NCBI GenBank assembly: GCA_019244185.1
Contig: JAFATB010000010.1
Coordinates: 32,001-96,000 of the forward strand
Direction: 5' to 3'
Length of the DNA stretch: 64,000 nucleotides
From: Acidobacteriota bacterium
Lineage (GTDB): Bacteria > Acidobacteriota > Thermoanaerobaculia > Gp7-AA8
A program made the position numbers and the translations under genes. Positions 1 through 64,000 of the stretch are shown one piece after another (position 1 is the first letter of the stretch; every line of letters begins with the position of its first letter). The notes beneath the pieces are model-generated. The model searched no databases and was not told where the DNA came from. It saw only the letters and a list, made by a program, of their open reading frames with translations.

Positions 1-483
1 GCGATCGAGGCGAACGTGCCGCTGGAGACGTTCTTCGAGGTCGCGGAACATCTCAATCGCCGCGGCGTGGTCGGACGCTTCTCGACGTTTCTCGAACACG
101 TCAAGCCGCTGCAGACGGGCGAGCGCGTCACGCGCTTCAATGCGCTCTTCCACTGGGCGGTACCGCCGGGACGCGAGCTCGAGGCGGGACGCGAGGTCGG
201 CCGCTTCGACATCCTGACGCACTGCTACTGGCGCGAAGGCGGCCCGGAGTTCCGCAACGTGAACATCATGGCCGTCGCGCACGGCACGGACAAAGAGCTC
301 GTGCTCGCGCACAAGCGCGCCATCGACGAGCATCTCGCGAGCATCGGCATTCCGGTGAGCTACACGAACGTGTTCTGGGGAGGCCGCAGCGAGATCAAGC
401 CGAGCGAGATCTCGCCGTTCGCGTATCGCGACTGGTGCTGGGCGCGCGGCGTCGATCCCGAATCGATGCGCGAGACGGCGTAG
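1..483 (+). CDS. Lrp/AsnC-fold protein resembling siroheme decarboxylase subunit (AhbA/AhbB, NirDL-like); 5'-truncated by window edge
   Basis: Frame is open from base 1 to TAG 483; 'THCYWR' resembles the HCYxR motif of AhbB/NirDL-type proteins, followed by 'NIMAVAHG'. Confidence 0.5.
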   Translation, partial: AIEANVPLETFFEVAEHLNRRGVVGRFSTFLEHVKPLQTGERVTRFNALFHWAVPPGRELEAGREVGRFDILTHCYWREGGPEFRNVNIMAVAHGTDKELVLAHKRAIDEHLASIGIPVSYTNVFWGGRSEIKPSEISPFAYRDWCWARGVDPESMRETA

Positions 484-485
484 CG

Positions 486-1253
486 TCACCGCAGTTGCCG
501 CAGCAGCGCCGCCGCGAAGCGATCCGTGCGCTCGCGATCGCCGCGCAGAAAGAGCGACGGCTCGATGAGCTCGAGCTCCATCAGCGTGATGCCCGCGGCG
601 CGCTCGACGAGATCGACGCGCGCGTACACCGGCATCGACGGCGCGCGTTCGAGCACGAAGCGCGCGTAGTCGAGCATCGCGGACGACGGCTCGGCCGGCG
701 TCGCGGAGCCGCCGAGTTCTTCCTGCACGCGAAAGTCGCCGCTGCGCGGCCGCTTGACGACGGCGTGGCTGAACGCGCCGTCGAAGAAGAGCAGCGACCA
801 TTCGCCGGCCGTCGCGATCTCGGAGACGAACTCCTGCACGAGCAGGTCGTCGGCGAAGTAGCGCGTCTCGTATGCGGACGCCGAGACCGCCGGCTTGATG
901 ACGACGTTGCGCACGAGCTGCGACGCCGGAATGCGCACGCCCTCCGACGCGAGCCCGAGGAGATACGACTTGTGCAGGTTCCAGCGCAGCAGCGAGGGCG
1001 GATTCACGAGCGTCGTCAGGCGCGCAACGCGTTCGATCCATGCGTCGAATTCAGCGACGCGCAGGTGATAGTCCCAGCACGAGCGGACGACGACGAGCGC
1101 GTAGCGCGACCAGTCGATCGACGCGTCGCTCCAGATCACCGGCTCCGCGTCGAAGCCGCCGTCGCGCAACGCGGGAATCAGCGCCGCATCATCCGGCGAG
1201 AGCTCGGGCCAGGAAGCGGACGTGGCGAGTGCGATCGTACGGCGGGCGCTCAC
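486..1253 (-). CDS. RimK/glutathione-synthetase-like ATP-grasp protein
   Basis: Motifs RSCWDY, WNLHKSYL, VIKPAVSASA, GEWSLLFFDGAFSHAVVK, DFRVQEELGG, YARVD, LMELELIEPSLF. Confidence 0.8.
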   Translation of the reverse strand: MSARRTIALATSASWPELSPDDAALIPALRDGGFDAEPVIWSDASIDWSRYALVVVRSCWDYHLRVAEFDAWIERVARLTTLVNPPSLLRWNLHKSYLLGLASEGVRIPASQLVRNVVIKPAVSASAYETRYFADDLLVQEFVSEIATAGEWSLLFFDGAFSHAVVKRPRSGDFRVQEELGGSATPAEPSSAMLDYARFVLERAPSMPVYARVDLVERAAGITLMELELIEPSLFLRGDRERTDRFAAALLRQLR

Positions 1254-1265
1254 GAGTCGCGGAGT

Positions 1266-2883
<1,618 letters not shown>

Positions 2884-2905
2884 ATCGGCGCTGTCAACAG
2901 CAGGC

Positions 2906-2934
2906 TTGCAGAAAGACTTCCGAGAGATTAATCT
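2906..2934 (+). promoter_or_regulatory. sigma70-type promoter for hsp20
   Basis: TTGCAG (2906-2911), 17-nt spacer, TAATCT (2929-2934) in an AT-rich intergenic region; RBS AGGAG near 3009-3013. Confidence 0.65.
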
Positions 2935-3006
2935 TAGTCATACAAGCGCAGAAATAAAACAGAACGCGCGAGAAGTTACGCAAAACATGAGCAGTAATGA
3001 CTAAGA
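2932..3006. promoter_or_regulatory. 10-bp inverted repeat flanking the hsp20 leader (candidate operator)
   Basis: TCTTAGTCAT (2932-2941) and its exact reverse complement ATGACTAAGA (2997-3006). Confidence 0.5.
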
Positions 3007-3021
3007 ACAGGAGATTGAACA

Positions 3022-3483
3022 ATGACTTTTCTGACTCGTTCCAATCCCTTTGAGGATCTTCGCCGTGTGGAGGCTCGTCTCTTCGAACCGTTCTTCCGCT
3101 TTCCCTTCTTTGCGGAAGAGGCGCGCGGCACCGCCTGGAACCCGCCGGTCGACGTGGTCGAGGAGCAGGAGAAGCTCATCCTCAAGATGGAGATCCCGGG
3201 CATCGATGAGAAGGACCTGCGGATCACGTTCGAGGACGGCCTGCTGAGCGTCAGCGGCGAGCGGCAGTTCGAGCGGAAGGAAGACCGCAACTACCACCGC
3301 ATCGAGCGCGCGTACGGCAGCTTCACGCGTTCGTTCTCGCTCCCGCGCACCGTCGACGGCGCGCAGATCGTGGCGAACTATCGCAACGGCGTGCTCGAGA
3401 TCGAGGTGCCGAAGCGCGAAGAGGCGAAGCCGAAGCAGATCGCGATCAACGTGAACGCCGGCGGCAAGCAGATCAACGAGTAA
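3022..3483 (+). CDS. Hsp20/alpha-crystallin small heat shock protein
   Basis: WNPPVDV, EIPGID, LSVSGER, YHRIERAYGSFTRSFSLP, ANYRNGVLEI, C-terminal IAI motif. Confidence 0.95.
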   Translation: MTFLTRSNPFEDLRRVEARLFEPFFRFPFFAEEARGTAWNPPVDVVEEQEKLILKMEIPGIDEKDLRITFEDGLLSVSGERQFERKEDRNYHRIERAYGSFTRSFSLPRTVDGAQIVANYRNGVLEIEVPKREEAKPKQIAINVNAGGKQINE

Positions 3484-3511
3484 GACGTTCGCGTCGCAGA
3501 CGCGATGTTGG

Positions 3512-3541
3512 AGCGCTGCCGCGACCCGGCAGCGCTTTTTG
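3512..3541 (+). terminator. Rho-independent terminator after hsp20
   Basis: AGCGCTGCCG-cgacc-CGGCAGCGCT 10-bp stem followed by a T run. Confidence 0.85.
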
Positions 3542-3562
3542 TTGCGCATTCGCGGCGAACAC

Positions 3563-3670
3563 GTTCAGTGCAGCCGCACGTGCGGATAGGCTCGGCCCTT
3601 AGCGCAGCCGGCCGGGCCGGCCGTACGTGCGGATAGGCTTGGCCTTTAGCGCCGCCGGCCGCGCCGGCCG
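3563..3670 (+). repeat. Dispersed REP-like repeat, one full and one partial tandem copy (47-bp period)
   Basis: 3563-3622 matches the reverse complement of 23781-23840 at 54/60 nt; second unit starts at 3625; contains palindrome CCGCACGTGCGG. Confidence 0.8.
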
Positions 3671-3696
3671 GCCGGGCCGGATAGAATCACGCGCGC

Positions 3697-4965
3697 ATGC
3701 GACTGAATGTCACCAGTGAGATCGGCAAGCTGAAGAGCGTGCTGGTCCACCTTCCGGGGCGGGAGATCGATCAGATGATCCCGCCGATGATGGCGCAGCT
3801 CCTCTTCGACGACATCCTCTACGGACAAGTCGCGCGCGAGGAGCATCGCCGTTTCCAGCAACTGATCCGCTTCGTCGCCGACGACGTCATCGACCTGCAG
3901 GACCTGCTCGAAGAGACGCTCGACGATCCCGACGTGAAGCGGCGCATCGTGCGCGATCTCGCGAAGCGCAACGGCCTCGGGCGCAAGCTCACCGGCTCGC
4001 TCCTCGAGCTCACGCCCGCCGCGCTCGCGGAGGTGCTCATCGGCGGCATCGCGCGCGAGACCGGTAGCGGCGAGCTGCCGCAGTTCGAGCTCTTCCCGAT
4101 CCCGAACCTCTTCTTCATGCGCGACCCGCAAGTCGTCCTCGGCGACCGCGTCGTCATCTCATCGATGGCCACGCAGGCGCGCCGCCGCGAGTCGCTGCTG
4201 TCGAAGTACGTCTTCCAGTATCACCCGCGCTTCGGCACGCGCGATCCGTTCTGGGTCGACTTCATGACGTCCGAGCCCGAGCGGCCGATGCCGCGCTCCA
4301 CGCCGACGCTCGAAGGCGGCGACGTACTCGTGCCGCGGCGCGACCTCCTGCTCGTCGGCGTCACCGAGCGCACGAACCGCGCGGGCGTGATGGCGCTCAT
4401 GCGGTCGCTGAAAGAAGCGAACGCCGGCGTCGAGACCGTGATCATCGTCGACATCCCGCGGCAGCGCTCGTTCATGCATCTCGACACCATCTTCACCTTC
4501 ATCAATCGCCACGAATGCCTCATCTATCCGCCGGTGATTCTGCCGAGCGGCAGCCAGGCGGCGAAGGTGACGATGGTCGACCTCACGAAGAAGCGCACGC
4601 TCGCGTACTCGGAGCAGAAGTCGCTCCTCGGCGCGCTGAAGAAAAAAGGCTTCGATCTCGAGCCGGTGTATTGCGGCGGCAAGCGCGCTGTCGATCAGCA
4701 GCGCGAGCAGTGGACGGATGGCGCGAATGCGTTCGCGCTCGCGCCGGGGATCATCCTCCTCTACGAGCGCAACGTGCGCACGGCCGAGGAGCTGGCGACG
4801 CATGGATATCACATCATCTACGAGGACGATCTGCTCCTCGGGCGCACGGAGCTCGAGACGTGGACGGACAAGAAATACGCGCTGCAGATCGCGGGGAACG
4901 AGCTCTCGCGGGCGCGCGGCGGTCCGCGCTGCATGACCATGCCGCTCGAGCGCGAGGAGCTTTGA
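3697..4965 (+). CDS. arcA: Arginine deiminase
   Basis: SEIGKLKSVLVHLPG, LLFDDI, PNLFFMRD, LEGGD, FMHLDT, EQWTDGAN, ELSRARGGPRCMTMPL (catalytic Cys). Confidence 0.95.
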   Translation: MRLNVTSEIGKLKSVLVHLPGREIDQMIPPMMAQLLFDDILYGQVAREEHRRFQQLIRFVADDVIDLQDLLEETLDDPDVKRRIVRDLAKRNGLGRKLTGSLLELTPAALAEVLIGGIARETGSGELPQFELFPIPNLFFMRDPQVVLGDRVVISSMATQARRRESLLSKYVFQYHPRFGTRDPFWVDFMTSEPERPMPRSTPTLEGGDVLVPRRDLLLVGVTERTNRAGVMALMRSLKEANAGVETVIIVDIPRQRSFMHLDTIFTFINRHECLIYPPVILPSGSQAAKVTMVDLTKKRTLAYSEQKSLLGALKKKGFDLEPVYCGGKRAVDQQREQWTDGANAFALAPGIILLYERNVRTAEELATHGYHIIYEDDLLLGRTELETWTDKKYALQIAGNELSRARGGPRCMTMPLEREEL

Positions 4966-5919
4966 TTGGGCAAACGTGAGCAACCGCTGGCCGTCGTCGC
5001 ATTCGGCGGCAACGCGCTGCTGCGCCCCGAGGATCGCGGCACGCAGGAAGAACAGATCGCGCGCGCGAAGCAGGCCGCGCGCTGGCTCGCGGAGATCGTG
5101 CGCCATCACTACAAACTGATCGTCGTGCACGGCAACGGGCCGCAGGTCGGCAACATCCTCGTGCAGGCGGAAGAAGCGTCGACCAAGATCCCGCCGCAGA
5201 CGCTCGACGTCTGCGTCGCGCAGACCGAAGGCTCGATCGGTTTCATGCTGCAGCAGGCCATCCGCAATCGCCTCGAGGCGATCGGCGAGCGCGGCGAAGT
5301 GGCGACGATCCTCACCGAAGTCGAAGTCGATCCGAACGACATCGCGTTCAAGCGTCCGACGAAACCGATCGGACCGTTCTTCACGCGCTATCGCGCCGAA
5401 GCGCTCGAGCGCGACCTCGGCTGGACGATGCGCGAAGACTCAGGGCGCGGCTGGCGTCACGTCGTGCCGTCGCCAAGGCCGCTGCACATCCTCAACATCA
5501 AAACGGTGGATCGGATGCTCGACACCGCGTCGGTCGTGATCGCGGCGGGCGGTGGCGGCGTGCCGGTGGTGAAGGGCCGCGACGGCCAATGGCGCGGCAT
5601 CGAGGCGGTGATCGACAAAGACTTCGCGTCGGCGCTGCTCGCGTCGGAGCTCGAGGCGGACCTCTTCATCATCCTCACCGGCGTGCCGAAAGTGGCGATC
5701 GACTTCGGCAAACCGACGCAGCGTTTTCTCGAGCGGATGACGGTCGCGGAAGTCGAGCAGCATCTCGCCGACGGCCAGTTTCCGCCGGGGTCGATGGGCC
5801 CGAAGGTGCAGTCCGCGATTCAGTTCGTACGCGCGACCGGCAAAGAAGTGCTGATCACGGACGTCGAGGTGTTGCGCGAAGCGCTCGATGGCCGCGACGG
5901 GACGGTCATTGCTCCCTAA
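4966..5919 (+). CDS. arcC: Carbamate kinase
   Basis: VAFGGNALL, HGNGPQVG, PTKPIGPF, GGGGVPV, EAVIDKD, GSMGPKV; TTG start abuts the arcA stop. Confidence 0.95.
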   Translation: MGKREQPLAVVAFGGNALLRPEDRGTQEEQIARAKQAARWLAEIVRHHYKLIVVHGNGPQVGNILVQAEEASTKIPPQTLDVCVAQTEGSIGFMLQQAIRNRLEAIGERGEVATILTEVEVDPNDIAFKRPTKPIGPFFTRYRAEALERDLGWTMREDSGRGWRHVVPSPRPLHILNIKTVDRMLDTASVVIAAGGGGVPVVKGRDGQWRGIEAVIDKDFASALLASELEADLFIILTGVPKVAIDFGKPTQRFLERMTVAEVEQHLADGQFPPGSMGPKVQSAIQFVRATGKEVLITDVEVLREALDGRDGTVIAP

Positions 5920-5934
5920 CGTGGGGCCGGGCGT

Positions 5935-6447
5935 TTACCGCCAGTCGTGTGGCAGCTCGCGTTTGTCGCGACTCCATTTTCCCGCGCGCCCTTCGCAGAT
6001 GAGCATGCGCAGCGCGTCGTTGACGGCGGCTTCGTCGCGATAGAACTCCGCGATCACCGGCTCGATCGTGACCGTGATCGGCCCGCGCGCCTCGAATAGC
6101 GCGCCGCGGCGGGCTTTGCTCCAGTCGAGATGCGCGGTGGGATCCTCTTCCAGCGGTGCGTCGTGAATGCGATCTCCTTTCATGTATCGTCTCCTTTCTC
6201 GCGCGGCCGGAATGCGCGCGCTGATGATCCACGCGTTGCCGTCGCGGACGGTGTAGATGACGGCGACGAGGCGGCGTCGCACGGACTCGCCCATCGCGAA
6301 GTAGCGGTCTTCATCGTTCGAATGCTCGCCGTCGTCGACGTGCACGAGCAGCGGGTCGAGGAAGATCGTCTGCGCCTCGTCGAACGTGACGTAGTGCTTC
6401 CGCTCGTTTTCCTGGGCTTTGTCGACGTCCCAGCTGACGCTCTTCAC
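5935..6447 (-). CDS. Fused BrnT-family toxin / BrnA-like antitoxin
   Basis: Residues 1-88 show the BrnT (DUF497) pattern WDxxKxxxNxxKH..F.EA..F.DP..HS.DEDR..IISAR..ERRRY. Residues 89-170 resemble BrnA-like antitoxins (DWSKARRG...IEPVIAEFY.DEAAVNDALRMLI). No stop between them. Confidence 0.8.
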   Translation of the reverse strand: MKSVSWDVDKAQENERKHYVTFDEAQTIFLDPLLVHVDDGEHSNDEDRYFAMGESVRRRLVAVIYTVRDGNAWIISARIPAARERRRYMKGDRIHDAPLEEDPTAHLDWSKARRGALFEARGPITVTIEPVIAEFYRDEAAVNDALRMLICEGRAGKWSRDKRELPHDWR

Positions 6448-6448
6448 G

Positions 6449-6467
6449 CACCGAGGCTACCTCGGTG
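6449..6467. promoter_or_regulatory. Palindrome/hairpin just upstream of the toxin GTG start
   Basis: CACCGAGG-cta-CCTCGGTG; on the minus strand it buries GAGG and ends 1 nt before GTG 6447. Confidence 0.6.
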
Positions 6468-6470
6468 TTT

Positions 6471-6779
6471 CTAAGGCGCGCAATCGGGACAGAGGGCGCG
6501 GAGGCGTTCGAACGTCCAGATCCCATAGGAATGACCGTCCGCCCAGTTGAGCTGGAGGGCGTAATTGCCCACCGGTTCCACCGACTGTAGAGAGAACGAG
6601 TCGGTCGTATAAACCTGCGGGAGGCGTCCGGAGACGCGGCCGAAGAAATCGGACTCGCCGGAGCAGACCGCGCACGGGCACGCGCGGCGGAGCTCGTCGA
6701 GCGGGTAGTATGATTCGTGCCCGTCGTCCCAGACGACGACGAAGAGATTTCCGAGCACCTGATACGAACGTGGGCGCAT
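6471..6779 (-). CDS. DUF971 / gamma-butyrobetaine hydroxylase N-terminal-like protein
   Basis: WDDGHESYY..LRRACPCAVC, VGNYALQLNWADGHSYGIWTFERLR. Confidence 0.9.
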   Translation of the reverse strand: MRPRSYQVLGNLFVVVWDDGHESYYPLDELRRACPCAVCSGESDFFGRVSGRLPQVYTTDSFSLQSVEPVGNYALQLNWADGHSYGIWTFERLRALCPDCAP

Positions 6780-7569
6780 GCCGACTTACAGACTGACCAT
6801 CGAGTACGAAGGCACTCGCTACTCCGGTTGGCAGGCGCAGGGTAACACGCAGAAAACCGTTCAGGGCCATCTGCTGCGCGCCGCCCACGACATCCTCGGC
6901 GAGGTCGACCTCGGCGGCGCGGGACGCACGGACGCGGGCGTGCACGCGGTGGCGCAGGTCGCGCATCTCCGCACGCACAAGTCGGTCGAGCCGCTGCAGC
7001 TGATGCGCAAGCTCAACGACCTTCTGCCGCACGACATCAACGTGCTCGAGCTCTCGCGCACGCGCGACAACTTTCATGCGCGCCACGACGCCACCTCGCG
7101 CGTCTATCTATATCAGATCGCCACGCGCCGCACGGCGTTCGCGAAATCGTTCGTCTGGTGGATCAAGGACCGGCTCGACGTCGAAGCGATGGCGCGCGCG
7201 GCCGGCGCGGTCGCGGGACGCCACGACTTCAGCGCGTTCACCGACAAGCGCCTGAAGGAAGAAGACTCGCGCATCGTCGTCGTCGAGCGTTGCGAGCTCG
7301 CGCGCGACGGTGAGCTGATTCTCTTCCGCATCGCCGCGTCGCATTTCCTCTGGAAGATGGTGCGCAAGCTCGTGTCGATCCTCGTCGAGATCGGACGCGG
7401 CAACGAGACCGACATCGCGTCGCGGCTGCACGCGCGCGCCGAGCCGTACGCGCCGACCGCGCCGCCGTCGGGACTGTTTCTCGAAGCGATCGTGTACGAA
7501 GGCGAGACGTTCGAGCGGCCGCTCGCGCCGCTCATTCCGGTCGAGCGCTTCGTGAGGCCGCGGCGATGA
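6778..7569 (+). CDS. truA: tRNA pseudouridine(38-40) synthase
   Basis: YEGTRYSGWQ, GAGRTDAGVHA, FHARHDA, HDFSAF, FLWKMVR, TAPPSGLFL. Confidence 0.95.
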   Translation: MPTYRLTIEYEGTRYSGWQAQGNTQKTVQGHLLRAAHDILGEVDLGGAGRTDAGVHAVAQVAHLRTHKSVEPLQLMRKLNDLLPHDINVLELSRTRDNFHARHDATSRVYLYQIATRRTAFAKSFVWWIKDRLDVEAMARAAGAVAGRHDFSAFTDKRLKEEDSRIVVVERCELARDGELILFRIAASHFLWKMVRKLVSILVEIGRGNETDIASRLHARAEPYAPTAPPSGLFLEAIVYEGETFERPLAPLIPVERFVRPRR

Positions 7570-8498
7570 ACGAGGCGCAACTCGTCGCGCGCGTGCGCGA
7601 GCTCTTCTCGCCGCGCATCGGCGACGACGCGGCGGTCGTGGATGATCAGGTCTTCACGACCGACATGCTCGTCGAGGACGTCGACTTCACGCGCGCGATT
7701 CCGCTCGCGACGATCGCGCGCAAGAGCCTGGCGGTGAACCTCTCCGATCTCGCGGCGATGGGCGCGGCGCCCGCGTACGCGCTGGTCGCGCTGGCGCTGC
7801 CGGAGTGGGCGCGGGAGCGCGCGGACGAGCTGCTCGTGTCGCTTGCAAACGCGGCGAAGGAACACGGCATCGAGATCATCGGCGGCGATCTCTCGCGTGG
7901 CGAGAAGCTCACCATCGCGATCACCGCGGTCGGCCGCATCGTCACGCGACCGCTCCTGCGCAGCGGCGCGAAGCCGGGAGACCGGCTGTACGTTTCGCGC
8001 CCGCTCGGCGCGTCCGCGGCGGGGCTCTCGCTGCTTTCGAAGAACGACGCGCTCAGTTATGCCGAGCGCGAGTTCGCGGAGTCGTGCATCCGCCGCCATC
8101 TCGATCCAGAGCCGGAGCTCGCGTTGGGACTCGCGCTCGCGAAGATCCCGCAGGTCACCGCGTGCATCGATGTCTCCGACGGCCTCTCGACCGACGTGCA
8201 TCATCTCTGCGAGGCCTCGCAGTGCGGCGCGGAGATCGAGCGCGAGCGCATCCCGGTCTTTCCCGATCTCGCCGCGTACGGACCGAAGCTCGGCATCGCG
8301 GTGCGCGAGGCGGTGCTCGACGGCGGCGAGGAGTACGCGCTGCTGTTCACGTCCTCGCTGCGCGAGTCGGAGCTGTCGCGACTGACGGGACGTCCGGTGT
8401 ATCGCATCGGACGCATGACGCGCGAGCGCGGCGTGGTGCTCGTCGACGGCGGTGCCGCGCGGCCGCTAGAGCCGCGCGGGTTCGATCACTTCGCGTGA
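7566..8498 (+). CDS. thiL: Thiamine-monophosphate kinase
   Basis: IGDDAAV, TTDMLVEDVDF, NLSDLAAMGA, IIGGD, RSGAKPGD, IDVSDGL, GGEEYALLFT; ATGA overlap with truA. Confidence 0.93.
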   Translation: MNEAQLVARVRELFSPRIGDDAAVVDDQVFTTDMLVEDVDFTRAIPLATIARKSLAVNLSDLAAMGAAPAYALVALALPEWARERADELLVSLANAAKEHGIEIIGGDLSRGEKLTIAITAVGRIVTRPLLRSGAKPGDRLYVSRPLGASAAGLSLLSKNDALSYAEREFAESCIRRHLDPEPELALGLALAKIPQVTACIDVSDGLSTDVHHLCEASQCGAEIERERIPVFPDLAAYGPKLGIAVREAVLDGGEEYALLFTSSLRESELSRLTGRPVYRIGRMTRERGVVLVDGGAARPLEPRGFDHFA

Positions 8499-8965
8499 CG
8501 GTGGAGGTTCGACGCGGCGACGGCGCAGACGAAGGCGCCGATGCCGAGAGTCGTGCGGACGGCGTGGGCGCGGCTCCAGTTCTTGACGAGCGTCGTGCGT
8601 TCGGACGGATAGTCGGCGGCCGGCTGTTCGTCGAGCTGCTTGTTGATCGGCACGGTGACCATCACCGTCGCGGCGAGCACGCCGGCGAGGCCGAGGGCGG
8701 AGGCGGAATCGAGCACGCGGCGCGAGGCGGGCACGCCGACGCCACGCGGCGCGGCGACGGCCAGCGTGATCGCGGTGCCGAGCGCCACCGGTCCGATGGC
8801 GTTGAAGTAGCCGGCGATCGTCGGATTCATCCGGCTGTCGACGCGCGGCAGCTCTTCTTTCCAGCCGGGGACGAGCGCGGCTTCGCCGAAACCGAGCGAG
8901 CCTGCGAGCAGGCCCGCGGTAGTGAGGTTCACGAAGCGCAGGAGCGATTCGATCGTCCGGTTCAA
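8486..8965 (-). CDS. DUF1772 / anthrone oxygenase family membrane protein
   Basis: Four hydrophobic segments, TVMVTVPINKQL, W.RAHAVRT; RBS AGGAGG upstream of the TTG start. Confidence 0.75.
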   Translation of the reverse strand: MNRTIESLLRFVNLTTAGLLAGSLGFGEAALVPGWKEELPRVDSRMNPTIAGYFNAIGPVALGTAITLAVAAPRGVGVPASRRVLDSASALGLAGVLAATVMVTVPINKQLDEQPAADYPSERTTLVKNWSRAHAVRTTLGIGAFVCAVAASNLHRHAK

Positions 8966-9096
8966 ACAGTCCCCTCCTGACTATGCAAAGGTGAGGCGCG
9001 AACGCCAGGAGGAAGAGTACACCGAAGGAAACTGCGGCAAAAGAGCGGCGCGCGCGGAAACGCGGGATCGCGCGTGGCGATCCCGCGTGCATCGCG

Positions 9097-9717
9097 TCAG
9101 CGCTGCAGTTTCTTCTCGAGCTCTTTCATGCGCGACTCGAGCTCGCGGAGGCGGTCCTGCAGCTCGCTGCAGTTCGGCAGCGAGTCGATGCGCGCCTTCC
9201 ATTCGGGAGAGTTGAACGTCTCGCCGACTTCGCGCGACAGATCGGCGAAGTGGCCGAGGAGCATGCGCGGCGCCTCGCGCTCGACGAGTGTGGCCACGGC
9301 GGTCTGCCGCGCGCGTCCGCGAATGAACTCGATGCGCACGGTGTCGCCGTCCTTCTTGTCCTTGATCGCGCGGCGCAGGGCGCCGCTCCACGCGATGTTG
9401 TTGCCGTCGACGCTGACGATCACGTCGCCGGGACGGAGGCCTGCTTTGTCGGCGGGGCTGCCGTCTTCGACGGAGTCGACGAGCGCGCCGCTCTCCTTCG
9501 TCGAGCCGAAGTGCTCGCGCAGGTCGCCGGAGATGTCGATGAGGCTGACGCCGAGGAATGCGCGCTTGCCGGGAGCGACGAGATCGACGGAGGCGTCGCC
9601 GGTGTCGGAGATCACTTTGCCGTCGCGCACGACGACGGTGCGCGTGTGCTGTTCCGCGAAGAGCGCGGATGCGGCGAAGAGGAGAAGAGCGAGGATGAGG
9701 ATTCGTTTCATGGTCAT
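9097..9717 (-). CDS. Secreted PDZ-domain protein
   Basis: Signal peptide MKRILILALLLFAASALFA; AFLGV, GALVDSVEDGSPADKAGLRPGDVIVSVDG; C-terminal coiled coil. Confidence 0.85.
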   Translation of the reverse strand: MTMKRILILALLLFAASALFAEQHTRTVVVRDGKVISDTGDASVDLVAPGKRAFLGVSLIDISGDLREHFGSTKESGALVDSVEDGSPADKAGLRPGDVIVSVDGNNIAWSGALRRAIKDKKDGDTVRIEFIRGRARQTAVATLVEREAPRMLLGHFADLSREVGETFNSPEWKARIDSLPNCSELQDRLRELESRMKELEKKLQR

Positions 9718-9726
9718 GGCTGATCC

Positions 9727-10140
9727 TTAGTCAAAGGTGCGGTAGGCGACGGGTTGGATGTCCGGATTGTTCGGGAGCGTGCGCGCGGCGGAGTCGGCGT
9801 CGACGATGACGCGCGAGCCGCCGTCGTTTTCGAAGACGACCACCGGCTCGGGCGCGTTGGCGTCCTGCTTCACCGACTCGAGCTCGGCGCGCAGTTTCTG
9901 TTGTTCGGCGCGCAACGCGGCCACGCGCTGCTGACGGGCGCGCTGCGCGATGCCGGCGTTGACGGCGACGAGCAGGACGAGCGCCATCGCGCAGGCCGCG
10001 AGCGTGCGCCACGTGAACCGCGGTTGCCCCTGCGGTTCACGCGACGCGCGCAGCTTGCGCCGCAGCTCAGAGTCGAACGCCGGCGACGCGTTCGTGCGCG
10101 GAAGGCCCCGCAGCAAATCGCCGAGTTGAGTGTCGTTCAT
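9727..10140 (-). CDS. Putative single-pass anti-sigma factor
   Basis: Short N-terminal domain, one TM helix, then a coiled coil; directly downstream of and overlapping an ECF sigma gene. Confidence 0.65.
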   Translation of the reverse strand: MNDTQLGDLLRGLPRTNASPAFDSELRRKLRASREPQGQPRFTWRTLAACAMALVLLVAVNAGIAQRARQQRVAALRAEQQKLRAELESVKQDANAPEPVVVFENDGGSRVIVDADSAARTLPNNPDIQPVAYRTFD

Positions 10141-10705
10141 TGGAAAGTTCTCCGATCCACCAGGGTGCGAGATGCCGCCGGAGCAGCTCTCTCGCGCGTG
10201 AGATGCGCGACTTCACGGTGCCGATGCGCAGGTCGAGCGCGCGCGCGATCGCCTCGTACGACCATTCCTCGATCTCGAACAGCACGAGCGGCGCACGGTA
10301 CTTGAGCGGAAGCTGCTCGAGCGCCGCGGTCACCTGCCGCTGGATCTCGGACGTGACGAGCGAAGCGTCGGGCGCGGGACTCTGTTGCGCCGTGCTCGCG
10401 TGCAGCCGCGGCAGGAGCAGGCTCCACCGCCGCTCGCGCCGCACCTCGGTGACGACGAGGTTCGTGGCGATGCGGAAGAGGTACGGCCCGAGCCGTTCCT
10501 GCTCGCGATAGTTGGCCGCGTTCCGATACAGCCGCACGAACGCGTCCTGCGCGATCTCCTCGGCGCGCTCCCGGGAGCGGACGAGGTGCGTCAGGTAGTT
10601 GACGAGCGAATGTTTGTAACGGGCGACGATCTCCGTGAAGGCGTCGTCGTCACCTTCCCGGACCCGCTGCATCAAGGCGTCGTCAGTCGCGGCGTGCATT
10701 CGCAT
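10067..10705 (-). CDS. ECF RNA polymerase sigma factor
   Basis: Region 2 AEEIAQDAFVRLY...YLFRIATN; region 4 LEQLPLKYRAPLVL..SYEAIARALDLRIGTVKSRISRAR. Confidence 0.93.
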   Translation of the reverse strand: MRMHAATDDALMQRVREGDDDAFTEIVARYKHSLVNYLTHLVRSRERAEEIAQDAFVRLYRNAANYREQERLGPYLFRIATNLVVTEVRRERRWSLLLPRLHASTAQQSPAPDASLVTSEIQRQVTAALEQLPLKYRAPLVLFEIEEWSYEAIARALDLRIGTVKSRISRARELLRRHLAPWWIGELSNERHSTRRFAAGPSAHERVAGVRL

Positions 10706-10710
10706 AGAGG

Positions 10711-10735
10711 AACGCGCGGACGCCGAAAAGGTTCC
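10711..10735 (-). promoter_or_regulatory. ECF-type autoregulatory promoter
   Basis: Minus strand GGAAC-N16-CGTT, 5 nt before the sigma ATG at 10705. Confidence 0.65.
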
Positions 10736-10738
10736 GGG

Positions 10739-13700
10739 CTACTTGCGCGAGTCCTCGAGCTGTTTGATGCGGGAGACGATGTCGCGGTAGTTGGAGTTCA
10801 TCCCGTAGACCTCGAGGAACGCCTTCTGCGCGTTGTCGGTGTCGCCGACTTCCTGGTACGCGGCGCCGAGGTCGTAGAGCAGGCCGATGTGCTCCTCCTC
10901 GGTGATCTCCGCCATCTCCAGACCCTTGCGATACCACTTGATCGCGAGCTGCGGCATGCCCTTCTCGAGGAAGCAGAGGCCGAGCATCGACGCGCACTCG
11001 ACGGCGCGTTTCGGATCCTTCGACGCCAGCTGGAACTCGCCGATGGCCTCGTCGATGAGGCCCATCTCCTTGTAGGCGATGCCGAGGTTGTAGTGCGTGT
11101 CGTAGTCCTCGGAATCGAGCTGCTGTTCGACGCCCTTCTTGAACTCCTTGAAGATCTCTTCGAGCGACTGCTCTTCCTCGGAGAGCGAGATCTGCTCGTC
11201 GTCTTCGGCGAGCTCCGACTCGAGCTCCGCGGCGAGATCGAAGAAGTTGTCCTCGTCGGCGAAGAGGTTCTCCTCCTGCACGAGCGCCGCGGAGAAATCG
11301 GGCGCGGGTGCCACGGCAGGCGCGGGCTCAGCGATCGCGGCCGGCGTGAACGCGTCCTCTTCCTCGTCGTCCGGAATCGCGGAGAGGAGCTCGCTCTCGA
11401 TCTCGTCGCGCGAGAGCGCGGCGGGACGCGACGTGCTTTCGGGCGCGGGCGCTGGCGGCGCGGCAACGGCGGTGGCCGCGGCGGCGCTGTCGATGCGTGC
11501 GCGGCGCGACTCGAGGTCCGGATGATTCGGGAACTGCGCGGAGAGCGTTTCGAGCTTGCGCCGCGCCTCGTCGAACAGCTCCTGCTCGATGTAGAAGTCG
11601 ATCTCGCCGATGTCTTCGATGGCCGGCTGATCGAGATCCTGCGTCAGCGACTCGACGCCGAAGAACGGCTCGTCCGCCGTGAGCGGCTCGCCGAGCGGAA
11701 TCTCCTCGTCGAAGCCGGGCAGCGGCTCGTCGGCCATCGCGACCGGCTCGGGCTCGGGCTCCGGTTCGGCGATCGGTTCCGGCGCTAGCTCCGGCTCCGG
11801 CGCGAATTCGGGCTCTGCCTCAAATGAGGGTTCCGGTTCGAATGCGGGTTCGGGCTCCGCGCCGGGACGCGAGAGCAGCGTCTCGAACTCGACGTCTGCC
11901 GGAACGTCCGCGGGAGCGTCGACAGGTGCGTCAAAGGAAAGCGGCGCGTCCGTGAACTCGATCGTCTCCTCGACGTCCGGCAGTTCCGTCGGCGCGTCGG
12001 CGACGGCGGGACCTTCGAGGTCGAGCTCGATTTCCGGCGGCGCATCGAGGTCGAACGTCAGCTCGTCGTTCGTCTGCGCGAAGTCGTCGAGCGAGAACTC
12101 CGAAGGTGCCGGTGCGGGCGGCGGCGCGGGTGCCGGCGCCGCGGGAGGCGCGGCGGGCAGCGGACGCTCCATCGTCGGCGTGCGCGGCGCGGGCGCGGCG
12201 GCGCGGCGCGGCTCGAACGTCTGGCCGCGCATGAGGAACTCGTTGCGCACGGCCTCGATCGTGTCGCGCGCGTTCGTCTCCTCGAGCAGGTTCACGTACG
12301 CCTGCGCGGCGGTGCGCGCGCCCTCGGCGTCGCCTTCCTCGAGCAGGATGCGGAACAGCCGCTCGTGCGCGGTCATGTTGCGCGGCGAGCGTTCGAGCAC
12401 CGCGCGCAGATGCTCGGCCGCTTTCTCGGCGAGGCCGTACTTCGCGAAGACTTCCGCCTCGGTGAGATGCTCGGTGATGAAGTCGAGATCTTCGTTGTCG
12501 GAGAGATCGGCCGCCGCGAGATCGACCGCGGACATCAGCCGCTGCGGCGGTGGCGGCGGCGCGACTTGCGCCAGTTCCGGCGACAGATCGAGCTCGAGCG
12601 GCGCGGAGGCGTCGAGGTCGAGCGAGATCGAGTCGTCGACTTCTTCCGCGATGTCGAACGACGGCGCGGGCTCGTCGATCTCCATCGGCGGCAGCGAGAC
12701 TTCCGGTGCGCGCGGCGAGCGCGGAATCGTTTCGTTGCCGCCCATCTGCGAGCGGACGAACTGGAGCTTCGTGCGGTGCTGCGCGTTCTGCGGCTCGCGC
12801 TGGATCAGCTTCTCGAGCACCTTCGACGCGTCGTCGTACCGCCCGCGCGCGATGTGCGCCTCGGCGAGGCTGTTCATCGACGCGAGGATGTTCGTCTCTT
12901 CGTTGAGCCGCACGTACAGCGCGACGAGGCGTTCGAGCGTGGCCGTGTTGCCGGAGTCGACGCGCAGGATGCGGTTCAGCATCTCGATCGCCGCGCCGCG
13001 TTCGCCGCGCGCGAGCGCCTTTTCCGCGAGCGGCGCGATCATCTCCAGCGCGCGGTCGGCGTCGTTCTGCTTGAGATACAGCTCGCCGAGGGCTTCGCGC
13101 ACCGCCGGATCGTTCGCGTCGGCGGAGAGCGCGCGTTCGAGCGTCGCGCGCGCGGCGCTGCTGTCGCCTTTGCCGAGCTGGATGCGGCCGAGGGTCGCGA
13201 GGAGGCGCGGGTGGTTGGCGTTCGCTTCGAGCGCGGCCTCGACGATCTGCCGCGCGTTGTCGTAATCCTTCGCCTCGAGCAGCGCCGTGACGAGCGAGTC
13301 GACGAGATCGGTGTTCTTCGCGTCGATCTTCAGCGCCTTGCGGAAGACCTGCACCGCCTCGTCGAGCATGCCGCGCTTGAGCAGCATCCGGCCGACGCGG
13401 TCGTACTCCTTGAGCGCCTCGGCGGTCTGATTGTTTTGCGAGTAGAGGTCGGCGAGCTTGACGTGAACGTTGATCGAGTTCGGGTCGAGCTCCGAGATCT
13501 TGCGGTAGATCGCCAGCGCGTTCGACGGGTCGCCGTGCTTGAGGTAGTAGTCGGCGAGAACCTGGTACTGGCTCTTCGCCTCCATCGCCAGTCCCTGCTT
13601 CGCGTACAGGTCGGCGAGTCGCGCGTAGATGTCGAGCTTCGAGGGATCGAGCTTGTTGATCTTCTTGTAGATCGCGATCGCTTTGAGGAAGAAGCCGTCC

Positions 13701-13912
13701 TTCGAGTAATGCTCCGCGATCTTCGAGAAGACCTTGACCGCCTCGTCGTTGCGGTTGATGCGCACCCAGAGATCGCCGATGCGATTCAGGGTATTGACGT
13801 CATTGGGATTGTCTTCGAGGAGGCGCTCGTACTCCTTGATCGCGGGCTCGATCTTTCCCTTCGCGACGAGCTTCTCCGCACTCGCGATGACTTTGTCGCG
13901 CTGGACCGCCAT
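10739..13912 (-). CDS. Large TPR protein resembling Myxococcus SgmX (type IV pilus activator)
   Basis: N-terminal TPR array (..YSKDGFFLKAIAIYKK..), central EAEVFAKYGL repeat, long acidic/Pro linker, C-terminal TPR DYDTHYNLGIAYKEMGL; 1057 aa. Family assignment from recalled architecture. Confidence 0.75.
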   Translation of the reverse strand: MAVQRDKVIASAEKLVAKGKIEPAIKEYERLLEDNPNDVNTLNRIGDLWVRINRNDEAVKVFSKIAEHYSKDGFFLKAIAIYKKINKLDPSKLDIYARLADLYAKQGLAMEAKSQYQVLADYYLKHGDPSNALAIYRKISELDPNSINVHVKLADLYSQNNQTAEALKEYDRVGRMLLKRGMLDEAVQVFRKALKIDAKNTDLVDSLVTALLEAKDYDNARQIVEAALEANANHPRLLATLGRIQLGKGDSSAARATLERALSADANDPAVREALGELYLKQNDADRALEMIAPLAEKALARGERGAAIEMLNRILRVDSGNTATLERLVALYVRLNEETNILASMNSLAEAHIARGRYDDASKVLEKLIQREPQNAQHRTKLQFVRSQMGGNETIPRSPRAPEVSLPPMEIDEPAPSFDIAEEVDDSISLDLDASAPLELDLSPELAQVAPPPPPQRLMSAVDLAAADLSDNEDLDFITEHLTEAEVFAKYGLAEKAAEHLRAVLERSPRNMTAHERLFRILLEEGDAEGARTAAQAYVNLLEETNARDTIEAVRNEFLMRGQTFEPRRAAAPAPRTPTMERPLPAAPPAAPAPAPPPAPAPSEFSLDDFAQTNDELTFDLDAPPEIELDLEGPAVADAPTELPDVEETIEFTDAPLSFDAPVDAPADVPADVEFETLLSRPGAEPEPAFEPEPSFEAEPEFAPEPELAPEPIAEPEPEPEPVAMADEPLPGFDEEIPLGEPLTADEPFFGVESLTQDLDQPAIEDIGEIDFYIEQELFDEARRKLETLSAQFPNHPDLESRRARIDSAAAATAVAAPPAPAPESTSRPAALSRDEIESELLSAIPDDEEEDAFTPAAIAEPAPAVAPAPDFSAALVQEENLFADEDNFFDLAAELESELAEDDEQISLSEEEQSLEEIFKEFKKGVEQQLDSEDYDTHYNLGIAYKEMGLIDEAIGEFQLASKDPKRAVECASMLGLCFLEKGMPQLAIKWYRKGLEMAEITEEEHIGLLYDLGAAYQEVGDTDNAQKAFLEVYGMNSNYRDIVSRIKQLEDSRK

Positions 13913-14008
13913 CTTCCCTGGTTTCGGCTCCTAAACCCGATCCCACCCGTCCAAGGGGGTGGCCGCCCATGATACGACTCCATCAGGGAAACGCGATAGA
14001 GGAGGTCG

Positions 14009-15970
14009 TCAGCGCACGTCGGCGGTCGAGCCCTCCACCTTCGTCCACGGTTCGGCGCGTCCGCCCGCGTAGCGCGCGAGGAACTCTTCGACGCGTCCGT
14101 ACATGTCCATCTGGTTCTCCGGCCGCGCGAAGCCGTGGCCTTCGTCGGGATAGAGGACGTACGTCACCTCGTGCTTCGCGCCGCGCAGCGCTTGGACAAA
14201 GCGCTCGACGTGCTCGGCGCGCGCGCGGACGTCGTGGCCTCCCGCGGCGACGAACAGCGGCCGCTCGATCTCGCTCACGTGGTACAGCGGCGAGATGGCG
14301 CGGTTGAGCGCGTCGTCGTGCACGAAGTCGCCGATGCGCCGCAGCCAGCGGCTGCGCGCCGCGACCCAATACGGCGGGAACGCCTCGAACGCGGTCCTGA
14401 TGTCGGTCACCGGCACGATGCCGACGCCGCACGCGAAGAACTGCGGCTCGCGCGCCATGGCCGTGAGGATCGCGTTGGCGCCCATCGAGCCGCCGTACGC
14501 GACGAGCCGCTTCGGATCGGCGATGCCCTGCGCCACCGCCCAGCGCGTGCCGTCGAGCACGTCGTCGACCATCCCGCGGCCGAGCTGGCCGTTGCCGGCG
14601 TTGTACGACTCGATGCCGAACCCGGTCGAGCCGCGGAAGTTCACGCGCAGCACGGCGTACCCGCGATTGGCGAGGAACGCCGATTCGAGGTCGAGCGGGA
14701 AGTCGCGGATCCACGGGCCGCCGTGCACGAGCACGATGAACGGATACGGACCGCTCGACGTGCCGCCCGGAGTGGTCAAGTAGCTGACCAGTTCGCGCCC
14801 GTCGCGCGCGCGGATCAGCACCGGCTTCACCACCGGCAGCGTGTAGCCCTTCAGCGCCTCCCCTTCATCGAAGAGCATCGTCAGGCGCTTCGCGGCGCGG
14901 TGGTACGTGTAATAGACGTTCGGCGCGTTCGCGGTTTCGGCCGCGACGATCCACCGTCCGTCGTCGGCGCTGCGGCTGATGATGTTCGCCCAGCGCCCGG
15001 TCTTCTGTTCGATGGACGTGATGTCGTTTTTGAAGCGCGTGTCGAGGAAGCGCCACTCCGGGACCATGTAGACGAAGCGCACGCCCTGCAGCGCGCCGGT
15101 GCGGGGATCGACCGAGACGTTCGGCGTCGTGTCGCCGGCGTCGGCCTTCGGATGTTCGGCCATGACCTCGAGCGTCGCGCCGGTCTTTGCATCGATGCGC
15201 TCGATGCGCGCGGTGTCGGAGTGCAGCGCCGACGCGACGTAGAGGCTCTTGCCGTCCGGCGCGAAGCCGCCGATCACCGAGCCGTTCGCGATCTGGCCCA
15301 TGAACGTCGAGCGCTCGAACGGCATCACCACGAGGTCGCGCCACGGCGCGCTCGCGCTGTCGCGTACGCGCACGATCGTGCGGCCGTTCGCGTCGAATGC
15401 CGTCGCGCCGCGCACGACGAAGTTCGTGTCGATGGCCCACGAGTTCACGTCGCCGGGATTCGTCGCCTCGAGCGTGATCGCGCCGGTGCGGAGGTCGACG
15501 CGGTGCACGTCGAAGACGCGGCGGTCGCGCAGGTTGAGCTCGACGAGCAGATCGTTGGGATGGCGCGGGTCGACGAAGTAGTGCTGCGCGCGAATCCCTC
15601 GGAACGGCGTGAGGTCGCGCACGATGCCCGACTCGAGATCGGCCGAGAAGATGTGGGCGTTCTCGTCGCCGTCGTCGCCATCGAAGAGCAGGTGCGTGTT
15701 GTCGCCCGCCCATTGATAGTCGAAGATCGGCCGCGACTCGTGCGTGACGACCTTCGCCTCGCCGCCTTCGGCCGGCTGCACCCAGATGTTGCCGACGCCG
15801 TGCTCGTCCGGCGCGACGTACGCGAGGCGCTTGCCGTCGGGCGAAAGCTGCGGCCAGGCCTTCACCGGCGGCGCGAAGAGCGCCTTGCGCGGAATCAGCG
15901 GCGGCAGTTCGGCGCGGAGCGGGAGAACGGCGGCGACGAAGAGGAGCGAGAGCAGCACGCGGCGTCTCAT
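14009..15970 (-). CDS. Secreted S9 family (prolyl oligopeptidase-like) peptidase
   Basis: Signal peptide MRRRVLLSLLFVAAVLPLRA; propeller LSPDGK; VHGGPW, NFRGSTGFG, GGSMG (Ser), HDVR (Asp), YPDEGHGF (His). Confidence 0.92.
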   Translation of the reverse strand: MRRRVLLSLLFVAAVLPLRAELPPLIPRKALFAPPVKAWPQLSPDGKRLAYVAPDEHGVGNIWVQPAEGGEAKVVTHESRPIFDYQWAGDNTHLLFDGDDGDENAHIFSADLESGIVRDLTPFRGIRAQHYFVDPRHPNDLLVELNLRDRRVFDVHRVDLRTGAITLEATNPGDVNSWAIDTNFVVRGATAFDANGRTIVRVRDSASAPWRDLVVMPFERSTFMGQIANGSVIGGFAPDGKSLYVASALHSDTARIERIDAKTGATLEVMAEHPKADAGDTTPNVSVDPRTGALQGVRFVYMVPEWRFLDTRFKNDITSIEQKTGRWANIISRSADDGRWIVAAETANAPNVYYTYHRAAKRLTMLFDEGEALKGYTLPVVKPVLIRARDGRELVSYLTTPGGTSSGPYPFIVLVHGGPWIRDFPLDLESAFLANRGYAVLRVNFRGSTGFGIESYNAGNGQLGRGMVDDVLDGTRWAVAQGIADPKRLVAYGGSMGANAILTAMAREPQFFACGVGIVPVTDIRTAFEAFPPYWVAARSRWLRRIGDFVHDDALNRAISPLYHVSEIERPLFVAAGGHDVRARAEHVERFVQALRGAKHEVTYVLYPDEGHGFARPENQMDMYGRVEEFLARYAGGRAEPWTKVEGSTADVR

Positions 15971-16040
15971 GACGGCAGAATAGCGGCGACGGAGATATAC
16001 CTCCAATTCATTAAACCTATACTGATCATTCACGGGATCA

Positions 16041-16952
16041 ATGAAGCTCGAAGCGATCGATCTGAACCTGCTGATGGTGTTCGAGGCCATGGTGGCCGAG
16101 GAGCACGTCACGCGCGCGGCGGCGCGGATCGGGCTCACGCAGCCGGCGATGAGCAGCGCATTGGCGCGGCTGCGGCGGATCGTCGGCGATCCGCTGTTCG
16201 AGCGCGTGAACGGTCGCATGCAGCCGACGCGTCGCGCGCGCGAGCTGGCGGGACCGATCGGCGATGCGCTGGCGCGGCTGCGCGTCGCGCTCGAAGCGCA
16301 GCCGTTCCGCCCCGAGGAGTCGGCGCGCGAGTTCCGCATCGTGGGGACGGACTACGTCGAGCTGGTGCTGCTGCCGCGATTGCTCGGGGAGCTCGCGCGC
16401 ATCGCGCCGCGCGTCACGGTGCGCTCGATCGCCGCGGACGCGCTCTTCGAACCGCCGACCGCGCTGCTGCGCTCCGGCGCCGCCGATCTGGCGATCGGTT
16501 TCTATGGTCCGGTGAGTCCGCGCGATCTCGTGATGCACAAACTGTTCGACGAGCGCTGGGTCTGCGTCGCGCGGAAGGCGCAGCGGATGCCGCGCGGCAG
16601 GCTCGATCTGCGGACGTTCCTCGCGACGCCGCACGTGCGCATGTTCTACGCGGCGACGTCGGAAGGCGCGGGGATGACGGACAAGGTGCTGCACGCGCGC
16701 GGCCTGCAGCGCCGCACCGGCGCGACGGTCGCGCACATGGCCGCCGTGCCGCGCGCGGTGGCGGCGACGGGATTTCTCAGCGTCATCGCCGAACGTTTCG
16801 CGCGCGCGGAAGCCGCGCGGCACCGGCTGGCGATCTACACGCCGCCGATCGTGTTGCCGAACACGCCGTGCATGCTGCTGTGGCACGAGCGCGCGCAGTT
16901 CGACGCGCCGCTGCTGTGGCTGCGCGACACGATCGTGCGGGTTTGCGGGTGA
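16041..16952 (+). CDS. LysR family transcriptional regulator
   Basis: IDLNLLMVFEAM..HVTRAAARIGLTQPAMSSALARLR..DPLFER; divergent from the S9 peptidase across an AT-rich spacer. Confidence 0.95.
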   Translation: MKLEAIDLNLLMVFEAMVAEEHVTRAAARIGLTQPAMSSALARLRRIVGDPLFERVNGRMQPTRRARELAGPIGDALARLRVALEAQPFRPEESAREFRIVGTDYVELVLLPRLLGELARIAPRVTVRSIAADALFEPPTALLRSGAADLAIGFYGPVSPRDLVMHKLFDERWVCVARKAQRMPRGRLDLRTFLATPHVRMFYAATSEGAGMTDKVLHARGLQRRTGATVAHMAAVPRAVAATGFLSVIAERFARAEAARHRLAIYTPPIVLPNTPCMLLWHERAQFDAPLLWLRDTIVRVCG

Positions 16953-16956
16953 CGCG

Positions 16957-17712
16957 TCAGAACAGCTTGCGCGGCTCGTCCACACCGACGAACGAATGCC
17001 GGTGGATCGGGCTCGGGCCGTACACGCGCAGCGCCGCCTGATGCTCTTCCGTCGCGTAGCCGCGGTGGTGGCCGAAGCCGTAGACGGGGTAGCACTCGTG
17101 GTACGCGTCCATCAGCGAGTCGCGGTAGACCTTCGCCACGATCGACGCGGCGGCGATGGAGATGCAGCGGCGGTCGCCGGCGATGAGCGGGATCTGCGGC
17201 ATCTCCAGCGTCTCGAGCGTGACGGCGTCGAGGAGGAGCACGTCGGGACGGATCGAGAGATCGTCGACGCACTGCAGCATCGCGTGCTTGCTGGCGCGGA
17301 GGATGTTGATGCGGTCGATGGTCGAGGCCTCGACGATGCCGATGGAGACGGCGCGCGCGCGGCGGAGGATCAGCCGGCAGACCGAGAGCCGGTCGTCGTG
17401 ATCGACGAGCTTCGAGTCGTTGACGCCGAAGAGCGTCGGATCGTCCTCGAGGATGACGCACGCGGCCACGACCGGACCGGCCAGGCAGCCGCGTCCGACT
17501 TCGTCGGTTCCGGCGATGCAGCGAAAACCAAAATCGCGGAGCCGGCGCTCGACCGCTGAGAGTTCAGCGACGCGCGCGAGCTCCGCGAACAGGGATTCGT
17601 GAAGTCGCTCGGCGGGCGGGCGCTTACGACTTCGCGCGCCGCTCTTCGATGCGCGCGGCTTTGCCGCGGAGGTCACGGAGGTAGTAGAGCTTCGCACGAC
17701 GGACCCGGCCAT
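16957..17712 (-). CDS. rnhB: Ribonuclease HII
   Basis: [53 protein letters not shown]. Start uncertain: ATG 17712 lies inside rplS behind GAGGTGG; a later CTG is possible. Confidence 0.9.
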
Positions 17713-17980
17713 GGCGTTCCACCTCGATGCGATCGATCGTCGGCGAATACAGCGGGAACATGCGCTCGACTCCGATGCCGCCGGAGATCTTCCGCACCGT
17801 GAACATCTGGCGCGTGCCGCCGCCCTTGCGGGAGATGACGACACCCTGGAAGATCTGAATGCGCTCTTTGTCGCCTTCTTTGACTTTGACGTGGACCTTG
17901 ATCGTGTCGCCCGGGTCGAACGCCGGAATGTCCGTGCGCTTGATCTCCGCCGACTCGACGAGTTTCATGATCTCTGGCAT
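17624..17980 (-). CDS. rplS: 50S ribosomal protein L19
   Basis: [52 protein letters not shown]; RBS GGAG. Confidence 0.97.
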
Positions 17981-18055
17981 GACTAAAGACTCCAGTAAGT
18001 TTGAAAAAGCGCGCAAGTATACCGTTGCGCCGCGCGTTCTTCCAGTTGGCGGCGG

Positions 18056-18820
18056 CTAGAACTTGCCGAGGCGGCGGAGAATTTCCCGCGCCTCGTCATC
18101 GAGTTCCGCGGCGTCGACCAGATCGGGCCGCTTCTCGAGCGTGGCCCGCAACGCCTGCTCCCGCCGCCACTTGCGGATCTTCTCGTGATGGCCGGAGAGG
18201 AGGATGTCCGGAATGCGCATCCCGCGCACCTCTTCCGGCCGCGTGTAATGCGGATAGTCGAGGAGGCCGCGAAAGAACGAATCCTCTTCGACCGAGCCGG
18301 CGTTGCCGACGACGCCTTCGACGAGCCGCCCCATCGCATCGGCCATGAGCATCGCCGGCAGCTCGCCGCCGGAGACGACGAAGTCGCCGACGGAGATCTC
18401 GTCCGGCTGCAGCGCCTCGTGCACGCGATGATCGAAGCCTTCGTAGCGGCCGCAGAGGAAGACGACGTGCTCGCGGTCGCGCAGCTCGCGCGCGACGCTC
18501 TGATCGAAGCGGCGTCCCTGCGGTGAGGTCATGACGACATGTGGCGTCGTTTGACCGGCGTCGCCATGCGCCGCCGCAGGAGCAATCGCCTCGACGCAGC
18601 GCAGCACCGGCTCGGCGAGCATGACCATGCCCGGGCCGCCGCCGTACGCTTCGTCGTCCGTCGAGCGGTGGCGATCGGTCGTGTAGTCGCGCAGATCGTG
18701 GACGCGAATGTCGAGCAGGCCCTGCTTCATGCCGCGCGCGATGACGCCTTCGCCGAGGAGCGGATCGAACATCCGCGGGAAGATGGTGACGAAGTCAATC
18801 CGCAACGGCATCGAGGTCAT
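18056..18820 (-). CDS. trmD: tRNA (guanine37-N1)-methyltransferase
   Basis: VTIFP, DDEAYGGGPGMV, SPQG, CGRYEG, GDFVVSGGE, LDYPHYTRP, LLSGHH; start may be 18811. Confidence 0.96.
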   Translation of the reverse strand: MTSMPLRIDFVTIFPRMFDPLLGEGVIARGMKQGLLDIRVHDLRDYTTDRHRSTDDEAYGGGPGMVMLAEPVLRCVEAIAPAAAHGDAGQTTPHVVMTSPQGRRFDQSVARELRDREHVVFLCGRYEGFDHRVHEALQPDEISVGDFVVSGGELPAMLMADAMGRLVEGVVGNAGSVEEDSFFRGLLDYPHYTRPEEVRGMRIPDILLSGHHEKIRKWRREQALRATLEKRPDLVDAAELDDEAREILRRLGKF

Positions 18821-19328
18821 CCAGCCCTTCCGGCAACTGCACGACCATCTTCTTCGCCGCGAGATCGATCTCGGTGCAGAGCTCGGCGGCGAAGGGCAGC
18901 TCGAAGGTCTTGCCGTCGGCGCGCTCGACGTTCAGCAGCAGTCCGCCGCCGCCTTCGTAGAGATCGACGACGACGCCGCGCGTCTTGCCCGCGGCGTCGA
19001 CGAGCGTGAGGCCGACGAGGTCGTGGAGAAAGTACTCGTCCGCGTCGAGCGTGCGCGCGTCCGCTTCCGGAATCTCGAGCGTCCAGTTGTGCAGGAGCTG
19101 CACGGCTTCCGGCGAGTCGATGCCGGCGAACTTGACGAGCGCGCGCTCGCCATGCGCGCGGACGCTCTCGATCGCGACCTCGCGCGTCTCGCGTTCATCG
19201 GGCGAGACGAGCGTGACGGAGACGAGCTCGTCGAAGCGGTCGGGCGCGTCGGTCCACGGCTCGATGCTCGCTTCGCCGCGCACGCCGTGCGCTTTGCGGA
19301 TCACGCCGATGGCGATGCGGTCGGACAT
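18795..19328 (-). CDS. rimM: Ribosome maturation factor RimM
   Basis: IGVIRKAHGVRGE, EYFLHDLVGL, PRC barrel; conserved operon position. Confidence 0.94.
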   Translation of the reverse strand: MSDRIAIGVIRKAHGVRGEASIEPWTDAPDRFDELVSVTLVSPDERETREVAIESVRAHGERALVKFAGIDSPEAVQLLHNWTLEIPEADARTLDADEYFLHDLVGLTLVDAAGKTRGVVVDLYEGGGGLLLNVERADGKTFELPFAAELCTEIDLAAKKMVVQLPEGLDDLDAVAD

Positions 19329-19341
19329 GGAGGCGGTCAAA

Positions 19342-19442
19342 AGCTGAATGAAGAATGCAGAACGCAGAATGAAGAATTCAGAAAGAGAACGGTGCGCCTT
19401 TTCTCAATTCTTCATTCTGCGTTCTGCGTTCTTCATTCAGCT
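19342..19442. repeat. Heptamer-built palindromic element, copy A (intergenic khpA-rimM)
   Basis: 43-bp inverted arms 19342-19384 and 19400-19442 (41/43 complementary), made of units GAATGAA/GAATGCA/GAACGCA. Confidence 0.9.
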
Positions 19443-19444
19443 CT

Positions 19445-19675
19445 TCAGTCCAGAATATCCAGGGTGTAGCGCCGCCGCGACTTCTGTCCGGCGGCGGCGA
19501 GCAGCGTGCGAATCGCGCGCGCGGTGCGGCCCTGGCGGCCGATCACTTTGCCGAGATCGTCGGGCGCGACCTCGAGCTCGAGGACGGTCTGCTGATCGCG
19601 CTCGCGCGTGCGCACGTGCACCTCGTCGGGATGATCGACGAGGGACTTGGCAACGAACTCGACCAGCTCGTCCAT
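19445..19675 (-). CDS. khpA: KH-domain RNA-binding protein KhpA
   Basis: LVEFVAKSLVDHPDEV, DLGKVIGRQGRTARAIRTLL; between rpsP and rimM. Confidence 0.93.
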   Translation of the reverse strand: MDELVEFVAKSLVDHPDEVHVRTRERDQQTVLELEVAPDDLGKVIGRQGRTARAIRTLLAAAGQKSRRRYTLDILD

Positions 19676-19691
19676 GATTGGGTTGGGCCGC

Positions 19692-19925
19692 TTACTTCAG
19701 CTTCTTGAGCAGCGACTTGACGGTCGGCGAGAGCTGCGCGCCCTTCGAGACCCAGTAGTCGACGCGCGCGCGGTCGATCTTCACGTCCGCGGGGTTCGTC
19801 TTCGGGTCGTAGTGGCCGATCTGCTCGAGCGTGGCGGCAGCCGGGGTCTTGAGCGAGTCGGACACCACCACGCGGTAGAACGGCGCGTGGGTGGCGCCGC
19901 CGCGGCGCAAACGAATCTTCAGCAT
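19692..19925 (-). CDS. rpsP: 30S ribosomal protein S16
   Basis: MLKIRLRRGG..PFYRVVVSDS..GHYDP..YWVSKGAQLSPTV. Confidence 0.96.
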   Translation of the reverse strand: MLKIRLRRGGATHAPFYRVVVSDSLKTPAAATLEQIGHYDPKTNPADVKIDRARVDYWVSKGAQLSPTVKSLLKKLK

Positions 19926-19999
19926 CTTTCAGTAACTCCTGGTAGTTGGTTGCTGCGGAGGGGCCGAACAGCAGGCCCGTGACAGGAATTCCGCGGCGG

Positions 20000-21340
20000 C
20001 TACTGCATGAACTCCGGCGGCAGCCCCTTCATCATCTTACCGAACTTCCGCGCGCCGAAGCCCTTGGAGAACGTGCGCATCATCTTCTTCATCTGCAGGT
20101 ATTGCTTCAGAAGCCGGTTGATCTCCTGCACGCTCGTGCCCGAGCCCTTGGCGATGCGCTTCTTGCGCGAGCCGTTGATGAGCTGCGGGAACTCGCGCTC
20201 CTTGCGCGTCATCGAGTCGAGGATGGCCTGCATGCGGTGAATGGCCTTCTCGTCGATGTCTTCCTCGTTGATCTTGCCGGCGCCGGGGATCATCGAGACG
20301 AGCTGCGAGAGCGGTCCCATTTTCTTGACCTGCTGCAACTGCGAGCGCAGGTCTTCGAGCGTGAACTTGTCTTTCGCGACGCGCTCGGCGAGCCGCGCCG
20401 CTTCCTTCTTGTCGACTTCCGCTTCGACCTTCTCGATGAGCGAGAGCACGTCGCCCATGCCCAGGATGCGCTGGGCCATGCGGTCGGGATAGAAGACGTC
20501 GAGGTCCGCGTATTTCTCGCCGACGCCGACGAACTTGATCGGGCGGTTGACGACCGACTTGATCGAGAGCGCCGCGCCGCCGCGCGCGTCGCCGTCGAGC
20601 TTCGTGAGCACGATGCCGGTGACGCCGAGGCGGTCGTCGAATTCTTTCGCGGACTTCACGGCGTCCTGGCCGGTCATCGCGTCGGCGACGAAGAGGATCT
20701 CGGACGGCCGCGCGTCGTCGCGGATGGTCTTGAGCTCCTGCATCAGCTCGTCGTCGATGTGCAGGCGGCCGGCGGTGTCGAGGATGACGGTGTCGTAGAG
20801 CAGCGTCTTCGCCTCGGCCAGCGCCTTGCGGGCGATGTCGATCGGATCGCGGTTGTCGCCGATCTCGAAGAACGGCACCTTCACGTTGTTGGCGACGATG
20901 CGCAGCTGATCGATGGCGGCGGGACGGTAGACGTCGCACGGGACGAGCAGCGGACGGCGGCCGCGGCTCTTGAGCTGCAGCGCGAGCTTGCCGGAGGTCG
21001 TCGTCTTGCCCGAGCCCTGCAGGCCGACCATCATCACGACGGCGGGACTGCCGACGAGCGCGAGGCCGACTTCGTTGCCGCCGAGGAGCTGCTGGAGCTC
21101 GTCGCGGACGATCTTGGTCACCTGCTGCGCGGGCGAGAAGGCGGTGAGGACGTCCTCGCCGTTCGCTTTCTCGCGGACGCGGTTGGTGAACTCCTTGACG
21201 GTCTTGAAGTGGACGTCGGCTTCGAGCAGCGCGACGCGGATTTCCTTCAGCGCGTTGTCGATGTGCCACTCGTTGAGCGTCGCCTCGCCGCGCAGGGTCT
21301 TGAAGACCCGGTCCATCTTGTCCTGCAGGTTGTCGAACAT
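20000..21340 (-). CDS. ffh: Signal recognition particle protein
   Basis: MFDNLQDK, ALLEADV, GLQGSGKTT, DTAGR, TKLDGDARGG, RILGMGD, Met-rich M domain. Confidence 0.97.
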   Translation of the reverse strand: MFDNLQDKMDRVFKTLRGEATLNEWHIDNALKEIRVALLEADVHFKTVKEFTNRVREKANGEDVLTAFSPAQQVTKIVRDELQQLLGGNEVGLALVGSPAVVMMVGLQGSGKTTTSGKLALQLKSRGRRPLLVPCDVYRPAAIDQLRIVANNVKVPFFEIGDNRDPIDIARKALAEAKTLLYDTVILDTAGRLHIDDELMQELKTIRDDARPSEILFVADAMTGQDAVKSAKEFDDRLGVTGIVLTKLDGDARGGAALSIKSVVNRPIKFVGVGEKYADLDVFYPDRMAQRILGMGDVLSLIEKVEAEVDKKEAARLAERVAKDKFTLEDLRSQLQQVKKMGPLSQLVSMIPGAGKINEEDIDEKAIHRMQAILDSMTRKEREFPQLINGSRKKRIAKGSGTSVQEINRLLKQYLQMKKMMRTFSKGFGARKFGKMMKGLPPEFMQ

Positions 21341-21383
21341 AAGCGCCTTTCCAAACGCGCGAGGCCGGAAAATAATCCGCTGC

Positions 21384-22157
21384 ATGGATCTCGGGCTCGC
21401 AGGGAGAGTCGCTCTCGTCACCGGCGCGAGCCGCGGCATCGGCAAGGCCATCGCGGAAGTGCTCAGCAGCGAGGGGATGCGCGTCGTCGTGGTGGCGCGC
21501 TCGGCGGACGCGCTCGCGCGCGTCGCGCAGTCGCTCGCGACGGAAGCGCACGCGATCGCGGCCGACCTGCGCGCGCCGCAGGCGCCGGACGACGTCGTCG
21601 AGCGCGCGGTCGAGCGCTTCGGCGCGCTCGATCTGCTCGTCAACAACGCCGGCGCGACGCAGCGCGGCGATTTTCTCGAGCTCACGGACGAGCTGTGGCA
21701 GGACGGCTTCGCGCTGAAGTTCTACGGCGCGATGCGCGCGTGCCGCGCGGCGTGGCCGCATCTGCGCGCCAGCGGCGGCGCGATCGTGAACATCGCCGGG
21801 ATGGGCGGGCGGACGGGCAGCGCGGAGTTCGCCATCGGCGGCGCGGTGAACGCGGCGCTGATGAATCTGACGAAGGTGCTCGCCGACCGCGGCGTGAAGG
21901 AAGGCGTGCGTGTGAATGCCGTCAACCCCGGCTCGACCGCGACCGAGCGCCTGCAGACGCGCATCCGCAAGCTGGCCGCCGAGCAGCAGCTCGACGAAGA
22001 AGAGGCCGCGCGCCGCATGGCGCAGGCCCTCGGCGTGGCGCGCTTCGGAAAGCCGGAGGAGATTGCGCGCGTGGTCGCGTTCCTGGCGTCGCCGCGCGCG
22101 GCGTATTGCCAGGGGGCGGTGGTGGATGTGGATGGTGGGCAGACACGTACGCTTTGA
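21384..22157 (+). CDS. Short-chain dehydrogenase/reductase
   Basis: TGASRGIG, LVNNAG, VRVNAVNPG, VDGG; atypical active site (GAVNAAL in place of YxxxK). Confidence 0.92.
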   Translation: MDLGLAGRVALVTGASRGIGKAIAEVLSSEGMRVVVVARSADALARVAQSLATEAHAIAADLRAPQAPDDVVERAVERFGALDLLVNNAGATQRGDFLELTDELWQDGFALKFYGAMRACRAAWPHLRASGGAIVNIAGMGGRTGSAEFAIGGAVNAALMNLTKVLADRGVKEGVRVNAVNPGSTATERLQTRIRKLAAEQQLDEEEAARRMAQALGVARFGKPEEIARVVAFLASPRAAYCQGAVVDVDGGQTRTL

Positions 22158-22188
22158 GCCGCCGCCGCGCCGCTAGAATCCCTCGTTC

Positions 22189-23345
22189 GTGCCCGTCCGC
22201 TCCTTCTCCTTCCTCCGCTCCCTTCCCGACGCCCCCGATCCCTTCGCGCTGCGCGTGACGCAGCTGCGCGACGGCAATCCGAACGGACGCTACGTGCTCT
22301 ATCACGCGCGGGCGGCGCGGCGGCTGCGGAGCAATCTCGCGCTGGAGTTCGCGCAGTCGTTCGGACTGCCGGTCGTCGTCGCGGAGTGGCTCGACGAGCC
22401 GCATCTCTCGCCGCGCATCGAGGCGTATCTCCGCAACATGCGGCGCGCGGAAGCGCTGACGTCGACTATCGCTTCGAGCCCGAACGCGAGCCGCTCGTCC
22501 GCAACGCGCGCTATGTCGTCACCGACGAGTTCCCGACGCTCCCCGCGCCGCCGCACGCGACGCATCTCGTCGACGGCAACGGCATCCTGCCGATGCGCGC
22601 GCTGGAAAAGGAGCAGTACTCGGCGAAGTTCTTTCGCGATCGCGCGTTCCGCCTCTTCGAGCGCTTCTGGCGGCGCGCCGAGCCGGCGGACCTATCGCTC
22701 GACTTCCTCGACGGCTACGCGGAGCTCCGCAACAAGTCGCCGCGCCACGTGAGCAACCTCTCGCCCGCGCTGCACTTCGGCCATCGCGGCATCCACGAGA
22801 TCGTCGCCGCGATCCTCGCCAGCGATGCACGCGACGAGGACGTCGACGCGTTTCTCGAGGAAGCGATCATCCGCCGCGAGCTCTCGTTCAATCTCTGCTT
22901 CTTCAATCCGCGCTACGCCTCGCTCGACGCGCTCCCCGCATGGGCGAAGCAGACGCTCGACAAGCACCGCCGCGATCGCCGCAAGCCGTGCTACTCGTAC
23001 GACGAGCTCGCGCGCGCCGCGACGCACGACGAGGTGTGGAACCTCGCCCAACGCCAGCTCCTCGACACCGGCACGATCCACGGTTACCTGCGCATGCTGT
23101 GGGGCAAGAAGATCATCGAGTGGAGCGAGACGCCCGAAGACGCCCACGCGACGATGCTCCGCTTCCACGATCTGCACGCGCTCGACGGCCGCGATCCGAA
23201 CACGCACGCCGGCATCCTCTGGTGCTTCGGCAAGCACGATCGCCCGTGGGCGCCGGAGCGGCCGATCTTCGGCACGATCCGTTGGATGTCGTCGGAGCAG
23301 ACGGCGAAGAAGGTGCGGCTGCATGAGTTTGCCGGCGCGACGTAA
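22189..23345 (+). pseudogene. Class II CPD photolyase-like gene with a frameshift near 22440-22460 (pseudogene or sequence error)
   Basis: N-part in one frame (YVLY..RRLRSNLALEFA). FAD domain in another frame: SNLSPALHFGH, EEAIIRRELSFN, THDEVWN, HGYLRMLWGKK, LDGRDPN, FGKHDRPW..ERPIFGTIRWMS. Confidence 0.8.
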
Positions 23346-23396
23346 AGGCAAAACCGACTGTTCGGCGCCGCTGGTCTCGCGCATCATCGCGCGACC

Positions 23397-23762
23397 ATGG
23401 AACAGACACTCCAGCAACTCGAAGCGATCGGCCTCATGTCGGAAACGGAGCTCGACGCGCTGCCGTTCGGCGCCATCCGCCTCGACGCCACCGGCACCGT
23501 TCTCAGCTACAACGCCGCGGAATCGAAGCTCACCGGACGCGATCCGAAGCGCGTCATCGGCCGCAATTTCTTTACCGAGGTCGCGCCATGCACCAACGTG
23601 CAGTCGTTCGCCGGCCGCTTCCGCGAAGGCGTGAGCAAAGGCGAGCTGCACGCGATCTTTCCCTATCGCTTCGACTTCAAGATGGCGCCGCGCGATGTGA
23701 CCGTGACGCTGTTCTGGTCGAGGCAGACGTCGACGGCGTGGGTGTTCGTGCGGGAGACGTAA
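23397..23762 (+). CDS. pyp: Photoactive yellow protein homolog
   Basis: LDALPFGAIRLD..YNAAE..TGRDPKRVIGRNFFTEVAPCT..FREGV..FDFKM..WVFV; equivalents of Y42, E46, T50, R52, C69, F96 and M100 are present. Confidence 0.88.
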   Translation: MEQTLQQLEAIGLMSETELDALPFGAIRLDATGTVLSYNAAESKLTGRDPKRVIGRNFFTEVAPCTNVQSFAGRFREGVSKGELHAIFPYRFDFKMAPRDVTVTLFWSRQTSTAWVFVRET

Positions 23763-23780
23763 CCGGGAGCGCCTCCGGCG

Positions 23781-23840
23781 GGCCGGCGCGGCCGCCTGCG
23801 CTGAGGGCCTAGCCGATCCGCACGTGCGGCTGCACGGAAC
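23781..23840 (-). repeat. Dispersed REP-like repeat, inverted copy of 3563-3622
   Basis: 54/60 identity after reverse complementation. Confidence 0.8.
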
Positions 23841-23870
23841 GAACGGCGCGCGTACATCGTTCATGCTGGT

Positions 23871-24740
23871 ATGGCGACGCCGGCGCTCCGTCTCGACAGC
23901 AACGTTCCGGGCGACTTCTACGTCGACTCGAGCTGCATCGACTGCGACGCGTGCCGCCTCATCGCGCCGGCCGTCTTTCACGACGCGGGCGGACAGTCGG
24001 CCGTCTTTCACCAGCCTGACACGCGCGACGAAGAGCTCGCGGCGCAGAAGGCGCTGCTCTCGTGTCCCACCGCGTCCATCGGCTCGCTCGCGAAACATGA
24101 CATGACCGCGGCGCTCGCGGCGTATCCCGAGCGCATCGAAGACGACGTGCACGTTTGCGGCTTCACGAGCGAGAGCTCGTTCGGCGCGATCAGCTACTTC
24201 CTCCGCCGCGACGGCGGCAACGTCCTCGTCGACTCGCCGCGCTTCTCCGGACCGCTCGTGAAGAACATCGCCGCGATGGGCGGCGTCGCGCGCATGCTCC
24301 TCACGCACCAGGACGACGTCGCCGATCATGACAAGTTCCACGAGCGCTTCGGCTGCGCGCGCGTGCTGCATCGCGACGACGTGCGCGCCCGCACCGCCGC
24401 CGTCGAACTGCAGCCGCGCGGCAACGATCCCGTCGACCTCGACGACGACCTCGTCATGATTCCGACGCCGGGGCATACGCGCGGCCACGCGGTCTACCTC
24501 TATCGCAACAAGTTCCTCTTCACCGGCGATCACCTCGCCTGGAGCGAGAGCCGCGGACATCTCTACGCCTTCCGCAGCGCGTGCTGGTACTCGTGGTCCG
24601 AACAGATCCGCTCCATGGAACGGCTGCTCGACTACTCCTTCGAATGGGTCCTCCCCGGACACGGACATCCGATTCATCTCGGCGCCGATGCGATGCACGC
24701 GTCGCTCGAGCGCTGCGTCGCGTGGATGAAAACGCGGTAG
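23871..24740 (+). CDS. Ferredoxin-fused MBL-fold metallo-hydrolase
   Basis: CIDCDAC...CPTASIG; LTHQDDVADH, TPGHTRGH, FTGDH, LPGHG. Confidence 0.9.
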   Translation: MATPALRLDSNVPGDFYVDSSCIDCDACRLIAPAVFHDAGGQSAVFHQPDTRDEELAAQKALLSCPTASIGSLAKHDMTAALAAYPERIEDDVHVCGFTSESSFGAISYFLRRDGGNVLVDSPRFSGPLVKNIAAMGGVARMLLTHQDDVADHDKFHERFGCARVLHRDDVRARTAAVELQPRGNDPVDLDDDLVMIPTPGHTRGHAVYLYRNKFLFTGDHLAWSESRGHLYAFRSACWYSWSEQIRSMERLLDYSFEWVLPGHGHPIHLGADAMHASLERCVAWMKTR

Positions 24741-24749
24741 CGGCGCCAG

Positions 24750-24765
24750 TGGCTCACCACTTGCT
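24750..24765 (+). promoter_or_regulatory. sigma54 (-24/-12) promoter candidate
   Basis: TGGCTCACCACTTGCT (GG-N10-GC), 21 nt before the ATG at 24787. Confidence 0.6.
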
Positions 24766-24786
24766 CCCGTGACGCGCGGGGGCAGC

Positions 24787-25902
24787 ATGAAAAAGTACAT
24801 CGACGTCTTCAAACAGACGTTCACGGAGTTCAGCCAGGACAAGGCTCCCCGGCTCGGCGCGGCGCTCGCGTACTACACGATTTTTTCCATCGGTCCGCTT
24901 CTGCTCATTGCCGTCGCGATGGCAGGACTCTTCCTCGGACAGGAAGCGGCGCACGGCCAGATCTCGGGCGAGCTCGGCCGCTTCTTCGGGCCGCAGATGG
25001 CGAAGTCGCTCGAGGACATGATCCAGGCGGCCTCGAAGCCGAAGTCCGGCACGCTCGCCACCATCGTCGGCTTCGTGACGCTCATCCTCGGCGCCTCCGG
25101 CGTCTTCGGCCAGCTCAAAGACGCGCTCAACACGATCTGGAACGTCGAGCCGAAGAAAGCCGGCGGCATCATGGGCTTCATCAAGGAGCGCTTCCTCTCG
25201 ATGGCCATGGTGCTCGGCATCGGCTTCCTGCTCCTCGTCACGCTGCTCCTCGACACGATCATCGCGGCGATGGGGAAGTTCATGGAAGGACGCCTGCCCG
25301 GCGGCGAGGCCGTGCTGCAGGCGATTCAGCTCGTGCTGTCGTTCGGCATCGCGGTCGTGCTCTTCGCCGCGATCTTCCGCGTGCTGCCCGACCTGCGCAT
25401 CGCGTGGCACGACGTCTGGTTCGGCGCCGTCTTCACCGCGATCCTCTTCGTCCTCGGCAAGTTCGGGCTCGGCCTCTATCTCGGCAAAGCGGCGGTCGGC
25501 TCCGCGTACGGCGCGGCCGGCTCGCTGGTCATCCTGCTCGTGTGGGTGTACTGGTCGGCGCAGATCCTCTTCTTCGGCGCGGAGTTCACGCAGGTGTACG
25601 CGCGCACGTTCGGCAGCCTCAAAGGCGACGACTCGAAACGCAAGGCGCGCGCGCAGGCGGACAAGCCCGAAGACCGCAAGAAAGCGGAGACGACGCCGGA
25701 AGGCAAGCCGCTGCCGCTCGGCGCGCCGCGGCCCGCGTACGCAAAGTCCCCGACGAACGCGAAGAAATCCGGCGGCGGCGGCGCGTTGAAGATGGTGCTC
25801 GGTGGCGTCGCGGGCTTGCTCTTCGGCGCGATCGTCGGCGGCGTCAGCGCGGTCGTGTTCGTGCTCAAGTCGCTGCGGAAGGTGTTCATCCCGTTCAAGT
25901 AG
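24787..25902 (+). CDS. YihY/virulence factor BrkB family membrane protein
   Basis: DKAPRLGAALAYYTIFS, GASGVFGQLKDALNTIW, YGAAGSLVILLVWVYWSAQILFFGAEF; extra C-terminal TM tail. Confidence 0.92.
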   Translation: MKKYIDVFKQTFTEFSQDKAPRLGAALAYYTIFSIGPLLLIAVAMAGLFLGQEAAHGQISGELGRFFGPQMAKSLEDMIQAASKPKSGTLATIVGFVTLILGASGVFGQLKDALNTIWNVEPKKAGGIMGFIKERFLSMAMVLGIGFLLLVTLLLDTIIAAMGKFMEGRLPGGEAVLQAIQLVLSFGIAVVLFAAIFRVLPDLRIAWHDVWFGAVFTAILFVLGKFGLGLYLGKAAVGSAYGAAGSLVILLVWVYWSAQILFFGAEFTQVYARTFGSLKGDDSKRKARAQADKPEDRKKAETTPEGKPLPLGAPRPAYAKSPTNAKKSGGGGALKMVLGGVAGLLFGAIVGGVSAVVFVLKSLRKVFIPFK

Positions 25903-25915
25903 AATCGCGGCCGAG

Positions 25916-26617
25916 GTGAGCGACGCCCGGAAGCGGTTCCCGGTCGTGAAGGCCGTGCTCGGCGTCGTCGCCATCGCGGCGCTGCTCGTCGCGCTGCGCC
26001 TGCTGCCGATTGGGCCGTGGCTGGTGCGGTTTCAGGCGTGGGTGCGGAGCATCGGACCGGCGGGCTACGTCGTGTACACGCTCGCGTACGTCGTCGCGTG
26101 CGTCTGCTTTCTGCCGGCGTCGCCGCTCACGTTCGGCGCGGGCGCGATCTTCGGCTTCGTCAAAGGCTCGATCGTCGTGATCGTCGGCGCGACGATCGGC
26201 GCGACGGTCTCGTTCCTCCTCGGCCGTACGCTGATGCGCAAAAAGATCGAGGCACTGACGGCGAACAACGCGAAGTTCCGCGCGCTCGACCGCGCCATCA
26301 CGCGCGAAGGCGCGCGCATCGTGTTCCTCATCCGCCTCGCGCCGGTGTTCCCGTATGCCTATATCAACTTCGCGTTCGGACTGACCGGCGTGCGGCTGCT
26401 GTCGTATGTCGTGGCGACGTTCTTCGGGATCATTCCGGTGACGCTCGCCTTCGTCTGGATCAGCGACACCGCCGCGCGGGCCGCGACCGCGGAGCTGACG
26501 ACGACGCGGCTCGCGATTCAGATTGCAGGCGGCATCCTCGCCGTCATCGCCACGGTATTTGTCACACGAATCGCGCTCACTGCCGTACGCAAAGCGGGCG
26601 TCGACGAGCCAACCTGA
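25916..26617 (+). CDS. TVP38/TMEM64 (DedA/VTT) family membrane protein
   Basis: PASPLTFGAGAIFG, GATIGATVSFLLGR, LIRLAPVFPYAYINFAFGLT, GIIP. Confidence 0.9.
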   Translation: MSDARKRFPVVKAVLGVVAIAALLVALRLLPIGPWLVRFQAWVRSIGPAGYVVYTLAYVVACVCFLPASPLTFGAGAIFGFVKGSIVVIVGATIGATVSFLLGRTLMRKKIEALTANNAKFRALDRAITREGARIVFLIRLAPVFPYAYINFAFGLTGVRLLSYVVATFFGIIPVTLAFVWISDTAARAATAELTTTRLAIQIAGGILAVIATVFVTRIALTAVRKAGVDEPT

Positions 26618-26700
26618 AGAAGCCTTGGGCAACCAGCGCACCCGGCCGGGCCGGGTGGGTAGGACTCGAATATGCTTTCGCCTTGAAGCGGAGGCATCAG

Positions 26701-29481
26701 ATGACCAACCCCCTTGCGGAGCTCCCCAAGCTCGGACAGAGCGTCTGGTACGACCAGATGGAGCGCAAGCTCGTCTCGAGCGGCGAGCTGCAGCGGATGA
26801 TCGACGAAGACGACTTGCGCGGTCTCACGTCGAATCCCACCATTTTCGAGAAAGCGATCAGCGGCAGCGAAGACTACGACGGCCAGTTGCGCATGCTCGC
26901 CTCGCAGGGCATGTCGCGCGACGACATCTACGACGAGATCGTGATCGAAGACATTGGCAACGCCGCCGACGTCTTTCTCCCCGTCTACCGCAAGACCAAC
27001 GGCGACGACGGCTACGTGAGTCTCGAAGTCTCGCCGCTGTTCGCGCGCGATACGGCGAAGACGGTCGCCGAGGCGAAGCGGCTGTTCGTGAAACTCGGGC
27101 GCGACAACGCCATGATCAAGATTCCGGCGACGCCGGAAGGCATCCCCGCGATCGAGCAGGCCATCGCCACCGGGATCAACGTCAACGTTACGCTGATCTT
27201 CTCCATCGACGTCTACGCGCAGGTGATCGAAGCGTATCTGCGCGGTCTCGAACGGCGCGCCTCGCAGAGCCTGCCGATCGGCAACATCGCGTCCGTCGCG
27301 AGCTTCTTCGTCAGCCGCATCGACGCGCAGGCGGACAAGCAACTCGACGCGAAGATGAAAGACGATCCGTCGCTCGCGGAGCTGAAAGGGAAGGTCGCCA
27401 TCGCGAACGCGAAGGTCGCGTATCAGCTGTTCAAAGAGCAATTCAGCAGCTCGCGCTTCGAGAAGCTCCGCGCGCTCGGCGCGCGTGTGCAGCGGCCGCT
27501 GTGGGCGTCGACCGGCACGAAGGATCCGAAGTACAGCGACGTGCTCTACATCGAGTCGCTGATCGGCGCCGACACCGTGAACACGATTCCGCCGGCGACG
27601 TTCAACGCATTCCGCGATCACGGCCGCGTGCAGCCGACGCTCGAAGCGGATCTCGACGACGCGAAGCGCGTGCTGGCCACGTTCGAGGCGAAAGGCTTCA
27701 GCCTCAAAGCGATCACCGACAAGCTCACCGACGACGGCGTGAAAGCGTTCGACGAATCATTCGCGCAGCTGACGGACACCATCGAGGCGCGGCGCGACGC
27801 CGTCGTGCGCGGACTGCCCGAGCGGCTCACGTTGCACAACGTGCCGTCGCTCGACGAGTTCATCGCGCGCGCGGAGAAAGACAAAGTCGTCTCGCGCATC
27901 TGGGCCAAAGACGCGACGCTGTGGAAGTCCGACGACGAGCACAAGAAGATCATCGAGAACGCGCTCGGCTGGCTCGTCGTGATGAACCAGATGAAGCGCA
28001 ACGCGAAAGGACTCGTCGAGCTCACCGACGAATACCGCCGCGGCATGGAGTACGTCGTCGTCCTCGGCATGGGCGGCTCGAGTCTCGTGTCCGAGGTGAC
28101 GCGGCGCGTCTTCCCGAAACGCGAGGGATATCCGGAGCTGCTCGTGCTCGACTCGACGGCGCCCGACGCCATCGCGCAGCTCGAGGCGCACATCGATCTC
28201 GCGAAGACGCTGTTCATCGTCGCGTCGAAGTCGGGCTCCACGACCGAGCCGCGCATGTTCCACCGCTACTTCTACGAGCGGATGAAGAGCGTGGCCGGCG
28301 AGCGCGCGGGCATGCACTTCATCGCCATCACCGATCCCGGCTCGCAGCTCATCGAAGAGGCGAAGCGCGATCGCTTCCGCTCGACGTTCCTCAACCTGCC
28401 CGACATCGGCGGCCGCTACTCCGCGCTGTCGTTCTTCGGCCTCGTGCCGATGGCGCTGGCCGGCGTCGACGTCGACACGCTGCTCGACCGCGCGCAACAC
28501 GCCGCGCACGTGTCGTCGCTGCCGCAGATCCGCAAGAATCCCGCGGCGCTCCTCGGCGTGGTCCTCGGCGCGATGGCGCAGCAGGGGCGCAACAAGCTGA
28601 CGCTGATCACGCCGCGCCCGCTCGACACGCTCGGCCTCTGGGTCGAGCAGCTGATCGCGGAGAGCACCGGGAAGGAAGGCAAAGGCATCGTGCCGATCGC
28701 CGGCGAGCCGGATCTCCCCGCGAACGCGTACGGCAACGATCGCCTGTTCGTCTGCGTGCGCATGCGCGGCAGCGACGAGACCGCGCGTCTGCGCGAGCTC
28801 GCCGCCGCGGGACATCCGGTCGTCGATCTCGTGCTCGAAGACGCGCTCGACCTCGGCGAGACGTTTTTCGTCTGGGAGTTCGCGACCGCGGTTGCCGGCA
28901 CGATCCTCGGCGTCGACACGTTCGATCAGCCGAACGTGCAGGAGTCGAAAGACAACACGAAACGCATCCTCGGCGAGATCGCCGGCGGCGCTCAGAGCTC
29001 GCAGCCGGTCGAAGTGCGCCGCGCCGGCGACGATGACGCACTCGCGGCGTTGCTCGCGCAGGTGAAGCCCGGCGACTACTTCGCCATCACCGAATACTTC
29101 GCGGAAACGCCGGAACGCGACGCCGCCATCGCGCGCATCCGCGAGGCCATCGCGCGCGAGCTGCACGTCGCGACGACGACGGGCTACGGCCCGCGCTTCC
29201 TCCATTCGACCGGACAGCTGCACAAGGGCGGGCCGGAGACCGGCGTGTTTCTGCAACTCGTCGCGAGTGCGCGCGACATCGACATTCCCGGTGAGAACCT
29301 CACATTCAGCCAGCTCGTCGGCGCGCAGGCCCTCGGCGACGCGCAGTCGCTCGCCACGCGTCACCGCCGCCTGCTGCGTCTCGACCTCGGCAACGACATC
29401 GACGCGAATCTCGCGTGGCTCGAGAAGTCGGTGACGCAGGCGCTGGCGCGCAACGCGAACGGCGCACGGGTGAAGGCATGA
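26701..29481 (+). CDS. Bifunctional transaldolase / glucose-6-phosphate isomerase
   Basis: Tal: GQSVWYD, GLTSNPTIFEKAI, VSLEVSP, MIKIPAT, ASFFVSR, RPLWAST. Pgi: LGW, GMGGSSL, SKSGSTTE, IGGRYSALS, AESTGK, DQPNVQESK. Confidence 0.95.
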   Translation: MTNPLAELPKLGQSVWYDQMERKLVSSGELQRMIDEDDLRGLTSNPTIFEKAISGSEDYDGQLRMLASQGMSRDDIYDEIVIEDIGNAADVFLPVYRKTNGDDGYVSLEVSPLFARDTAKTVAEAKRLFVKLGRDNAMIKIPATPEGIPAIEQAIATGINVNVTLIFSIDVYAQVIEAYLRGLERRASQSLPIGNIASVASFFVSRIDAQADKQLDAKMKDDPSLAELKGKVAIANAKVAYQLFKEQFSSSRFEKLRALGARVQRPLWASTGTKDPKYSDVLYIESLIGADTVNTIPPATFNAFRDHGRVQPTLEADLDDAKRVLATFEAKGFSLKAITDKLTDDGVKAFDESFAQLTDTIEARRDAVVRGLPERLTLHNVPSLDEFIARAEKDKVVSRIWAKDATLWKSDDEHKKIIENALGWLVVMNQMKRNAKGLVELTDEYRRGMEYVVVLGMGGSSLVSEVTRRVFPKREGYPELLVLDSTAPDAIAQLEAHIDLAKTLFIVASKSGSTTEPRMFHRYFYERMKSVAGERAGMHFIAITDPGSQLIEEAKRDRFRSTFLNLPDIGGRYSALSFFGLVPMALAGVDVDTLLDRAQHAAHVSSLPQIRKNPAALLGVVLGAMAQQGRNKLTLITPRPLDTLGLWVEQLIAESTGKEGKGIVPIAGEPDLPANAYGNDRLFVCVRMRGSDETARLRELAAAGHPVVDLVLEDALDLGETFFVWEFATAVAGTILGVDTFDQPNVQESKDNTKRILGEIAGGAQSSQPVEVRRAGDDDALAALLAQVKPGDYFAITEYFAETPERDAAIARIREAIARELHVATTTGYGPRFLHSTGQLHKGGPETGVFLQLVASARDIDIPGENLTFSQLVGAQALGDAQSLATRHRRLLRLDLGNDIDANLAWLEKSVTQALARNANGARVKA

Positions 29482-30887
29482 CGGCGCAGTTCGGAATGAT
29501 CGGCCTCGCGGTGATGGGGTCGAACCTCGCGCTGAACATCGAGGAGCACGGCTTCTCGGTCGCCGTCTGGAACCGCGAGCCGGATCGCACCGACAAGTTC
29601 ATCCGCGACAACGCGGGGAAGAAGTTCACCGGCACGAAGACGCTCGAGGAGTTCGTCGCCGCGCTCGCACGTCCGCGCCGGATCATGATGATGATCAAGG
29701 CGGGCGCGCCGGTCGACGAGATGCTCGACAAGCTGATGCCGCTGCTCGAGCCGGGCGACGTCGTCATCGACGGCGGCAACTCGTGGTTCAAGGACACGCA
29801 GGCGCGCTCGCAGCGGCTGCTCGAACACGACCTCCACTTCGTCGGCTCCGGCGTCTCCGGCGGCGAAGACGGCGCGCGCTTCGGTCCGTCGCTCATGCCC
29901 GGCGGCACGCGCGAGTCGTGGGAGTCGATCCGCGAGGTGTTCGAAGCCATCGCCGCGCGCAGCGACTCCGGGCCGTGCGTCACGTACTGCGGCACCGACG
30001 GCGCGGGTCACTTCGTGAAGATGGTGCACAACGGCATCGAGTACGGCGACATGCAGCTCATCGCCGAGGCGTACGACCTGCTGCGGCGTGGGTTGGGGTG
30101 CGATGCGGAGGAGCTCGCGCGCATTTTCGACGAATGGAACCGCGGTCCGCTGCAGTCGTTCCTCATCGAGATCACGGCGAAGATCTTCCGCGTGCGCGAT
30201 CCGGAGACGGGCGCGCCGCTGGTCGAGAAGGTGCTCGACAAGGCGGGACAGAAAGGCACCGGCAAGTGGACGGCGCAGGTCGCGCTCGATCTCGCGGTGC
30301 CGATTCCGACGATCGCCGCTGCCATCGACGCGCGCGTGCTGTCGTCGATGAAAGACGAGCGCGTCGCCGCCTCGAAGCTCTTCGACGCGCCGTCGCCGCG
30401 CGCGGTCGAGAGCCGCGAGCAGTTCATCCGCGACGTGCACGACGCGTTGTACGCCGCGAAGATCTGTTCGTACGCCCAGGGCATGGCGCTCATTCAGGCC
30501 GGCAGCCGCGAATGGAAGTGGACCATCGACATGCGCGAGATCGCGCGCATCTGGAAGGCCGGCTGCATCATCCGCGCGAAGTTCCTCGACTCGATCATGC
30601 AGGCGTACGAGCGCGACCCGCGGCTCGCGAACCTGCTGCTCGACGAGCAGTTCCGCGCCGACATCGCGCGTTCGCAGGACGCATGGCGCCGCGCGTCCGC
30701 CTTCGCGCAGACGCACGGCATCCCGGTGCCCGCGTTCAGCGCCTCGCTCGCGTACTTTGACAGCTACCGCACCGCGGAGCTGCCGCAGAACCTGACGCAG
30801 GCGCAGCGCGACCTCTTCGGCGCGCACACGTACCAGCGGAATGACAAAGGGGCGGACGCGCCGTTCGTGCACACGGATTGGGAGTAG
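29478..30887 (+). CDS. gnd: NADP-dependent 6-phosphogluconate dehydrogenase
   Basis: GLAVMGSNLALN, IDGGN, GVSGGEDGA, GHFVKMVHNGIEYGDMQ, QKGTGKWT, QAQRDLFGAHTY. Confidence 0.97.
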   Translation: MTAQFGMIGLAVMGSNLALNIEEHGFSVAVWNREPDRTDKFIRDNAGKKFTGTKTLEEFVAALARPRRIMMMIKAGAPVDEMLDKLMPLLEPGDVVIDGGNSWFKDTQARSQRLLEHDLHFVGSGVSGGEDGARFGPSLMPGGTRESWESIREVFEAIAARSDSGPCVTYCGTDGAGHFVKMVHNGIEYGDMQLIAEAYDLLRRGLGCDAEELARIFDEWNRGPLQSFLIEITAKIFRVRDPETGAPLVEKVLDKAGQKGTGKWTAQVALDLAVPIPTIAAAIDARVLSSMKDERVAASKLFDAPSPRAVESREQFIRDVHDALYAAKICSYAQGMALIQAGSREWKWTIDMREIARIWKAGCIIRAKFLDSIMQAYERDPRLANLLLDEQFRADIARSQDAWRRASAFAQTHGIPVPAFSASLAYFDSYRTAELPQNLTQAQRDLFGAHTYQRNDKGADAPFVHTDWE

Positions 30888-30890
30888 CGC

Positions 30891-32321
30891 TCAGCGCTGC
30901 TCCCGCCACGCCTTGTCCCAGCCGAGCTTCACGGCCGTGCCGAGGTTCACCGTGCCGTCGCTGTTGTACGTACCGTTGTCGATGAGCCGCTTCTTCTGTT
31001 CTTCGTTGAGGTACGCGGGCAGCTTCGCGGTCGGGCTGTCGGGGATGAACTCGACGCCGTCGCGGATCGGCTGAAAGTCTTTGTAGCCGCGGCGCACGCC
31101 GTACACGACATAGGAGAACTCGACGTCCTTCGAGGCTTCGGCTTCGATGTGATCGAGCGACTGCTGCGTCACCGCGACCATCGCCAGCCCGCCGATCGGC
31201 GTGAGGTGCACGGTCATCCCCTCTTCTTCGGTGGTCATGCGGAACGCCTCCGGCACGTCGATGACCGCGCGACCGTGTACGAAGCGTCCGCGTCCACGAA
31301 AATACGTGCCGGCCTCGGGACCCTCGAGCGCTGCAAAGCGAATGACTTTCGTCGCATCCGACGGATGCGGATCGACGAAGAACTTGGTGCCCGACGCCGC
31401 GAGGTCGCCCGCCGCGTAGACCGCGTACGTGTTGTTCGCGAGGTAGCCGCTGCGGAGGATGTTGCCGTTTGCATCGTTGTACGTGCCGCCCACGCCGGCG
31501 GCATTGTTTGTGTTGCCGAGGACTCCGAAGCCGAGCTGGGATTCGCCGCGAACACCTGCCAGATTGCCGATCGCCGTGCCGGAGCGCGCGCCGGAAATCC
31601 CGAGGACGCCGCCGCCGAACCCGGTGGTGCCGGAGTTGAATCCCTTGACTCCCCACGTCGCGCCCGCCGTCGTGTAGCCCATCACGCCGGAACCGTCGGT
31701 GAGATTCAGCGTGGTCAGCGTGCCGAGCACGCCGGTCGTGTAGATGCCGCTCACGCTCGAGCCGTTGATGCCGTAGATCACGCCGCTGTCGTCCATGCTG
31801 CCGGTCATGCGGAAGCTCTTGCCCGCCGGCAGCGTGCCCGCGCCGCCGATGAAGTAGCCGTTGAGATCGATGATGATGTCCGTCGCGCCGCCGGCGAAGA
31901 CGGAGATCTGTCCGCTCGCACCGGTCGCGACGATGGAGGCGTTGGCGACCGGGACGCCGGTGCCGAAGTTCACGGACGACACGTTCGGCCGCGTCGTTCC
32001 CGCCGCCCACGCGGTGATGTAGCTGCCGCTGGCGACGTTGTAGTTCACGATGGTGAAGTTGAGCGAGTACGACTGCGCCGTGAGCGGGAGTCCGGTGCAC
32101 GGCCCCGCGGCTACGTCGTAGGTGCGCGTCTCCAGCGCGGCGTATGAAGGGCCGCCGAACGGGCCGCTCGGATTGCGCGTGTCCACGAGCCGGCACGGCG
32201 TCACCGCCACGAACGCAAGCGCATTCGTGCGCGTGGCCGCCACCGGCCAGTTCTGGAGCGGGATGTTCTGCGCGAAGGCGGAGAGCGTGCTGGCGAGAAG
32301 GAATGAAAGAATGATTCGCAT
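30891..32321 (-). CDS. Secreted protein: PCRLVDTR-type domain, Gly-rich repeats, tail-fibre-chaperone-like C terminus
   Basis: Signal peptide MRIILSFLLASTLSAFA; FVAVTPCRLVDTR..IIIDLNGYF; repeated GVxG; GTKFFVDPHP..LEGPEAGTYFRG. Confidence 0.7.
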   Translation of the reverse strand: MRIILSFLLASTLSAFAQNIPLQNWPVAATRTNALAFVAVTPCRLVDTRNPSGPFGGPSYAALETRTYDVAAGPCTGLPLTAQSYSLNFTIVNYNVASGSYITAWAAGTTRPNVSSVNFGTGVPVANASIVATGASGQISVFAGGATDIIIDLNGYFIGGAGTLPAGKSFRMTGSMDDSGVIYGINGSSVSGIYTTGVLGTLTTLNLTDGSGVMGYTTAGATWGVKGFNSGTTGFGGGVLGISGARSGTAIGNLAGVRGESQLGFGVLGNTNNAAGVGGTYNDANGNILRSGYLANNTYAVYAAGDLAASGTKFFVDPHPSDATKVIRFAALEGPEAGTYFRGRGRFVHGRAVIDVPEAFRMTTEEEGMTVHLTPIGGLAMVAVTQQSLDHIEAEASKDVEFSYVVYGVRRGYKDFQPIRDGVEFIPDSPTAKLPAYLNEEQKKRLIDNGTYNSDGTVNLGTAVKLGWDKAWREQR

Positions 32322-32373
32322 GCGGTGAATTACCGCGTACAGAATCAAGTAAGTCAATCTGTAAAAATGGTAA

Positions 32374-33633
32374 TTACAACTGCGGCTTCAGCCACCCCGC
32401 CATCCGCTCCTTCACGCGGTCCAGCCACGGGCGGCGGATCCACCGCGGGGGCGTGATCTCCTCGCTGCGGGCGAGGTCTTCGAAGAACATCTGCTCCATC
32501 TGCGCGGCCACGCCTTCGTCGTGCACGTTGACGTTTACCTCGTCGTTGAGGCGGAACGAACGGTCGTCGAAGTTCGAGCTGCCGATGGTGGTCCAGACGC
32601 CGTCGACCACCATCGTCTTCGCGTGCATCATCGTCGGCTGGTACTCGAAGATGCGGATGCCGCGCAGAAGGAGTTGCGCGTAAAAGAGGCGTCCGGCGTG
32701 GCGCGCGACGGGGACGTCGGTCGATTCGCCGGGGACGATGACGCGCACGTCGACGCCGCGGCGCACGGCGCCTTCGAGCGCGCGGATGGTGTCGCGGTCG
32801 GGGACGAAGTAGGCGTTCGAGATGTAGATCGAGCGCGTGGCGCTGACGATCGACACGATGTAGAGGAGCTTGACCGCCGACGAGCCTTCGCTCGGCGACG
32901 ACTTCACGACCTGCGTCAGCTGCGTGCCTCGCGGCTCGATGCGGGGGAAGTAGTCGAGCCCCGTCAGCAACTCGCCGCGGCTCTTGACCCAGTTGTCCAT
33001 GAACGCGAACTGCATCTGCGTCACCACCGGCCCTTCGACGCGCACCATCGTCTCGCGCCAGTGCTCGTGCGAGTCGGCGTCGCCCAGCCAGTTGTCGGCG
33101 ATGCCGACGCCACCGGAGAAGCCGACCGTGCCGTCGACGATGAGCAGCTTGCGGTGCGTGCGGTGGTTGACGCGCGAGAGCGTGTACCAGCGCAGCGGAT
33201 GGAACCACTCGACGCGCACGCCGTTGCGCTGCAGGAACTCGACGAGCTCCGGCGACATCGTGGCCGAGCCGACCGCGTCGAGGATCACGTTGACGAGGAC
33301 GCCCGCACGCGCGCGCTCGGCCAGCGCCTGCGCGAAGATCTTCCCGACTTCGCCGTCCCAGTAGATGTAGAACTCGAGGTTGATCGTCTTCTGCGCCGCG
33401 CGGATCGCGGCGAGCATCGACGGGAAAATCTGTACGCCGTTTTTGAGCACGTCGACGCGATTGCCTTCCGACAGCGCCGCACCGGTGAGCGCGTGCATCG
33501 TCTGCAGGAACGCGAGGTCGCGCACGCCGAACTGATGGCGCATGTGGTAGCGCATCGGCACGCGCCGCCGCACCATCGGCAGCGGTGAACGTCCCGGATA
33601 GCGCGGCCGCTTACGCCGGCGGAAGAAGCTCAC
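32374..33633 (-). CDS. cls: Cardiolipin synthase (phospholipase D family)
   Basis: Two HKD motifs (THRKLLIVDG, MHAKTMVVDG), GSSNFDDRSFRLNDE; GTGA overlap with the upstream gene. Confidence 0.9.
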   Translation of the reverse strand: MSFFRRRKRPRYPGRSPLPMVRRRVPMRYHMRHQFGVRDLAFLQTMHALTGAALSEGNRVDVLKNGVQIFPSMLAAIRAAQKTINLEFYIYWDGEVGKIFAQALAERARAGVLVNVILDAVGSATMSPELVEFLQRNGVRVEWFHPLRWYTLSRVNHRTHRKLLIVDGTVGFSGGVGIADNWLGDADSHEHWRETMVRVEGPVVTQMQFAFMDNWVKSRGELLTGLDYFPRIEPRGTQLTQVVKSSPSEGSSAVKLLYIVSIVSATRSIYISNAYFVPDRDTIRALEGAVRRGVDVRVIVPGESTDVPVARHAGRLFYAQLLLRGIRIFEYQPTMMHAKTMVVDGVWTTIGSSNFDDRSFRLNDEVNVNVHDEGVAAQMEQMFFEDLARSEEITPPRWIRRPWLDRVKERMAGWLKPQL

Positions 33634-34145
33634 AGCAGCGGTCCCCGCTTGCCGATCAGCCAGAACACGAGCGCGAGCAGCGCGCCGAACGCGACCACCA
33701 CCACCGCCGCGAGGAACGCCACGATCAGCACCGTCACGAGCGCGATCTCGAACGGCGTGCGCGGCGTGCGGCGGCGGTTCCGGTAGCGCTCGAGCAGCCG
33801 CATGTTCTTCATGTTCTCTTCGAAGAGAAAGTCGAAGACGTCGCCCGCGACCGGCACCGCGCCGATGGCGATGTCGAAGGCGATATTGAAGACCATGCGA
33901 AGAATGATGCGCGCGGGCACGCGATGGCGCAGCGCGCCGACGACGATCCACGTCGAGAGGATGCCGGCGGCGAGATCGCCGATGCCGGGAATGAGGCCGA
34001 GGGCCGCGTCGAGACCGAAGCGGAAGCGCGTGCCCGGGATCGCCACCGCCTCGTCCATCAGCCGCGCGAAACGCCGCAGCGCGACGAGATCGCGCGGGAG
34101 CTTCTCATCCGGCTCGATGACTTCCGGCTCGATGGCCTTTGGCAC
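33630..34145 (-). CDS. DUF4112 domain membrane protein
   Basis: LMDEAVAIPGTRFRFGLDAALGLIPGIGD, GAVPVAGDVFDF..NMRLL. Confidence 0.9.
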   Translation of the reverse strand: MPKAIEPEVIEPDEKLPRDLVALRRFARLMDEAVAIPGTRFRFGLDAALGLIPGIGDLAAGILSTWIVVGALRHRVPARIILRMVFNIAFDIAIGAVPVAGDVFDFLFEENMKNMRLLERYRNRRRTPRTPFEIALVTVLIVAFLAAVVVVAFGALLALVFWLIGKRGPLL

Positions 34146-34224
34146 GCTCAGCCATAATGCAAGAGTCAGGCGAGGCGGCAAGGCATGCGGTATGAGTAAT
34201 GAGTACGCTTCGCGAGCCTGAACG

Positions 34225-35643
34225 ATGAGCGAGGAACCGAAACGCGGCTGGCGGCAGACGTCGATCGAACGCCTGCGCCGCGCCCATGGCTGGATCTGGG
34301 GCTGGCTGACCGATCCGGCCGTGCTGGTCTACCGCCGCCACGGCTCGGGACGCAAGCGCACGCGCGCGCTGGTGGTGGAGTTTTTCCTCTTCGTCCGCGA
34401 GGTCGTGCGCGAGTTTTACAGCGTGCAGGGCACCGCGCGCGCCGCCGCGCTCGCGTACACGACGCTGCTCTCGCTGATCCCGCTCCTGGTCGCGTTCACG
34501 CACATCCTCAACGAGTACTTCAAGAACATCTTCCCCGGCTTCCAGACGCAGATCGACACGATCCTCAACGCGGTCATCCCGTATCAGTCGCCGCAGATCA
34601 CGTATCACCTCGCGCGCTTCGCCGAGAACGCGCAGACCGCCTCGACCCTCGGCGCGATCGCGTTCATGTTCGTCGCCTTCCGTCTCTTCGTCGCCGTCGA
34701 GGCCGCGGTGAACATGATCTGGAAAGTGCGCAGCGTGCGCGGCTACCGCCAGAAGATCATGGCCTTCACGATGCTGTTCTTCTGGGGGCCGCTGCTGATG
34801 GGGCTCTCGTTCACGACCACGACCATGCTCGAGCGCAACCGCTATCTGCGCGTGCTGCTGCAGGGCGACTTCATCTTCACGATCGTGCCGATCGTCGTGT
34901 TGTTCATCGGCTTCACGATGCTGTTCTGGCTCGTGCCGTCGACGAAGGTGCGCATCCAGGCCGCGGCGGCCGGCGCGCTGGTCACGACGACGCTGTTCAC
35001 GCTGGTGCGCTGGGGTTTCGGCGTGTACGCGAACCATCTCGTCAGCGGCCGCCTCAATCTCATCTACGGCACGATCGGACTCGCGGTGATCTTCCTCATC
35101 GCGATCGAGATCATGTGGGTGGTCATCCTCCTCGGCGTCCAGGTGAGTTACGTCTGGCAGAACCTCTACGGCGTCCTGCGCGCGACGCAGCAGCAGGTGC
35201 AGGACGAGCCGCGTTTCGATCTCTACTTCGCGCTGCGCGGCATCATCGAGATCTGCCGCCGCTTCGACCGCCGCGAGGAAGCGCCGTCCGCGTATCGCCT
35301 CGCCGAGCAGTTCGGCTCGACCGACGCGCAGATGGTGCGCGTGCTCCACAAGCTCGAGGAAGCGAAGCTGATCACGCCGACCGGCACGGAATGGATCGGC
35401 TACGTGCCCGCGTGCGATCCCGATCGCATCCTCGTCGAAGAAGTCGTCGCGCACATGGAAGGCATGCAGCGCGCGGTCCCGGATCTCGGCCCGGACGACG
35501 ACGAGCGCGCCGCCGTCGGCGAGCTGTTCCAGCGCCTCAACGCGTGTACGGCCGAGGCGCTCGACCGCACGAGCGTCGGCCGCGTGGTGCGCGAGCTCTA
35601 CACGCCGCGCGTCGCGCGCAGCGAAGATCGCGTCACGCTGTGA
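34225..35643 (+). CDS. YihY/BrkB family protein with C-terminal HTH-like domain
   Basis: AAALAYTTLLSLIPL, VNMIW, IYGTIG..WVVILLGVQVSY; C-terminal wHTH-like segment (LAEQFG..VLHKLEEAKLI). Confidence 0.85.
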   Translation: MSEEPKRGWRQTSIERLRRAHGWIWGWLTDPAVLVYRRHGSGRKRTRALVVEFFLFVREVVREFYSVQGTARAAALAYTTLLSLIPLLVAFTHILNEYFKNIFPGFQTQIDTILNAVIPYQSPQITYHLARFAENAQTASTLGAIAFMFVAFRLFVAVEAAVNMIWKVRSVRGYRQKIMAFTMLFFWGPLLMGLSFTTTTMLERNRYLRVLLQGDFIFTIVPIVVLFIGFTMLFWLVPSTKVRIQAAAAGALVTTTLFTLVRWGFGVYANHLVSGRLNLIYGTIGLAVIFLIAIEIMWVVILLGVQVSYVWQNLYGVLRATQQQVQDEPRFDLYFALRGIIEICRRFDRREEAPSAYRLAEQFGSTDAQMVRVLHKLEEAKLITPTGTEWIGYVPACDPDRILVEEVVAHMEGMQRAVPDLGPDDDERAAVGELFQRLNACTAEALDRTSVGRVVRELYTPRVARSEDRVTL

Positions 35644-35662
35644 TGCATTGAACCGCGTGAGT

Positions 35663-35694
35663 CGAGAGCGGCGACCGGAGGGTCGCCGCTCTCG
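35663..35694. terminator. Strong hairpin between convergent genes
   Basis: CGAGAGCGGCGACC-ggag-GGTCGCCGCTCTCG perfect 14-bp stem; no T tail. Confidence 0.6.
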
Positions 35695-35703
35695 CGTGGA
35701 CGG

Positions 35704-38700
35704 TTAGCGCAGCCGCAGCAGTGCGAGTCCGAAGAGCGCCGCCGCGAGGAAGAGCAGCCCGTACGTGCTCGCGGTTGGAATCACCGCGGCCGACGCCGCT
35801 GCCGCGACGGCGAAGACGGTTGGATTCGTTCCGCCGGCGACGCTCGCGTCATCGGTCACGCCGCTGGTGTCGTTCGTGCCGTTCGCGTCGCTGTCGTACA
35901 TGAACGTACCCTGATTGCTGATGAGCGTTCCCGGAGGCGCAGCGGGATTGATCGTCGCGTGAATGGTGATCGTCACGCTGCCGCCGGCCGCGATTCCGCC
36001 GTTCCACGTCACCGTGTTCGTGGCGACAGTGGCGGTCGCGGTGCCGGATGAAGCGGACGCGTTCACGAGCGTCAGCGCCGCGGGGAGGACGTCGGTGAAC
36101 TCGTTGCCGGAGTTGTTCGTCTGCGCGCTCGCGCCGCTGTTCGTCAGCACGATCGTGTAGGTCACGGTGCTGCCGGCCTGGAAGGTGCCGCTCGCGGACT
36201 TCGTGCCGTGGACGATGACGCTGGTCGGCGCCACGACGTTCGTCGTCGCGGTCGCGCTCTCGTTGCCGGGCGCGGGATCGGTCGTCGCGGACGACACGAC
36301 CGCGGTGTTACTGATGGTCGTACCAGGCGTCACGGCCGCGCCGACGTGCACGACGAGCGTGAAGACGGCGCTGCCGGGCGGCATCGACGCGAGCGTTGCG
36401 GTCACGGTTCCCGTGCCGCCGGCGGCAGGCGTCGTTGCGGACCACGCCGCGGGTTTGCTGAACGACACGAACGTGGTGTTCGCGGGCAACGCGTCGGTGA
36501 GCGAGACGCCTGTCGCGGTCGACGGACCGGCGTTCGTCACCGTAATCGTGTACGTGAGATCGGCGTTCGGCGTCACCGGATCGGGTGTCGCGGTCTTGCT
36601 GACCGCGAGGTCCGCGGTGACCGACGAGCCGACGGTCGTCGCTGTTTTCGCGGTCTCGTTGCCGGTGTTCGGATCGGCGGTCGACGACGTGACCGTGGCG
36701 GTGTTGTTGAGGATCGTACCGCTGGAGACCGACGCACCGACGTGCACGACGAGCGTGAAGACGGCGTTGCCGAGGTCGAAGGAGGCGTTTGTGCAGTTCA
36801 CGGTGCCCGCGGCGCCGACGGCGGGCGTCGTGCAGCTCCAGCCGCCCGGCGATGCGAGCGAGACGAACGTCGTGCCGGTCGGCAGCGTGTCGGAGACGGC
36901 GAGCGTCGACGCGACGCTCGGTCCGGCATTCGCGACCGTGATCGTGTAGGTCAGATCGTTGTCGGGGGTGATCGGATCGGGCGAGCCGCTCTTCGTGATC
37001 GAGAGATCCGCGCTCGCGGCGCCGACCGTCGTCGTCTGCGTGGCCGACTCGTTGCCGGTGTTCGGGTCGGACGTCGACGACGTCACCGTCGCGGTGTTGG
37101 AGAGCACCGTCGCGGGTGCGACCGTCGAGCCGACGTGCACGACGAGCGTGAAGACGGCGTTGCCAGGCGTCAGCACGCCGATGCTGCACGTGATGCTGCC
37201 GTTCGCGCCAACGGCGGGCGTGGTGCACGACCAGCCGCCGGGCGACGCCAGCGAGACGAACGTCGTGCCGGCCGGCAGGGTGTCCGTGAGCTGCACGCTT
37301 GCCGCGTTCGACGGGCCGGCATTCATCGTGGTGATCGTGTACGTCAGGTTCGTGCCCGGCGTCACTGGATCGACGTCATCGGTCTTCGTGATGGCGAGAT
37401 CCGCGGTGGCCGTGCCGAGCGCGGTCGCCGCGGTCGCACTTTCGTTGCCGGGATTCGGGTCGGTGGTGGCCGACGTCACGCTTGCGGTGTTGCTGATGGT
37501 CGTGGTCTGCGCGGCGTCGACGTTCACGACGAGCGTGAACACCGCATCGCCGACGACGAGCGTAGTCGCGTTGCACGTCACCGTGCCGCTCGCGCCGACC
37601 GCGGGCGTCGTGCACGACCAGCCGGCCGGCGACGCGAGCGAGACGAACGTCGTGCCGCTCGGCAGCGTGTCGGTCATCGCCAGTGTCGAGGCGACGCTCG
37701 GGCCGCCGTTCGTCACCGTGATCGTGTAGGTGAGATTGCTGCCCGGCGTGACGGGATCGGGCGTGTCGACTTTCGCGATCGAGACGTCGGCGCTCGGCGC
37801 ATCGACGGTCGTCGACGATGTCGCGCTTTCGTTGCCGGTGTTCGGATCCGCGGTGGCCGAGGTCACGCTCGCGGTATTGCTGATCGTGCCCGTCTGCGCG
37901 GGATCGACATTCACGACGAGCGTGAACGCCGCGTTGCCGGCGGTGAACGATGTCGCGTTGCACGTCACGGTGCCATTGCTGCCTACGGACGGCATCGTGC
38001 AGCTCCAACCGGCGGGAGACGACAGCGAGACGAAGGTCGTGCCGCTCGGCAGCGCGTCGGTGAGCGCGACCGTCGAGGCGACGCTCGGTCCGGCATTCGC
38101 GACGGTGATCGTGTACGTGAGGTCGTTGCCCGGTGTCACCGGATCGGGCGCGTCGGTCTTCGTCACCGAAAGATCGGCGCTGGCCGCGCCGACGGTCGTG
38201 GTCGACGTTGCGCTGTCGTTGCCGTTGTTCGTATCGGCGGTCGAAGAGCTCACGCTTGCGGTGTTGCTGATCGTGGAGCTCGCGGTTGCGGCAGGATCGA
38301 CATTCACGACCAGCGTGAACGACGCGCCGCCGGTGAACGAAGCGATGGTGCACGTGACGGTGCCGCCGTTCCCGACTACCGGCGTCGTGCAGCTCCAGCC
38401 GCCGGGCGACGCGAGCGAGACGAACGTGGTGCCGGCGGGCAGCGTGTCGGTGAGGCTCACCGTCGCGGCCGCATCGGGACCGCTGTTCGTCACTCCGATC
38501 GAGTAGGTGAGGTTGTTGCCCGGCGTCACCGGATCGGGCGAGTCGGTCTTCGTAACGGAGACATCCGCCGCGGGAGCGGCCTTGAAGTTGATGCCGACGA
38601 CCGGCACGCCGGACTGATCGTGCCACACCGAGAACGCGGTCGCCGGCGGCGTGTACGTGCCGGGGAAGAACTGAGCATGACTGACGGCGAAGAGTCGCAC

Positions 38701-41682
38701 GTTGCCCGAAATCGTGGCGCCGGAGTTGATGGTGAAGAGCGCCGTCGGACTGAAGTTCGGCGGCAGCGGATTCGCGTCGTCGGCGACGAGGTCGACGTTC
38801 GACGAGCCGTTGTTGGTGATGCTCGCGCCGATGGTGAGGTCGTCGCTGGAGATAGCCTGCACGCGGTTCGCGACCGCCGCCGGCACGACCAGCGGCTGCT
38901 GCACGATGAGGTTGCCGTCGCTGCCGCTGCCGCGCACGTTCAGCGTCACTTCGCCGCCGACCGCGTTGTCCGTTTCGTCCGCAGCGTCTCCGACGAAGCG
39001 CGGCCAGAACTGGGCATCGCTGATCGTGGCGTTCGTCGCGCCGGGGCCGGCGACGAAGTCGAGCGTGCCGGTGGTCAGCGAGACCGGCGCGCTGCTCAGC
39101 GTGCCGAGCGTGCGATGGCCGAGCCACCACATGTTCGGCGGGTTCGGCAGCGCGGGCACGTCGACGAGGCTCGTCTCGCCGGTGACGGTGATGCTGCAGC
39201 TGCCGGTGACGCCTGCCTGCGTCGGTCCGAAGCCGCTGCCGTTGAAGGGCGCGCCGCCGTGGCCGACCTGCGCGTAGTCAGTGCCCTGATCGTCGGTGCC
39301 GGCGAGCACGTCGAGATTCGTATGAGCGATCACCGAGAGAGCGCCGGAGAGCGGTCCTTGCGTCGCGGCGTCGTTGCCGTCCTGATAAATCTCACCGCCA
39401 TGACCGATCTGCGCGTAGCCGATGAGCGATGGTCCGCCCTGGACGAGCACATGATTGGCTTCGACGGTGAGCGCACCGCTCGCGCTCGTGAGCGTCGCCC
39501 CGCCCTGCAGTCCGTAGGTGCCGCCGCCGTTTCCGATCTGCGCGTACGCGGCGAGATTGCTTCCCGCGCGCACTTCCACATCGCCGTCCGCGGTGATGGT
39601 GATCGCGCCGCTCACCGCTCCGCGTACCGCGGTTTTGCCGGCGACATTTCCGTTGATGCCGCCGCCGTGACCGATCTGCGCGTACGTCAGCGAACGCACC
39701 GAGACATCGGAGCCGCCGGTGACGTGCACGTAACCTGTCGCGTGGATGGCGATGTCGCCGGTCGCGGCGCCGGTCTGGCCGACGCCATACAGCACGCCAC
39801 CGTGGCCGATCTGGCCGGTGCCGGAGTGGGTGCCGGCGAACACGGCGAGGTTCGCCGCGTTCACATGAATGTCGCCTGTCTGCGTGCCGAGCGTGGCTGG
39901 CGCGAGCGCGGCGTTGCCGGAATCGGTGGTGGTCACGATGTTGCCGCCATGGCCGATCATCACGTCGCCGAGTCCGAACTGCGGGCGGTTGTCGAGGGTG
40001 ACGTCGCCGCTGATGTCGACGGTGATGTTGCCCGAGAGATTGCCCTGATGGGAGGCGCCGAAGCGCACGCCGCCTCCGTGGCCGATCTGCACGTAGGTCG
40101 CGGAGCCGGACCCGCCGGCGCCGGTCATCGACAGCGACGCGCCGGTGACGCTGATGTCGCCGCCGGCGGTTCCGCGCGTGGCGCCCTGACGGAGGTCGCC
40201 GCCGTGTCCGATCTGACAATAGCCGAGCGACTTGCCGCCCAGCATCGTGATCGCGCCCGCGACGGTGACGTCGATGGCGCCGGCCAGATTGCCCTGGTTC
40301 ACGCCCACGGATTGCGCGATGTCGACCGGTCCGCCGTGTCCGATCTGCGCGTAGCGGAACCGATCGATGCCCTGAGCGGCGGTCATGGTCAGCGTGCCTT
40401 TTGCGGCGACGTGGATCGGACCGTTCGCGCTGTCGTTGGCGACGATGATGTGATATCCAATCATTCCGAACGAGTCGCTGAGCACCGCGGCCGTGCTGCC
40501 GAGCACCGAAACGTTGCGTGCGCGAACCGCGGTCGCCTGCTGGCGGCTGCCGAACGCGGCGCCCGGCGCGAAGAGCGTCGTGCCGGTGCCCATGACGAAC
40601 GCGTCGCCGGTGCCGTTGCCGTAGGCACTCGCCGCGACGACCGCGCCGTCGATGCCGGTGGTCGTCGTGCCGTCCCATCCGGCGATGCCGGCGACCGAAC
40701 CCGCGCCTGCGTTCTGCACCGCGCGCTGCACGATGAGATCGTCGTGCGCGAGCAGCCACAGGCTGTGCGCGGAGTTCCATACGACTTCCGCCTCGACGGA
40801 GATGTCGCCGTCGGTCGTGTCGCCGGTGATCGCCGCCTGCAGTCCCGTTCCCGGTCCGGCGGCGCTGGTGGTGTGCACGATGACGTCGTTCGTGGCGAGG
40901 AGCGCGACGAGATTGCCGGCGTCGAGCTGGCCCGTCGCGGCGCTGGGGCTGACGTCGCCGCCTGCCACGCTGATGCCGGTGTTCGTCCCGCTGAAGCTGC
41001 CGATGATGATGTTCGTCGGATCGAGCCGCACCACGCCGCCGCCGGTGTCGGCGTGCGAGGTGAACGCGAACGCGCGCCGCGCCTCGACCTCGATGCGGCC
41101 GCGTCCGAGGGCGCGCAATGTGCCGCGCGACCGGACGTCTGAAGCGTGCAGCAGAATGCGTCCGCCGTCTCCCTCCGCACCGCTGGCGTCGATCGTTGCG
41201 CGCGCGTCGATGTCGATGCCATCCGTGCCGATCAGCGTCAGCTCGCCGCCCGCACCATCGCGACGCGCGAGGTCGAGCTGGGTCGCGCCGCGGAGCGCGA
41301 TGTTCCGCGCTTCGAGCCGCAGATGCGAGCCCGGCCCGTCCAGGCGGCAGTCGTCCGCGCGAATGTCGCCGCGCGAATGAATGCGAAAGGTTCCGGACGG
41401 CAACGACCAGCGACCCTCGAGGCGCGCGCTGTCCTGCAGTTCGAGTTCCGCGGTGCCATGTTGCCGGGCAACGGCCGCGATCAAACGCGGGTCGAGCGCG
41501 ACGTCGTCTGGCATCGCATCGACTTCCACCCGCCCGTTCCGGACGTGTAGCTCCGCGGCCGTCAGTTGCCGCACGCCTGCCGGCGGCCGCACGGTGAGGT
41601 GCACCTCGGCACCGTACAGAAAGGGGGCCACCAGAAAGGACAGGAGGAGGGAAATCCAGGCGGCAGGGCGCAGACCATTCAT
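35704..41682 (-). CDS. 1992-aa surface protein: haemagglutinin-like region, QIGHGG repeats, seven DUF11 domains, IPTL-CTERM tail
   Basis: Signal peptide; LDPTNIII motif; nine [IV]G[HN]GG repeats; ADLSVTK..PDPVTPG..LTYTITV units; ends VIPTASTYGLLFLAAALFGLALLRLR; RBS AAGGAG. Confidence 0.88.
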   Translation of the reverse strand: MNGLRPAAWISLLLSFLVAPFLYGAEVHLTVRPPAGVRQLTAAELHVRNGRVEVDAMPDDVALDPRLIAAVARQHGTAELELQDSARLEGRWSLPSGTFRIHSRGDIRADDCRLDGPGSHLRLEARNIALRGATQLDLARRDGAGGELTLIGTDGIDIDARATIDASGAEGDGGRILLHASDVRSRGTLRALGRGRIEVEARRAFAFTSHADTGGGVVRLDPTNIIIGSFSGTNTGISVAGGDVSPSAATGQLDAGNLVALLATNDVIVHTTSAAGPGTGLQAAITGDTTDGDISVEAEVVWNSAHSLWLLAHDDLIVQRAVQNAGAGSVAGIAGWDGTTTTGIDGAVVAASAYGNGTGDAFVMGTGTTLFAPGAAFGSRQQATAVRARNVSVLGSTAAVLSDSFGMIGYHIIVANDSANGPIHVAAKGTLTMTAAQGIDRFRYAQIGHGGPVDIAQSVGVNQGNLAGAIDVTVAGAITMLGGKSLGYCQIGHGGDLRQGATRGTAGGDISVTGASLSMTGAGGSGSATYVQIGHGGGVRFGASHQGNLSGNITVDISGDVTLDNRPQFGLGDVMIGHGGNIVTTTDSGNAALAPATLGTQTGDIHVNAANLAVFAGTHSGTGQIGHGGVLYGVGQTGAATGDIAIHATGYVHVTGGSDVSVRSLTYAQIGHGGGINGNVAGKTAVRGAVSGAITITADGDVEVRAGSNLAAYAQIGNGGGTYGLQGGATLTSASGALTVEANHVLVQGGPSLIGYAQIGHGGEIYQDGNDAATQGPLSGALSVIAHTNLDVLAGTDDQGTDYAQVGHGGAPFNGSGFGPTQAGVTGSCSITVTGETSLVDVPALPNPPNMWWLGHRTLGTLSSAPVSLTTGTLDFVAGPGATNATISDAQFWPRFVGDAADETDNAVGGEVTLNVRGSGSDGNLIVQQPLVVPAAVANRVQAISSDDLTIGASITNNGSSNVDLVADDANPLPPNFSPTALFTINSGATISGNVRLFAVSHAQFFPGTYTPPATAFSVWHDQSGVPVVGINFKAAPAADVSVTKTDSPDPVTPGNNLTYSIGVTNSGPDAAATVSLTDTLPAGTTFVSLASPGGWSCTTPVVGNGGTVTCTIASFTGGASFTLVVNVDPAATASSTISNTASVSSSTADTNNGNDSATSTTTVGAASADLSVTKTDAPDPVTPGNDLTYTITVANAGPSVASTVALTDALPSGTTFVSLSSPAGWSCTMPSVGSNGTVTCNATSFTAGNAAFTLVVNVDPAQTGTISNTASVTSATADPNTGNESATSSTTVDAPSADVSIAKVDTPDPVTPGSNLTYTITVTNGGPSVASTLAMTDTLPSGTTFVSLASPAGWSCTTPAVGASGTVTCNATTLVVGDAVFTLVVNVDAAQTTTISNTASVTSATTDPNPGNESATAATALGTATADLAITKTDDVDPVTPGTNLTYTITTMNAGPSNAASVQLTDTLPAGTTFVSLASPGGWSCTTPAVGANGSITCSIGVLTPGNAVFTLVVHVGSTVAPATVLSNTATVTSSTSDPNTGNESATQTTTVGAASADLSITKSGSPDPITPDNDLTYTITVANAGPSVASTLAVSDTLPTGTTFVSLASPGGWSCTTPAVGAAGTVNCTNASFDLGNAVFTLVVHVGASVSSGTILNNTATVTSSTADPNTGNETAKTATTVGSSVTADLAVSKTATPDPVTPNADLTYTITVTNAGPSTATGVSLTDALPANTTFVSFSKPAAWSATTPAAGGTGTVTATLASMPPGSAVFTLVVHVGAAVTPGTTISNTAVVSSATTDPAPGNESATATTNVVAPTSVIVHGTKSASGTFQAGSTVTYTIVLTNSGASAQTNNSGNEFTDVLPAALTLVNASASSGTATATVATNTVTWNGGIAAGGSVTITIHATINPAAPPGTLISNQGTFMYDSDANGTNDTSGVTDDASVAGGTNPTVFAVAAAASAAVIPTASTYGLLFLAAALFGLALLRLR
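35840..38568 (-). repeat. Intragenic tandem DUF11 repeats (six similar ~390-bp units plus one divergent)
   Basis: Units start at 38568, 38178 and onward, each with SVTK / LTDTLP / WSCTTP..C / ISNTASV. Confidence 0.85.
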
Positions 41683-41805
41683 TACGTAACTCCTTCAATC
41701 ACCGTGGGATACGGGGGCCTGACCCGTCCACGGTAGGTGCAGCCGCGCTCGGCGGCGGTTACGAAGGAGTGAGCGTGTTGCGAACGAACGGACGCACGGA
41801 TCGGG

Positions 41806-42633
41806 TCACGCTGTAGCGCCGCCGGCGTCGCCGGTCACGCGCAATCGCTGCGCGCGAATGCGGCGGATGCGGCGGAAGGTCTCGTACGCGACGGTGGCGA
41901 TGGCGAACCAGAGCAGGCCCGCGGCGAGACCGGCGCAGACGTCGGAGAACCAGTGCACGCCGAGGTAGACGCGGGAGATGCAGATGCCGGCGGTGAGCGA
42001 CCACGCGAATGCGAGCGCGGTGGCGCGCGTGCGCCAGCCGTGCAGCAGGCGGAATGCGACGTAGCTCAGCGCGCCGAACGCGACGGCGGAGCCCATCGCG
42101 TGGCCGCTCGGAAACGAGTAGCCGTGCGCGCGGCGCAGCGCCTCCGCGAGCTCGGGACGCGCGCGCGCGAAGTAGAGCTTCAGCTCGAGATTGATCAAAC
42201 CGCCGAGGGCCGTCGTGGTGACGACGTACACGCCCCACGCGAGATGTTTGCGCAGCGCGAGCAGCACGCCGGCGACGATGACGATGCCGGCCACGACGCC
42301 CGGCGTGCCGATGATCGTCAGCGTGACGAAGAATGTGGTCGCGCCCTGCGAGCGCGTCGTCGCCGCCCACGCGTGCATCTCGGTGTCCATGTGCTCGAGG
42401 CGCGGCGCGTTTGCGTGCACGCGCTCGGCGATGTCGAGAAACGCGTCGCCCGCGATCGCGGTGATGACGAGGCCCGCCGCGACGATGACGAGCACGGGCA
42501 GGTAATCGCGATAGCGGAAGTGTGTCGTCCAGCGCGAGGTGACCGCGAGCACCCGCGCCAGCGCGGGACCAGTCGCATAGAAGAACGTCCAGAGGATGAC
42601 GAAGAGCAGCGCGAAGAGGAGGATGAAGAGCAA
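41806..42633 (-). CDS. PAP2 family phosphatase
   Basis: KLYFARARP, SFPSGHAM, SRVYLGVHWFSDV; TTG start. Confidence 0.92.
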   Translation of the reverse strand: MLFILLFALLFVILWTFFYATGPALARVLAVTSRWTTHFRYRDYLPVLVIVAAGLVITAIAGDAFLDIAERVHANAPRLEHMDTEMHAWAATTRSQGATTFFVTLTIIGTPGVVAGIVIVAGVLLALRKHLAWGVYVVTTTALGGLINLELKLYFARARPELAEALRRAHGYSFPSGHAMGSAVAFGALSYVAFRLLHGWRTRATALAFAWSLTAGICISRVYLGVHWFSDVCAGLAAGLLWFAIATVAYETFRRIRRIRAQRLRVTGDAGGATA

Positions 42634-42644
42634 ACGTGCGCAGT

Positions 42645-44258
42645 TTATCTGCTGCGCGCGGCGTAGATGGCTTTCAATTCATCGATGCGCCCCTGCACCG
42701 AGTCGAGCGCGTCCGTGACCCAGCGCGCATCGTGGATGTCGATGCCGGCGCGCCGCAGCAGGACGTCCGGCGCGTCGACGGCGCCGCTCGCGAAGAGCGT
42801 GCGGTACGCGGGGAGGAACGCGTTCGGATCGCGCACGTACCGCGCGTACAAGGCGAGCGAGAGCAACCCCGCCAGCGTGTAGTTGACGTCGTAGAACGGG
42901 TCGTCCCACATCAGCCGCACGTTCGTCCACTTCAGCTCGCGCGGCAGATAGCGCGCGCCGACGCGTTGCGCGAGCGCGTCGATCGCATCGGCATCGCGAA
43001 TCGTTCCCGCCGCGACGCCGTCGTACAGCTCCTGCTCGAGCGCCGCCTCGGCCGCGGTGACGAACACGATGCCCATGCCTTTCGACTCGAGGAACTGCTC
43101 GAGGAAGAACGCCTTTCGCGCGGGATCCTGCTCGCGGTCCGCAAGCCACGCGGGCAGGAGCAGTTCGTTGAACATGGCGAACGTTTCGGCGAGGAACTTC
43201 GGCTGCCCGGCGATCGACACCGGCGCGACACCGCGACGTCCTTCGAGCTCCGACTGCAGCGCGTGCGTCGACTCGTGCGCCACGACGCGCATGTCGTTGA
43301 ACGTGCCGTTGAACGCGGGCATGAAGAAGACGCTCGGAAATCCGGGGAAGCCTTTCGAGAAACCGCCGCGCCGTCGATGCTCGCCCGGTCCGGCGTCGAA
43401 ACGCCCGTTCGCCGGATCGAGCAGCGCGTTCAGCTCCGTCACGTATTCGGCGCCGTTCGGCGCCAGCGCCCGCGGCAGGATTGCGCGCACTTCGTCGAAC
43501 GTGAACTTCGGCGCGACGGCAACATCCGCATGCGCCGCGCGCATCGCGGCGTACTGCTTGTAGCGCTCCGCCTCGCGCGCCAGCGCGTCGAGCAATCGCG
43601 TGACGTCCGCTTTCGCGAGTCCGCTCCGCGCGTAGACCTCGGACGCCGCGTCGTCGTAGCCGCGCAGTTTCGCGACGGCGTTCCGCGCACGCGCCAGCGC
43701 GACGAGCGAGAACGCGTAGAGCTCGCGCTTGTCCGCCGCGGACGCTGCGCTCGCGTCGAGACGATCTTTGAGATCGGCTTGCCAGGTCGTGGTGAACGGC
43801 TCGAGCGTCGCCACGACGTCTTCCTGCGCCTGCGCGAGCCGGTGCTTCGCCTGTTCGCGCGCGACCGCGAAGAACCAGCGATACCGCGCCGGCACGCGCG
43901 ACTCCGGCACCTTCGCCGCCTCGGCCGCGAAGAACGCGGTGTGCTGGTCGTACTCCGCGGAAAGCGTTTCCTCCGCTTCTTTCGCGCGCGCGTTCGTCGT
44001 GTCGACCGCGGCGCGCAGATAGAGATACGCGTCGAGCCGCTGCACCGCGCGCTCGAGCGCGTCGAAGCGTGCAGCCGCTTCCGCGGGATCATCCGCGACG
44101 TGCCCGCGCAAGGCGTCGAAGCGCGCGAGCGCGGCGCGGTAGTCGCTCCATTGCTGCTCTTCCGGCGGGAACACGCGACCGAAGTCGAGGTGCTGCGCGT
44201 GCAGTCCTGTCGCAAACAGCATCGCCGCGAACAGGAGAATCGCGAGCAGGCGGCTCAT
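42645..44258 (-). CDS. Secreted M3 family (oligoendopeptidase F-like) metallopeptidase
   Basis: Signal peptide; AHESTHAL (HExxH), LAETFAMFNELLL, FYDVNY. Confidence 0.82.
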   Translation of the reverse strand: MSRLLAILLFAAMLFATGLHAQHLDFGRVFPPEEQQWSDYRAALARFDALRGHVADDPAEAAARFDALERAVQRLDAYLYLRAAVDTTNARAKEAEETLSAEYDQHTAFFAAEAAKVPESRVPARYRWFFAVAREQAKHRLAQAQEDVVATLEPFTTTWQADLKDRLDASAASAADKRELYAFSLVALARARNAVAKLRGYDDAASEVYARSGLAKADVTRLLDALAREAERYKQYAAMRAAHADVAVAPKFTFDEVRAILPRALAPNGAEYVTELNALLDPANGRFDAGPGEHRRRGGFSKGFPGFPSVFFMPAFNGTFNDMRVVAHESTHALQSELEGRRGVAPVSIAGQPKFLAETFAMFNELLLPAWLADREQDPARKAFFLEQFLESKGMGIVFVTAAEAALEQELYDGVAAGTIRDADAIDALAQRVGARYLPRELKWTNVRLMWDDPFYDVNYTLAGLLSLALYARYVRDPNAFLPAYRTLFASGAVDAPDVLLRRAGIDIHDARWVTDALDSVQGRIDELKAIYAARSR

Positions 44259-44284
44259 GCCGCAACGCTACGCCGCGCTCGCGT

Positions 44285-44983
44285 TCAGTTCTTGGAGAAA
44301 ACACGCGCGCGGCGGTACGCGCGCGGCGTCATGCCGGTGCAGCGGCGGAATGCGTTCGAGAGATGGCTCTGGTCGTAGAAGCCGCACGCGAGCGCGACGT
44401 CGGCGAGCGACTCGCCGCGCAGGATCGCGCGACGCGCACGTTGCACGCGCGTGGCCAGGAGGAACTCGATCGGATTGCAGCCGTACGCCGCGCGGAACGC
44501 GCGCGTGAGCGTCGCCGGATGCAGTTCGACCGCGGCGGCGATGTCGCTGATGCGCAGCGGTTCGTCGAAGCGCGAGGCGAGCAACGCGCGCGCCTCGCGA
44601 ACGCGCGCATCGTGTGCGGCGCCGTCGGGATGGAGCAGCTCGCCGAGGATCTGCAAGAGGACGCCGTGGGCGAGCGCTTGCGACACCGAGTCATTGCGGC
44701 GCAGCTCGCGCGCGAGGCGCGGCACGAGTGCGGTCGTGCCGAGACGCGTCGAGGGTGGAGGGGTGTCGACTTCGAGGGCGACGTAGCGCGTCGGCGCGAG
44801 GAAGCGGTCGGCGTGTGTTTCCTCGGCGGCGCGGAGGATCACCGTCGCGGCGTCGCAGTTGCGCGTGCGGCGGCCGCAGGTCTCGTCGAACGCGCCTTCG
44901 AGCACGACCACGAGGTGCGCGGAGGCGTGCGCGTGCGGCACGAGGCGTTCGCCCGCGCGCCAGGTGGACTCGAGGAAGGGCAT
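44285..44983 (-). CDS. AraC family transcriptional regulator
   Basis: Cupin HAH..HLVVVLEG; LHPATLTRAFRAAYGCNP; LADVALACGFYDQSHLSNAFRRCTGMTP; TGATG coupling to the upstream gene. Confidence 0.92.
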   Translation of the reverse strand: MPFLESTWRAGERLVPHAHASAHLVVVLEGAFDETCGRRTRNCDAATVILRAAEETHADRFLAPTRYVALEVDTPPPSTRLGTTALVPRLARELRRNDSVSQALAHGVLLQILGELLHPDGAAHDARVREARALLASRFDEPLRISDIAAAVELHPATLTRAFRAAYGCNPIEFLLATRVQRARRAILRGESLADVALACGFYDQSHLSNAFRRCTGMTPRAYRRARVFSKN

Positions 44984-46794
44984 CAGAAGCCGCCGCTCAT
45001 GTACTTCCACTGCACGATCTTCTCGTTGATCTCGCGCAGGCGCCGGCTGATCATCCGGCAGAGCAGGTTGAGGAACTGCAGCGACGCGTGCGGATCCATC
45101 GAGAGGATCTCGTTCAGCGTCGCGCGGTCGATCGAGAGCACCGTGGCGTCGACCTCGTGCGCCTTCGCGTCGGCGGAGCGCGGTTTGTCGTCGATGAGCG
45201 CCATCTCGCCGAAGAAGTCGCCGCGATCGAGCACCGTGAGCGCTTCCTCGCCGACGCCGGGGATGAACTTCGAGATGCGCACGCGGCCGTCGAGGACGAT
45301 GTAGAGCTTGTCGCCCTTCTCCCCCTCGCGGAAGATCATCGAGCCTTCGCGGAAACGCTCTTCCGACGAGAACGTGGCCAGCAGTTTCATTTCCGCCGCC
45401 GACAATCCGCGTTCCCGGAACAGATCGACCTTGTCTTCCGACTTCACGGTGACCTGCTCGACCTCGCGCGTGCCTTCGGCGCGTTTGCGGCCCGCGCCTT
45501 TCTTCGCGTCTTCCTGGAAGAAGAGCTTGAGCTGTTCGTTCGCGTCGCGGACTTTTTCCGTCAGCGAGCGCCAGAACGCCCAATGCAGGCCGACGGCGAG
45601 CTCCTTGTCCTCGTCCATCAGCTGATCGAGCGCGCTGAAGGAGAAGGTGTAGCAGGCGGACGATTCCGTCGCCAGCGCATCACTCGAGCGATGCGTGCGG
45701 TCGATGAAGTTCATCTCGCCGAAGATGTGATCGGGCGTCAGCGCGCCGAGGATCTGCGGGCCGAAGGGCGTCTCCTTGCGGATCTCGATGCGGCCGTCGC
45801 GGACGACGTAGAAGTCCATCGACTTGTCTTCTTCCTTGAAGACGTAGTCGCCGTTGGTGAAGCCTTCGACGCGCGCGAGCTTCGAGAGGCGGATGATCTG
45901 CTCGTCCTTCATGTGCTGAAAGACGCTGAGTTTGCGCAGTTCGTGAGACGTGGCGATGAGATCCTCGCGCTTTTCCGCGGCGCGCGTGATTTTGTTGAGG
46001 ATCTCTTTGAGGTCTTTGCGGCTGTCGAGACGGAAGAGGTTTTCCTTGCGGAACTCGAGGCGCTCGGTGGAGAGCTGCAGCTGTTCGACGCGCTCCTTGA
46101 TGCGCGCGTTGAGACCCTTGGTGTCGAGGTTCTCGATGCGCTTGAGCGTGTTGATCATGCGGCGCGTCGGCTCGGTGGACTCGCCTTTCTGATCGGTCGC
46201 GAGGAGGAACGCGTCGATGAAGTCGTCGAGCGAGCGGTCGAAGTTCTTGATCTCGAACTCGATGCGGCCGGAGATCTCGGCGAGGCCGCGGTCGAACGGA
46301 TTGAGCTTGCGCGCGGCGGCGATCTCCTCGTGCGCGCATTCCCATTCGCCCTGCGAGTAGTAGAGGCGGCCGAGGATCTCGAAGGGACGGTAGTTGTTCG
46401 GCGTCTTCAGCTTCGCGATCTCGAGGAGCTCGATGGCTTTCGAGGTCTGGTCCTTGGCCATGTAGTACTGGGCGAGGCCGACGTACTGCGAGGAGTCGAC
46501 TTCATCACGTCCGCGCTCGGCGGCGAGCTCGCTGCGCACGCTCGCGTAGCGCGCTTCTTCCGCCGCGCGCTTCTGGTCGCGCACGCGCGCGAGATTGATC
46601 CGCAACGAGACCGAGCCCGGCTTGAGCTTCTCGGCCATCTCGTACAGATGGATCGACTCGTCGTACATCCCCTGATCCGCGTAGCGCCGCGCGAGCACGA
46701 GCAGATCGTCCGCCTCGATCGGAACATTCGCCTCCGCGGCCAGCGTGCGGAACCGGGCGCGGGAGGCGGGGCCGGGGGAGGGAGCGTCGGGCAT
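44983..46794 (-). CDS. TPR protein with two tandem cyclic-nucleotide-binding domains
   Basis: TPR helices, then FKEEDKSMDFYVV..FGEMNFIDRTHRSSDA and FREGEKGDKLYIV..FGEMALIDDKPRSADA. Confidence 0.88.
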   Translation of the reverse strand: MPDAPSPGPASRARFRTLAAEANVPIEADDLLVLARRYADQGMYDESIHLYEMAEKLKPGSVSLRINLARVRDQKRAAEEARYASVRSELAAERGRDEVDSSQYVGLAQYYMAKDQTSKAIELLEIAKLKTPNNYRPFEILGRLYYSQGEWECAHEEIAAARKLNPFDRGLAEISGRIEFEIKNFDRSLDDFIDAFLLATDQKGESTEPTRRMINTLKRIENLDTKGLNARIKERVEQLQLSTERLEFRKENLFRLDSRKDLKEILNKITRAAEKREDLIATSHELRKLSVFQHMKDEQIIRLSKLARVEGFTNGDYVFKEEDKSMDFYVVRDGRIEIRKETPFGPQILGALTPDHIFGEMNFIDRTHRSSDALATESSACYTFSFSALDQLMDEDKELAVGLHWAFWRSLTEKVRDANEQLKLFFQEDAKKGAGRKRAEGTREVEQVTVKSEDKVDLFRERGLSAAEMKLLATFSSEERFREGSMIFREGEKGDKLYIVLDGRVRISKFIPGVGEEALTVLDRGDFFGEMALIDDKPRSADAKAHEVDATVLSIDRATLNEILSMDPHASLQFLNLLCRMISRRLREINEKIVQWKYMSGGF

Positions 46795-46809
46795 GGGAGG
46801 AGTCATTAT

Positions 46810-47952
46810 ATGAAGCAGAATGAAGAACGCAGAACGCAGAATGAAGAATTGAGAATGACACCCGCCCGGTCACGCCGTTCCGCCGTTGTCCTTTTCGTCA
46901 TTCTTCATTCTGCGTTCTGCGTTCTTCATTCATCTGCTTCCGATTTCCAGCCCGCCCTCCCCAACTACACCTTCGACTTCCCCACCGACCACGGCGCGCA
47001 CCCTGCCTTTCGCACGGAATGGTGGTACTACACGGGGCATCTGCGGACGGGGAACGGGCATCGCTACGGCTTCGAGCTCACGTTTTTTCGGGTCGGGATT
47101 TCGCGTGCGCCGCGGGAGACGGGCTGGGATCTGCGCGATGTGATGCCGGCGCATTTTGCGATCACGGATGTCGACGGGCGCGCGTTTCGCGCGTACGAGA
47201 AGATGAACCGCGCGTCGGCGTTCACGGCGGATGCGGCGGTGGGAAAGCTCGACGTGTTCAATGAAGGCTGGCGCGCGATTACGAACCCGGATGGCTCGTG
47301 GCGGATCGTGGCGTCGGCGGGACGCGATGCGATCGATCTCACGCTGCGCTCGCGCAAGGCGCCGGCGATTCACGGCGAGAACGGGATCAGCATCAAGGCG
47401 CCGGTCGCGGGCTACGCGTCGCACTACTACTCGATGACGCGGCTCGAGGTCGCGGGCGTCGTGAACGGCGCGCGCTGCACGGGGCAGGCGTGGATGGATC
47501 ACGAGTTCGGCTCGTCGGCGCTGCGCGAGAACCAGCAGGGCTGGGACTGGTTTTCGATCCAGCTCGACAGCGACGCGGAGCTGATGCTGTACATCATCCG
47601 CCGCAAGGACGGCACGCCGGACGTGACGTCGTCGGGATCGCTGATCACCAGCGACGGGCGCGTGATTCCGCTGCGGCGCGAACAGTTGCGCGTCACCGCG
47701 CTGCGGCACTGGACCTCGAAGCGCAGCGGCGCAACGTATCCGATGGGGTGGCGCGTCGAGCTGCCGACGCTCAACGTCGCGCTCGTGCTCACGCCGCTGC
47801 TCGAGTCGCAGGAACTGCTCACCAGCGGCTCGACGCACGTGACGTACTGGGAAGGCGCGGTCGACGTCGCGGGCTCGTTCGACGGCGTGGCCGTGAGCGG
47901 CGAGGGCTACGTCGAGCTGACCGGCTACGACAAGGCGTTCCGCGCTCCGTAG
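46810..47952 (+). CDS. AttH/CrtC-like lipocalin-fold secreted protein
   Basis: FPTDHGAHPAFRTEWWYYTG, YYSMTRL, AWMDHEF, GWDWFSIQL, YWEGAV, GYVELTGY; start 46810 or 46855. Confidence 0.88.
   Translation: MKQNEERRTQNEELRMTPARSRRSAVVLFVILHSAFCVLHSSASDFQPALPNYTFDFPTDHGAHPAFRTEWWYYTGHLRTGNGHRYGFELTFFRVGISRAPRETGWDLRDVMPAHFAITDVDGRAFRAYEKMNRASAFTADAAVGKLDVFNEGWRAITNPDGSWRIVASAGRDAIDLTLRSRKAPAIHGENGISIKAPVAGYASHYYSMTRLEVAGVVNGARCTGQAWMDHEFGSSALRENQQGWDWFSIQLDSDAELMLYIIRRKDGTPDVTSSGSLITSDGRVIPLRREQLRVTALRHWTSKRSGATYPMGWRVELPTLNVALVLTPLLESQELLTSGSTHVTYWEGAVDVAGSFDGVAVSGEGYVELTGYDKAFRAP
46812..46940. repeat. Heptamer-built palindromic element, copy B, inside the 5' end of the AttH-like ORF
   Basis: Arms 46812-46859 and 46897-46940 share a perfect 32-nt inverted core; 46818-46855 is identical over 38 nt to the reverse complement of the copy A right arm. 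Confidence 0.9.
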
Positions 47953-47956
47953 CGCG

Positions 47957-50062
47957 TTACGCGTGCGCGGTGACGCGGCGGATCTCGCGCACGAGCTGTT
48001 CGCGCGCGGACTTTCCCTTCTGCACGAAGCTCGTCACTTTCGTATGCAGCATCTGCCGATCCTCGGCACTCAATTCTTTCGACGTCAGCACGAGGATCGG
48101 GATGTTCGCCGTGAGCGGGTTGTCCTTGAGCGAGTCGGCGACTTCGAAGCCGCTCATGCCCGGCATCATGAGGTCGAGGATGATGACGTCGGGCGACTGC
48201 TCCTGTGCCGCGCGCAGGCCTTCTTCGCCGCTCAGCGCCTTCGCGACGGCGAAGCCGAGCGCGGAGAGCTCCTCGTCGAGCAGCGTATGCACGGACGCGT
48301 CGTCGTCGATGACGAGGAGGCGCGGCTTCGCGCCGTCGCCGCGCGTGGTGATCGCGCGCAGGCGTTCGAGCAGGCGCTCGCGATCGACCGGCTTCACGAA
48401 GTAGTCGTCGGCGCCGAGGGCGATGCCGAGGTCGCGGTTGTCGACCATCGAGATGATCACGACGGGAATCGCGCATGTCGCGGCGTCGCCTTTGAGACGC
48501 TTCAGCACTTCCCAGCCGTCGAGTCCGGGCAGCACGAGGTCGAGCGTGACGGCGGCGGGCTGCGACTCGCGCGCGATGCGCAGCGCCTCGTCGCCATGAT
48601 GCGCGCGGATCGAGAGGAAGCCGGCCGAGCCGAGCGCGGACGCGATGAGCTCGTACGCGTTCGCGTCGTCTTCGACCACGAGCACGCGATCGGTCCGCGT
48701 GGGCGGCAGCACTTCCGGCGCGCGCGTGACGACCGCCGCGCGCGAGCGCACGGGAAGCGCGATCGAGAACGTGCTGCCCGCGCCGAGGCGGCTGTCGACG
48801 CTCGCGCGTCCGCCCTGCAGCTCGACGAACTTCTTCACGAGCGCGAGGCCGAGTCCCGTGCCGCCGAACTCGCGGCGGGCGGTGCCGTCGACCTGGCGGA
48901 ATTCCTCGAAGATCAGCGCGTGGTGTTTCGGGTCGATGCCGATCCCTTCGTCGCGCACGGAGAGCGTGATCCAACCGTCGGCGAATGCCGCGCGGATCGT
49001 GATCGGCTCGTCGGGCGGCGCGAACTTCACGGCGTTCGACAGCAGGTTGAAGAGTACCTGCTTGAACTTCGCGAGATCGGTCTCGATCTGCGGCAGGTCG
49101 GACGGGATGTCGACGACGAAGCGCGGCGTCGCGCGCGCCATGCCGCGCATCACGTGGCAGACGCTCTCGACGACCGGCGCGATGGAGAAGAACTCGGGGT
49201 AGATCTCCATCTTGCCCGCTTCGATCTTCGAGAGGTCGAGGATGTCGTTGATGATGCCGAGGAGGTGTTGTCCCGACGCGTGGATGTGGCGGAGGAAGCC
49301 GAGGTGCTTCGCGTCGATGCGGGTGTCGAGGCGTTCGACGAGGATCTCGGAGAAACCGATGATCGAGTTCATCGGCGTGCGCAGCTCGTGCGACATGTTC
49401 GCGAGGAACTGGCTCTTGAGACGATCGGCTTCCTGGCTGCGGCGGTTCGCGTCCGCGAGCTCGTGCGTGAGGCGCGTCAGCTCCTCGACCTTGCGGCTTT
49501 CTTCGAGCTCGAGCTGGCGGATACGCAGCCGCTTCTCCTGCAGGTTCGCCACGCCGACGAGGAAAAAGTACGAAGCGCCGAAGAGGAAGAGCATGCGCGC
49601 GACGGCGAGCAGCAGCACGTCGTTGACGAACGTGGCTTGTCCCATCGCGAACAGCAGGCCGACGTACGCGCAGGCGTTCACGAGCGACACGGCGTACGCG
49701 GCTTTCTTTCCGACGGCGAACGCGGCCACCGACGACGCGGCCATGTACCAGATGAACCACGGGCTGATGATGCCGCCCGTCGCGTAGACGCCGACCGTGA
49801 CGAAGAAGACGTCGATGGCGAGCCAGAGCGGATTCAGATGCCGGCGGTCGACGCCGCGGCGGAAGAGGATCGACAGCAGGACCGAACTGGCGCACGCGAG
49901 TCCCCACACGAGGAACGCCACTTCGAGCCGCAGCGGAAAGACGCCGAGCGCGCGGCCGGCGAGACTCGTGAGCAGGCCGAGCGTGTAGACGAGGAGGTGA
50001 TTTCGTTGGACCGCGAGGTCGAAACGAAGCACGCTCGAAACGGCGGCCGGGCGATCGGACAT
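47957..50062 (-). CDS. Membrane hybrid histidine kinase with two receiver domains
   Basis: N-terminal TM helices; FLANMSHELRTPMN, NLLSNAVKF, DEGIGI, GGTGLGL; REC domains VTLDLVLPGLDG and IILDLMMPGMSG. Confidence 0.94.
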   Translation of the reverse strand: MSDRPAAVSSVLRFDLAVQRNHLLVYTLGLLTSLAGRALGVFPLRLEVAFLVWGLACASSVLLSILFRRGVDRRHLNPLWLAIDVFFVTVGVYATGGIISPWFIWYMAASSVAAFAVGKKAAYAVSLVNACAYVGLLFAMGQATFVNDVLLLAVARMLFLFGASYFFLVGVANLQEKRLRIRQLELEESRKVEELTRLTHELADANRRSQEADRLKSQFLANMSHELRTPMNSIIGFSEILVERLDTRIDAKHLGFLRHIHASGQHLLGIINDILDLSKIEAGKMEIYPEFFSIAPVVESVCHVMRGMARATPRFVVDIPSDLPQIETDLAKFKQVLFNLLSNAVKFAPPDEPITIRAAFADGWITLSVRDEGIGIDPKHHALIFEEFRQVDGTARREFGGTGLGLALVKKFVELQGGRASVDSRLGAGSTFSIALPVRSRAAVVTRAPEVLPPTRTDRVLVVEDDANAYELIASALGSAGFLSIRAHHGDEALRIARESQPAAVTLDLVLPGLDGWEVLKRLKGDAATCAIPVVIISMVDNRDLGIALGADDYFVKPVDRERLLERLRAITTRGDGAKPRLLVIDDDASVHTLLDEELSALGFAVAKALSGEEGLRAAQEQSPDVIILDLMMPGMSGFEVADSLKDNPLTANIPILVLTSKELSAEDRQMLHTKVTSFVQKGKSAREQLVREIRRVTAHA

Positions 50063-50100
50063 GAGACTGTGCGAGAAATTGTACGGGACGGCGCCGCGCG

Positions 50101-52635
50101 TTACTCGCTCTTGATGGCGCTGGCGATGTGAATGCCGCGCGCGAGCCGCGCGGGAACGAGGCCGGCGACCGCGGACGCGGCGAGCGTGACGCCGAGCGAG
50201 GCAGCGATGAGCGCCGCCGGGGTGTGGAAGTCGATCGTCCAGCCGAACGACTGTTTGTTGATCACGTAGATGAGGATCCACGACAGCGCGTAGCCCATCA
50301 CGAGTCCCGCGGCGATCGACGCGACGCCGAGGAGCGACGACTCGAGGACGATCATCGTGCGCAGCTCGCGCGCGGAGAGGCCGCCGACGCGCAGCAGCGC
50401 GAGCTCGCGGCGGCGTTCCAGGATCAATGCGGAGAGCGTGTTCACGATGCCGAGCACGGCGACGATGATGGCCACGCCGAGGAGCGCGTACGTGATCAGA
50501 AAGGTCTGGTCGAAGATCTTCATCACCTCGCCGCGGATTTCGGCATTGGTGACGACGAAGGCGTGGTAGCGCGGCGCGAAGTCGCGTTCGAGCGCGCGGC
50601 GGGCGGCGGTGCGGTCGGCGCCCGGTTTCAGATAGACGACGATGGTGTTGATGGCGTCGTCGTGAAACGTGCGCACGAACAGCGCGCGGTCCATGACCAC
50701 GACGCCGCGGTCGTTCGAGTAGTCGCGGTAGATGCCGGCGATCGGAAAGTGCGTCGCGCCGAGCACGAAGTCGTCGCCGAGGTTTTTGTCGAACTTCAGC
50801 GCGAAGCTCTCGGAGACGACGACGCCGTGTATGCGGATCGCGTTCGTCAGCGCGGCGCTCGCGGAGCGCGGCGCGATCATCGGAAGATCGCCGAACTTCG
50901 CCGCGACGTCGAAGTCGCCGCTGCCGACGGAGACGATCGTGTCGCGATAGAGCACGTCCTTGCCGCGCACGCGGTCGATCGCGGCGACGAACGGCAGATG
51001 CGCGGCGGCGTCCGCGGCGTTCGCGGGAAAGAGGGCGGTGCCGGCGTTGGTGAGGCCGCGCGCGGGGCGCAGCCAGAGATCGGAGCTGACGGTCTGGTCC
51101 ACCCAGATGCGCACGGTCTCGCGGAAGCTGCCGACCATCAGCGCGACCGCGACCATCATGCCCGTCGCCAGCGCGAGCGCGGCACTGGCGATGGACGTGC
51201 GGCGCAGGGACGCGGGGAGCGACTTGGCGGCGAGCGTGCCGATGAGGCCGAACGCGCGCGCGAGGAGCGGCGCGAGGAGCCGCGACGTGGCGCGCACGAT
51301 GGCCGGCGCGAGCAGCGAGAAGCCGGCCACGACGAGCAGCACCGCGACGTAGCCGGCAACGGCGATGCCGTCGATCGGCGGCAGGCGCGAGACGAGCGCG
51401 CCGGCGACGAAGCAGACGATCGCCAGCGCGACGAGCAGGCGCGGATGCGCCACGCGCTGCTGCAGCCCGGGACGGATCATCGCGTTCGGCGGCACGCGCG
51501 CCGCTTCGAGCGCGGGCTGCAGCGCGGAGAGCAGCGAGAGCAGCATGCCGACCGCGACGCCGATCGCCACGACGCCCGGCGTCAGCGCGATCGCATCGGG
51601 ACGCGAGGTCACATACAGCGTGTTGATCGTGCGTCCCACCGCGGCGAGGATGCCGCTCGCGAGGAGGCTCCCGAGTGCGATCCCGAGCGCGGAGCCGAGC
51701 GCCCCGAAGAGCAGGCCTTCCGCGACGAACGCCGCGAAGATCTGTCGCGGCGCGGCGCCGAGCGTCTTCAGCACGCCGACGTCGCGGCGGCGGCGCAGGA
51801 TCGAGATGAGCACGGTGTTGTAGACGAGGAACATGCCGACGAGCAGCGCCACGCCGGCGAGCGCGAAGAGGTTCACGCGGAACGCGCGCAGCATCTTCTC
51901 GACGCGCTCGTTGCGCCGCGACGGCCGCTCGATGCGCGTGCCCGGCGGCAGCGCGAGGTCGCGCAGCGAGACGCCGTCGGGCACGAGCAGGTCGACGCGC
52001 GAGACCTTGCCCGCGAGACCGAAGTTCCGCTGCGCGACGGCGATGTCACAGATGGCGATGCTGCCGTTGAACGCGGTCGCGGGGCCCTGCGCCTCGAGCA
52101 GTCCGCGCACGACGAGCGTTCTGCGATGGCCGAGCAGATTGAGCGTGACCGGGCTGCCGATGCCGAGCCGATGCTCGCGCGCGAACGGCGCGGGGAGGAT
52201 CAGCGCGTCGGGCGCGAAGAGGCCGAGGTAGTTGCCGAGCGTTTCGTGCTCGTGGCCGGTCTCGATCTTCGCGTATCTGTAATCGCGGAAATGCAGGTCG
52301 CTGAAGAGATCGACGGCGAGCACGCGGATCGGCAGTTCCTCCGGCTCGAGCACGCCTTCGATGTCGATGACCGGCGCGAAGCGCACGCCGCGCGGCCACA
52401 GCGGCTGCAGGCGCAGCAGCACGCGCTCGTCGAGCGGCGCGACGTCGGGCACGAGCTGGTAATTGGCGCGGCCGGCGACGGCGTCGACCGACTCGCGGAA
52501 CGCGCGCAGCGCGCTCTGATTTGCGAGCTGAATCGCGACGACGACCGCGACGCCGACGGCGATGCCGAGGACGGTGAGCGAGGTGCGGATCTTCTCGCGC
52601 GCGATGGGGCGGAGGACGAGCGCGCGCAGGATCAT
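50101..52635 (-). CDS. FtsX/MacB-like ABC transporter permease (duplicated)
   Basis: LTVLGIAVGVAVVVAI, SILRRRRDVGVLKTLGA, ERRRELALLRVGG, INKQSFGWTI. Confidence 0.92.
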   Translation of the reverse strand: MILRALVLRPIAREKIRTSLTVLGIAVGVAVVVAIQLANQSALRAFRESVDAVAGRANYQLVPDVAPLDERVLLRLQPLWPRGVRFAPVIDIEGVLEPEELPIRVLAVDLFSDLHFRDYRYAKIETGHEHETLGNYLGLFAPDALILPAPFAREHRLGIGSPVTLNLLGHRRTLVVRGLLEAQGPATAFNGSIAICDIAVAQRNFGLAGKVSRVDLLVPDGVSLRDLALPPGTRIERPSRRNERVEKMLRAFRVNLFALAGVALLVGMFLVYNTVLISILRRRRDVGVLKTLGAAPRQIFAAFVAEGLLFGALGSALGIALGSLLASGILAAVGRTINTLYVTSRPDAIALTPGVVAIGVAVGMLLSLLSALQPALEAARVPPNAMIRPGLQQRVAHPRLLVALAIVCFVAGALVSRLPPIDGIAVAGYVAVLLVVAGFSLLAPAIVRATSRLLAPLLARAFGLIGTLAAKSLPASLRRTSIASAALALATGMMVAVALMVGSFRETVRIWVDQTVSSDLWLRPARGLTNAGTALFPANAADAAAHLPFVAAIDRVRGKDVLYRDTIVSVGSGDFDVAAKFGDLPMIAPRSASAALTNAIRIHGVVVSESFALKFDKNLGDDFVLGATHFPIAGIYRDYSNDRGVVVMDRALFVRTFHDDAINTIVVYLKPGADRTAARRALERDFAPRYHAFVVTNAEIRGEVMKIFDQTFLITYALLGVAIIVAVLGIVNTLSALILERRRELALLRVGGLSARELRTMIVLESSLLGVASIAAGLVMGYALSWILIYVINKQSFGWTIDFHTPAALIAASLGVTLAASAVAGLVPARLARGIHIASAIKSE

Positions 52636-53306
52636 CGTCGTGCGCGTCCGTCCGCGACTTCGATGATGTAGTCGCCGTACGAGGCCGCGCGCTCGGAGTG
52701 CGTGGCCATCACGATCGTCGGACGCAGCGACGCATGCAGCTCGCGCAGCAGCTCGAGGATGACGAGGCCGTTCTTCGAGTCGAGGTTGCCGGTCGGCTCG
52801 TCGGCGAGGAGCAGCGGCGGGCGGTGCACGATCGCGCGGCCGATGGCGACGCGCTGCATCTCGCCGCCGGAGAGCTCGTTCGGAAAGTGACGCGCGCGTG
52901 GCTCGAGGCCGACGCGCGCGAGCACTTCGCGCACGCGTTCCGCGATCTCGCGTTTCGGGCGGCGCGCGAGCGACAAGGGAAACGCGACATTCTCGAAGAC
53001 GTTGAGCGTCGGGATGAGATTGAAGAACTGGAAGACGAAGCCGATCGACGTGCGGCGCAGCTCCGTGAGCCGTGCCTCGTCGAGCGCGGAGGTTTCGACG
53101 TCGCCGAGAAACACCGCGCCGCGCGTGGGGCGATCGACGGCGCCGATGAGCTGCAGCAGCGTCGACTTGCCGCTGCCCGACGCGCCGACGAGCACCGCGA
53201 AGTCGCCTGACGCGATGTCGAGCGAGACGTCGTCGAGCACGTGCACGGCGCCCGACTCGTCGGACGGCGCGTAGTCGTGGCTGACGGACTCGAGACGGAC
53301 GCGCAT
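52632..53306 (-). CDS. ABC transporter ATP-binding protein (LolD/YbbA-like)
   Basis: [43 protein letters not shown]. Confidence 0.95.
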
Positions 53307-53353
53307 CGCGCCGCGATTGTACGAGCACGCGGCACGAGACTCGGCGTCGGACG

Positions 53354-55387
53354 TTACTTCCGGACCGCGCGGTGCCTCGGGTGCTCCGGCTCGAAGTCGG
53401 TGAGGATCGTCGCGCGGCTGCCGGTGGCGTGTTGGAAGCGCACGCGCAGCAGATCGGCGTAATGCTGCATCGCGCCGATGTCGTCTTCGCTCGGCGGCTG
53501 CGACGGCTCGTAGACGAGCACGAACAGCACGCGGAAGACGTGCGGCGCTTCCGGATACGCGGGCGTGCGCGGGCCCATGCGCTCGATGACGTTCGCGATC
53601 GTCAGATCGTTGCGCGTCGCGCTGAACGTGAAGTCGGGCGGCATCTCGCTCACGTCCATCGGCAGGTCGGTGAGGTAGAAGAACGGCGGCACTTCGTCGG
53701 GGGACGCGAGTCCCATGAGATAGAGCGAGAGCCAGCTGTAGCCGACGTCGGCGTCTTCCGGCTGCGTGGTGAACGTGCCGTCGTGGTTGTCGAAGAAGAC
53801 GCCCGCGCCCATCGGATCGTTGTCGTACGAGGTCGCGTAGTTGAACGCCGCGGGCGAGTTGAGCGTGGGGCTCGGATGGCCGCCGCGGAGCGTGATCGCG
53901 TCCTGCGGTTTGCCGGGAGCGTTCGTGTGTCCCACGTAGAACAGCCAGTGGTGACCGAATTCGTGGAGGAGCAGAAAGGAGGTGTAGAAGTCGGTGGCGT
54001 TCGACGTCTGCAGAATGCGGCCGAGCCCCATCACGGCCGGCGCGCGCGGGAGCTGCGACGACATCGTGGGATCGAACGAGATGCCGTCCGCGCCGGGGTT
54101 GCCGGGATACGTGGCCGGCGATGCGAAGTCGTTGAGGCTGTCCATGCCCTCGTAGACGGCGACGCCGTCGATCGTCGTCGGATCGAGCTGCAGGTCGTCG
54201 CGCAGCCGCGTCCAGACTTTCATCGGATCGAGCGGCGAAAGGACGAACGCGTCCTGGATCGGTCCGGAGAACGACGACACGCTCGGGGTGTTCGCGAAGT
54301 CGGTGCGGATGGAGCGCGAGGGCGCATCGAACGACGCGTGGAACGTCACGGTGTCGTTGCCGGTGTTGCGCGCGAGGATGAGCGTCAGGTCGCCGGAGAA
54401 CGCGGTCTCGAAGCGCTTTGCGTCGAGCAGCAGCACGATGTGATTGCCTTCGATGCGTCCATGCAGTGCCTGTCCCGGCAGGAACGGAATGCTGGCGAGG
54501 AATTCGGTCGACGTGAGGCTGCCGGACAGCAAATCGACGGAAAGTCCCTGCGGCATCTGCGCGAGGTCGATCGCCTGCCGCGTGGTGATGGTCATCTGCA
54601 GGACGTTCGAGTGCGCGACGCGGCCGATCTCCACGCGCGTGATGTCGGTCATGCCCGCGGTGGCCTCCGGTGCGGCGGTGGCGAAGTCGTTCGGAGGGTC
54701 CGTGGCGGAAACGCTCGTCGACACCTGCCGCCACGACTCGTTGCCCGACGAGATGACGACGGCGCCGCCGTGCGTCTGGCCGATGCCGCGATACGAAAAG
54801 CGGATGTTGCCGGACTTGAAGAGCACCGCCTGCACGTCGACGCCGCGCGTCGGCTCGTACCAGGTGAACTGCACGCGGTCGCTCGATTCCTTCGCGTAGA
54901 CCTTCGGCGCGAGGAAGCTACCTTCGCCGCGCGGCGTCGTCAGGAGCGGCGCGATCAGCGGCGTCGTCTGCGCCATGAGGTCCGCGTCGGTGTACTGCAC
55001 GAACGAGCCGCCGGGCAGCGCGGGCGGCGGCGCGAGGTAGATCGCGAACAGCTGCGAGACGTACAGCGTGTGCGTGCTCGTGCCGAAGAACGGGAAGTCG
55101 AACGCGTGGATGGTGTATGTCGTCGAGCGCGTCGCGGAGCTCAGCGTCAGCTGCGCGCCGCGGTCGTCGTCGAACTGCAGCGCGGTGGTGTCGGAGCGGA
55201 AGGACGAGCTGCCCGTCCGCGTGAACGTGATCGTCTTCCCGGCGAGATTGAACGGCCTGCCGTGGGCGGGCGCGATGTCGTCGTCCGCGGGCACGAGGTA
55301 GATCCCACGTTGCAGGCTCACGGCGGCGGAAGCCGCGGGCGCGGCCAGCACGGCGAGCAGCAGGAGTGCGACGCTGAGCGGCTTCAT
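53354..55387 (-). CDS. Secreted zinc metalloprotease-like protein with a nidogen-like N-terminal region
   Basis: Signal peptide MKPLSVALLLLAVLAAPAASA; FDFPFFG..LYVS; LLHEFGHHWL; LYLMGL; ends HPRHRAVRK. Confidence 0.72.
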   Translation of the reverse strand: MKPLSVALLLLAVLAAPAASAAVSLQRGIYLVPADDDIAPAHGRPFNLAGKTITFTRTGSSSFRSDTTALQFDDDRGAQLTLSSATRSTTYTIHAFDFPFFGTSTHTLYVSQLFAIYLAPPPALPGGSFVQYTDADLMAQTTPLIAPLLTTPRGEGSFLAPKVYAKESSDRVQFTWYEPTRGVDVQAVLFKSGNIRFSYRGIGQTHGGAVVISSGNESWRQVSTSVSATDPPNDFATAAPEATAGMTDITRVEIGRVAHSNVLQMTITTRQAIDLAQMPQGLSVDLLSGSLTSTEFLASIPFLPGQALHGRIEGNHIVLLLDAKRFETAFSGDLTLILARNTGNDTVTFHASFDAPSRSIRTDFANTPSVSSFSGPIQDAFVLSPLDPMKVWTRLRDDLQLDPTTIDGVAVYEGMDSLNDFASPATYPGNPGADGISFDPTMSSQLPRAPAVMGLGRILQTSNATDFYTSFLLLHEFGHHWLFYVGHTNAPGKPQDAITLRGGHPSPTLNSPAAFNYATSYDNDPMGAGVFFDNHDGTFTTQPEDADVGYSWLSLYLMGLASPDEVPPFFYLTDLPMDVSEMPPDFTFSATRNDLTIANVIERMGPRTPAYPEAPHVFRVLFVLVYEPSQPPSEDDIGAMQHYADLLRVRFQHATGSRATILTDFEPEHPRHRAVRK

Positions 55388-55452
55388 GCTGCCGAGTCTC
55401 GCGCCGTCCCGCGCCTCCGCGCGCGAACAAATCGTGACAGTGCGGGGCGAGG

Positions 55453-55468
55453 TGGCAACCGTTCTGCA
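55453..55468 (+). promoter_or_regulatory. sigma54 (-24/-12) promoter candidate
   Basis: TGGCAACCGTTCTGCA (GG-N10-GC) upstream of RBS AGGAGG and ATG 55514. Confidence 0.6.
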
Positions 55469-55513
55469 CTCTCCGCACAGTGATATTGTCCGCGTCGAAA
55501 CAGGAGGACCCCA

Positions 55514-55798
55514 ATGGACGAGACCAGCAATCCCACTGGAGCCACTGAAGACGGCGGCGGCACGGGGCGTTTCGGACGGGCGAAGGAATTCGTCGGCTCG
55601 CAGTACGAGGCGGCGTCCGGCGCCGTGCGCGACGGTTACAACAACATGCGCGAGCGGGTCGAAGACGTCGACTTCGGCGCGGTCACGGATCAGGTGCGCA
55701 CCTACGTCCGGTCGAATCCCGGCAAGGCGTTGCTGATCTCCGTGGGCGTCGGATTCCTGATCGGGCTTCTGCTCCGCCGCGACGACGACGAGGAGTAG
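55514..55798 (+). CDS. DUF883/ElaB/YqjD-like tail-anchored small protein
   Basis: YVRSNPGKALLISVGVGFLIGLLLRR C-terminal motif; strong RBS. Confidence 0.82.
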   Translation: MDETSNPTGATEDGGGTGRFGRAKEFVGSQYEAASGAVRDGYNNMRERVEDVDFGAVTDQVRTYVRSNPGKALLISVGVGFLIGLLLRRDDDEE

Positions 55799-55801
55799 CG
55801 T

Positions 55802-56101
55802 ATGCCTAACGGTTTTCCCGGCGGCGACGCGCTGCGCGATCAGGCCGCGGCGCTGGGACAGAAGGTCGTCGAGAACGGCCCGGATGCGATCTTCGACGAG
55901 ATCGAGAACCTGCTGCCGGAAGAGTGGCGCGAGCACGTGCGGACGTTCCCGCTCGTGGCGGTCACGCTCGGCGTCGGCATCGGCCTCTGGCTCGGCATGC
56001 GGAAGAGCGACGAGGTGCTCGCTGCCGGCACGTCGCTGATCTCCGCGGCGGCGATGGCGAACGTCTCGCAGGTCATCGATAAGATGAAGGGCGGCGGCTG
56101 A
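55802..56101 (+). CDS. Small membrane protein, DUF883-like motif
   Basis: HVRTFPLVAVTLGVGIGLWLGMRK; 3 nt after the previous stop. Confidence 0.65.
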   Translation: MPNGFPGGDALRDQAAALGQKVVENGPDAIFDEIENLLPEEWREHVRTFPLVAVTLGVGIGLWLGMRKSDEVLAAGTSLISAAAMANVSQVIDKMKGGG

Positions 56102-56121
56102 CGCGTGGCATAATCGGCGCG

Positions 56122-56592
56122 ATGCCCGCGAAGGCCGCGCCCCGCATCCCGCTCCCGGTCGCCGAAGCCACGTACCACCATCTCGAGTCGCTCGCGGCGG
56201 ACGTGCATCGCACGTATTTTTTCAAGTATCCGCCGCTGCCCGTGCGCTGGGGCCAGCAGATCTCGCGCAAGAAGCGCCGCAGCATCCGCCTCGGCTCCTA
56301 CAATCACCTGACGGCCGAGGTGCGCATCCATCCGATCCTGAACACGCCGCAGGTGCCTGCGTTCTTCATCCAGTCGATCATCTACCACGAGTACCTGCAC
56401 CACGTCCTCGGCGCGCGCCACAACCGCCGCTTCCACCAGTACGAGCGCGCGTTCCGCTACCACCGCGAGTCGCAGGAGTGGATCCGCCGCAATCTGTTCC
56501 TGCTGCTGGGACGCAAGCGCAGCGAGATGCCGAGCCGCCGTCTCGCACCGGCCGCGCCCGTCGCGCAGCCGGTGCAGTTCGCACTCTTCTAG
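56122..56592 (+). CDS. SprT/YgjP-like zinc metalloprotein
   Basis: IRLGSY, IRIHPIL-like segment, IIYHEYLHH..HNRRF. Confidence 0.75.
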   Translation: MPAKAAPRIPLPVAEATYHHLESLAADVHRTYFFKYPPLPVRWGQQISRKKRRSIRLGSYNHLTAEVRIHPILNTPQVPAFFIQSIIYHEYLHHVLGARHNRRFHQYERAFRYHRESQEWIRRNLFLLLGRKRSEMPSRRLAPAAPVAQPVQFALF

Positions 56593-57962
56593 ACGCCCAT
56601 CGGGAACGTGAGGTTGTAGACGTAGCGTCCGCGCGCGACGGAGAGCACGATCGACGACCGCTCCGCGCCGCGGATCAGCTCAGCGTTCAACTCCTTTGTC
56701 GACGACACTTCCACGCCGTTCACGCCGACGACGACGTCGCCCTGGGCGAGACCGATCTTGTCCGCGCGCGAACCGCTCACGACGTCGGAGATCACCGCGG
56801 ACCGCTGCTCGTCGACGACGCGCAGTCCGGCGATCTCTTCGAGGATGCGCAGTCCGAGACTCGCCGGCGGATCGGCGGGCCGCAGCTGCACGGTGCGCGA
56901 CGAGCCGCCGCGCGCGAGCGTGAGCTCGATCGGCTGACCCGGCGCGAGCGTCGCCGTCGCCGTGGAGAACGCCTCGCGCGAGTCGACCGCGCGGCCGTTG
57001 ACGGCCGTGATGACGTCGCCCGCGCGCAAGCCGGCCGACTGCGCCGGCGATCCGGAGAAGACGCGCGCCACGAGCGCGCCGCGGCCGGTGCTTTGGTTGA
57101 GTCGCTTCGCCTCCTCGGGTGTCAGCGTCGCGGTGACGGCGCCGAGCCACGCCGCGTGCACTTCTCCGTACCGCAGCAAATCCTGAACGACTTTCTTCGC
57201 GCGATCCACCGGGATGGCGAACCCGATCCCCTGCGCATTTTGATAAATCGCGACGTTGATCCCGATCACACGCCCTTCGATGTTGAGCAGCGGACCGCCC
57301 GAGTTGCCGGGGTTGATCGAGGCGTCGGTCTGGATGAAATCCGTGAACGTGCGTCCCTGCTCCTGCGACGGCACGCTGCGGCCGAGCGCGGAGACGACGC
57401 CGGTCGTGACCGAGCCGCTGAGGCCGAACGGATTGCCGACGGCGACGACGGTCTCGCCGATCATCAGATCGCTGGACGTGCCGACCGGCGCGGGCGTCAG
57501 TTTCTTGCTGTCGACGCGCAACACCGCGAGGTCGCTGTCCGGGTCGACGCCGAGGAGCTTCGCCGGGAGCTGCGTGCCGTCGTTGAGATTGACGGTGATG
57601 CGCGACGCGCCTTCGACGACGTGGTTGTTCGTCACGATGATGCCGTCGCTGTTCCAGACGAAGCCCGAACCGAGCGACTGCGAGGTGTACGCGCGTTCCT
57701 GTCCGCTGAAGAAGCCGAACGGGTCGTAGAACGGGTCGGTCGCGCGCCGCCTGATGGTCGCCTCGGTCTGGATGTTCACGACCGACGGCAGCACGTTGTG
57801 CGCGACGACGACGATCGGCGTGCGCCGCGCCGCGCTCACGTTCGCCGGGATCGGCGCGGCCGGCATCGGGTCGACGCGCTGCGCCGGCGCGGGCTGCGAC
57901 TCGCCCGGGCCGCAACTGACGCTGACCAGGAAAAGAAGTGCAATGGTGCGGAGCTTGTCCAT
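56589..57962 (-). CDS. HtrA/DegP-like serine protease with two PDZ domains, probable lipoprotein
   Basis: Lipobox-like VSVSC; GSGF, TNNHVV, DLAVL, IQTDASINPGNSGGPL. Confidence 0.94.
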   Translation of the reverse strand: MDKLRTIALLFLVSVSCGPGESQPAPAQRVDPMPAAPIPANVSAARRTPIVVVAHNVLPSVVNIQTEATIRRRATDPFYDPFGFFSGQERAYTSQSLGSGFVWNSDGIIVTNNHVVEGASRITVNLNDGTQLPAKLLGVDPDSDLAVLRVDSKKLTPAPVGTSSDLMIGETVVAVGNPFGLSGSVTTGVVSALGRSVPSQEQGRTFTDFIQTDASINPGNSGGPLLNIEGRVIGINVAIYQNAQGIGFAIPVDRAKKVVQDLLRYGEVHAAWLGAVTATLTPEEAKRLNQSTGRGALVARVFSGSPAQSAGLRAGDVITAVNGRAVDSREAFSTATATLAPGQPIELTLARGGSSRTVQLRPADPPASLGLRILEEIAGLRVVDEQRSAVISDVVSGSRADKIGLAQGDVVVGVNGVEVSSTKELNAELIRGAERSSIVLSVARGRYVYNLTFPMGV

Positions 57963-58022
57963 CGAGCGCCGATTCTTCTACGTTGCGGCCGGCGCCGCAA
58001 CCTCGTACTCTCGCGTCGTTCC

Positions 58023-58898
58023 ATGCATCTCAAGCTGATCTACAACCCCGCCGCCGGACGCGGCCGCGCGCGGCGCCGCGTGCGCGAGGTCGAGGAGTAC
58101 CTCCGCTCGCGGGGCGCGCGCGTCGACTGCGAGCCGAGCACGGGGCCCGACGATCTCGTGCGCATCGCCGCGGAGAGCTCGCGCGGCGGCATCTACGATC
58201 GCGTGGTCATCTGCGGCGGCGACGGCACGCTCAACCTCGCCATCCGCGAGTTCGATCTCGCGAAGGGCACGCTCGCGCTGATCCCGAGCGGCTCCGGCGA
58301 CGACTTCGCGCGCGTGGCCGGCATCCCGCGCGAGGTGCGCGGCGCGTGCGACGTCGCGCTCGGCGACCGCATCCGCGAAGTCGACGTCGCGCTGGCGAAC
58401 GACATCCGCTACCTCGGCGTCGCGGGACTCGGGTTCGATTCGGAAGTGGCCGACTTCGCCAATCGTCACGTGAAGTTCCTCCGCGGATCGGCGGTCTATC
58501 TCTACGCGATCCTCCGCGTGCTGCCGCGCTTCACGCCACGGCGCGTGCGCATGCGCACGGAAAGCGGCACGCGCGACGAGCGGATCATGTTCGCGGCCGT
58601 CGGCAACACGCGCCAGTACGGCGGCGGGATCCGCATCACGCCGGACGCTTCGATCGACGACGGCCTGCTCGATCTCTGCCTCGTGCGCGAGACCTCGCGC
58701 GTGCAGCTCCTCAAGACGCTGCCCCGCGCCTACACCGGCGCGCACGTGAAGAGTCCGTTCGTCGAGACGGGACGCGGACGCGCGTTCTCGTTCGACGCCG
58801 AGCGTCCGATGGCGGTGTACGCGGACGGCGAGCCGCTCACGCGCACGCCGGTCTCCTTCGCGCTCGCCGAACAGAAACTTCGCATCGCCGTGCCGTAG
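58023..58898 (+). CDS. Diacylglycerol kinase family (YegS/BmrU-like) lipid kinase
   Basis: YNPAAGRG, GGDGTL, IPSGSGDDFAR, GLGFD, YGGG, DDGLLD, ADGE. Confidence 0.92.
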   Translation: MHLKLIYNPAAGRGRARRRVREVEEYLRSRGARVDCEPSTGPDDLVRIAAESSRGGIYDRVVICGGDGTLNLAIREFDLAKGTLALIPSGSGDDFARVAGIPREVRGACDVALGDRIREVDVALANDIRYLGVAGLGFDSEVADFANRHVKFLRGSAVYLYAILRVLPRFTPRRVRMRTESGTRDERIMFAAVGNTRQYGGGIRITPDASIDDGLLDLCLVRETSRVQLLKTLPRAYTGAHVKSPFVETGRGRAFSFDAERPMAVYADGEPLTRTPVSFALAEQKLRIAVP

Positions 58899-58907
58899 AA
58901 TCGCGGC

Positions 58908-61103
58908 ATGCGTCGCGCGTTTGCAACCGCTCTGCTTTCCACGCTCGCCGTCACGCTCGCTGCCCAAGCCCCCGCCCCGCCGCCGATCTACGGATTCAAT
59001 GATCCCGCGAAACAGCGGGCGCTCGAACAGAAGTTCGACGCGGCGATGAATCCCGCCGACCTGCGCGCGTGGATGGAGCGGATGACGTCGCATCCGCATC
59101 ACATCGGCACCGCCAAGGGCAAAGACAACGCCGAGTTCATGGCGTCGCTCTTCCGCTCGTGGGGCTTCGACACGGCCATCGAGCGCTTCGACGTGCTGTT
59201 CCCGACGCCGAAGACGCGCGTGCTGGAAATGGTCGCGCCGGAGCACTTCACGGCGAAGCTCGCCGAGCCGCCGCTGCCGGAAGACGCAACCTCGAACCAG
59301 ACCGCGGAGGCGCTGCCGACGTACAACGCGTACTCGATCGACGGCGACGTCACCGGCGAGCTGGTGTACGTCAACTACGGCGTGCCGAAAGACTACGAGA
59401 CGCTGGAGCGCAACGGCGTCGATGTGAAGGGGAAGATCGTCATCGCGCGCTACGGCGCGTCGTGGCGCGGCATCAAGCCGAAGGTCGCCGCCGAGCACGG
59501 CGCGATCGGCTGCCTGATCTACTCCGATCCGCGCGACGACGGCTATTTCGAAGGCGAGCCGTATCCGCGCGGCGCGTACCGCAGCGATCAGAGCGCACAG
59601 CGCGGCTCGGTGGCGGACATGCCGTACCACCCCGGCGATCCGCGCACGCCCGGCGTCGGCGCGACCGAGAACGCCACGCGCCTGCCGATGAATGAAGTCA
59701 AGACGTTGACCAAGATCCCGGTGCTGCCGATCTCGTACGGCGACGCGCTGCCGCTCCTGCGCGCGCTCGGCGGTCCGGTCGCGCCGAACGATTGGCGCGG
59801 CGCGCTCCCCATCACCTATCACCTCGGCAGCGGCCCCGCCCGCGTGCACCTGCAGCTCGCGTTCGACTGGAACACCGTGCCCGCCTACGACGTCATCGCG
59901 CGCCTCAAGGGCACCGATCTCGCCGACCAGTGGGTCATCCGCGGCAACCACCACGACGCGTGGGTGCACGGCGCGCTCGATCCGGTGAGCGGCATGGTGG
60001 GCGTGCTCGAGGAAGCGAAGGGCGTCGGCGCGCTCGCGAAGACCGGCTGGCGTCCGCGCCGCACGATGATCTATTGCGCCTGGGACGGCGAGGAGCCGGG
60101 TCTCCTCGGCTCGACGGAATGGGTCGAGACGCACGCCGACGAGCTGCGCCAGCACGCCGTCGCCTACATCAACTCCGACTCGAACGGCCGCGGCTTCTTC
60201 TTCGCCGGCGGCTCGCACTCGCTCGAACGCCTCGTCAATGAGGCCGCGCGCGACGTGGTCGATCCCGAGCGCAAGGTCTCGATGCTCGAGCGCCGCCGCG
60301 CGGCCGACCTCGCGTTCGCGAATTCGGCCGGCGAGCGCAAGGAGCTGCGCGGCCAGGACTCGCTGCGCCTCGACGCGCTCGGCTCCGGCTCCGACTTCAC
60401 GCCGTTCCTGCAGTTCGCCGGCGTGGCCACGCTCGACATCGGCTACGGCGGCGAGTCGGAGTACGGCGTCTATCACTCGATCTATGACTCGTTCTCGCAC
60501 TTCATGCGCTTCGGCGATCCGACGTTCGACTACGGCGTCGCCGAAGCCAAGACCGGCGGACGCATGATGCTGCGCCTCGCCAACGCCGACTTTTTGCCGT
60601 TCGAGACGACGACGTTCGCGACCACGGTCGGACGCTACCTCGACGAGGTGAAGAAGCTCGCCGACTCGATGCGCGACGAGACCGAGGAGCTGAATCGCGA
60701 GCTGCAGGACCGCGCGCAGGAGCTCGCGTCCGATCCGACGAAACCGTTCGTCGCGCCGAAAGCGCAAGCCGCGGTGCCGCATCTCGAGTTCGCGCCGCTC
60801 GACAACGCCGTCGCGCACCTGCAGCGCGCCGCGCGCGACTTCGACAAGCGCGGCGCGACGCCGGGACGCGACGCGACGCTCATGCAGCTCGAGCGCGCGC
60901 TCACGCGCAGCGAAGGCCTGCCGAACCGCCCGTGGTTCAAACACTACGTCTACGCGCCCGGCTTCTACACCGGCTACGACGTCAAGACGCTGCCCGCGGT
61001 GCGCGAAGCGATCGAGCAGCGCAAATGGGGCGACGTCAACGCGCAGATCCGCGCGACGGCGGAAGTGCTGGAGAACTACGCGCGGATGCTGGAGAAGACG
61101 TAA
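58908..61103 (+). CDS. M28 glutamate carboxypeptidase II-like secreted peptidase
   Basis: Signal peptide; PA domain LVYVNYG; GNHHDAW, GALDP, WDGEEPGLLGSTEW, GSGSDF, YHSIYD; TfR-like dimerisation domain. Confidence 0.93.
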   Translation: MRRAFATALLSTLAVTLAAQAPAPPPIYGFNDPAKQRALEQKFDAAMNPADLRAWMERMTSHPHHIGTAKGKDNAEFMASLFRSWGFDTAIERFDVLFPTPKTRVLEMVAPEHFTAKLAEPPLPEDATSNQTAEALPTYNAYSIDGDVTGELVYVNYGVPKDYETLERNGVDVKGKIVIARYGASWRGIKPKVAAEHGAIGCLIYSDPRDDGYFEGEPYPRGAYRSDQSAQRGSVADMPYHPGDPRTPGVGATENATRLPMNEVKTLTKIPVLPISYGDALPLLRALGGPVAPNDWRGALPITYHLGSGPARVHLQLAFDWNTVPAYDVIARLKGTDLADQWVIRGNHHDAWVHGALDPVSGMVGVLEEAKGVGALAKTGWRPRRTMIYCAWDGEEPGLLGSTEWVETHADELRQHAVAYINSDSNGRGFFFAGGSHSLERLVNEAARDVVDPERKVSMLERRRAADLAFANSAGERKELRGQDSLRLDALGSGSDFTPFLQFAGVATLDIGYGGESEYGVYHSIYDSFSHFMRFGDPTFDYGVAEAKTGGRMMLRLANADFLPFETTTFATTVGRYLDEVKKLADSMRDETEELNRELQDRAQELASDPTKPFVAPKAQAAVPHLEFAPLDNAVAHLQRAARDFDKRGATPGRDATLMQLERALTRSEGLPNRPWFKHYVYAPGFYTGYDVKTLPAVREAIEQRKWGDVNAQIRATAEVLENYARMLEKT

Positions 61104-61118
61104 GCCGCGAACGGCTCC

Positions 61119-62531
61119 TCAGTGACGCACGGCGCGGTGTCTGCCGGGGTCGAAGAGGAAGCCGTTCGCGAGCGTCGCGGATGTGCTGTCGGGATTCAGC
61201 ACCGTGATGTCGACCGCCCCCGCGTCGTGCGCGGGCGTGGTCGCCGTCAGCGTGGTCGGGGAGACGAACGTCGTCGGGACCGCTACGTCATCGACCAGCA
61301 CGACGGCACCCGGTTGGAAGCCGTCGCCGGTGAGGGTGAGAGTCGTGCCGCCGGCCACGCTTCCGGTGTGAGGCGTGATTGACGCGAGCACGAGAAGTGC
61401 GCCCGTCTGGACGTCGATGCTCGCCTCGTCATCGGCGCTGTTCGTATCCACCGTGGTCGCGCTGACGGCGGCGGTGAGCGTCAGCGTGCCGGTGGACGGG
61501 GTGGCGGTCGTGACGGTGACGTAGGGTGCCTGCATGTGCGCCGGAATCGAAGGCCGCGTGCACGTCGCGCCGCTGCAGTTCCAGCCGATTCCTTCCGCGT
61601 GCACGATGGCCGTCGTCGCGCTGAGCGAGAGCGTCACGTTCGACGCGTCGCCCGGACCGGCGTTGGTGACGCTCACCTGATGATCGACGGTCGCATCCGG
61701 CGGGGCGGCGTTCGGACCGAGGATGCCGACGCTGAGTTCTGCGCGCTCGACCGAGTCGTACACGAGCGAGCCGTTCCAGACCATGCCGTTCGAGAAGAGA
61801 CTGCCCGTCGTCGTATTCGGTCCGCCTGCAGCCGGCGCGATCGCCATCACCGTGACGGTAGTCGTGACGTTCGCCGCGACAGGCGCGTGCTGGCAGAGGA
61901 CGAAGGGATACTCCTGGTGCGTGCAGGTCCAACCGATGCCGGAGGCGCTCACGAACTCCGGCAGACGCTCGAACGTGACCTGCAGCTGCAGATTGCCCGA
62001 CGTCTGCGGGCCGAGGTTGTTCATGGTGTACGTGGCGGTGAACGGTTCTCGGGCGTGCACGGGATTCGGGTCGACGGTCGGAACCACGGTGAACGTGAAC
62101 GGCTCGGCGAGCGTGATCGTTTCGGAATCGTGTTGCGGGGCGCCGCCGTCGGTCGACTCGTTGCCGCCGGCGAGGATGTCGAAGGTGCTGCCGTACGCCG
62201 GCGCGGTCACCTGGAAGTTGATGTCGGGATACGCGCCGGTGAGGTTTGCGGTCGTGCCGCAGATGCCGAATTCGTGTTGCGCGCCGGCGCGCGAACAAGT
62301 CCAGTTCGTTCCGCCGAGGCTCGCGAAACCGGCGCCGTCGGTCGCATGCACGCTGATGCTGATGCCCTGGTCGGGATGGGCGCCGCCGGTGTTGCTGACG
62401 TGCACGACGCCGGTGAGGGTACCGCCGTACACGACGCTGTTCTGCGAAGGCGCGATATCGACGGCAAGGTCCACCGCCTGCCCGAACAGCGGCAACGCGA
62501 ACAGCACCACAACCACGAGTCGTTTCATCAT
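61119..62531 (-). CDS. Secreted protein with DUF11-like domains and a C-terminal IPT/TIG domain
   Basis: Signal peptide MMKRLVVVVLFALPLFG; WTC..C units; SITPHTGSVAGGTTLTLTGDGF..VDITVLNPD; ends DPGRHRAVRH. Confidence 0.8.
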   Translation of the reverse strand: MMKRLVVVVLFALPLFGQAVDLAVDIAPSQNSVVYGGTLTGVVHVSNTGGAHPDQGISISVHATDGAGFASLGGTNWTCSRAGAQHEFGICGTTANLTGAYPDINFQVTAPAYGSTFDILAGGNESTDGGAPQHDSETITLAEPFTFTVVPTVDPNPVHAREPFTATYTMNNLGPQTSGNLQLQVTFERLPEFVSASGIGWTCTHQEYPFVLCQHAPVAANVTTTVTVMAIAPAAGGPNTTTGSLFSNGMVWNGSLVYDSVERAELSVGILGPNAAPPDATVDHQVSVTNAGPGDASNVTLSLSATTAIVHAEGIGWNCSGATCTRPSIPAHMQAPYVTVTTATPSTGTLTLTAAVSATTVDTNSADDEASIDVQTGALLVLASITPHTGSVAGGTTLTLTGDGFQPGAVVLVDDVAVPTTFVSPTTLTATTPAHDAGAVDITVLNPDSTSATLANGFLFDPGRHRAVRH

Positions 62532-63427
62532 CGCTCGCTCCGCTCGAGCGCGGAGCGATCCCATCTCCCGAGATCGGCCGCCGCCTCGTACGTCGACTGA
62601 CAGAACTCGAGCAGTTGCAATTCCGGCTCCGCCGCTGTCCGCAGCGTTTCGTACGGCAGGTAGAAGCCGTTGAGCGTCGGGTGGTAGTACGCGTCGTCCG
62701 GTCGCACGCGCGCGTCGCGGTAGCCGGGCGGCTCGGGGAACGCGTAGCTGTAATAGTGCGGCTCCGGCAGGCGCACGTCGCCCGGCCACCAGCCGACGCT
62801 GCTGACTTCGTGCGAGTACGCCTCGCGCTCGATACGATCGGTCATGCCTTCGGTCGGCGCGGCGCGTCCGGAGAAGCGCGTCACCGCGAGATCGAAGCTG
62901 CCCCAGAAGAAATGCACGGGGCTGCACTTGCCGACGAAGCGGCCGCGGAACTCGGTGAGCACGGCGGCGCTGCGCGAGACGATGCGCCAGAAGCGCTGCA
63001 CGGAGTCGCGGTCGTACGAGCCGTGCACCTCGTCGCGCTCGAACGGAATCGGCTCGCCGTTGCGCAGCTCGACCGGCGTCGTCCAGATCGTCGGATGAAT
63101 GTCGAGCGCTCCGAGCGCGGCCATCGTGCCGGCGTAAAAATCAGCCACGCTCCGCGGCGCGAGCGCGATCGTGCGCTCCTCGCCGGCGTTCGTGCGCACG
63201 CGCAGCACGTGATCGATGAAGTCGAACTCGCAGTCGAACCAGCGGTCGCCGTACGGAATCGCCGTCGTGGTGAGGCCGCGCGCGGAGACGTACAGCGGCA
63301 CGTTCCACCAGTGGTTGACGAGCGGCGTGAGCGAGAGGCGGATTTTGCCGACGATCTGCGTCCAGAGATGCAGCGTCTCGAGCGTGTCACTCCAGGATGC
63401 GAGCGGCAGTGCAGGCCATGGTTCCAC
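62528..63427 (-). CDS. DUF5996 family protein
   Basis: TLHLWTQIVGKIRL, NHWWNVPLY, SPVHFFWGSFDLAVTRFSGR, EAYSHEVSSVGWWPG. Confidence 0.9.
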   Translation of the reverse strand: MEPWPALPLASWSDTLETLHLWTQIVGKIRLSLTPLVNHWWNVPLYVSARGLTTTAIPYGDRWFDCEFDFIDHVLRVRTNAGEERTIALAPRSVADFYAGTMAALGALDIHPTIWTTPVELRNGEPIPFERDEVHGSYDRDSVQRFWRIVSRSAAVLTEFRGRFVGKCSPVHFFWGSFDLAVTRFSGRAAPTEGMTDRIEREAYSHEVSSVGWWPGDVRLPEPHYYSYAFPEPPGYRDARVRPDDAYYHPTLNGFYLPYETLRTAAEPELQLLEFCQSTYEAAADLGRWDRSALERSER

Positions 63428-63491
63428 GCGCAGAGTCTACGCCCGCGGCGCCGGGTCTCCGCATTAGCGTCCGCGATGCTATCGTGAACGG

Positions 63492-63872
63492 ATGCGTACG
63501 CTCGTCCTGCCGCTCGCTCTCGTGCTCTGCGCCGCCGCCATCGCCCAGGAGGCGCCGCCCGCCGCCGCGCTGCCGTGCCCGAAGGTCGCGCTCACGGCGC
63601 CGGACGAGATCAAAGCCGGCGAGGCGATGAAGGTCAGCGCGTCGCTGAGCGGCGGCGATCCAGAAGTCACGCCGACGTACAACTGGAGCGTCTCGGCGGG
63701 GACGGTGTCCTCGGGACAGGGAACGTCGACGATCACTGTCGATACCGGCGACGTCGAGCAGGACACGATCACCGTCGCGGTGGAAGTCGGCGGCTTCGCG
63801 CCGGAGTGCGCGGTGGTCGACAGCGCGTCGACGATGGTGGAGCGTCCGGCGAAGCCGCAGCCGCCGCGCTGA
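63492..63872 (+). CDS. Small secreted Ig/PKD-like protein
   Basis: Signal peptide; TYNWSVSAGTVSSGQGTSTITVDT; two Cys. Confidence 0.75.
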   Translation: MRTLVLPLALVLCAAAIAQEAPPAAALPCPKVALTAPDEIKAGEAMKVSASLSGGDPEVTPTYNWSVSAGTVSSGQGTSTITVDTGDVEQDTITVAVEVGGFAPECAVVDSASTMVERPAKPQPPR

Positions 63873-63882
63873 AACGCGCGCG

Positions 63883-64000
63883 CTACTTCTTCGGCAGCAT
63901 GTAGACCGTTTCGCCCTTGCGCGACATGCCGAGGTCTTCGCGGGCGATGCGCTCGACGGCGTACGACGACTGCTTCACGCTGCGGATCTCGGCACGGAGA
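63883..64000 (-). CDS. ftsB: Septum formation initiator FtsB/DivIC, 3' end (partial)
   Basis: Minus-strand translation LRAEIRSVKQSSYAVERIAREDLGMSRKGETVYMLPKK*; not in the ORF track because it is truncated. Confidence 0.8.
   Translation of the reverse strand, partial: LRAEIRSVKQSSYAVERIAREDLGMSRKGETVYMLPKK

Follow-up and report, generated by a model that had tools for sequence, protein, structure and literature searches.

A BrnT toxin–antitoxin gene fusion in an Acidobacteriota bacterium, with a candidate nested start for the antitoxin and a family-wide leader hairpin

The window analysed here, a 64-kb stretch of DNA (64,000 nucleotides) from an Acidobacteriota bacterium, carries on its minus strand a gene in which a BrnT-type toxin and an RHH-type antitoxin share one open reading frame (Table 1). 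The original prediction described a two-domain frame uninterrupted by a stop, and the ORF listing bears this out, the toxin joining the 82-aa antitoxin within a single GTG-initiated frame of 170 aa. Many species of the genus carry the gene at this one locus, between housekeeping genes. Its upstream neighbor, a DUF971 gene, recurs at many fused loci and ends so close to the stem of a leader hairpin that only 23 nt lie between it and the fusion. One genome (G015) has an empty site at the corresponding locus.

Table 1. Features of the fusion gene and its surroundings; positions are those of the window
Feature	Position	Strand	Remarks
BrnT toxin–RHH-type antitoxin single ORF	5935..6447	-	170 aa; stop TAA 5935-5937
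BrnT/DUF497 toxin domain, aa 1-88	6184..6447	-	Pfam PF04365, E 5e-21
Antitoxin domain, aa 89-170	5938..6183	-	alignment with the separate antitoxins of split brnT operons begins at M89
GTG start codon, full-length protein	6445..6447	-	separated by 3 nt from the 15-mer core and by 1 nt from the 8-bp stem
Leader hairpin CACCGAGG-TAG-CCTCGGTG	6449..6467	-	8-bp stem; in the minimum-energy fold
Core 15-mer CCGAGGTAGCCTCGG	6451-6465	-	family-wide element 3-4 nt before start codons
SD-like site GAAAGGAGA	6190..6198	-	codons E84 R85 R86; AAAGGAG core ends 7 nt before ATG 6183
Internal SD stretch before the inner ATG, also written GAAAGGAG	upstream of ATG 6183	-	
In-frame ATG (M89)	6181..6183	-	by comparison the ancestral antitoxin start; candidate nested start; aligns with stand-alone initiator Met
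Second AAAGGAG	6174..6180	-	immediately 3' of the ATG; codons K90 G91 D92; purpose unexplained
DUF971 / GBBH-like_N gene	6471..6779	-	upstream, co-oriented; stop TAG 3 nt before the hairpin stem
Amino-acid kinase family gene (carbamate-kinase-like)	4966..5919	+	downstream, convergent; end 15 nt from the fusion stop

The N-terminal half is a member of the BrnT family. The Pfam BrnT_toxin model (PF04365) matches aa 6-82 with 75.2 bits against a cut-off of 34.5, a profile of the domain matches PDB entries 7vd7 (E 1.5e-15) and 3u97, a BrnT (E 1.8e-4), and AF2 assigns pLDDT values of 83-91 over most of its length. An alignment of 20 sequences contains many invariant columns, and K17, H18, F29, and E84, all present in the window, are invariant or nearly so. 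Judging from motif position and residue numbering, these four would be the counterparts of K17, H18, F29, and E86 of the BrnT homologue Aave_1720, which are required for RNase activity or toxicity (PMC10714953, in part). The strand motif R-[ILV]-I-S-A-R departs from the family pattern: the reported WIISAR reading is correct, with W73 in place of an Arg that 127 of the 130 split BrnT proteins with a match retain, another 9 rows being unmatched. Within clade A of the fusions, 7 sequences have W at this position, 5 have H, and 3 have R, and another 3 rows are unmatched.

The C-terminal half is homologous over aa 89-170 to free-standing antitoxins whose genes follow split brnT, and their initiator Met aligns with M89; M1, D20, R26, G27, V54, N55, A57, L58, and R59 are invariant in this 82-aa part. 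Its earlier designation as BrnA-like is sustained by position and predicted fold but not by the family models. Homologues of this half follow brnT in 134 split pairs, 110 of them distinct and with an overlapping ATG, as expected for BrnA. Searched with aa 89-170 or aa 80-170, Pfam, including BrnA PF14384, returns nothing up to E 10, the NCBIfam BrnA model NF047399 gives 12.8 bits, below its cut-off of 60, and none of 14 stand-alone relatives matches either model. A PDB sequence search with the antitoxin family yielded no true relative; the HicB rows in that search derived from one long alignment sequence and were rejected. The antitoxin is predicted to be an RHH dimer, with a strand at 123-128 and helices at 130-133 and 139-151. 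A model of two copies scored 0.70 against 0.00 for the best control. Of 30 proteins solved as same-chain pairs, 20 attain this mark, as does 1 of 23 solved single-chain proteins, although resemblance to solved RHH dimers may account for this pass. At least 88% of contacts are common to the dimer runs, the partner pLDDT is at least 82, and the predicted interface spans residues 120-158, with strands 123-128 paired antiparallel. In the AF2 monomer, pLDDT over the antitoxin half is low (40-65).

Brn modules were said to be normally two overlapping genes, and this proved to be the rule among relatives, with 134 split brnT–antitoxin pairs recovered before deduplication. A 1- or 2-nt sequencing or assembly error in such an operon, whose genes overlap in different frames, would yield exactly the fused picture seen here. 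The contigs of four runs, inspected for the indel that such an error would leave, have none at the junction. Three of these contigs are identical to the window, and their runs may be the source of its DNA; the fourth, from another study and a 96%-identical strain, differs at 46 of 1201 positions (5700-6900) and has no gaps. The codon at 6447 is ATG in this strain and GTG in the window, and the preservation of a start codon through this substitution supports the annotated start. A scan of 183 loci with separate toxin and antitoxin HMMs recovered 28 distinct fused ORFs, mostly from Acidobacteriota, in which both domains occupy one uninterrupted frame and amino acids are conserved on both sides of the junction. 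With these fused relatives and the gap-free contigs in hand, we regard the artefact as already refuted, its residual probability being negligible; the fusion is genuine and conserved.

Comparison of fused and split genes suggests how the fusion arose. Seventeen full-length homologues are 163-172 aa long and 57-97% identical, and 110 distinct split pairs have an antitoxin ATG that overlaps the toxin end, in the form TATG in 70 and preceded by a Shine-Dalgarno (SD) sequence of -5.9 kcal/mol or better in 56. In the two-gene relatives the antitoxin ATG is embedded in the Tyr-Glu codons of the toxin (T-ATG-AA), whereas the fusions read TAT/TAC ATG, a frame change of 2 nt. The ancestor would thus have been a two-gene operon with the antitoxin ATG in the Tyr-Glu codons and its SD in the Glu-Arg-Arg codons of the toxin, and the 2-nt change would have brought the antitoxin into the toxin frame. 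By this comparison, the internal SD and ATG of the fusion are the ancestral initiation site of the antitoxin. Counts among the 28 fused genes do not represent independent events, given their relatedness and the shallow depth of clade B. The tree requires three changes of state and leaves room for more than one origin, such that some of the apparent Met conservation may reflect repeated recent fusion.

On the minus strand the junction reads GAA AGG AGA CGA TAC ATG AAA GGA GAT. The AAAGGAG that the original prediction placed 7 nt before in-frame ATG 6183 is present, with its core at 6191-6197, so that a start codon with an SD at working distance lies inside the ORF. A second AAAGGAG, directly after the ATG, had not been recorded; the window contains five copies of this motif, two of them at the junction, and shuffled sequences contain a mean of 2.27. 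The rarity ascribed to AGG and AGA was also borne out: in 40 long window ORFs of high GC3 these two account for 6% of Arg codons, and GGA for 11% of Gly codons. Folding around the inner start does not exceed that of shuffles (z +0.42). Among the fusions, the proposed conservation of the inner start held for its Met and less so for its SD. The junction Met is present in 28 of 28, at a position where canonical BrnT has Glu, and the sole exception is a further fusion, found later (L188), that has GTG there, preceded by GAAGGAGA. The GAAAGGAGA nonamer, by contrast, is identical in only 8 of 28 and pairing with the anti-SD is strong in 11 of 28, including 10 of the 18 clade-A genes, the same share as in two-gene operons (56/110), and none of the 8 clade-B genes. 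The mean anti-SD energy across the fusions has its minimum at +2; like all such energies here, it was computed with a generic anti-SD, as a search of the assembly for 16S rRNA gave none. In a crude scan of 40 long window ORFs, 9 have an SD of -5 or better at the first start, a result too noisy for calibration because the start codons are uncurated.

Codon choice gives a further indication of continued use, the synonymous sites around the inner start being fixed on rare purine-rich codons. When junction codons -5 to +3 were compared with the rest of the same genes, particular codons were enriched at the junction for four amino acids: AGR for Arg (26/70 versus 36/471), GGA for Gly (14/14 versus 35/240), GAA for Glu (25/29 versus 188/389), and TAT for Tyr (17/23 versus 21/106). 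GC3 falls to 0.14-0.43 at the junction codons, against a mean of 0.72 in the rest of the genes. Column by column within clade A, the two SD Arg columns (R85/R86) carry AGR in 20 of 27 cases versus 5 of 112 at other conserved Arg columns, the Gly column of the second AAAGGAG carries GGA in 14 of 14 versus 8 of 61 at other conserved Gly columns, and Tyr is TAT in 15 of 17 versus 3 of 13. The start codon and its nucleotide signal are thus conserved beyond what the protein requires, despite a strong SD in only a minority of fusions, and this comparison points to selection on the nucleotides of the site. Three toxin-less derivatives retain the junction ATG and an intact antitoxin frame: the toxin is deleted in G023, it is frameshifted in G046, where GAAAGGAGA is kept, and a remnant in G021 keeps GAAAGGAGG. 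These may be merely young decay products. Selection at synonymous sites, the invariant Met, and the one replacement of ATG by GTG argue that the inner site is still used, and with the fixed rare codons, the retained SD, and the toxin-less derivatives they leave a nested start for free antitoxin well supported by comparison, although unproven. Recoding at the junction found no such conservation and was rejected: a heptamer for programmed frameshifting (A-AAA-AAG) occurs in L003 only, and the +1 frame meets a TGA only where Lys follows Met.

The full-length start lies behind the leader hairpin. As originally described, the GAGG upstream of the GTG is held in an 8-bp stem that belongs to the minimum-energy fold; the local 71-nt fold reaches -33.1 kcal/mol (z = -3.5), and this GAGG, in the 5' arm, ends 12 nt before the GTG and is the only one nearby. 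The palindrome is found in 24 of 28 fusions. Its suggested role as the antitoxin's own operator did not survive comparison, in that an identical 15-mer stands equally far ahead of the start codons of 31 genes that do not encode BrnT; a hairpin common to unrelated genes argues against a private operator of the fusion protein. GIY-YIG, IS200-like transposase, DUF559, and other genes stand behind the element, which is nearly confined to the window's bacterial family. Start codons differ between the two groups, with GTG in 20 of 21 palindrome-linked fusions versus ATG in 21 of the 31 remaining genes that this hairpin precedes. In viral contigs, which served as a negative control, exact matches to the 15-mer number 30; a start with an ORF comes after only 2 of them, as expected by chance. 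Rfam (5700-7000, E up to 10) gave four sub-threshold chance matches, none of them for the hairpin, the sequences 3' of the hairpin-linked genes showed no conserved boundary motif such as a cassette might have past its stop codon, and a sigma-70 scan of 5800-7100 gave no promoter-like sites. An ECF- or sigma-54-like promoter in the leader, considered by eye, was rejected on misfitting spacings and on transcription that would begin within the ORF, and pairing of the 3' arm with a CGAGG after the ATG was dropped, this pairing being absent in the window's own sequence. Two terminator-like sites lie on the plus strand inside the fusion ORF.

We consider the locus to be a type II toxin–antitoxin module collapsed into one gene, and we judge it somewhat better than an even chance that this gene yields two products. 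The weak GTG, which follows the core 15-mer of a stable hairpin at a distance of 3 nt, would give little of the 170-aa fusion, its translation probably aided by coupling to ribosomes that terminate on the DUF971 gene. Ribosomes initiating at the retained internal SD and ATG would supply more of the free 82-aa antitoxin, and the balance of the two sites would set their stoichiometry. Both products would dimerize via the C-terminal RHH domain, and through this shared dimerization the free antitoxin could buffer, and presumably neutralize, the fused toxin.

Several other readings have to be weighed against this two-product module. The gene might make the 170-aa fusion only, a toxin inhibited in cis and released by a trigger or by proteolysis in the manner of other fused toxin–antitoxin proteins, with the purine-rich junction kept for linker coding, inter-domain pausing, mRNA stability, or a binding site. 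We find this possible, if on the unlikely side. It would accommodate the persistence of fusions with a weak SD or none before the Met (17 of 28, including all 8 of clade B), and the published BrnT-BrnA fusions have been treated as single proteins (PMC11980606, in part). The second GGAGA, moreover, is equally constrained yet lies 3' of the ATG and cannot serve it as an SD, such that the purine-rich constraint may have another cause. Set against these points are the junction Met or its GTG substitute where canonical BrnT has Glu, constrained nucleotides that spell the ancestral SD at the ancestral spacing, and antitoxin-only derivatives that start exactly at the junction ATG. Another reading, which we think improbable, holds that loss of the R-I-I-S-A-R Arg has weakened the toxin in the window's clade and that the gene serves mainly as a DNA- or RNA-binding regulator or an anti-addiction antitoxin at a fixed chromosomal site. 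The near-universal Arg of split BrnT proteins and its scatter in clade A, the single locus between housekeeping genes across the genus, and the survival of toxin-less derivatives fit such attenuation, but the toxin domain retains its many invariant columns as well as K17, H18, F29, and E84, whose likely counterparts are needed for RNase activity or toxicity in the BrnT homologue (PMC10714953, in part).

The shared hairpin permits a further, speculative proposal, to which we attach a rather low probability. The fixed hairpin CCGAGG-UAG-CCUCGG, 3-4 nt before starts, might act as a translation gate of the family, read by a family-specific factor, that holds risky, selfish, or defense-type genes at low or conditional expression, with the toxin-to-antitoxin ratio set purely by initiation site. 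The gated genes would include toxins, GIY-YIG and DUF559 nucleases, IS200-like and IS91 transposases, Uma2, and 23S-IVS proteins. In the fusion the long form, which bears the toxin, would then be gated and free antitoxin would come from an inner start outside the gate, and the ratio could flip upon opening of the gate. As the hairpin serves many genes, it may be a positive element for initiation and not a throttle.

BrnT-BrnA fusions are already in print, in a survey of mono- and multidomain defense toxins of the RelE/ParE superfamily (mBio 2025, PMC11980606, in part), Table 2 of which counts 28 prokaryotic and 4 eukaryotic examples. The window gene shares with them the order of BrnT followed by an RHH antitoxin in one polypeptide, but the nine examples in part 4 of supplementary file 3 represent other lineages and other antitoxin types, and the junction motifs of the window's clade were not found in the parts of the supplements covered. 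The terms 'internal', 'Shine-Dalgarno', 'start codon', and 'frameshift' do not occur in the article text, nor is a leader hairpin mentioned in the passages covered. Two-gene BrnT/BrnA systems have the same toxin fold family (PF04365; PDB 3u97), toxin-first order, and C-terminal RHH in the antitoxin, the last a predicted feature in the window (PMC10714953 and PMC11980606, each in part). The window differs from these in having one ORF instead of two, an antitoxin below the cut-offs of the BrnA models, and W73 for a near-universal Arg.

Leader hairpins that sequester the SD and translational coupling of adjacent genes are known modes of control. The window resembles such hairpins in the placement of GAGG in the 5' arm of a stem by the start codon, with an upstream stop 3 nt before the stem, but its element is fixed in sequence too, one 15-mer serving many unrelated genes of one family. 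In the Tn5 transposase/inhibitor pair, an in-frame internal start gives an antagonist of the long product. Plasmid pIGRK encodes two in-frame Rep proteins (PMC6854812, in part). The plan of one ORF with two starts, and a short product tempering the long one, is common to these systems, as far as the pIGRK source covers it, and to the one proposed here; the former are not toxin–antitoxin modules, however, and the inner site of the window would be the leftover of a formerly separate gene and not newly evolved. CapRel-type toxins are tRNA pyrophosphokinases, unrelated to the BrnT RNase; no phage trigger or defense-island context is seen at the window locus, and we know of no nested antitoxin start described for CapRel-type proteins. 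One of them, CapRelEbc, has been termed 'a fused toxin-antitoxin system' (PMC13423816, in part). No earlier description of a nested start for free antitoxin was found among the matches listed, judged by title and abstract. New here are the origin by frame change, the kept inner start, and a leader hairpin that is not specific to BrnA.

Fused toxin–antitoxin genes pose the question of how an excess of antitoxin arises despite one-to-one synthesis. A retained inner start, if true, would answer it by a simple design in which two sites of initiation within a single ORF fix the ratio. Comparison of relatives further traces the steps from two genes to one, through a 2-nt change in a TATG overlap and the later selection. 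Finally, the leader hairpin, restricted to one family, invariant in sequence, and tied to the starts of mobile and defense-type genes, suggests that, in this little-studied group of Acidobacteriota, such genes are subject to a layer of control not yet described.

The BrnT toxin domain (aa 1–88) and the antitoxin domain (aa 89–170) occupy a single 170-aa open frame, confirming the original prediction of a fusion, and the Pfam BrnT_toxin model matches aa 6–82 with 75.2 bits (cut-off 34.5). An assembly error as the cause of the fused frame is excluded, because contigs of four public sequencing runs cross 5700–6900 without a gap, leaving no trace of an indel at the junction; three are identical to the window and possibly represent the source of its DNA, and the fourth, which comes from another study, shows 46 differences over 1201 positions but keeps the frame, with ATG replacing the GTG start. 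A protein search returned 19 matches, 17 of them full-length fusions of 163–172 aa (57–97% identity), the remaining two being a 195-aa relative and a protein with an internal deletion. When separate HMMs for the toxin and antitoxin parts were run over all stop-to-stop frames of 183 loci fetched from relatives' genomes, GTDB genomes and metagenomes, fused homologs emerged as 32 ORFs with both domains in one frame, 28 of them distinct after removal of duplicates (L021, L024, L025, L049), together with 157 frames carrying only the toxin and 139 carrying only the antitoxin. Named fused records are mostly Acidobacteriota or Thermoanaerobaculia MAGs, with one from Nitrospira. One metagenome contig (L107, about 1168–2829) carries a tandem array in which a single frame encodes antitoxin-toxin-antitoxin domains, followed by a second complete fusion that has a hairpin variant of its own, with the loop TAT. 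The fusion is real, yet already known as a kind: a published survey lists 28 prokaryotic and 4 eukaryotic BrnT-BrnA fusions (PMC11980606). The words 'internal', 'Shine-Dalgarno', 'start codon' and 'frameshift' do not occur in the text of that paper, and the junction motifs of the window's clade were not found in the accessible part of its supplements.

Features of the fused gene and its surroundings (window coordinates)
Feature	Position	Strand	Remark
Leader hairpin CACCGAGG-TAG-CCTCGGTG	6467-6449	-	5' of GTG start
15-mer CCGAGGTAGCCTCGG	6451-6465	-	within leader
Fused toxin-antitoxin ORF	5935-6447	-	single open frame, 170 aa, GTG start
Junction codons GAA AGG AGA CGA TAC ATG AAA GGA GAT		-	read from window
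AAAGGAG, first copy	6197-6191	-	7 nt before in-frame ATG 6183
AAAGGAG, second copy	6180-6174	-	directly 3' of ATG
DUF971 gene	6471-6779	-	upstream, co-oriented
truA-like gene	6778-7569	+	divergent from DUF971 gene
Arginine deiminase (Pfam ADI) and carbamate-kinase-like genes	3697-5919	+	converge on fused gene

The gene sits in a housekeeping neighborhood rather than a defense island. By mechanical calls, the start codons of the DUF971 gene and of its divergent neighbor, which we take from its sequence to be truA-like, overlap at 6777–6779, so that each promoter would lie inside the other gene or one start is miscalled.

Within the toxin half, K17, H18, F29 and E84 are all present and invariant or nearly so. 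From motif position, these would correspond to K17, H18, F29 and E86 of a BrnT homolog, reported as required for toxicity or RNase activity (PMC10714953). The remark that WIISAR departs from the usual motif holds: of the split BrnT proteins that could be matched, 127 of 130 have Arg two places before I-S-A-R (another 9 rows had no match); clade A, the window's own group of fusions, carries W (7 rows), H (5) or R (3) there, with 3 rows unmatched, and clade B keeps R. Searched by itself, the C-terminal half had no Pfam match up to E = 10 and reached only 12.8 bits against the NCBIfam BrnA model (cut-off 60). The antitoxin HMM, however, matches frames directly 3' of split brnT genes in 134 pairs, and aa 89–170 align end to end with 19 stand-alone antitoxins whose initiator Met aligns with M89; in this alignment the 82-aa part is invariant at D20, R26, G27, V54, N55, A57, L58 and R59. 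This half is therefore of the antitoxin type that many ordinary brnT operons encode as cognate partner, and it belongs to an unmodeled family, since 0 of 14 stand-alone members scanned match Pfam or NCBIfam. The family (loci L031–L165) partners many brnT genes across phyla, and some members carry an insert of ~20 residues before the ribbon-helix-helix (RHH) strand. No solved structure related by sequence was found. In a monomer model, confidence was good over the toxin domain and poor over the antitoxin domain. Modeling two copies gave a score of 0.70 (best control 0.00), passing a mark that 20 of 30 proteins solved as same-chain pairs, and 1 of 23 solved as single chains, also attained; contact agreement between runs was at least 88% and partner pLDDT at least 82. 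The predicted interface (residues 120–158, with strand 123–128 antiparallel and then two helices) has an RHH pattern, and the model supports antitoxin self-binding, although its pass may derive from likeness to solved RHH dimers.

The split operons suggest a route to the fusion. The antitoxin ATG of 110 distinct split pairs is located inside the last brnT codons in another frame, typically 8–32 nt before the toxin stop, with a TATG context in 70, the ATG falling within the toxin Tyr-Glu codons (T-ATG-AA). The conserved Glu-Arg-Arg/Lys codons of the toxin commonly read GAAAGGA or GAGCGGAG, a Shine-Dalgarno (SD) sequence for the antitoxin, and SD pairing of −5.9 kcal/mol or better is found in 56 of the 110. 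Fused genes read TAT ATG or TAC ATG at the seam; judged from the aligned sequences, two added bases at the overlap would suffice to bring the antitoxin into the toxin frame. A quick-search toxin-domain tree (166 rows, 87 columns) places the fusions in two supported clades (A, 18 rows, SH-aLRT 98; B, 8 rows, 95) plus a singleton, and is compatible with a single or several fusion origins.

Whether the inherited inner start is still used can be approached through the junction itself. All 28 fusions have Met there, at a place that Glu occupies in canonical BrnT, and the later-found fusion L188 carries a GTG-encoded Val preceded by GAAGGAGA, GTG being a start codon as well. The window, at 67.5% G+C, holds only 5 copies of AAAGGAG, 2 of them at the junction. 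AGG and AGA are indeed unusual in such coding DNA, accounting for 6% of Arg codons in 40 long window ORFs (GGA, 11% of Gly codons), and codon choice shifts at the junction throughout the fusions.

Codon use at the junction (codons −5 to +3) and in the rest of the same genes
Measure	Junction	Rest
AGR of Arg	26/70	36/471
GGA of Gly	14/14	35/240
GAA of Glu	25/29	188/389
TAT of Tyr	17/23	21/106
GC3	0.14-0.43	mean 0.72

A column test on the 18 clade-A sequences, with one shared tree for every column, gave AGR in 20 of 27 cells of the two SD-forming Arg columns versus 5 of 112 across seven further conserved Arg columns, and TAT in 15 of 17 versus 3 of 13 elsewhere. At the Gly column, within a second SD-like GGAGA directly behind the ATG (6174–6180), GGA occurs in 14 of 14 clade-A genes versus 8 of 61 elsewhere; the Ile codon 5 nt beyond is ATT in 10 of 15, versus 10 of 45 at other Ile columns. 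In three natural derivatives that have lost the toxin, the antitoxin frame remains intact and the ATG at the junction is still present: G023 has a toxin deletion, G046 (L242, at the same chromosomal site) a toxin frameshift with GAAAGGAGA kept, and G021 a fusion remnant with GAAAGGAGG kept. At L242, the fused gene is broken where a short stretch of the toxin domain is duplicated in tandem; SD, ATG and antitoxin frame are unharmed, and the hairpin loop is the variant TAC. In G021 (L199, about 2020–2200), a near-perfect, MITE-like inverted repeat of ~160 nt separates a clade-B fusion from the clade-A remnant; the two genes share an identical final stretch of ~36 nt, a sign that the copies may have recombined.

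On this evidence, a nested antitoxin start is a well-founded hypothesis, supported by the ancestry of the site, its invariant start codon and selection at synonymous positions, and we lean slightly toward the inner ATG still serving in that role. Of the two signals at the inner start, the Met is kept throughout and the SD is not: no more than 11 of the 28 fusions show strong pairing upstream of the Met (10 of the 18 clade-A genes, none of the 8 in clade B, and the Nitrospira gene), which counts against use. So do the kinship of the fusion sequences, a tree that neither shows nor excludes a single origin, and the GGAGA after the ATG, which is equally constrained and is not explained by a nested start.

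The leader is a different matter. The proposed 8-bp stem before the GTG is present in the minimum-energy fold (71-nt local fold, −33.1 kcal/mol, z = −3.5), and the palindrome CCGAGGNNNCCTCGG (at most 2 mismatches) lies just 5' of the start in 24 of 28 fusions and before 4 of the 141 split brnT genes whose upstream region was complete, only 2 of which look genuine. The exact 15-mer, seen at loci L184–L241 as well as in the window, occurs once in the window's genome and in 86 copies across 30 of 35 genomes of the genus (reversed control, 0); in an even sample of genomes across the class, 43 of 48 from the window's family contain it, versus 1 of 152 from other families. In the loci analyzed, 52 of 63 distinct copies have ATG, GTG or TTG at −2 to +8 nt downstream, opening an ORF no shorter than 60 aa, at +3 or +4 in 39 of the 52; in viral contigs, used to gauge chance, a start and ORF follow only 2 of 30 copies. 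The start is GTG in 20 of 21 hairpin-linked fusions and ATG in 21 of 31 other hairpin-linked genes. Those 31 of 52 served genes are not BrnT; Pfam assigns GIY-YIG (5), IS200-like Y1 transposase (3), 23S-rRNA-intervening-sequence protein (2), and DUF559, IS91-type transposase, Uma2 and an S24/HTH repressor-like protein (1 each), and paired small coiled-coil proteins have a hairpin copy before each gene. The genes behind the 15-mer are unrelated and mostly of mobile or defense type. Two unpublished genomes, G002 and G024, supply loci L010, L012, L186, L187, L214 and L215, and two others, G164 and G199, count only in the family tally; without G002 and G024 there are 27 fusions, Met in 27 of 27, the palindrome in 23 of 27 and 28 non-BrnT hairpin genes, and every conclusion is independent of all four. 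In the 40 nt 5' of the palindrome, GTAG lies 26–27 nt away in 13 of 31 non-BrnT genes, often as CTAC-N5-GTAG(-A) (seen at L187, L193, L203, L204, L208, L209, L214, L226, L228, L230, L239 and L241), and could be part of a promoter or a recognition site. Kin of IS200-like (Y1) transposases act on hairpins with a tetranucleotide nearby. Hairpin and ORF behave as one insertion-or-deletion unit, because in one species (G015) both are absent and the DUF971 stop lies 4 nt from the convergent kinase stop; no common 3' end motif was seen after hairpin-linked ORFs.

The suggestion that the palindrome is the antitoxin's operator is accordingly abandoned: a private operator is very unlikely when an identical hairpin precedes 31 non-BrnT genes. 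The least expected result of the analysis is instead a shared leader element. The element keeps a constant distance from start codons, including those of second genes in operons, which suggests that it acts in translation or at the RNA level, where it may either throttle or promote initiation; its invariant sequence and limitation to one family point to a family-specific reader.
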